From a virus (taxonomy: Duplodnaviria; Caudoviricetes), in the IMG/VR virus record IMGVR_UViG_3300013413_000021, positions 1 through 27,794 of that record: a stretch of DNA of 27,794 bases; one strand, 5' to 3'. Position numbers and translations under genes: made by a program. The notes beneath the pieces are model-generated. The model was not told where the DNA came from. It searched no databases and was given only the letters and a program-made list of their open reading frames with translations. Below are positions 1 to 27,794 of this stretch, piece after piece. Within the stretch, counting starts at the first letter, position 1. Every line of letters starts with the position of its first letter.

Positions 1-198
1 GGCGTCGTCATCCTGCAGCGAGATGGCCGGGACCTCCGTTTTGGAGTAGGGGGCCTTCCGCCATGGTACGACCGTCTTGATGCTGGTGGAGCAGGTGTAG
101 GGGCCGTCGGGAAGCTGGAAGATCTGCCCGGGGGCGATCAGCATCAGCTTGGACACCACGGCGTCCACGATCTGCTGGCGGTAGGACTCCTCGCTCAT
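1..198 (-). CDS. Partial phage head-tail/tail-completion protein (runs off the left edge)
   Basis: ATG at 198 overlaps the upstream stop (ATGA); reads MSEESYRQQIVDAVVSKLMLIAPGQ...PAISLQDDDA; position after head genes. Confidence 0.55.
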   Translation of the reverse strand, partial: MSEESYRQQIVDAVVSKLMLIAPGQIFQLPDGPYTCSTSIKTVVPWRKAPYSKTEVPAISLQDDDA

Positions 199-503
199 TG
201 CGGCTCCGTCAGGGTGCAGACGGTGAGCCCCTCGCCGTCGCTGTCGGGCGAGCCGTTGACCATGTAGGCGGTGCCGTTCTTGGTGATGGTGAGCAGCGTC
301 CCGCTGTCCACGTTGTTGGCCTCGGAGTCGCCGGTCAGCAGCGTCACGGTGGGGTCGGTGGAGCTCACCCCTAGCTCGAAGGAGAGCACGGTCTTGCTGG
401 GGCAGTTGAATATCCCCTGCACCGTGTTGACGCCCAGGACGACGCCGGTGTTCGAAAACTCCTGCATGACGACCTGGGCGTCTGTCGATAAGTCGACCGC
501 CAT
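195..503 (-). CDS. Putative head-tail joining protein (lambda gpFII-like)
   Basis: Likely start MAVDLSTDAQ; ~100 aa beta-rich, ending DSDGEGLTVCTLTE; syntenic position. Confidence 0.55.
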   Translation of the reverse strand: MAVDLSTDAQVVMQEFSNTGVVLGVNTVQGIFNCPSKTVLSFELGVSSTDPTVTLLTGDSEANNVDSGTLLTITKNGTAYMVNGSPDSDGEGLTVCTLTEPQ

Positions 504-504
504 T

Positions 505-765
505 TTATTTCTGCGCCTCACCGGCAGCGGCCGCGGCTGCCACAGGGGCGTCATTTCCAGCATCCTTCGGTTTGTCTGCAGGCTGCGTCTGTTCGTCGCC
601 GGCCGCGGAACGGACGTCGACGACCTCTTCTTCGATGACCTCGGCGAAATCGATCTCAAGGAGGCGCTCCGCGTCCTTCTCGTCGGCGATGAAAACCTCC
701 CCGCGGATGATGCTTTCGCCGCCGGGCTTGAGGCCGTTGATGGTGTGTTTGGCTTTGAGATACAT
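505..765 (-). CDS. Small acidic protein after the capsid gene (gpFI-like position)
   Basis: 86 aa ORF with AGGAGG RBS and an acidic/Ala-rich tail. Confidence 0.55.
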   Translation of the reverse strand: MYLKAKHTINGLKPGGESIIRGEVFIADEKDAERLLEIDFAEVIEEEVVDVRSAAGDEQTQPADKPKDAGNDAPVAAAAAAGEAQK

Positions 766-780
766 GCAATCCCTCCTGGC

Positions 781-807
781 GCATCCCCCCCCGAAGGGGG
801 AGGATGC
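781..807 (-). other. GC-rich stem-loop just downstream of the capsid stop (mRNA stabiliser or attenuator)
   Basis: GCATCC-CCCCCC-GAA-GGGGG-A-GGATGC inverted repeat; no U-tract. Confidence 0.45.
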
Positions 808-817
808 GAGGTAATGG

Positions 818-2014
818 TTAGATGGGGGTGGCCACCACGAAGGCGTCAGGCTGGTTGAGGGCGATCAGCGGGGCGGACTGGACCATGAGCCAGCGGACGC
901 CGGGGTCCTTGGTCACCCAGGATTTCGGCACACGAGGTGCCTCCACCATCGAAGCGCCGAGCTGCTCCAGGAGGTCCATGTCCTGGATCGCGCCGTAGAG
1001 CTTGCTGTTCATGGCGTTGGTGGAACCCATGAACAGCTTGTTGACGGGGACCATGGGGAGCTCGTTGCCGGTGGTGTCGTCGATGTACCACTCGTCGTAG
1101 GTGAAGAGGTCCACGTTCAGGGAGGGGGCCTGCAGGGTCCCCAGGAAGGTGACGCCGTTGGGGAGCATCTGGGGGTTGATCTGGCCCAGCTGCACCTTGA
1201 TGGTGGAGAGCTCCCCCTGGCCGTTGTAGTTGGGATCCCGCAGCCTGGCCAGGAAGGCGGTAGCCACGGAGGTGCCCATCACCACTGCGTTGGGGACGAT
1301 GCCGGAATCCTGGGAGCAGAGACGGGCCCAGGTGGACAGGTCGTTCACCGGATCGGAGGTGCTGGCGGTCCAGAGTGCAGCGCCGGCATTGGCGACGATG
1401 TGGGAGGACGGCATCATGAAGTTGATGGTGTCGTTGACGCCGTCGCCCACCACGTTGATCACTCCGCCGTTGAGAGCCTGGGAGGCCATCCACTCCTCCC
1501 GGCGGGTGCACTGGTCGAGCAGATCGCCCAGGTTGCGGCCGAGCTCCTCGGCGGCGCGCTCGACCATGGACTGCGTGCCGTAGATGACCTGACCGGGCTG
1601 CCGGTTGAGGATCTCCTGGGCGGTGGTCTGCATCTTGGGCTTGACGTAGGGGGGTTTATAGCTGTTGGTGGTGTAGCCGAGCTTCTCCACCACCTTGCCT
1701 TCCATCACCGGGGAAACGAAGGGGGCGAGCCGGCGCTTGCCCTTATAGATGTCGACGTCCACGTTGGTGGTGTCGAAGGTGCGGAAACCCGGGAAGAAGG
1801 TGTCCAAAAGAAAGGTCTTCGGGCGCTTGAGCTGCATGATGATCTGCAGCATGGTGCGGGTTTCGAAGAGACTGACGGTGCCGGCCAGGACCGGGAAGGC
1901 CATTTTGCCGCCAACGGCGGCATGGGCGCAGTCGTGACCGGCCAAGGGGAAGAGCAGGACCGCCACCAGCAGCAGCAAGGTCCAGCAAAGGAAGGTGGAA
2001 GCGTAACGTCTCAT
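818..2014 (-). CDS. Major capsid protein, lambda gpE family
   Basis: Motifs FLLDTFFP, RRLAPFVSP, YKPPYVKPK, RREEWMASQAL, MVQSAPL; AAGGAG RBS before the ATG at 2014. Confidence 0.93.
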   Translation of the reverse strand: MRRYASTFLCWTLLLLVAVLLFPLAGHDCAHAAVGGKMAFPVLAGTVSLFETRTMLQIIMQLKRPKTFLLDTFFPGFRTFDTTNVDVDIYKGKRRLAPFVSPVMEGKVVEKLGYTTNSYKPPYVKPKMQTTAQEILNRQPGQVIYGTQSMVERAAEELGRNLGDLLDQCTRREEWMASQALNGGVINVVGDGVNDTINFMMPSSHIVANAGAALWTASTSDPVNDLSTWARLCSQDSGIVPNAVVMGTSVATAFLARLRDPNYNGQGELSTIKVQLGQINPQMLPNGVTFLGTLQAPSLNVDLFTYDEWYIDDTTGNELPMVPVNKLFMGSTNAMNSKLYGAIQDMDLLEQLGASMVEAPRVPKSWVTKDPGVRWLMVQSAPLIALNQPDAFVVATPI

Positions 2015-2049
2015 GTAAGGTCTCCTTGTAGTAGTATGCTGCCGGGGGC

Positions 2050-2415
2050 TTAGGCCTTGACCGGGTCTTTGAACCAGATTTCGAGGGCACGGGCCGCCGC
2101 CTTGTGGGTGGCTGCGGTGTCGGTGCCCCCGAAGGTGACGGCATTGCTGTTGAATTCGCCGGCGATGTAGACGGCGCAGGTGGTGTCGGCGGTGCTGGCA
2201 TTGCAGTCGGCGGCCAGGATGGCGAAGATGGTCTGGGAGCCGTCGCTGCTGGCGCTGTTCAAGAGGGTGAGCTTGCCGCTGGCGGTGATCTTGCCCAGGG
2301 CGGCTCCCCGCTTGAGGTTCTGGCCGGAAACCAGAAGAGCGGTGTCCGAAACAAGGCAGCAGCAGCCGGCCAACAGCCGGTCGGGAGTGTAGGAATCAGT
2401 GGAACTCATGGTCAT
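2050..2415 (-). CDS. Head decoration protein (gpD-like)
   Basis: GQNLKRGAALGKITASGK, DGSQTIFAILAAD, VYIAGEFN; lies between protease and capsid. Confidence 0.88.
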   Translation of the reverse strand: MTMSSTDSYTPDRLLAGCCCLVSDTALLVSGQNLKRGAALGKITASGKLTLLNSASSDGSQTIFAILAADCNASTADTTCAVYIAGEFNSNAVTFGGTDTAATHKAAARALEIWFKDPVKA

Positions 2416-2442
2416 GGCAATGATCCTCCTTGAAAGGTTGGG

Positions 2443-2814
2443 TTACTTGACGGTACTGCCGGCGGTAACGGCGGCGGCGATGACGGCCAGTGCTTCCTGG
2501 GAGCCGGCTGCAGGCTCCTCGGCGGCGGCCAGAGCCTTGGAGCCTTTCTCGCTCGCCTCCAGGTGATGGTCGCGCTGGCTCTTCTCGGACTTCAAGATAT
2601 TGAGAGACAGGGATTCGGCGCTCACCCCTTCGATGAGAGCCTGCTTCACCAGGGCGGAGTGCCCGGCCGCCGGCACATCGAGGACCGAGGCGATCCGCTC
2701 GCGCTCCTTGCTGACGGCCGCCTCTTCGCCGGCCTTTTCGCCGACCTTTTTCCCCTCCTCGAAAACTTCCGCGTAGAGGGCGGGGTGCTGTTCCTTCAGT
2801 TCTTCTTTCTGCAT
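2443..2814 (-). CDS. Nested in-frame scaffold protein (Nu3-like)
   Basis: Internal ATG at 2814 (MQKEELKEQHP) preceded by a strong AAGGAGGA RBS. Confidence 0.7.
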   Translation of the reverse strand: MQKEELKEQHPALYAEVFEEGKKVGEKAGEEAAVSKERERIASVLDVPAAGHSALVKQALIEGVSAESLSLNILKSEKSQRDHHLEASEKGSKALAAAEEPAAGSQEALAVIAAAVTAGSTVK

Positions 2815-3756
2815 ACGTTTTCCTCCTTGCTGTATTTGCGCCGTGGCTTTCCCGCCCTGCGGCGATGGTAATCCTACGAAACTCATCACGCTGCCGGTCG
2901 ACTTCTTACGACCCTGGTCACGCAACATGGAGAGCGTGTCCTCCAGGCTCATCATGCCGTCGGCGAGTCCAACCTCGATCGACTGGCGGCCGTTGAAGAT
3001 GCGGCCCTCCGCCATGTCAGAAAGCACCTTCTCCGCCTTGGAGCCGCGGTAACCAGCCATAGCGTTCACAAAGGCTGTGTAGGCATAATCGAGCCGGTCC
3101 TGCATGACCCCCTGATGCTCGGCGGAAAGGGGCGCGTAGGGATGCCCCACTCCCTTGTACCGGCCGGCGGTGAGGATGGTAGTCTTCACGCCGTCCATCT
3201 CCTGCATCTTGGAGACGTCGACGTGGCGTCCGATGACACCGATAGAGCCGAGCTCGGTGGTATCGTTGCCGATGTATACGCCGCCGGTCGCCGCCCCCAG
3301 CCATTGGGCCGCCGAGGTCATCATGCCGTCGGTCCAGGCGCAGCAGGGCTTGCGATCGGCGAAGGAAGAGACGGCGTCGGCGCAGGTCGCGCATCCGTTC
3401 ACCACGCCGCCGGGGGAGTCTATGCTCAAGAGAGCCGCCACCACCTCCGGATCTTCGGCAGCCATCTGCAGGTCACGCTGAATCCGCTCGTAGGAGGTCA
3501 TACCGGAGACGTTGGAGAGGAGTCCCCCGCGTTTAACCATGGAGCCATAGGCCGGGATGATGGCGACGCCGTCGTTCACCTGGTAGGGGCGATCGGCGTT
3601 GTTGTTGAGTGGACGACCGACCGCCGCCTCGATCTCGTGGAGTTCCTGGGCGCTGATGCTCTTCCCCTGGCGCTCGAAATAGATGCTCTGGATCATCTCC
3701 AGGTAGGCAGGCTTGATTGCCCACTCTCCGTTGATGATGTCTATGACTCCGCTCAT
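2443..3756 (-). CDS. S49 family head maturation protease fused to a C-terminal scaffold
   Basis: LSIDSPGG, MTSAAQWLG, LGSIGVI, AGRYKG, GLADG motifs; charged helical C-terminus (ERERIASV). Confidence 0.92.
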   Translation of the reverse strand: MSGVIDIINGEWAIKPAYLEMIQSIYFERQGKSISAQELHEIEAAVGRPLNNNADRPYQVNDGVAIIPAYGSMVKRGGLLSNVSGMTSYERIQRDLQMAAEDPEVVAALLSIDSPGGVVNGCATCADAVSSFADRKPCCAWTDGMMTSAAQWLGAATGGVYIGNDTTELGSIGVIGRHVDVSKMQEMDGVKTTILTAGRYKGVGHPYAPLSAEHQGVMQDRLDYAYTAFVNAMAGYRGSKAEKVLSDMAEGRIFNGRQSIEVGLADGMMSLEDTLSMLRDQGRKKSTGSVMSFVGLPSPQGGKATAQIQQGGKRMQKEELKEQHPALYAEVFEEGKKVGEKAGEEAAVSKERERIASVLDVPAAGHSALVKQALIEGVSAESLSLNILKSEKSQRDHHLEASEKGSKALAAAEEPAAGSQEALAVIAAAVTAGSTVK

Positions 3757-5414
3757 GCGGCCTCCTTATTGCTGCCACCGCCATCGGTCAGTTCGGGCTG
3801 GGCGGGGATGGTCTCCTTGGGCTGGGAGCCGGGAATGGGGAGCCCCGCCTCGTCGCGCATCTTCCTTTCCTTGACCCGGCGCGACTGCTTGGCGGCCCAG
3901 GAGGTGCCGTTGTAGGCCTGGGTTTCCTCCTCTGCGGTGGTGACCCCAAGCTCGATGCGCTTCTCCATGGCCAGCGACTCTTCCTTCTCGTTGATCATCC
4001 CCTTGCCCGGGCCGTTCCAGAGCGCTCCGCTGTAGGCCTTGCGGACCATGGGGTCGGCGAAGAAGCCGGGGGCCAGGATGCGGCCCAGGGCCACCGCCTC
4101 TGCGAGCCAGATCTCGTAGAGGGGCTGGCAGAAGTTGTCGGAAAGCCAGTTGCGGCGGGCGAGGAAGAACTTCCAGGCGTCGAGCATGGCGGCGCGGGCG
4201 GCTGAGTAGCTCGCGGTGTAGTGCTTGATGAGGATCTCGAAGGGGATCTCCAGCGCCACCCCGATCTGGCGCACGATGGCCAGGAAGAAGGGGTCGAACT
4301 GGTTGCCCGGTTGCTTGGGCTCGGCGAACTCCACCTCTTCGCCGGGCATGAGTTCCAGCACGTTGCCAGAGCCGAGCCTCAGGTCGTTGCCTGCGGCGGC
4401 CGCCACGGGGTACTGCTGGGTGACCACCTGCGGCCCGGGGGCGTGGGACATGTTCTGTATGCCCTGGGCGCCCTGGCTCTTGACGAAGACGGTGAAGAGC
4501 GCGGATACGGCGGCGGCCATCAGGACGTGCTCCTGGTAACGGCCGAGCATCTTCAGGGGCTCGATCACCGGGGCGAGCATGGGGATGCCGCGCGTCTGGT
4601 CGGTACGCAGCACCCGGAAGAGGTGCACCACGTTGAAGAAACCGGTGGCGGCATTGACCGCCTCGAGGCGGTCCCAGGTCCAGGATTTGCCGGTGACGTA
4701 GAGCCAGTTGCCGGGATGCTGACGCAGGACGTTGTAGGCGATCGGTGCGCCGTCCTCATCCTTTTCCACGCCGGCTACCAGGCGCGGCTGGTCGAAGCCG
4801 AAGTTGGGGTTGCAGACGCGGTCCGCCTCTATCAGCTGGATGCGCAGCCTATAGGGCCATCCCTTAACGGTCTTGCGGGGGGTGTTGGCGAAGACATCTC
4901 CGTTTTCCATGCAGGAGCGGAAGGCGAGGTCCTGCAGACCGTAGAAGTCGAGGGCGCGGTTGAGTGAGGCGTTCTTGGACTCTGCCCAAAGGGCGAACTC
5001 GCGGGAGGTGTGGGTCTGCCAGGCGTCGGCCTCCTCGGGTGTCAGACCGAGATACTCGTGGTCGATGGTGGGTTGCGGTACCAGACCGCTTCCTACCACG
5101 TTGGTCACGGTGGTACCGATCACACCGCCGGCCAGGGGCTGGTTTCTAACGGCGTCGCGGGAACGGGCGCGCAGGCGCGGGAGATCGGGAACGCTGGCCG
5201 AGTCGGCATCGGTTATGGAGGGGTTCCAGGTATTGGTCTCCCGACGATTGACGGCGGCTCCCTGGTAGGAGTTGCCGAATACGCCCAGGCCGGAGCCGCC
5301 GACCGCACCGAAGGAGTGGCCCAAACCAGAGCCGCCAACAGCGGTGAAGGACCCGTCCTCGGCTCGCTCGAAGCGGTAGTACTGGCGCCCGACTTTGCAA
5401 CCTTTACCTAGCAC
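3753..5414 (-). CDS. Portal protein, lambda family
   Basis: LRARSRDAVRN, QLIEADR, RGIPMLAP, YSAARAAM; probable GTG start at 5414 overlapping the gpW stop. The longer ORF call to 5750 is spurious. Confidence 0.93.
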   Translation of the reverse strand: MLGKGCKVGRQYYRFERAEDGSFTAVGGSGLGHSFGAVGGSGLGVFGNSYQGAAVNRRETNTWNPSITDADSASVPDLPRLRARSRDAVRNQPLAGGVIGTTVTNVVGSGLVPQPTIDHEYLGLTPEEADAWQTHTSREFALWAESKNASLNRALDFYGLQDLAFRSCMENGDVFANTPRKTVKGWPYRLRIQLIEADRVCNPNFGFDQPRLVAGVEKDEDGAPIAYNVLRQHPGNWLYVTGKSWTWDRLEAVNAATGFFNVVHLFRVLRTDQTRGIPMLAPVIEPLKMLGRYQEHVLMAAAVSALFTVFVKSQGAQGIQNMSHAPGPQVVTQQYPVAAAAGNDLRLGSGNVLELMPGEEVEFAEPKQPGNQFDPFFLAIVRQIGVALEIPFEILIKHYTASYSAARAAMLDAWKFFLARRNWLSDNFCQPLYEIWLAEAVALGRILAPGFFADPMVRKAYSGALWNGPGKGMINEKEESLAMEKRIELGVTTAEEETQAYNGTSWAAKQSRRVKERKMRDEAGLPIPGSQPKETIPAQPELTDGGGSNKEAA

Positions 5415-5653
5415 TGGAACATCACCCCGCGGGCGCGGATGCCGCCGCCATTGGAGAGGCGCCGCACGCGGCCCTCCCAGAAGAGAATGTCGTTGTTGAG
5501 CTTGTCGAGGTCTTCGCGGGTAACCTGGCGCTCCACGCCGCCGGCATTCACCCGGGCGGACTTGGCACCGCTCAAGAGCTGTGTGCGGGCGGTCATCGCC
5601 GAGACAAGGGCGTCGGTCGCTTCCTGGAGAGTGATTCCGTTCTGATCGGGCAT
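5408..5653 (-). CDS. Head-tail joining protein (gpW-like)
   Basis: 81 aa with RQVTREDLDKL; immediately upstream of the portal. Confidence 0.8.
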   Translation of the reverse strand: MPDQNGITLQEATDALVSAMTARTQLLSGAKSARVNAGGVERQVTREDLDKLNNDILFWEGRVRRLSNGGGIRARGVMFQC

Positions 5654-5694
5654 GGGCCAGCTCCACTACTAGATGCTGGGCCTGAAAATGAAAA

Positions 5695-5772
5695 GGCCCC
5701 AAGATATGGGGCCATTGTAGGGAGGAAAGAGGTGAAGCGGAAGGCGCCATTTTCCGCCATTTTCCGCCATTT
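5695..5772 (-). promoter_or_regulatory. Putative late promoter region with phased repeats, a -10-like hexamer and a hairpin
   Basis: CGCCATTT at 5745, 5755, 5765 (10-bp period); minus-strand TACAAT at 5714-5719; GGCCCCA/TGGGGCC hairpin at 5695-5713. Confidence 0.5.
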
Positions 5773-5817
5773 GCATAAAATCTTTCTAAAATTAGAAAAA
5801 TATCGACTTTTTTGAGG

Positions 5818-6144
5818 CTACTCGTTCCACTTATCGGGAGGGATGGTGATCGATTTCCGGTATTCCTCTACCGAGGTCGCGGTGATGCGCAGGCCGTTAG
5901 ATCCGGAGAGCCCGTTCTTGCCTCTTTTAGCCTTATCATCGGCAGCTACCAGGCGCCCTTCCTTCACCAGGTCCAAAACGGTGCGAGGCGACTTGCCGAG
6001 GAGATGCCCGGCTTCTTCCGGCGTGTAGAGAAGGTTTCGCTCGATGTGAGCCCTCTTCACCTGCTGAATCTCTTCAGCGGTGACCTTGAGGCGGGGCATT
6101 TCTGGCTCGGAGTGATTGATTGTAACTACGTTGTTTACCAGCAT
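5818..6144 (-). CDS. Excisionase/MerR-like HTH DNA-binding protein
   Basis: LLYTPEEAGHLLGKSPRTVLDLVKEGRL; GGAGG RBS before the ATG at 6144. Confidence 0.78.
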   Translation of the reverse strand: MLVNNVVTINHSEPEMPRLKVTAEEIQQVKRAHIERNLLYTPEEAGHLLGKSPRTVLDLVKEGRLVAADDKAKRGKNGLSGSNGLRITATSVEEYRKSITIPPDKWNE

Positions 6145-6184
6145 GATCTTGTTGCCTCCCTTGATTGCAGTATGTATGGAAAAT

Positions 6185-8134
6185 TTAAAGGCCCTGGCCG
6201 CGGACCCGACGGCCTGCTTGAGAGTGTTCATCAGGTTTTTGCCACATTTTGACCTGGGCGATCTCCACCAGGGCGAGCTCCATCTGCGAGCAGTCCCAGA
6301 GGTGGTTGGCCTTGTTCTTTGGACACTCGTAGAGACCCTGCTCGTTCTTGTATTCCGCCACCATCTGGCTGCAGAGATCCTTCAGGAGGTCTCCCTGGAT
6401 CTTTTCCCCCTTGGCCTTGAGTTCCAGCTGCTCTGCGCTGTAGCCCGAGTGCAGGTGCCAGGCACCGGGGTCGGAGGGGCCGACCAGTAGCTTGCCGGAG
6501 AGTTTGTCCTTGAAGAAGGTGGTGTTGATCGTGTAAAGGCTCGCGCTGCCCGGGAGTGGCTTGTTGGTGCCGGGGATACGGTCAATGGCGGTGACGTTGT
6601 ACTCGCGGCTCATCCGCTGGCGCCCCTTGAAGAGGATGACGCCGGGGTTGGCGGCCGCGAACAGGTAGGCCTCGGCCGTCTTCGAGAGGTCGGCGTGCTC
6701 CTCCCCCTCTCCGCCGCCGGAGTCCAGGCCGCGCAGGGTGACGATGTACTTGTTCTTGGCCACGTCCTCGAACTGGGACTCGAACATGATCCGCCTGAGT
6801 CCCTCCCAGCTGTCCACGAAGCCGCACTTCAAAAGCCAGCTCTCCTGCTCCAGGCCGTAGCCCCAGGCGGTGATCTTGTACCAGAAGCCGCGCTTTTGCA
6901 TGTCCGCGGCGCAGGTAATGGCGGCGATGGGGAGCGAGGGGACCAGACCCTCCGGACGGTCGTCGCACAGGCGCCGGATCTGGTCCTCCTTGCGGTCCAC
7001 CTTCTCACCCTTGTAGTCCACCACCTGGTAGCCGTGGGCGTAGTCGACCTTGTCGGCCAGCTCGCCCCCCTTGGAGCGCAGATACTTGCCGCAATACTCG
7101 GAGAGCGGGATCATCGGGAAGGGGAGGGCGGTCGCGTGCAGCCCCACGCTCGAGGGGCGCGGGTCGTCCTCCCCCTTCACGCAGACCCACTTGCCGGTCT
7201 TGTAGGAGATCTCCCGGTCATACTCGTCCCATTCCACCCCGCAGGCATTGCAGGCGTAGCCCACCGCCACGTCCCCGTTCTCCACCTCCTCCGCCGTTGC
7301 CCCGTCGGGGATGGAAAGGTGCTGGTCGTCCATGAGCACCAGCTTTTCGCAGTGGGGGCAGCGGTTCTGGTACTGGAAAACCTGCCGGCAGGACATGGTC
7401 CCCTTATAGATGAAGCGCCCCGCCGGCGTGGAGCCGAACATCCTCTTGGAGCTGTTCTCGTCGCGGCCGCGCTTCCTGATCAGCTTGACCGGGTCGGTCT
7501 CCGAGCCCACCATGGGGGGATATTTGTCCACCTCGTTGCCGAAACAGTACCGACCGAAGAAGTTGGCCATGCTACGCGCGCTGTTGGCGGAGGCGGGGAA
7601 GAGATGCATCCCGTGGGAGAAGACGATCTGCGTCTTGGCTGTATCGTCGGCCCGGCGCGAGAGGTAACGCTTCAGTCCAGGCGACTCCCTGAACATGGGG
7701 ATGATCTTGGTCTTGAGGTTGGCCCCGGCGTCGGGGTCGGTCGGCTCCAGCCAGAATACGTTCCCCGGGGGGAGGTGGCGGATACCCCTGGTGACGGCGG
7801 CGAGACAGTTGAGCATGACGTTGGTCTTGGCCGTGCGCTCCGGCCAGCAGAGCCACATCTCTTTCACCCAGGGGCGCTGGAAGAGGTCCATGGGGAAAGA
7901 GGCGTGGGGGACCAGGTCGTTTCTCCATGGGCCACGGCGGGCGTCCACGCCGGTCACCTGCCGGTACTTGGCGGCGCACTGCGAGACGGTGATCTCCTCG
8001 GGGGGCTTGAGCCTCAGGCGTACCGAGCGCGGCAGTGCGAAACGGACCTGACGGCCGGCCAGGCGCTCATGGATCTCCGCCGGAAGGAGAGGGTGCAGGG
8101 AGATCTCCCGCGCTATCAGTTCGACCTGGCTCAT
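6185..8134 (-). CDS. Terminase large subunit, lambda gpA family
   Basis: GPWRNDLVP, NEVDKYP, GSTP, CPHC...CNAC zinc motif, DMQK, DSGG, NHLWDC; start MSQVEL overlaps the terS stop. Confidence 0.92.
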   Translation of the reverse strand: MSQVELIAREISLHPLLPAEIHERLAGRQVRFALPRSVRLRLKPPEEITVSQCAAKYRQVTGVDARRGPWRNDLVPHASFPMDLFQRPWVKEMWLCWPERTAKTNVMLNCLAAVTRGIRHLPPGNVFWLEPTDPDAGANLKTKIIPMFRESPGLKRYLSRRADDTAKTQIVFSHGMHLFPASANSARSMANFFGRYCFGNEVDKYPPMVGSETDPVKLIRKRGRDENSSKRMFGSTPAGRFIYKGTMSCRQVFQYQNRCPHCEKLVLMDDQHLSIPDGATAEEVENGDVAVGYACNACGVEWDEYDREISYKTGKWVCVKGEDDPRPSSVGLHATALPFPMIPLSEYCGKYLRSKGGELADKVDYAHGYQVVDYKGEKVDRKEDQIRRLCDDRPEGLVPSLPIAAITCAADMQKRGFWYKITAWGYGLEQESWLLKCGFVDSWEGLRRIMFESQFEDVAKNKYIVTLRGLDSGGGEGEEHADLSKTAEAYLFAAANPGVILFKGRQRMSREYNVTAIDRIPGTNKPLPGSASLYTINTTFFKDKLSGKLLVGPSDPGAWHLHSGYSAEQLELKAKGEKIQGDLLKDLCSQMVAEYKNEQGLYECPKNKANHLWDCSQMELALVEIAQVKMWQKPDEHSQAGRRVRGQGL

Positions 8135-8694
8135 TCCTCGTCCTCGCCGCCCTTGTGGAACACCCCCTCGATCAGGTCGGGGACTAGCATCTCGGCGAAG
8201 GCCGCGTCCACCATGCCCAAAAGTTCCTGGACCGTCTCCTCCCTGCGGGCCGGGTCGCCGCCGGCGACGTGTATGACCCCGGAGACGCCGACACCGACCT
8301 GATGCTCCAGGGAAGCGTGGAGCACCCCCACCAGGGCCGCCAGTCGCTCCTCGACCACGTCCCGGTGCAGCCATTTGTTGTCCAGATCCCGGGACGACTC
8401 CTCGTTGTCGCGTTCCTTTTTCTCGGTCTCGGCCCGGAGTTTCCTGAGCTCCAGCTGAGCGGTCTCCTCAGCCGTGCTCTTCTGCACCAGCGACTGGCCG
8501 GTGGTCAGGTCGACGTTCAACTCTTTCCGGACGTAGGCGAGGAGGGCCGAGAGGCCGATACTCTTGTCCGGGTTGACCAGTTTGAGCAGGTCGCAGTCGT
8601 TATAGAACTTGCTCTGGCCGACCCCCAGGTTCTGCCCCTTGATGAAGAGGCGATAGGCCTCCGCGCGGTTTTTGTAGCTCTGCTGGTAGTCCAC
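8131..8694 (-). CDS. Putative terminase small subunit
   Basis: Directly upstream of and coupled to terL; N-terminal HTH-like part plus coiled coil (ELRKLRAETEKKE). Confidence 0.72.
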   Translation of the reverse strand: MDYQQSYKNRAEAYRLFIKGQNLGVGQSKFYNDCDLLKLVNPDKSIGLSALLAYVRKELNVDLTTGQSLVQKSTAEETAQLELRKLRAETEKKERDNEESSRDLDNKWLHRDVVEERLAALVGVLHASLEHQVGVGVSGVIHVAGGDPARREETVQELLGMVDAAFAEMLVPDLIEGVFHKGGEDEE

Positions 8695-8695
8695 G

Positions 8696-8962
8696 CTAGG
8701 CCTCGTAGTAGCCGCGGGCGCGGTTTTTTTGGAGCACGGATTCCATGGCCAGCTCCACGTCGGCGCCCCTGCCGGCCAGGATGTGGTGCATGGTCTCCGA
8801 GACGTGCTTGACGTCTCCGGTCTCCACCGCGGCGTGCTGGAGGTCGCCCTTAAAAAGGGCGAGGCCGACCTCCAGCACCTCGGAGAGCAGGTGCCACCAC
8901 TGGCGCCAAAGGCCGTTGCGGATGAAGCGGGTGCGCGGGAACTGGTACAGGTTTTCGCTCAA
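8696..8962 (-). CDS. MazG-like NTP pyrophosphatase-fold protein
   Basis: HLLSEVLEV...VETGDV...KNRARGYY (ExxE...ExxD pattern); TTG start overlaps the intI stop. Confidence 0.6.
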
Positions 8963-10125
8963 AGGGTTCCTCCTTGCGCTGCGGCGGCTATGATCTTGCC
9001 GGCGGCCTCTGCGACGGTGAGCCCGAGCCTGGAACCGAAGGCGACCAGGTAGCGGCGCACGTCGTCGCTGATCCGGACGGTGACCGAGTCGGCGGTGCCG
9101 GTGAGCAGACGGTCCAGGGGGCTGCGGGTGTCGAAGCGCTTGACCATGACGTGGGTGTAGACCTCGGTGGTCTTGACGTTTTTGTGTCCGAGGTAGTATT
9201 GGACCTTCCGGATGTCGACGCCGTCCTCCAGGAGGTGGGTGGCGAAAGAGTGACGCAGGGTATGGGGGTGGGCCGGCTTGTGGATACCGGCGGCGTGCAC
9301 GGCGGATTTGAACGCCTCCTGGACGGCGGAGACGTGCAGGTGATGGCGGCCTTCTTTGCCGTCCTCTCCCGCATAGCGCTCAAAGGCGGGAAAGAGCCAC
9401 TGCCAGCCGAGGCTTTTGGCGTAGGCGGGGTATTTCTTAGCCAGGGAGTCCGGCATCTCCACGGTGCCCCAGCCGGCGCCTAGATCGGTATCGTGCAGCT
9501 CGGCGACCCGGGCGATCTGCTCCTTGAGCGGGCAGATCAGCGACTCGGGGAGCGGCACCGCGCGGGAGTTACCGTGCTTGGAGTCGTGCAGGATGAGCTG
9601 CCGCGCGCCGAAGTCCACGTCTTTGACGCGCAGCTCTAGGCAGTCCACCTCGACGCGCAGGCCGCAGCCGTACATGAGGGCCGAGGCGAGCCAGTAGACC
9701 CCCTTGAGCCGGGAAAGGATCGCCGCCACCTCCTCGCGGGAGAGCACGCAGGGGAGATGCTTCGACCGCCTGGCCCGGAGGGCGTTGACGTCTCCGACCT
9801 GGATGCGCAGCACGTGCCGGTAGAAGAACAGCAGGGCGTTGAAGGCCACATTCTGGGTGCTGGCGGAGATATTTTTCTTCTCGGCCAGGTAGGTGAGGTA
9901 TTCGCGGATCGCCTCCTCCGCTTGGGAAAGGGAGTGGTTTCTCGCCTTCCAGAGGATGAAATCGACGACATAGGCGAGGTAGGAGCGGCGCGTGGAGGGG
10001 CGGCAGTGGCGCAGGGTGAAGACCTGTTCCAATTGTGCCAGGAGCGGCGCGATCTGGCGGCCTTTCAGTATCTCCTTATCAGAGATCGTCTGTTTGCAAA
10101 TGCCCGGTATGGCGTACGTTTCCAT
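8959..10125 (-). CDS. intI: Integron integrase (IntI-type tyrosine recombinase) with C-terminal extension
   Basis: [22 protein letters not shown], IntI-specific insert [10 protein letters not shown]...[26 protein letters not shown]...TTEVYTHV; AAGGAGG RBS. Confidence 0.92.
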
Positions 10126-10133
10126 GGTTTCCT

Positions 10134-10217
10134 CCTTTGCGAGTTTCCGGCAATTATACCGCCGTGCAGAGTTCGCTTCTTTCCGGCTGGGCCTTTCCGG
10201 CGCCCTTTGCGACTTTC
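10134..10217 (-). promoter_or_regulatory. Putative intI promoter with direct repeats
   Basis: Minus-strand TATAAT at 10153-10158; CCTTTGCGA(G/C)TTTC at 10134 and 10204; TTTCCGGC at 10144, 10180, 10194; no good -35. Confidence 0.5.
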
Positions 10218-10280
10218 ATTGTCGCCTCTCGGCAGAGATCTCGCGCAGTTGCGGTACGCCTGATGCGAGATGCACCGGGA

Positions 10281-10307
10281 GGGTGGCTAGTTATGTAATA
10301 GTTAAAC
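10281..10307 (+). other. attI-like recombination site
   Basis: GGCTAGTTATGTAATA-GTTAAAC: GTTRRRY core at 10301, non-palindromic, ~175 bp upstream of intI, bordering the first cassette. Confidence 0.62.
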
Positions 10308-10475
10308 CAGATTCGGATCTTCATGCAGGGCACAGATGCTGCCTGTCTCAGGGTTACAAGCGCAGCCTGCTCGACCCTTCAGCCTGTCCAATGGCCGCAC
10401 CGCCTCTGCCGCTGGCGGATTGACCGTCTCCACGATCCAGTAATCCGTGAGAACTACCTCGTCTTGGCTGTTCAT
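10302..10475 (-). CDS. Cassette 1 ORF, 57 aa hypothetical with a Cys/His cluster (absent from the ORF track)
   Basis: MNSQDEVVLTDYWIVETV...CACNPETGSICALHEDPNLV; purine-rich RBS; TAA coincides with the GTTAAAC core. Confidence 0.7.
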   Translation of the reverse strand: MNSQDEVVLTDYWIVETVNPPAAEAVRPLDRLKGRAGCACNPETGSICALHEDPNLV

Positions 10476-10494
10476 CCTCTCCCTCCCCTCAATG

Positions 10495-10542
10495 GTTTAA
10501 CCCGCGCTTCCACCCTGCGGGTGACGCGCTGTGCCGTTAACG
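10495..10542 (+). other. attC-like site 1 (48 nt)
   Basis: GTTTAAC-CCGCG-CTTCCACC-CTGCG-GGTGACG-CGCTGTGCC-GTTAACG; extra C in the left L box; GGTTTAAC is the exact complement of GTTAAACC at the cassette start. Confidence 0.68.
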
Positions 10543-10959
10543 AGATTCCACCTGCACCGGTTCCAGATAGCGATACAGTGCCGTGGATCTCTTTTTTCTG
10601 AGCCGTTTTGTTCTCTCGCTGCCTGGCACCCGGCCCCGCTCCCGACGGTATTCGCTCGCCAGAGAAATGAGAAGTTGCCGGTGAAATGTCCGCATCGCAT
10701 ACCCGAGCTGATGAGCGGCATCACGGAAAATGGAGGATACATTGCCGAAAGCCCTTTGAAGTTCGCATTTCTGGCAGGTTGTGTCCTGAGACAGCTTGAT
10801 CTCGCACCCGCAACTGATGCAGGCGTTTTCCCACTCAGGATGTCCGACCAGGGATGCGCGAATGTGAGCAGTGATACGTTGTTCCTCAGCGTACCTATCG
10901 CTAACAACGCCCTGGACACGGGCGCGGAGTGCGCTGATATTTGCCGCTGAAATGGTCAT
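10537..10959 (-). CDS. Cassette 2 ORF, hypothetical zinc-finger protein
   Basis: ATG at 10959 with AAGGAGG; CISC...CQKC; stop in the GTTAAC core at 10536. Confidence 0.7.
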   Translation of the reverse strand: MTISAANISALRARVQGVVSDRYAEEQRITAHIRASLVGHPEWENACISCGCEIKLSQDTTCQKCELQRAFGNVSSIFRDAAHQLGYAMRTFHRQLLISLASEYRRERGRVPGSERTKRLRKKRSTALYRYLEPVQVESR

Positions 10960-10973
10960 GGTTTTTCCTCCTT

Positions 10974-11008
10974 GGCTCACCGCGCTGGTCAGGGCGCAAC
11001 CGTTAAAC
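10974..11008 (+). other. Degenerate or truncated attC-like site 2
   Basis: GGCTCAC-CGCGC...GCGCAACC-GTTAAAC; intact right core, eroded left core, only 35 nt. Confidence 0.4.
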
Positions 11009-11203
11009 CGGGAACAGTCCCGGCTGTTTCTCTGCCTCTTCTCTCGCCTTCCGTGCTTGTTCCTGCTTCTTGCTCATGCCGATGGCTCCATGTTCAGTAC
11101 AGGAACCGAGACGCCGATCATCTACGCGGTGCATGGTATGGCGGCGACAGGTAGGGCACCAGTGCATCACTTGGCTGGTGTTGCGAGTGTAGTGCTGGCT
11201 CAT
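11003..11203 (-). CDS. Cassette 3 ORF b, small zinc-ribbon-like protein
   Basis: MSQHYTRN...WCPTCRRHTMH...CTEH; ATGA overlap with the upstream ORF; stop in GTTAAAC at 11002. Confidence 0.68.
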   Translation of the reverse strand: MSQHYTRNTSQVMHWCPTCRRHTMHRVDDRRLGSCTEHGAIGMSKKQEQARKAREEAEKQPGLFPV

Positions 11204-11739
11204 GGTCGCACCCCCGCATCCAAAGGTCGCACCCAATCATGGTTGTCGGGGTGGCGCGTCAACAACTTCCGCTGCCCCAGATATGTCTCAGCCTGAGAGA
11301 TAAACCCGCGATCATCATCGTTGTCAGGACTCTGCAGGTCATACCATACTGGGCTGCCGGGGCCGTTTTCATGGTGACCAGCGCAGATGCACTCTATGTC
11401 AGAGCGGGCGGCGTGGTAGGCTATCTCGCGTTCCAACTCATTCTGTTTAAACATTCCCTCGACTTGGTGGCAGATCGAGCCGATCACTGTCCCCGCACAA
11501 CCGAGTAGAGTCTCGTCAGACTCAGGAGTGGAAGCGCCAACCAGATTTGCAAGACGGCGCAAGCGCTTGGCGTCAAAATTGTTGGTGCCAACTGCGAAAT
11601 CGAGGTCCTTTCGCAGCTGGTCAATTTCCTCCACGGCATCTGCAATAATGTCGCAGGTTTTGTTGACGTATTGTCTAGTGGACATCTGCGACATGCGCTG
11701 AACCAGTTTCTCAGCTCTTTCTTTGATTGTTGCCATCAT
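11200..11739 (-). CDS. Cassette 3 ORF a, hypothetical phage protein
   Basis: 179 aa; GGAGGGG RBS directly next to the ATTTAAC inverse core. Confidence 0.7.
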   Translation of the reverse strand: MMATIKERAEKLVQRMSQMSTRQYVNKTCDIIADAVEEIDQLRKDLDFAVGTNNFDAKRLRRLANLVGASTPESDETLLGCAGTVIGSICHQVEGMFKQNELEREIAYHAARSDIECICAGHHENGPGSPVWYDLQSPDNDDDRGFISQAETYLGQRKLLTRHPDNHDWVRPLDAGVRP

Positions 11740-11749
11740 CCCCTCCAGG

Positions 11750-11796
11750 ATTTAACCCCTCGCTCGGCCTACCGTCCAGCTCAATTATCGTTACAC
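11750..11796 (+). other. attC-like site 3 (47 nt, weak inner pairing)
   Basis: ATTTAAC-CCCTC-GCTC...TATC-GTTACAC; nearly the same length as site 1; left core is 6/7 complementary to the cassette 3 start. Confidence 0.42.
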
Positions 11797-11825
11797 TCTC
11801 CAACAAATGGCCTGCCAAATCGTTT

Positions 11826-13274
11826 CTATCTCTCTATTACCGGCGGCCGCTCGGCGTAGAGAGCCCAGGCGCGGGTGTAGGCTTCTTCCAACTTGGCGAG
11901 TGCCTTCAGCAGGCGGTCTTCATCCGAGGATTCGAAGAGTAGGTCGATGCTCTTCTCGAGCTGGCGGATGAACTCGACGGCCCGGGGCTTGTTCTCTTCC
12001 AGCCATTCCCAGTTTGTAGAATCCCAACTGGTTTGTATCCGGCTGCGGGTATCCATGATCGCCTGCATCATCTTGTCGTGATCGAATGCCATCGTTGGTG
12101 CCTCCTGTTTCCGCTCTTCTTTTGCTGCGGTCTGCCGAGGCTGCAGGGAGATCGGCAGACCGTCGATGATCCATTGCCTGATGTCCAGGCCTTCCTTCCA
12201 AGCGTCCCCGGGATCCTTGCCTATCGGTACGGGCCAGCGCTCTGAGTGGGGGAAGTGCTTCTGCCACCAGAGGGCATTTTGCCCCCCGGGGTTTTCATAG
12301 CGCCGCGTCTTCTGGTTGACCCTCGGGTCGTAATCGAGCGCGTTGAGGATGCAGACGGCCCGGGTGAAGATCGGGGCGGTATCGGCGTCGGGCCGGATGC
12401 TGCAGGAGGTGAGCGCGACCGGGCAGACCAGGTCACGGGCCAGCCAGTAGATCAAGAGATCGTCGAAGTCGCTCTCCACCACCAGGAAAGCCCTGGCATC
12501 GGGGTTACGTACCACCAGACCCTTGCCGCTTCCTTCCAGGAAGAGGTACTTGGGCGGTTTGTCCTGGCCTTCAGGTACCACCAGGTCCTCGTCGGGTCGA
12601 CGAATCCTGATGCGGTAGATTGATGCGCCGGCAAAGCTTGGGATGATGTAGCCGCGCTGGATAGGGAGGACGGTAACGGACTTCTTTTTTTCCTCGTTCC
12701 ACTTGTTCTCCAACCCCCAGGCGGAGCGTTGTTTGAAGAGGGGACCGACTTTGCCATGGCGAAGCTCGCCGGGGTTCCAGCCGAGGCGGTGTTCCTTCAC
12801 CGCTTCCAGCGACAGCCCGCGTCCGGCGAGGTAGGCGAGGCGATCGGGTGCTGCGAGGAGCTGCTCGTGGGCCCAGTCCACCAGCTCGGACGCCTTCTTC
12901 TGCCAGAGCTCGGCGGGGCTCTCGGCCTTCCTCGGATGCCAGTCGTCGCCCTTCTGTTTCTCCGGAGGCGTGGCACTGCCGCTCTTGCGGCGGCGGGGGG
13001 CAGTGATCCCCTTGCACTTCTCGTAAAACTTGCAGTCGGTAGCACCACAATCCTTGCCTGCCTCCAGGAAGGCATCCTTGCAGCCAAAATTCTCGACCTC
13101 GCGCAACCATTTGACGTAGTCGCCCTTGAAATCGCAGCCCTGGCACTTGAAGATGCCTTTTTTGACCCAGGCGACCAGCCGGCTTCCCCCGCATTTGGGG
13201 CAGTGGCCTTCCCAGGAGTTGTTGCTCTGTTTTTTGAAGCCCGGCTTGCCTTGGATTAGGTCGAAAAAGGTCAT
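11826..13274 (-). CDS. DNA primase (zinc ribbon + TOPRIM)
   Basis: CPKCGG...CQGC, YLAGRGL, LVVESDFD, ALDYD, GKDPGD; likely start MTFFDL at 13274. Confidence 0.85.
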   Translation of the reverse strand: MTFFDLIQGKPGFKKQSNNSWEGHCPKCGGSRLVAWVKKGIFKCQGCDFKGDYVKWLREVENFGCKDAFLEAGKDCGATDCKFYEKCKGITAPRRRKSGSATPPEKQKGDDWHPRKAESPAELWQKKASELVDWAHEQLLAAPDRLAYLAGRGLSLEAVKEHRLGWNPGELRHGKVGPLFKQRSAWGLENKWNEEKKKSVTVLPIQRGYIIPSFAGASIYRIRIRRPDEDLVVPEGQDKPPKYLFLEGSGKGLVVRNPDARAFLVVESDFDDLLIYWLARDLVCPVALTSCSIRPDADTAPIFTRAVCILNALDYDPRVNQKTRRYENPGGQNALWWQKHFPHSERWPVPIGKDPGDAWKEGLDIRQWIIDGLPISLQPRQTAAKEERKQEAPTMAFDHDKMMQAIMDTRSRIQTSWDSTNWEWLEENKPRAVEFIRQLEKSIDLLFESSDEDRLLKALAKLEEAYTRAWALYAERPPVIER

Positions 13275-13287
13275 TTGCTCCGCCCAA

Positions 13288-13584
13288 GATGATATGATGA
13301 TCAAAAAAACGGCTTAAATTTCATCATCATGCTTCTAAGTCGTTGTTTTGTTTTTCTTTTTCTCTTAATTATGATGAAATGATGATATTCCTAGGGTCTG
13401 ACAAAATATTTGAGATGTTTTCAGCGGCTTTTATTGAAGCCGTATTTGGCGGATGATCTCTCTCCCGTATGCGCACCCGCGCAACATCATCATTTCATCA
13501 TGTTCGGGCTATTTCACTCGATATTACAAGGCATTACAAACATGATGATGAAAAAACCGCCGTTTTTAGAATCATCATGTCATC
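13288..13584. repeat. Long symmetric ATGATG-repeat element, probable replication origin
   Basis: Five exact inverted pairs all centred on 13436; AT-rich; intergenic between helicase and primase. Confidence 0.75.
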
Positions 13585-13638
13585 ATCCCCCCCGCCCCCT
13601 CGTCTCCAAGCCCACCAGGAAAACAGGGTTGATCATGT

Positions 13639-15624
13639 CTAGCCGGTAAGTATGCGGATGTCCCGGTAAACCCAGGTCTGACCGCCTCCGTTCTTTGCAT
13701 CGACCCGGTAACCTTTCTTCCGCAGCTGCTCTGCCACGGTCTTGGAGCTGGGGATCTTATCCTTCTTGTCGTTGACGTTCTCCTCGAACCAAGTTTTGAA
13801 GGGGGCGTAGAACTGCTTGAACTGCATCCTTCCCTCGGGATCGATGCCGCCCCCCTTGTAGATCCACTTGCCGGCCGATAGATCGAGCGGGTCGTCTCCG
13901 GGATCGGTGTCGACCTTTGCCTCGTGCATGATGCCGAGGCCGTGCTCGGGATTCTCTGCGGCACGCCGGTTCACCAAGGCGCCGGACTCATAGGCAGTCT
14001 CGGGATTCCATTCCTGCAGGCAGCAGTAGCGCAGGAATTGTTCGAGATAGTCCTCCAGGATCTGCTGGCTCTCCATGTCGGCGCGGAGCTTGGCGGGCAC
14101 TGAGATGCCGTCGCGCTGCGCCAGCAGGGCCCCACGCAATACCCAGAGGAGGATGTATTCCTTCCCCTTGTCGATCTTCTCCTCGAGCTTGTGGTCAATC
14201 GGGCGGAACCATTTGGCGTTATGCGGCTCTTTTTTGCACTCCTCCTCGACATCCTCCACGTACATGTAGGGGAAGTGGAAGAGCACCACGCGCTTTCTCA
14301 TGCTGAAGGATTTGAGCATCCCCTGCGGGATGTTGTTGGTCTGAATCCAGAGGTGCCAGGTCGGGTAGATGTTCTCCTCGGTGCCAAATAGCCCGCGGGC
14401 GTTGATCACGTCGCCGCCGCTAAAATCCTTGACCTTAGCCTCAGCGATGTACCGATGCTTGTCGGTCTCGGCGGCCACCACAAGGCGCATGTAGCGCAGG
14501 GCCATGAGCTCCGGGGAAGGGCCGGCGGTGGAGGGCTGGTTCTTGTTGTCGAGGAGCAGCTCGGCTTTGATCTTCCAGGCGTACTCACCGAGGATCGACT
14601 GGGCGGTGCGGAAGAGAACGCCTTTGCCATTGCGGCCGTCCCCCCAGATGACTGCGATCTTGTGGTGCGAGACGTCACCGGTGAAGGATATTCCGAGGAG
14701 CTTCTGCAGGCAGAGAGTCACCTCCCGATCGGGAGAGCCGTTGGGGAGGGGCTCGACCAGCTGGTCGACGTACGCCTCCCATTCCGGGAACATGAACCCC
14801 TCGCCGGTCTCCAGATAGTGGCGGACCCGCTCCCATCCTAGGTGCTCTGGGTACTGGACCGGGATGCTCCGTAGCAGATAGTCACCGGGGCGGCCCGGAT
14901 GGAGCATCCCGGTACGTTCGTCGATGACGCCGTTCGGGCACGGAAGCAGCAAACGCGGCTGATCGATCTCTTTGCCGGTGATCACCAGGCCGTTCTCGAT
15001 GTGATGCGAGTACCACACGCACTTCTCGGCGCCGGATTTCGAGCGCAGGCGCGAGACGCGGTCGACGTAGGCGTTTTTCTTGCGCTGCAGGCGCTTCAGG
15101 ATGGCGAGCTGCTCCTTTTGCTCGGTCTCGGCCTGCCTCGCCTCCCCTTCGGCCTGGGCAATCTCCACCAGCTCGGGGACTTTAGTCTCCTTCAGCTGCT
15201 TGGCTCGGTCTTTAGCCGCAGTGGCTCGCGTCTGCGCGTCTTCCATGAGTTCCTTGGCGCGGGCGAGAGGCTCGGCTAGGTTCTCCGATGCTCTCAGGTA
15301 GGTGAGTGCCACCTCCTCGACAGCGCGGATGTGCTCGTCCACCTCGTCGACCGCCCAGTGGTGCTCGCGCCAGACCAGCCAAGGGCGGCTCTTTTCGCGG
15401 GCCGAGACATAGACGAAGCGGTCGCGCATCAGGGTAGCGTAGAGGACGCCGTCGCCGCGCTCGTTTTCGTGGAGACAGGCCTCGATGAAGTCGTCATCCA
15501 GCTCCGACTTATCGTCCGGCTCTGCCGGCGGTGGGTTTACCTCGGCCAGGGCGGCCGCTTCCTCCTCTCGGCGGGAGAGGACCTGGGCGCGGATGGATGG
15601 TTCCTGGGAAACGGTTTCAGGCAC
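13639..15624 (-). CDS. D5/P4-family (SF3) helicase
   Basis: D5_N-like LLPCPNGVIDERTG; Walker A GDGRNGKG; AAETD; VKDFSGGDVINARGLF; C-terminal winged-helix-like part. Confidence 0.88.
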   Translation of the reverse strand: MPETVSQEPSIRAQVLSRREEEAAALAEVNPPPAEPDDKSELDDDFIEACLHENERGDGVLYATLMRDRFVYVSAREKSRPWLVWREHHWAVDEVDEHIRAVEEVALTYLRASENLAEPLARAKELMEDAQTRATAAKDRAKQLKETKVPELVEIAQAEGEARQAETEQKEQLAILKRLQRKKNAYVDRVSRLRSKSGAEKCVWYSHHIENGLVITGKEIDQPRLLLPCPNGVIDERTGMLHPGRPGDYLLRSIPVQYPEHLGWERVRHYLETGEGFMFPEWEAYVDQLVEPLPNGSPDREVTLCLQKLLGISFTGDVSHHKIAVIWGDGRNGKGVLFRTAQSILGEYAWKIKAELLLDNKNQPSTAGPSPELMALRYMRLVVAAETDKHRYIAEAKVKDFSGGDVINARGLFGTEENIYPTWHLWIQTNNIPQGMLKSFSMRKRVVLFHFPYMYVEDVEEECKKEPHNAKWFRPIDHKLEEKIDKGKEYILLWVLRGALLAQRDGISVPAKLRADMESQQILEDYLEQFLRYCCLQEWNPETAYESGALVNRRAAENPEHGLGIMHEAKVDTDPGDDPLDLSAGKWIYKGGGIDPEGRMQFKQFYAPFKTWFEENVNDKKDKIPSSKTVAEQLRKKGYRVDAKNGGGQTWVYRDIRILTG

Positions 15625-16015
15625 TCGGGGACTCCGTAGGCTGAAACTTGGCCTGCCAGTTGCGGACGGTATCCTTGTGGACGCTCAGGATGGAGGCAAT
15701 CTGCTCGCGTGGGATCTTGAGTTCGGAAAGGACGGCAAGAAGGTAGACTTCGCGGGGATCGAGTTGAGATGACTGCAGCATCGTGCCGGTGAGCGATGTG
15801 AAGAACCGGCCGCAGCCCTTGCATTCGATCCGCTCGCACTCGTACCAGTGCTCAAGTCTGGTCTCGTCGACCAGCTCTTCCTGGCAATGCGGGCAGCGCT
15901 GGCCAGAAGGGTGCAGTTGGTCGATCACCCACCTGCCGACATTGGCCCAGGACAACGAATCCGCCGAAAACTCCCTGAGGCACTCAGCCGGAGATAAGAC
16001 TTTGGTATTGTTCAC
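15617..16015 (-). CDS. Zinc ribbon + HTH protein resembling the IS1595 transposase N-terminus, without a DDE domain
   Basis: CPHC...ECKGCGRFFTSLTGTMLQSSQL...QIASILSVHKDTVRNW. Confidence 0.7.
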   Translation of the reverse strand: MNNTKVLSPAECLREFSADSLSWANVGRWVIDQLHPSGQRCPHCQEELVDETRLEHWYECERIECKGCGRFFTSLTGTMLQSSQLDPREVYLLAVLSELKIPREQIASILSVHKDTVRNWQAKFQPTESPSA

Positions 16016-16239
16016 TTTTCTGCCCTCCGATCACAAGCCGCCGTAAATTCCGTTTTTCCGGCGAAAACCAAAAATTCAAATGGACGTTTTTGCTGGGGTT
16101 ACAATTACCCGCATCTCCGAACATTCCAGAAGGACCCAAGCCCGCGGTGGTAGTTCCTGCCGGTTCTGGACTTTCGCCCGGTTGCGCCCCATGACGATTA
16201 TTCTCTGGTGCGCATATGAGGGAAGGGGGGACGGGGGAA

Positions 16240-17070
16240 TCATGACGAGGCCCATCCAGCTTTGTAGCCGCCGGTCTTGAGAGCGACATCAACGGCGTTT
16301 CCCATCACTTGTTCCCAATTGGCGGCAATCGTCTGCTGTGCGACCTCATGGAACGGGAAGCGTTTCTTATAGTCCGGCGGACGCGAGACGAAGATCATCA
16401 CCGGGATCACGCCGCGCTTGAGCGCCTTGGCCATCTTCGCTTTGATCTCCGCCTTCTTGACCCCCTTCGGGCGAGTCGCCAGCGCCCGAGCCACCATCAT
16501 CTGACCGTGCGACTTGTCCACTCGCATGTAGACACCGGGCACAAGGCCGTTTACCTTTTGGGTCAGCATGAAGTACTCGGCGTCCTGTCCGGCTCGCATC
16601 CCCTTGGTGCGCTTGGTCTGGTTCGCCTGAAAGCCGACCTCGGCAAACTTATTGAGGCGAGAGAGAATCTGCACAATCTGGCTTCCCTTCATGTTGCCGT
16701 ACTGATCCAACTGCGCGCCTGCACCCGGCACCCAGTAGCGCCCGAGGATCTGCTCAGAACGTTTCATGGGACGCTCACCACCGTCGACCTGTACGGCCAT
16801 GTACTCGTCACCGTTAAACAGCTGGTCGAAGAATATCGAGGCGCCCGGCCGATTCTTATTGCCCAACCATACCCTCATGTTGCGGATCGTCGCCGGTTTG
16901 GGCCGGTCGAATACTTCAACCATTTTCTTCTGCTCTGCATCCCTGACCATGAACGCCATGTCGTTGCACGCCTTGGAGAAGGCGAAGGGGAACTGATCAT
17001 TCGCGAGCAGCTTGAAGTAATCGAGCGTTTCAACCACTCCTTCGACGCGGACATCCACGAAACCGCTCAT
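16240..17070 (-). CDS. Phage protein, possibly neck/tail completion (gpZ-like)
   Basis: GGAGGAGG RBS; QFPFAFSKACNDMA...VFDRP, LDQYGNM, YKKRFPFHEV recall a recurrent lambdoid protein. Confidence 0.6.
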   Translation of the reverse strand: MSGFVDVRVEGVVETLDYFKLLANDQFPFAFSKACNDMAFMVRDAEQKKMVEVFDRPKPATIRNMRVWLGNKNRPGASIFFDQLFNGDEYMAVQVDGGERPMKRSEQILGRYWVPGAGAQLDQYGNMKGSQIVQILSRLNKFAEVGFQANQTKRTKGMRAGQDAEYFMLTQKVNGLVPGVYMRVDKSHGQMMVARALATRPKGVKKAEIKAKMAKALKRGVIPVMIFVSRPPDYKKRFPFHEVAQQTIAANWEQVMGNAVDVALKTGGYKAGWASS

Positions 17071-17115
17071 TGCACCTCCTCCAACAGGCATAAAAGCCTT
17101 GCCTTGCACCTGCCC

Positions 17116-17301
17116 TTATTCACTATCGCGGCCACCATTTGCTGCCCTTTTCGCGCGGATGCCTTCCATCACCAGCTCGTGCGCTAGGTGGCCTACTCTC
17201 TGGGACGAACAAGCGGCGTGCTCTGCGATCAGCTTCCGGTCCTCATCAGTAACCCTGAAGGAGATGACGTTGTATCGTGGCTTTTCGATCTTCTTGCCCA
17301 T
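17116..17301 (-). CDS. Small ribbon-helix-helix-like regulator
   Basis: YNVISFRVTDEDRKLI strand-helix pattern. Confidence 0.55.
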   Translation of the reverse strand: MGKKIEKPRYNVISFRVTDEDRKLIAEHAACSSQRVGHLAHELVMEGIRAKRAANGGRDSE

Positions 17302-17313
17302 AGCCAACGCCCC

Positions 17314-17532
17314 TCACACCGACAGGACCACTCCGATCACCAGAAACACGAAAACGCCTCCCAGGTAGACCTCGGCAAATGCTCGGTTCACCACCTGCGG
17401 AACCGCACCACGCCCGTCAACCTGCCGCAGATGCTCGTCCCAGACACCCAGCGCTGCAAAGGCCACAGCCCAGATCACCAGCGGGATAAAATTCAAAGCC
17501 ATCACCACATCCTCCCCGAGCTTAGAGCCCAC
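17314..17532 (-). CDS. Small membrane protein with two hydrophobic segments
   Basis: FIPLVIWAVAFAALGVW and VYLGGVFVFLVIGVVLSV; start uncertain. Confidence 0.5.
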   Translation of the reverse strand: MGSKLGEDVVMALNFIPLVIWAVAFAALGVWDEHLRQVDGRGAVPQVVNRAFAEVYLGGVFVFLVIGVVLSV

Positions 17533-17845
17533 TGCATGCTAATCTCCGCTCTCGCTTTTCGTACATATCAGATGTCCTGCAATATATCTCCGAGCATCGT
17601 CTGACCGCCCTCACAAATGTCTCACGGTCCCCACTACTCGCCGCGTCCCGCAACTCGCCATCAGCGCATTTGAGGTTCGATCTCACGTCGGGCCTTTCCT
17701 GCGCCATCCAGAGGTGACACTCGGCAGAGAGGTATGCGCGCAGCACCACCATAAGCCCGTCAGCTACCTTCACCATCCTGGCCCTATCCATCGGAAGAGG
17801 TTGCAGCAACAGAGCAAGTTCAGGTCTCGTCTCCGTGCATTCCAT
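17522..17845 (-). CDS. Hypothetical phage protein
   Basis: 107 aa; GGAGG RBS; packed in the early operon. Confidence 0.6.
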   Translation of the reverse strand: MECTETRPELALLLQPLPMDRARMVKVADGLMVVLRAYLSAECHLWMAQERPDVRSNLKCADGELRDAASSGDRETFVRAVRRCSEIYCRTSDMYEKRERRLACSGL

Positions 17846-17893
17846 CGCTAAGTCCTCCCTTAAACAGACTCGATCCGAAAAACGGAGCTCACC

Positions 17894-18088
17894 TCATCTC
17901 TTTGCCGCACGCTCCGCCTCTGCCACCTGCCGTTTGGTCGGCCTTCCTTTGAGTCGCTCCAGCTCTTTGTTCATCCGCCGGCACTGGCCCAGCACTTTCG
18001 CGACTGTCATAAGCAGGGTGTCCCGATCTTCCGCCCTCATGCATACCACTTGCTGCCCATCTATCACCGTCATCCCACTGGACTGCAT
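17894..18088 (-). CDS. Hypothetical coiled-coil protein
   Basis: MQSSGMTVIDG... with GGAGG RBS. Confidence 0.55.
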   Translation of the reverse strand: MQSSGMTVIDGQQVVCMRAEDRDTLLMTVAKVLGQCRRMNKELERLKGRPTKRQVAEAERAAKR

Positions 18089-18090
18089 TC

Positions 18091-18303
18091 TCACAACCTC
18101 CCACGGTAGCCGTAGTAGGTGCCGCGGCCCCAGCGGGTCGGCACCACTTCGCGCCTGCATAAATGCGCCTGGGGGATCAGGTCCGGCGGAGTGATCCTCC
18201 CCGCTTTGGAGATCTCAGCGATCTCCTCCGGGGTCAGCATCTTCACCTTGGAGGCTGCAAAAGGAGGTTCTGTGCGCCTATCCAATTCAGCCATCAGATT
18301 CAT
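18091..18303 (-). CDS. Hypothetical phage protein
   Basis: MNLMAELDRR...; ATGA overlap with the upstream ORF. Confidence 0.55.
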   Translation of the reverse strand: MNLMAELDRRTEPPFAASKVKMLTPEEIAEISKAGRITPPDLIPQAHLCRREVVPTRWGRGTYYGYRGRL

Positions 18304-18452
18304 GCCGCCACCCCCTCGATGCCACGGTACCAACGCTCCTCGAAGTCGAGGCAGGTTACCACCTCGCCGCGCCCCATGGCGAAGAACAGGCGGCGTGCGA
18401 ATTCGCCCTTTTTGGAGCAGTACCGGTTTCCCTTGCATTTTTCACAGTGCAT
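18300..18452 (-). CDS. Small Cys-rich hypothetical protein
   Basis: MHCEKCKGNRYC...CLDFE; GGAGG RBS. Confidence 0.55.
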   Translation of the reverse strand: MHCEKCKGNRYCSKKGEFARRLFFAMGRGEVVTCLDFEERWYRGIEGVAA

Positions 18453-18555
18453 AAAACCTCCCGGAGAAGAGATCGCGCAGCAGGACAAAATGGCGGTTAC
18501 GGCGCACTGGAAGCCCGAACCCCGGAGAGGTGGGCCGCGCCGCCAAACTGGTGCA

Positions 18556-18783
18556 TCATCGTCCGTCGGACGGTCCTGATTGGCAGTGTTGCAGGTGGGA
18601 ATTCAACGCGAGACAGACATCGTTGAGGGCTGCGGTATGGCGAGTGGCCTTGTTAACCTGGAAGCGGATCTCCTGGGCGCGGGCAGCATCGAACTGTTGG
18701 TCTTGATAATCCATTCTGCCGATCGCCCCGAACACGGAAAATACCGCGGCTACAATGACCAATTTAGAGATTATTTTTTTCAT
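18556..18783 (-). CDS. Small protein with an N-terminal membrane segment
   Basis: MKKIISKLVIVAAVFSVFGAIGRMDYQD. Confidence 0.6.
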   Translation of the reverse strand: MKKIISKLVIVAAVFSVFGAIGRMDYQDQQFDAARAQEIRFQVNKATRHTAALNDVCLALNSHLQHCQSGPSDGR

Positions 18784-18904
18784 GCTGGCCCCCTTGACAA
18801 TGCATTAAAATGTGTAAATCTTTCTGCTGGGATAGTACGCCCCCGCACCGCCACCCACCTCTAAAAAAAACGCCAACTTAAAGCGGCTAACCAAACAACT
18901 GTCG

Positions 18905-19159
18905 CTAATGCGGCAACCGCTTAGACTTTGCCTTGCGCGACCGGTTCCACCGGTCGATCGCCCCCAAGACGTCGTCCGAGGTGCAGATCAGAAGGCAATC
19001 GTAGTCAGTCATCAAGCCCGCGACGCGCTGCTCCTCCTCAGGAGCCGGCTCCGGCTGCCGGGAGGCATGCTCCCCCATCAACCGCTCGATCAGCTCCCGC
19101 TGCCGTTGCATCTCCTCCAGGATTTGCCTGTTCAGCGCGCCCACGCTACTCCTCCCCAT
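18905..19159 (-). CDS. Hypothetical phage protein
   Basis: 84 aa; overlaps the end of the upstream XRE gene. Confidence 0.55.
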   Translation of the reverse strand: MGRSSVGALNRQILEEMQRQRELIERLMGEHASRQPEPAPEEEQRVAGLMTDYDCLLICTSDDVLGAIDRWNRSRKAKSKRLPH

Positions 19160-19700
19160 CGCGGTGATGCCCCTTCCTGATGTTCTCCTGGCGGTGGATA
19201 TCCCGCAGGGTCATATATTTCTCGTGGGTGATCAGCCCATCATCCTCGGACTGCTGCACCACAATCTCCAGGCCGTTCTGCGCCTCTATCACCCTCAGAA
19301 AAAAAGAGTTTAGATAAGAGAGGTATTCAGGGTCATCCCGGAAAGTACTGTTGCAAAGGAGACGCATCATCGACTCCAAAGCCTCGGCCGCCACCGAGAT
19401 CTTCTGGATGGTCTTGATCATGGCAGGGATGGCTCCCGGCACGATGTTGTTGAGGGGCTTGAACTTCTGGATCCTGATCCGGTCCCTCAAGGGGCAGTCG
19501 TTGCAGAATTCGGACAGGAGCTTCCTATCCATGAGCGCATCCGAAATCTTGACCAGATCGAAGACGGAAGGGGGATTTTTCAGGTTGCCCCTCTCCAGAT
19601 CGCAAAGAGCGCTGGAGGAGCTCCCGATCTTCTCGCCCAATTCGGTCAGGGTCATCCCGGCCCGCTGGCGTGCCTCTTTTACCAGGTCACCAATTTTCAT
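19146..19700 (-). CDS. XRE-family HTH regulator (CII-like position)
   Basis: IGDLVKEARQRAGMTLTELGEKIGSSSSALCDLERG; GGAGG RBS. Confidence 0.8.
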   Translation of the reverse strand: MKIGDLVKEARQRAGMTLTELGEKIGSSSSALCDLERGNLKNPPSVFDLVKISDALMDRKLLSEFCNDCPLRDRIRIQKFKPLNNIVPGAIPAMIKTIQKISVAAEALESMMRLLCNSTFRDDPEYLSYLNSFFLRVIEAQNGLEIVVQQSEDDGLITHEKYMTLRDIHRQENIRKGHHRDGEE

Positions 19701-19954
19701 CGCAATTCCTCCAATGTCCCAAGGGCCAACTTTTCCATGCGATCTTTGTCTTGCGGATGATCCATCCAACCCGAGACAAGGCTTTCCCATCCGAGGTACA
19801 CCCCGTACGCCCAGTCGCGGTACAAATCGGCGCGCCTCTTGTTGTCCGATTCGCTACGGTTGCTGTTGTCTTGGCTGGCGCTGGTGAGCAAAGACCTTAT
19901 TTTGTCTTCCGCCTGTTTGGTTACCGCTGCGTAGCTCCAGGATTTGGCCTTCAT
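19697..19954 (-). CDS. Hypothetical phage protein
   Basis: 85 aa; GGAGG RBS; ATGA-coupled to the XRE gene. Confidence 0.6.
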   Translation of the reverse strand: MKAKSWSYAAVTKQAEDKIRSLLTSASQDNSNRSESDNKRRADLYRDWAYGVYLGWESLVSGWMDHPQDKDRMEKLALGTLEELR

Positions 19955-19989
19955 AGCCCCTCCATAGCTGTCATTTGAGCGTCTCGCCG

Positions 19990-20211
19990 TTAAGCCGCCT
20001 CGTCCATCAGCACCAGGACGTCGAGATCCTTCAGTTTTGCCACCACCGCCTGAGCGATCGGAGAATCCATGTGCGGGTACTTCCCGTTCAAGATCCTGCA
20101 GAAAGTCACCTTGTTCACCGGCTCGCCGGCGACCGTAATTCCTCGCGCCACCTTCGCCTGGCTGAACTTCTCGTCAAACCGCGCCTTAGTGGCAGTCCAA
20201 TTGATAAGCAT
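19990..20211 (-). CDS. Cro-like repressor
   Basis: 73 aa with SQAKVAR...TFCRILNG; divergent from the cI-like gene. Confidence 0.7.
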   Translation of the reverse strand: MLINWTATKARFDEKFSQAKVARGITVAGEPVNKVTFCRILNGKYPHMDSPIAQAVVAKLKDLDVLVLMDEAA

Positions 20212-20419
20212 TACGCCGCTCCATAAGCGTTAATTTCTTTTGAATAGCTGCCGCAGCTGTGCTATAACGGCAAACTAAACAAACGTCTAACCTCTAATTA
20301 AAATTAGGGTTTTCGGGAAATCTCCGTCTTTTTTCCCAAAAAACCGAAACAAATGTTATCTAAGAGAACTTATAAAACGGAATAACGCAAAATGCAACAT
20401 AAAAAAACGCAAAAAGCGG
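20212..20419. promoter_or_regulatory. Lysis/lysogeny switch region
   Basis: AT-rich gap between divergent HTH genes; ACGCAAAnnGC operator-like boxes at 20385 and 20407. Confidence 0.6.
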
Positions 20420-20811
20420 AGTTTATCCTCAATGCACTCCGTGAACATTATAAATTGGGCACTTATCGGGATCTAGCGTCTTTTCTTGGTGTCCCATTGA
20501 GTACATTGAGTTCCTGGAAGGCGCGCAACTCGATAAATGAGGATATTATTTACGCAAAGTGCGTAGGGGTGAGTGCGGAATGGCTCAAAACGGGCGAGGG
20601 GAGCATGTTCCCTCAAGAGAGGGGGCCGGAATCAGTCCAGGAATCAACAGAGGAATATGGGGGCTACATTAAAGCAGTCGCGGAGATGATGAGGGCCATG
20701 GACCCCGAGACTCAGAAAGACATTTTCCTTAGTGTTCAGAAAGAGAAACTCCTGCGTGAGCTCCTCACGGAGCGGGGAGAAAAAAGGAAGGTAATCAACG
20801 AATCAAAATAA
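20392..20811 (+). CDS. CI-like phage repressor (HTH only, no S24 peptidase)
   Basis: DLASFLGVPLSTLSSWKARNS...GVSAEWLKTGEGSM. Confidence 0.85.
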   Translation: MQHKKTQKAEFILNALREHYKLGTYRDLASFLGVPLSTLSSWKARNSINEDIIYAKCVGVSAEWLKTGEGSMFPQERGPESVQESTEEYGGYIKAVAEMMRAMDPETQKDIFLSVQKEKLLRELLTERGEKRKVINESK

Positions 20812-20833
20812 TTTTTTAGAGGAGTGGCATTTC

Positions 20834-21376
20834 ATGGGAGCTAAAGCAAAGTTTATCCTATTTATGATGGTTTTACTTTCAGGTTGTGTCACTTTGCAAG
20901 ACCTCGCAAGCCATGTAGACAAAAGTAAATCAGAGTTTGACGGGACAACCCAAATCATGGTGTCCCCGAATTGGGTTGGTAGTTATGCAAAGATGGGCGT
21001 TTTGTGGAACTCAAAAATGCCTAAAGATGAGGTTTTATTACTTGTATCTATTGCTAACAAAGGAAGCATTCAGTCTGATAAGTCTCTACATTTAAATATT
21101 AATGGTAAAATCGTGGATCTTCAGCCAATTGATGAGGCTGCAAAACTTGAGGTTAGTTCGGGCTTTGTTAACCAATTTAGCTACGTCGCTCCATCGACCT
21201 GGTCTACAAGAAGATTCAAAATACCTACATCTTTGATAAAAGAGTTGACCGATGCAAATCAGGCCTTATGGAGAATTGAACTTGGCCAAGAATCCCTTGA
21301 GGGGGCGTTCACACCAGACCATTTTGGTGTTATCAAAGCTATTAGACAATTATTGGGTGATATTGCATCGTCATAA
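20834..21376 (+). CDS. Lipoprotein moron
   Basis: Signal peptide with lipobox LSGC; AT-rich. Confidence 0.75.
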   Translation: MGAKAKFILFMMVLLSGCVTLQDLASHVDKSKSEFDGTTQIMVSPNWVGSYAKMGVLWNSKMPKDEVLLLVSIANKGSIQSDKSLHLNINGKIVDLQPIDEAAKLEVSSGFVNQFSYVAPSTWSTRRFKIPTSLIKELTDANQALWRIELGQESLEGAFTPDHFGVIKAIRQLLGDIASS

Positions 21377-21398
21377 ATGTGAGGTGGAGTATACAAAA

Positions 21399-21878
21399 AT
21401 GAGACATATCATGAAAATACTAATTACCACATTAATATTGTTTTTGTTGACGGGCTGTGCTGGTATGCAAAAAGTGCCGGAGGCAGAGAGAAACATTCAG
21501 ACCGTCCATGAAATAAATCTGAAACAAAATGAAATTTTCGTTAGAACACTAGAATGGATGGCGCAGATATTCAATGACTCTAAATCGGTTGTAGAGATCA
21601 GTGATCGAGAAAACGGTAAAATAATTGGCAAAGGTATCACCGATATAACTCACTTAATTATAAACATTCCTTGCCAATTCACTATGATTGTGGAAGTCAA
21701 GGATGGAAAGTATAGAACCAGCTACAACAATTTCATAGGTATGTGGGGTGAATACAAAAATGACCCCAGACCTGTTGAATATCAAAAAGATGTGGAAGCT
21801 TTAAAAATAAAACTGACTGAAATGGATAACAATCTTTTCTCTTATCTAAGCTCGGCTAAAGTCAAAGAAAACTGGTAA
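21399..21878 (+). CDS. Lipoprotein moron (DUF4468-like)
   Basis: Lipobox LTGC; EWMAQIFNDSKSVVEISDRENGKIIGKG...VEVKDGKYR. Confidence 0.75.
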   Translation: MRHIMKILITTLILFLLTGCAGMQKVPEAERNIQTVHEINLKQNEIFVRTLEWMAQIFNDSKSVVEISDRENGKIIGKGITDITHLIINIPCQFTMIVEVKDGKYRTSYNNFIGMWGEYKNDPRPVEYQKDVEALKIKLTEMDNNLFSYLSSAKVKENW

Positions 21879-21910
21879 GAGGACAAAACAGGAAGGGGGG
21901 AAAGTTGCAA

Positions 21911-22318
21911 ATGATTGACGAAAAGACATTGTGGGAAGGTAAACCTGACATTGCTGCATACTGGCTTCCATTGGTTTTTGCAGGCATGCTGACATTACCG
22001 GCATTGGTCACAATGCATATCGCAGCACTTATTTTTCCTCTTGCTATTTTCGGATTCATACATCTTTGCAGAATTCAATATAATTTTCTTGTCACTGATA
22101 AACGAATTATATGTATGAAAGGTTTAATTTCCAAGAGAACATCTGAGATAGATATAGTAGATATTCGAAGCATTAATGTTAGTCAAGGTTTTATACAGCG
22201 TTTTCTAGATATAGGCAGTTTGGAATTCTCTACTGCTGCCGGCCCATGGAAAGAAGCTGTAATTTTGTATATCAAAGGGCCTGAACGCCTCAAAGAAATA
22301 ATACGTAGTAAGAAGTAA
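21911..22318 (+). CDS. Membrane protein with a bacterial PH domain
   Basis: LWEGKP, two TM segments, VTDKRII..KGLIS, VSQGFIQRFLDIGSLEFSTA. Confidence 0.8.
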   Translation: MIDEKTLWEGKPDIAAYWLPLVFAGMLTLPALVTMHIAALIFPLAIFGFIHLCRIQYNFLVTDKRIICMKGLISKRTSEIDIVDIRSINVSQGFIQRFLDIGSLEFSTAAGPWKEAVILYIKGPERLKEIIRSKK

Positions 22319-22325
22319 TTTTGCC

Positions 22326-23537
22326 ATGTCCGTCAAACCCTATAAAAACAAGCAAGGTGAGGTCGTCCCGCACGCCTGGCTGATCAACTGCTACCCCGCC
22401 GGCCGCAAGGGGAAGGAGATCAAGAAGGTGGTGCGCGATTGCACCGAGGCCCAGGCCAAGCAGCTGGAGTTGGCCCTGATCCGCCAGCACGTGCACAAGA
22501 TCGTGCCTCACGACCCTCTGGTGCGCGACGTGGTCCCCGAGTGGCTGCAGGCCTACGCCCTGGACCACGCGATGAGCACCGTGGGCGACATCGAGCGCGC
22601 CATGCTCCGGCTGCTCCCCCACTTCGGAACCTGGCACCTCTCCCGGCTTACCCTGCCGCTTTTCGAAGACTACATGCGGAAGCGTCAGAAGGACACCTGG
22701 CGTCCGCCGATCCAGAACCCGGACCCGGATAAGGTATATATGTCGCCCAAACCAGTCGGCAAGGGCCGGATCAACACCGAGCTCAAATACATGGGGATGC
22801 TGATCAAGTACGCCGTCGGAAAGAAGTACATGCTCAAGCCCCCTTTCGACATCCCGCAGTTCCGGAAGCTGAAAAAAACTAGCCCAGCACTGCCGACCGT
22901 CAACGAGGTAGATAACCTCCTTCCCAACCTGCACCCCGATGCCTACCTGGCCGTGCTACTCTACCATGACGCCGGCCTGCGCCGGACCGAGGCATTGACC
23001 CTGCGGACAGACGACGTCTACCTGGAAGAAGAGATTTTGAGAGTGATAGGGAAGGGGAACAAACAGCGGACCGTCCCTATCGTCACCGACCGGCTAAAAG
23101 AGGGGCTCGCCAGGAGGCTGCAGGAGATCGAGGAAGGCTACCCTTACCACCGGCAGCTGAAGAACAAGGGGAGCGAGGAAAGGCGCAAGAAAGCCAGGAT
23201 CAACCACAGCAAAAGCGCCTACATGATCCTCAACCCTCAGACCGGCCAACCGTACAAGGACCTCAGAAAAACAATCGAAAATGCCGCGGAGAAGGCAGGC
23301 ATAAACAAGAATATATATAATCATCTCTTCCGTCACACCCACGCCACCCTGTCCCTCGAAGCCGGGGTCGACCTGGTAAGCGTGCAAGAGAACCTCGGGC
23401 ACGCCGACATCGGCACGACCAGAGGATACCTTCAGGCAAGGCTCGGGCATCGGTTGAAAGAGAGCCAGAAGCTGAAGGCCTTCTTGCAGAAAGACAAGAA
23501 GCGCAAGGGTGACGATACTGACAATGGCGAGGCGTAG
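22326..23537 (+). CDS. int: Phage integrase (tyrosine recombinase)
   Basis: AGLRRTEAL, GKGNKQR, HLFRHTHAT, LGHADIGTTRGY; adjacent to a tRNA fragment. Confidence 0.93.
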   Translation: MSVKPYKNKQGEVVPHAWLINCYPAGRKGKEIKKVVRDCTEAQAKQLELALIRQHVHKIVPHDPLVRDVVPEWLQAYALDHAMSTVGDIERAMLRLLPHFGTWHLSRLTLPLFEDYMRKRQKDTWRPPIQNPDPDKVYMSPKPVGKGRINTELKYMGMLIKYAVGKKYMLKPPFDIPQFRKLKKTSPALPTVNEVDNLLPNLHPDAYLAVLLYHDAGLRRTEALTLRTDDVYLEEEILRVIGKGNKQRTVPIVTDRLKEGLARRLQEIEEGYPYHRQLKNKGSEERRKKARINHSKSAYMILNPQTGQPYKDLRKTIENAAEKAGINKNIYNHLFRHTHATLSLEAGVDLVSVQENLGHADIGTTRGYLQARLGHRLKESQKLKAFLQKDKKRKGDDTDNGEA

Positions 23538-23586
23538 TACCCTAATAAAGTGTATAATTACGGTGTGTTAGACGCACAAGTAAGAA

Positions 23587-23632
23587 ACTGGGGGTCTAGT
23601 GGTCGCTGGTTCGAATCCAGTCGCACCGACCA
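23587..23632 (+). other. att core: 3' half of tRNA-Pro(GGG)
   Basis: ACTGGGGGTCTAG-TGGTC-GCTGGTTCGAATCCAGT-CGCACCG-ACCA gives the anticodon loop, T arm, acceptor 3' strand and CCA; D arm and 5' anticodon stem are absent. Confidence 0.88.
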
Positions 23633-23640
23633 ATTAAAAC

Positions 23641-23677
23641 GGGCACTTAGGTTGTTTCTAAGTGCCCTTCTTTTTTT
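23641..23677 (+). terminator. Rho-independent terminator, possibly bidirectional
   Basis: GGGCACTTAG/CTAAGTGCCC 10-bp stem followed by TTCTTTTTTT; short A-tract on the left. Confidence 0.85.
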
Positions 23678-23726
23678 ATCCCGCCTCGCACATCCTCGCA
23701 CGCTTCTGGCGGGGGCTCGCCCGGAA

Positions 23727-25220
23727 TCATGTCAGCCAATGGCTGCTGCTCACGGTGCCCTTGTGGCAGACGTAGGTGGTGGTCGGCGCGCCGGGATTGA
23801 GCAGACAGTTGAACTTCGGCATGGTCATCCGCCTCACCACCTGGTCGGCATACCCTAAACGGTCCGTCTCATTCATTTGCCACTGATCCACAGCCACTAC
23901 CTTTGGCTTCCTCGCGTTTTCCCGGAGGTCCTTCAGCAGCTCCTCGGCGAACTTCCTGGTAAAGCACATGCTGCTGCTCATCCCGCCGGGATCGTGAGCG
24001 GCAAAGACTTGGTCGGGGGTATAACTGAAGGGCGCCTTCAGCAGCAGCATCCCCGAGCGCTGGTTGACGACGTGGTCGTAGCCCTGGCCGAGCAGCTCCA
24101 TGCCCCGGGAGATGTGATGCAGACCGTAGATGTCGTCGTGATCGCACCAGAAGAAGTGCGTGCAGTCCTGGTCAAGCAGATGCTCGAGCGGCTTGGCGTA
24201 CCATTCCTCCTGGGGGACCTGCTCCGGAGTATGGAGCCAAGAGTAACTGTAGTGCCGGTTGACGTCGGCGACGGCCCACTCGTAGCTTTCCGGAGTGCCA
24301 TTCTGGTGGATAGCCACGAGATGAGGGTGCACGATCTGGTTCTCCATCTGCATGGCCAGGAAGCGTGCCAGATCGGGACGGTTATAGGTCGGGCTCATCA
24401 CTCCTATTTTTATGGGTGGCTCAAGTTTCACAGGCATTATCTCCTTCTGGATGCGCTCGACGGTTTCCGCGCCGAATTGTTTTTTGACCGGCTCCATATC
24501 CAGCCCGAGCTCAGTAAATCCTACCACGTAGTTCCTTATCCTGTCCTCATAGACCAGCGGATATGGTGCGCCGGCAACCTTAAAGAGGTGTACCCAGCGC
24601 AGGAAGGGGAGGCAGAGGATTTGCCTCCCAGCTTTGCGATATTTCTCGTGGATATACCCTTCCTCACCGCCGAATCCCCTGAAGTTGGGGCTGAAGCCGA
24701 GCCAGCTGTCCTTGCGGCTTAGCATCAGTCCGCAACCGTGCATGGGGATCTCATACGGCTCGGCGCCAGGGCCCTTCTGACCGGTGCGCCAGGTGCCCCA
24801 CATGCCGTCACTCCCCCATACGGGATCCATGGCATCGGCGGTGGTCCTCAGGTCGTCATAGAGCAGCGGACCCTGCAGGAGATCGCGGCAGTCGTTATGG
24901 TCGGCAATCCATTCCAAAAGGCGCGCGAGCACCCCTGAGGGGAGGAGCACATGGCTGTCCAGGAGGAGAACCCATTCCCCGCTTGCCTCCTCGAACACTT
25001 TCTGTTTGGCGGCAGCCGGGCCGTTTCCTTCAAGGTAACGCACGTATTTCCGTGGCGAGGTGGACCAGCCATTGAGGAACCCCTGGAGATGGTCATCCCC
25101 AAAGTTGTCGACCACCAGAATCTCAACCTCAGATAGATCATGATATAGGCGTAGGGACTGGACCGTGAACCAAACTTCCTCACGGTTTTTGTAGGACGCC
25201 ATGCCGATAGTTAGTCTCAT
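23727..25220 (-). CDS. Two-domain GT-A (family 2-like) glycosyltransferase
   Basis: Domain 1: LVVDN, LLLDSH, GFGGEE. Domain 2: SPTYNRP, FWCDHDD. Confidence 0.85.
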   Translation of the reverse strand: MRLTIGMASYKNREEVWFTVQSLRLYHDLSEVEILVVDNFGDDHLQGFLNGWSTSPRKYVRYLEGNGPAAAKQKVFEEASGEWVLLLDSHVLLPSGVLARLLEWIADHNDCRDLLQGPLLYDDLRTTADAMDPVWGSDGMWGTWRTGQKGPGAEPYEIPMHGCGLMLSRKDSWLGFSPNFRGFGGEEGYIHEKYRKAGRQILCLPFLRWVHLFKVAGAPYPLVYEDRIRNYVVGFTELGLDMEPVKKQFGAETVERIQKEIMPVKLEPPIKIGVMSPTYNRPDLARFLAMQMENQIVHPHLVAIHQNGTPESYEWAVADVNRHYSYSWLHTPEQVPQEEWYAKPLEHLLDQDCTHFFWCDHDDIYGLHHISRGMELLGQGYDHVVNQRSGMLLLKAPFSYTPDQVFAAHDPGGMSSSMCFTRKFAEELLKDLRENARKPKVVAVDQWQMNETDRLGYADQVVRRMTMPKFNCLLNPGAPTTTYVCHKGTVSSSHWLT

Positions 25221-26146
25221 CGTAGGGATTTGACTCCTTTCGGCGTGTTGATAAGGACGATTCCGGTGTCGTCGTCGGTAAGTTCCAGTTCCAAAATACC
25301 GACCGCGGTGTTAATCCGCAGAGCACCCCCAAGTGTGGCACAAAATGCGAGAGGCCCGAAGCTTGTCTGCAAAGCCATCACAGGGACAGCTGGGGCCTGC
25401 GTAGTAGTTGTCGGCGTGGCCATGGTAGTAGTTGGCGGCAGCGAGGACGTGGGCGTGGCCGTGGTGGTTGTGCTGTTGGGGGTCGGTGCTTCAGTGGTCG
25501 ATGTGGTTGTGCCGGGGTCCGATGTAAGCGTCATCACGACTGGAGACCAGGGCTGGTTGGGCGCGGCGGTCGTGGTAGTCGTGCTGCTGGTGGGTGCAGA
25601 GGTGGTCGTGGTGCTAGCAGGTACGGCCGTGGTTGTCGAGTTGGTTACGGTGATGCTGGAGACGGCCGAGGGGTTTGATTGCACGCCCCCCTTGATGGCA
25701 ATCACCCGCACAGAATAGCTCCAGCCGACATTCAGCAAACTGATCGTGCAAGAGAGGGAGCTGGTCGCCACTCTCCCCATTAACCCGCTGGTATTTACTG
25801 AGCTGGGCCAGGATAAGGTATTGTAGGTGTAGTCAACGTAGTATGAGTCGGCCCCGGCGACTGAGTTCCAGGAAACACTGAAGCCTCCGGGCACATTCGC
25901 AAGTATAAGCCCCGCGGGAACGCCTACTGGGGCAGCCGTAGTTGTAGTGGAAGTCGTGGTGGTCGGTACCACAGTGGTAGTGGGCTCAGAAGTAGTGCTA
26001 GTCGTTGTTGAGGCCGGCGCTATGGTCGTTGAGTCAGGGGCCGAAGTCGTGGAGGTTGTTCCAGGAGCAGGCGTTGTCGAAGTCGGCGCAGCCGTAGTTG
26101 TGCTTACAGAATCAAGTAGAAGTGCGAGAAGCTGGTAAATAGACAT
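25217..26146 (-). CDS. Thr/Ser/Pro-rich mucin-like protein with a central FN3 domain
   Basis: TTT runs flank VSWNSVAGADSYYVDY...YSVRVIA; C-terminus INTPKGVKSLR. Confidence 0.75.
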   Translation of the reverse strand: MSIYQLLALLLDSVSTTTAAPTSTTPAPGTTSTTSAPDSTTIAPASTTTSTTSEPTTTVVPTTTTSTTTTAAPVGVPAGLILANVPGGFSVSWNSVAGADSYYVDYTYNTLSWPSSVNTSGLMGRVATSSLSCTISLLNVGWSYSVRVIAIKGGVQSNPSAVSSITVTNSTTTAVPASTTTTSAPTSSTTTTTAAPNQPWSPVVMTLTSDPGTTTSTTEAPTPNSTTTTATPTSSLPPTTTMATPTTTTQAPAVPVMALQTSFGPLAFCATLGGALRINTAVGILELELTDDDTGIVLINTPKGVKSLR

Positions 26147-26148
26147 GA

Positions 26149-27375
26149 TTAGGCCACCGCATTGTTAGTGTAACTCCCCGACAAGATCGCCGAAACGTAG
26201 TTACCAACCAGGGCGTTGTTCTGAATCACCAGGTTAGGGCAAGACCCCTGATTGGCGACTCCGTAGCGTTGGGTTCTGCTAGATCCAGTCCGGGTATCCT
26301 TGAACACGTTTCCGACTACGGTAGCATCGGAGCAGTTGTTGAGCCATACGCCAGAGTCACGTTGAACGCTGGGGGCATTCCCTCCGTTATTATACGCATT
26401 GTTGCCTATGACTCGCACCTCCCGCCCCCCGCTGCAGCTCATGCCCTCGGCGGCGTTCCCACCGCAGGAACAGCCCTGGAAAAGAACGTCATTCAGGTCG
26501 TATCCATCTCCGGCGGCACCGTTCACATTGATGCCCGCCTCGGTGTTATTGTTGGCGGTCACTCCCATGAACTTGATGTTGGTGGCGTCGATACTATATA
26601 TTCCGCACGCCCCGACTGTAGTGCCGGTGTACGCAGAGTTACCCTCAAAATTCTGCATCCCCAGACCGTTGTTGTTGTAGCTGCCACCGATTACCTGCAC
26701 ATTCCACCCGCCCACAGACATGCCATCAAGTCCGTGGTTGTAGCAATGGCAGCCTTTTACCAGCGTCAAGGCGTTGGGGTCCTGATTGTTATAAGCAGTG
26801 ATCCCCTGCGGGTGAGAATAGTTCCAGTTCGGCCAAATGGTGCCTTGGTTGGAATTGTTATAGCTGTCATGCACCTGTAACTCTTCAAGGATGGTGCGCC
26901 AAAAGCCATTAACGGTCACCCCGGAGAAAATGGTATTTCTAACCTCAATGTTGTGCATACGAACTTCTGCGGTGTCCCCTAGGGGCACCACTTGAATCCC
27001 GCCGCAGCCCTGTATGGTAGTGGGCGTGCCATTCGGATTCTGGTTGTTTTTGTTGCCATCTATGACAAAATCGCTCATGACGACATTAGAGCCTGCCACC
27101 TTAATAACCTGCGGCACCGATGCTGGCGGATTCCCACTACTCCAGGCACCGAATGTGCCAAGTGTACTATCGGGCCATTTCAATACAGAGACGCCCGGGA
27201 CCCCAACGATGCGCAGTGGGACATTAACCGTACCTAAATCCCATATGCCCACCAAGGTTTTAGGGGGCAGGGTAAGCACACCGCCGCCGTTGGCGATGAT
27301 GGAGTTTATGGCCGGTTGCATGTCCGAAGCGTTTACTACGGGGTAGACCCCGAGATCCGAATTTGAGTACGACAT
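26149..27375 (-). CDS. Right-handed parallel beta-helix protein (pectate-lyase/tailspike-like)
   Basis: AINSIIANGGGVLTLPP, IDGNKNNQ, Asn/Gly ladders, TQRYGV. Confidence 0.82.
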   Translation of the reverse strand: MSYSNSDLGVYPVVNASDMQPAINSIIANGGGVLTLPPKTLVGIWDLGTVNVPLRIVGVPGVSVLKWPDSTLGTFGAWSSGNPPASVPQVIKVAGSNVVMSDFVIDGNKNNQNPNGTPTTIQGCGGIQVVPLGDTAEVRMHNIEVRNTIFSGVTVNGFWRTILEELQVHDSYNNSNQGTIWPNWNYSHPQGITAYNNQDPNALTLVKGCHCYNHGLDGMSVGGWNVQVIGGSYNNNGLGMQNFEGNSAYTGTTVGACGIYSIDATNIKFMGVTANNNTEAGINVNGAAGDGYDLNDVLFQGCSCGGNAAEGMSCSGGREVRVIGNNAYNNGGNAPSVQRDSGVWLNNCSDATVVGNVFKDTRTGSSRTQRYGVANQGSCPNLVIQNNALVGNYVSAILSGSYTNNAVA

Positions 27376-27393
27376 TTCTATCCCCCTCTCGCT

Positions 27394-27794
27394 TTAGGTC
27401 AACGATACGTTATCGACATAGAACTGCGCGCCCGTACCGCTTTCAAAGCCGTTGGTTACGCATAAGACGACGTTTGCCACTTCCGACCAGGTATGCCCGG
27501 TGAGAAGCGTAGCCTGCGCAAACGTTTTAAAGTTGGAGTAGGTGAAACTATAGTTCTGGTTTTGTGTCGGGGAGAGAATCGTGATGCTGGTATCCGACAC
27601 CCCCGGAGCGCCTCCGATATTGCCCATTAAGTTAATGCTGTTCTGGGCCTGGGTGGTAGTTGTGATGTCTGTGCCACTTGACGTTAGGAGGAAAATACGT
27701 ACATACAGGCCGCCCCCGACACTAGCGGAAACCTTACGAGCCGATAAGGTGAGAGTGCCTGCCGCGGCATTAAACGTTGATGCAGGTATAAGCT
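27394..27794 (-). CDS. Partial CDS, beta-sandwich/carbohydrate-binding-like C-terminus
   Basis: Frame is open to the window edge (LIPASTFNAAAGTLTLSARK...); ends FYVDNVSLT. Confidence 0.6.
   Translation of the reverse strand, partial: LIPASTFNAAAGTLTLSARKVSASVGGGLYVRIFLLTSSGTDITTTTQAQNSINLMGNIGGAPGVSDTSITILSPTQNQNYSFTYSNFKTFAQATLLTGHTWSEVANVVLCVTNGFESGTGAQFYVDNVSLT

Follow-up and report, generated by a model that had tools for sequence, protein, structure and literature searches.

An integron-type platform in a prophage, with cassette genes that appear to run antisense to their attC sites

Introduction

In integrons, the bottom strand of attC recombines with attI, with crossover between G and TT, and in the account given in PMC5027507 this strand selectivity is held to exist to place promoterless genes downstream of Pc. 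What, then, should be made of an array in which the genes read toward the integrase gene? The window examined here, the whole 27,794-nucleotide stretch of phage record IMGVR_UViG_3300013413_000021, contains such an array. Its minus strand, taken alone, looks classical (a core, an RBS, a gene and a stop within RYYTAAC), and therefore the polarity of the recombination sites had to be tested. The reading that we favor, at a probability of roughly four in five, is a phage-resident platform of integron type with sites of canonical polarity and antisense cassette genes; because the sites are canonical but the genes antisense, the leftward lytic transcript, and not Pc, is the likely source of their expression.

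The phage and its integrase

The whole window is a lambdoid prophage, with an integrase gene at 22326-23537, a cI-like repressor gene at 20392-20811 and a minus-strand gene run that includes early genes, two primase genes, terminase, portal, protease and capsid. Within this run, intI (8959..10125, minus strand) and the cassettes lie between a DnaG-like primase gene (11826..13304, minus strand), the upstream neighbor of the array in the leftward direction, and the terminase region. Downstream of intI (6185..8962, minus strand) are a conserved 88-aa gene, whose start is overlapped by the intI stop at 8959-8962, and probable terS and terL genes. The 88-aa gene follows intI in 11 of 17 other contigs of the same IntI clade, a set in which L255 and L258 may represent one phage, and terL (at least 33% identity) follows in 8 of the 17. 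A comparison of the window with Rfam gave no matches. Between the two primase genes, at 13288-13584, there is a long inverted repeat with ATCATC-type repeats that is a candidate phage replication origin.

The IntI protein scores 338.6 against TIGR02249 (cut-off 265) and belongs to a clade of 387/388-aa proteins. It has the IntI-specific insertion and the catalytic residues of canonical integron recombinases, and its best solved relative, both by sequence and by fold, is VchIntIA (PDB 2a3v), to which it aligns nearly gap-free over 31-340. Among 34 aligned clade members, R157, K183, R291, H314 and Y323 are invariant, and H288 is nearly so. Clade IntI proteins have a one-residue insertion (RVEVDC) after the catalytic Arg, as well as a C-terminal extension of ~45 aa (8962-9105 in the window) in which two predicted helices follow a low-confidence linker. 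No Pfam family and no usable Atlas match was found for this extension, which could be a DNA-binding or dimerization module. Clade members amount to 219 matches at E ≤ 1e-80 among 8000 scored candidates, 120 of these matches being listed. None was found in 50,697 GenBank phage records, where the best match reached 40%, or in the genome and metagenome scans (1/64 parts covered) whose loci provided our cellular control integrons. Locus L260, from a GenBank phage (KX853513, Virus Rctr41k), has an IntI-like gene annotated xerD at 4680-5678, among small same-strand genes, and may be another unrecognized phage integron.

Recombination sites and their polarity

As in canonical integrons, the predicted attI lies beside the 5′ end of intI with its core pointing away. 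This simple site (10289..10307, plus strand) consists of an L box (10289-10295), a 5-nt spacer and an R box (10301-10307), with a predicted crossover between 10301 and 10302. It aligns with class 1 attI1 and with the attI of 11 clade relatives (12 clade loci in total), and folding found no attC hairpin to the left of its core. The distance from attI to the intI start is 50-75 nt in relatives versus 176 nt in the window, because an insertion of ~115 bp (10164-10280), absent from the 11 aligned relatives, splits the two parts of the attI region. The part closer to intI carries a repeat-like motif of the clade attI region (10153..10163, plus strand) that aligns with relatives and with attI1 and is likely an accessory IntI site; its minus strand contains a perfect -10 hexamer (10155-10160), without a -35, that could give intI its own promoter. 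A 21-codon ORF with an RBS (10154..10219, minus strand) falls mostly within the insertion and has its stop on the repeat-like motif at 10154. This ORF matches no Pfam family and has a fold z of -1.5; together with the insertion it is possibly a leader peptide, or else a relic of insertion at a secondary site. In L014, the first unit closes with a second attI-like sequence, located ~590-615 nt upstream of where intI starts, instead of an attC, and it resembles delta-attI-type cassettes (PMC12901181).

Three putative attC sites follow on the plus strand. In attC1 (10495..10542), R″ is at 10495, followed by a 5-nt spacer, L″ with an extra C at 10510, L′ at 10520-10526, a 9-nt spacer and R′ at 10536; no exact copy was found in viral contigs. 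attC2, in its long form (10899..11008), has R″ at 10899, L″ with an extra G at 10914, L′, an 8-nt spacer and R′ at 11002, and it has paired L boxes together with a 6-bp inner stem. A short attC2 starting at ~10975 was rejected: it is without AAC and without pairing, whereas the long form satisfies both the L boxes and the rule that R″ complements the 5′ core of its own cassette. attC3 (11750..11796), with R″ at 11750, an extra C at 11765, a 9-nt right spacer and R′ at 11790, is the weakest of the sites and belongs to the same family as the attC sites of L001 and L002. The paired L boxes and the extrahelical base on the L″ arm are those of canonical attC sites. In folding energy, the window attC sites were no better than shuffled sequences (z between -1.3 and +0.4). 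The right-hand spacer is long, at least 7 nt (7-9), in 20 of 24 clade attC sites versus 25 of 124 cellular ones (10527-10535 is an example in the window), and a co-adaptation of this spacer with the one-residue IntI insertion is possible.

Which strand of these sites would recombine? The initial annotation had oriented them on the plus strand by the position of attI and by an extra C in the left L box. Plus polarity is confirmed by the hairpin-less attI at the intI end, the fixed 5-nt left spacer and the position of the bulge; the extra base is C in attC1 and attC3, but in attC2 it is G. A covariance model trained on 30 cellular attC sites, each located after a sense ORF, gave 19 matches in the 13 clade loci searched, all 19 of canonical polarity, that is, opposite to intI. 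A class 1 control gave the same polarity, plus two weaker shadows on the opposite strand. In the window, attC2 was the only attC site that the model found (E 1.2, the best of 3 matches); a weak match on the minus strand within the portal gene (5144-5218, E 2.8) is probably due to chance. In 17 non-redundant clade loci, the window included, an attC finder run on both strands placed 24 sites on the plus strand and 2 on the minus strand. Our 31 curated sites had been picked by a plus-strand finder, and their 31:0 polarity count was therefore set aside as biased.

These data bear on the most conventional alternative, namely a classical array on the minus strand in which each gene, with its stop in the inverse core, is followed by an attC and then by the RBS of the next gene, with the top strand recombining and intI downstream. 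A stop within RYYTAAC is the end of a classical cassette as PMC7691350 presents it, the cores are near-palindromic, and the own-core rule, being symmetric, is blind to polarity; moreover, attC3 (parse scores of 11.5 on the plus and 10.5 on the minus strand, near-equal) and one site of L247 can be parsed on the minus strand. Such an array, however, requires a hairpin on the left side of 10301, with attI at the far end, whereas the intI-proximal core is the hairpin-less attI motif, followed by variable bases that match the cassette, and it is the far end that has a hairpin. With the bulge and the 5-nt spacer on the plus left arm, and with both site searches pointing the same way, we consider a minus-strand array very unlikely, and the idea of a recombinogenic opposite strand, raised at the outset as the contrary case, fails in silico. 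By analogy with known integrons, recombination at the plus-oriented window sites would involve the bottom strand.

Cassette genes and their coding strand

The cassette genes are read from the minus strand. The gene of cassette 1 (10302..10475, 57 aa) has its TAA on the attI core at 10301, that of cassette 2 (10537..10959, 140 aa) on the attC1 core at 10536, and the second gene of cassette 3 (11003..11203, 66 aa, with a CxxC motif) on the attC2 core at 11002; the agreement of these three stops with the TTA of the cores, reported in the initial annotation, was confirmed. The first gene of cassette 3 (11200..11739, 179 aa) has its RBS beside the R″ of attC3 and is ATGA-coupled to the 66-aa gene at 11200-11203. 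A further claim, that the first RBS of each unit abuts the inverse core, is correct for cassettes 1 and 3, with the ATG 20 and 11 nt from R″, and needs revision for cassette 2: the true R″ of that cassette is at 10899, the RBS and ATG (10959) lie within the attC2 loop, and the first ~20 codons come from the attC2 loop and left arm. An RBS and ATG inside an attC loop are found in several relatives as well.

Every GTTA core forces an antisense TAA, and so only a long in-frame ORF is informative. The window has 47 GTTA, 6 of which close an antisense ORF of at least 55 codons; among these 6 are 3 of the 4 cores, versus 3 of the 43 other GTTA. Those other three (817, 2442 and 19989) close long ORFs of the minus-strand phage gene run, two of them head genes. 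In Markov-shuffled cassette bodies, the joint probability of three ORFs of 55 or more codons was ~0.0013. The observation of stops on cores is not due to chance.

Do these ORFs represent genes? Family searches gave no matches for any of the four, including the 57-aa and 179-aa products, and for the latter an Atlas search was without usable match; therefore, the coding strand in the window rests on homologues, and three of the four genes have homologues on the same strand. There are 14 for the 179-aa gene. For the 140-aa gene, a 38% homologue sits directly downstream of intI in L006, and a comparison with 19 candidates returned only the self-match.

Relatives provide the larger sample. In 14 clade arrays, antisense ORFs of at least 55 codons are closed by 32 of 45 cores and by 13 of 14 attI cores; thus the survey of phage intI neighborhoods that had been suggested from the window bears out the pattern, with the first antisense gene ending on attI in 13 of the 14 arrays. 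With the threshold lowered to 40 codons, an antisense ORF ends on 17 of 23 clade cores, compared with 16 of 120 cellular cores (genome 11/69, metagenome 5/51) and 35 of 76 cores in other viral loci. Family content gives the same picture: among 123 ORFs of 60 or more aa in 13 clade arrays, PHROGs match 19 of 61 antisense ORFs, which include DNA methyltransferases and a thymidylate synthase (ThyX), versus 0 of 62 sense ORFs. With these counts and the homologues of the window's minus-strand ORFs, the contrary idea that plus-strand ORFs are the genes also fails in silico. For the first two cassettes of other viral integrons, PHROG matches were 12/53 antisense versus 0/50 sense, and for those of the cellular controls, which were scanned with a different library (Pfam), 14/53 sense versus 1/43 antisense. 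By longest ORF, the antisense:sense ratio is 11:1 in the clade and 7:71 in cells; other viral loci are mixed (25 antisense, 29 sense), some of them being classical, and since this classifier is too noisy for GC-rich viral loci, family matches were used there instead. The cellular control integrons are classical.

Expression and proposed mechanism

How would cassette genes that oppose their sites be expressed? The initial annotation had suggested read-through by the leftward phage transcript, and this agrees with the order of the genes, with their coupling and with the absence of terminators. The minus-strand gene order is uninterrupted, with stops and starts overlapping at 11200-11203 and at the junction of intI with the 88-aa gene, and no minus-strand terminator match was found from 18900 to 8000. 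Nor was there a sigma-70 match on the plus strand in 8959-10300, where genes on the top strand of attC would have Pc; the canonical arrangement of such genes expressed from Pc is absent here, the genes being antisense. One might instead suppose that the inverted cassettes are themselves equipped with promoters, located within attC or distally, and that read-through is unneeded. ORF-less cassettes with antisense promoters are described in PMC8876359, and our scan, which performed at chance level (6 promoters found versus 3.7 ± 2.1 expected) and covered sigma-70 only, would miss other host promoter types. On the other hand, no minus-strand sigma-70 match was found in 10126-13300, and there is little promoter room because in most sites the RBS and start are either in the hairpin or no more than ~40 nt away from R″. 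We regard own promoters as very unlikely, and we favor read-through.

In the mechanism that we propose, IntI would recombine the folded bottom strand of attC with attI between G and TT, and because the crossover is at this position, each cassette would begin with the reverse complement of the stop codon of its gene. The hairpin would stand ahead of the cassette gene, at times with the start codon within it. The leftward transcript would run through primase, cassettes, intI and terminase in that order, and therefore the newest cassette would be just upstream of intI. IntI would be made during lytic growth, a stage at which attC can fold in the replicating DNA, and the cargo would be drawn from the accessory-gene pool of phages: methylases, ThyX and small unknowns.

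Cassette mobility and origin

The variable bases of the cores speak to whether these units have moved. In 26 of the 31 curated sites, R″ matches 4/4 variable bases of the 5′ core of its own cassette, and it matches the next core in 3 of 31. The window values are 4/4, 3/4 and 3/4, with attC2 at 3/4 for its own core versus 1/4 for the next. This is the signature of a circular cassette form, as in canonical integrons, and applying the rule to 13 arrays uncovered missed sites in 2. As read from the sequence and from comparison, the anatomy of the locus, the strand of its genes, the stops flush with the cores and the signature of once-circular cassettes are in place.

Could the array nevertheless be a frozen relic or selfish passenger, with attC sites dropped between resident genes, no shuffling, and an inversion that is simply the orientation that spares the operon? 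The weak sites of the window and the insertion in its attI region would agree with that view, as would the two cargo genes with homologues outside cassettes. For the 66-aa gene, homologues of 44-45% in L011 and L030 are non-cassette genes after the 88-aa gene, and a 79% homologue in L001 has its end at the distal core, where the 2.5 kb that follow contain no matching R″; together with the 140-aa homologue in L006, these show that the cargo overlaps the gene pool of the phage itself. Yet intI is intact, with its catalytic residues conserved across the 34 relatives; arrays differ wholly between relatives; and the own-core match is frequent. One cassette (77% identity) occupies the first position in L244 but the second in L258. 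In a single soil run, X1, represented by short contigs, the attC1 body occurs with three other left flanks and also with different right flanks; in two of these left flanks a purine run precedes an antisense ATG. On the relic side, excision joints in X1 numbered 0, at thin cover limited to attC1 within the array. Overall, a relic strikes us as unlikely. As a side observation, near-identical attC sites are common to different phages (L011 and L012 versus L013), where they stand ahead of different genes.

Where did the design come from? Inverted loci are scattered across the IntI tree. A quick tree needs 4 changes, of which its starred branches make just 1 necessary. An AU test with 39 rows, made without two long rows (L145 and L003) and run after an earlier tree was known, gave p 0.024 against a single clade of inverted loci. 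A single origin is therefore weakly rejected. As for the cassettes, IntI can insert at GWT secondary sites, termed attG in 10.1101/2022.09.11.507474, and so stop codons followed by C would be plausible targets. We offer as a tentative idea, possible but on the whole doubtful, that phage integrons are cassette factories in which IntI targets the reverse strand of a resident TAA and the gene acquires an attC ahead of it, turning backbone genes of the phage into inverted cassettes where they stand; that these then circulate in a pool private to phages, with long right spacers matched to the modified IntI; and that bacterial integrons gave rise to the design on more than one occasion. In its favor we set down the three situations of the 66-aa gene (in the backbone in L011 and L030, on the distal core in L001, in a cassette here) and the AU result.

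Comparison with known systems

Compared with canonical integrons (class 1 IntI1/attI1 and VchIntIA), the window clade has the same IntI family and fold, an intI divergent from attI, R″-L″-L′-R′ attC sites, an extrahelical base at position 16 and self-complementary cores. It differs in that the genes are antisense to attC, the stop is in R′ rather than R″ and the hairpin is ahead of the gene; in addition, the right spacers are 8-9 nt, there are no Pc-driven genes, intI is coupled into the phage operon and the integrase has its C-terminal extension. Because the feature of Pc and gene orientation is lacking, we file the locus as a variant that works like an integron. It is not a CALIN, i.e. an attC cluster without a neighboring intI, since an intact intI lies 176 bp from attI.

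The integrons and CALINs that Qi et al. 2023 (PMC9892861) describe in phages resemble the window in location, in methyltransferase cassettes and in attC-type sites. The complete integrons among them derive, in that account, by capture from integrons of Vibrio, class 1 or Shewanella, unlike the window; the Shewanella M16-3 array reads away from intI. The available part of PMC9892861 describes neither gene inversion nor a phage-specific IntI lineage. The reverse integrons of Treponema (PMC7691350; 10.1101/030866) are similar in that intI and the cassette genes share a strand. In Treponema, as those sources portray it, intI is flipped, and the genes come after it in the same direction as attC, whereas in the window intI and the sites are canonical and the genes oppose attC and precede intI; an intI oriented as attC, with agreeing genes, is not what we see, the attC polarity being opposite to intI in all 19 matches of the covariance model. 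Finally, attG sites (10.1101/2022.09.11.507474) have a GWT target, and such a target is present where a stop codon followed by C is read on the reverse strand, although attG is shown, in the material available from that study, for the insertion of cassettes into genomes and not for making cassettes from resident genes. Our literature search, with most subscription papers outside its coverage, found phage integrons and Treponema reverse integrons and no array with genes inverted against attC.

What would such an arrangement mean? It appears that phages operate an accessory-gene shuffler of their own, one rich in methylases. Since the cargo is also present as ordinary genes of phages, the question of how cassettes first arise can be put to the test with these loci. 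Inverted cassettes that were captured by a bacterial attI would stay silent. In comparison with canonical integrons, in which strand selectivity and gene direction go together, this phage group reverses the genes and retains the recombination polarity, and thus the polarity of the site and that of the gene are separable.
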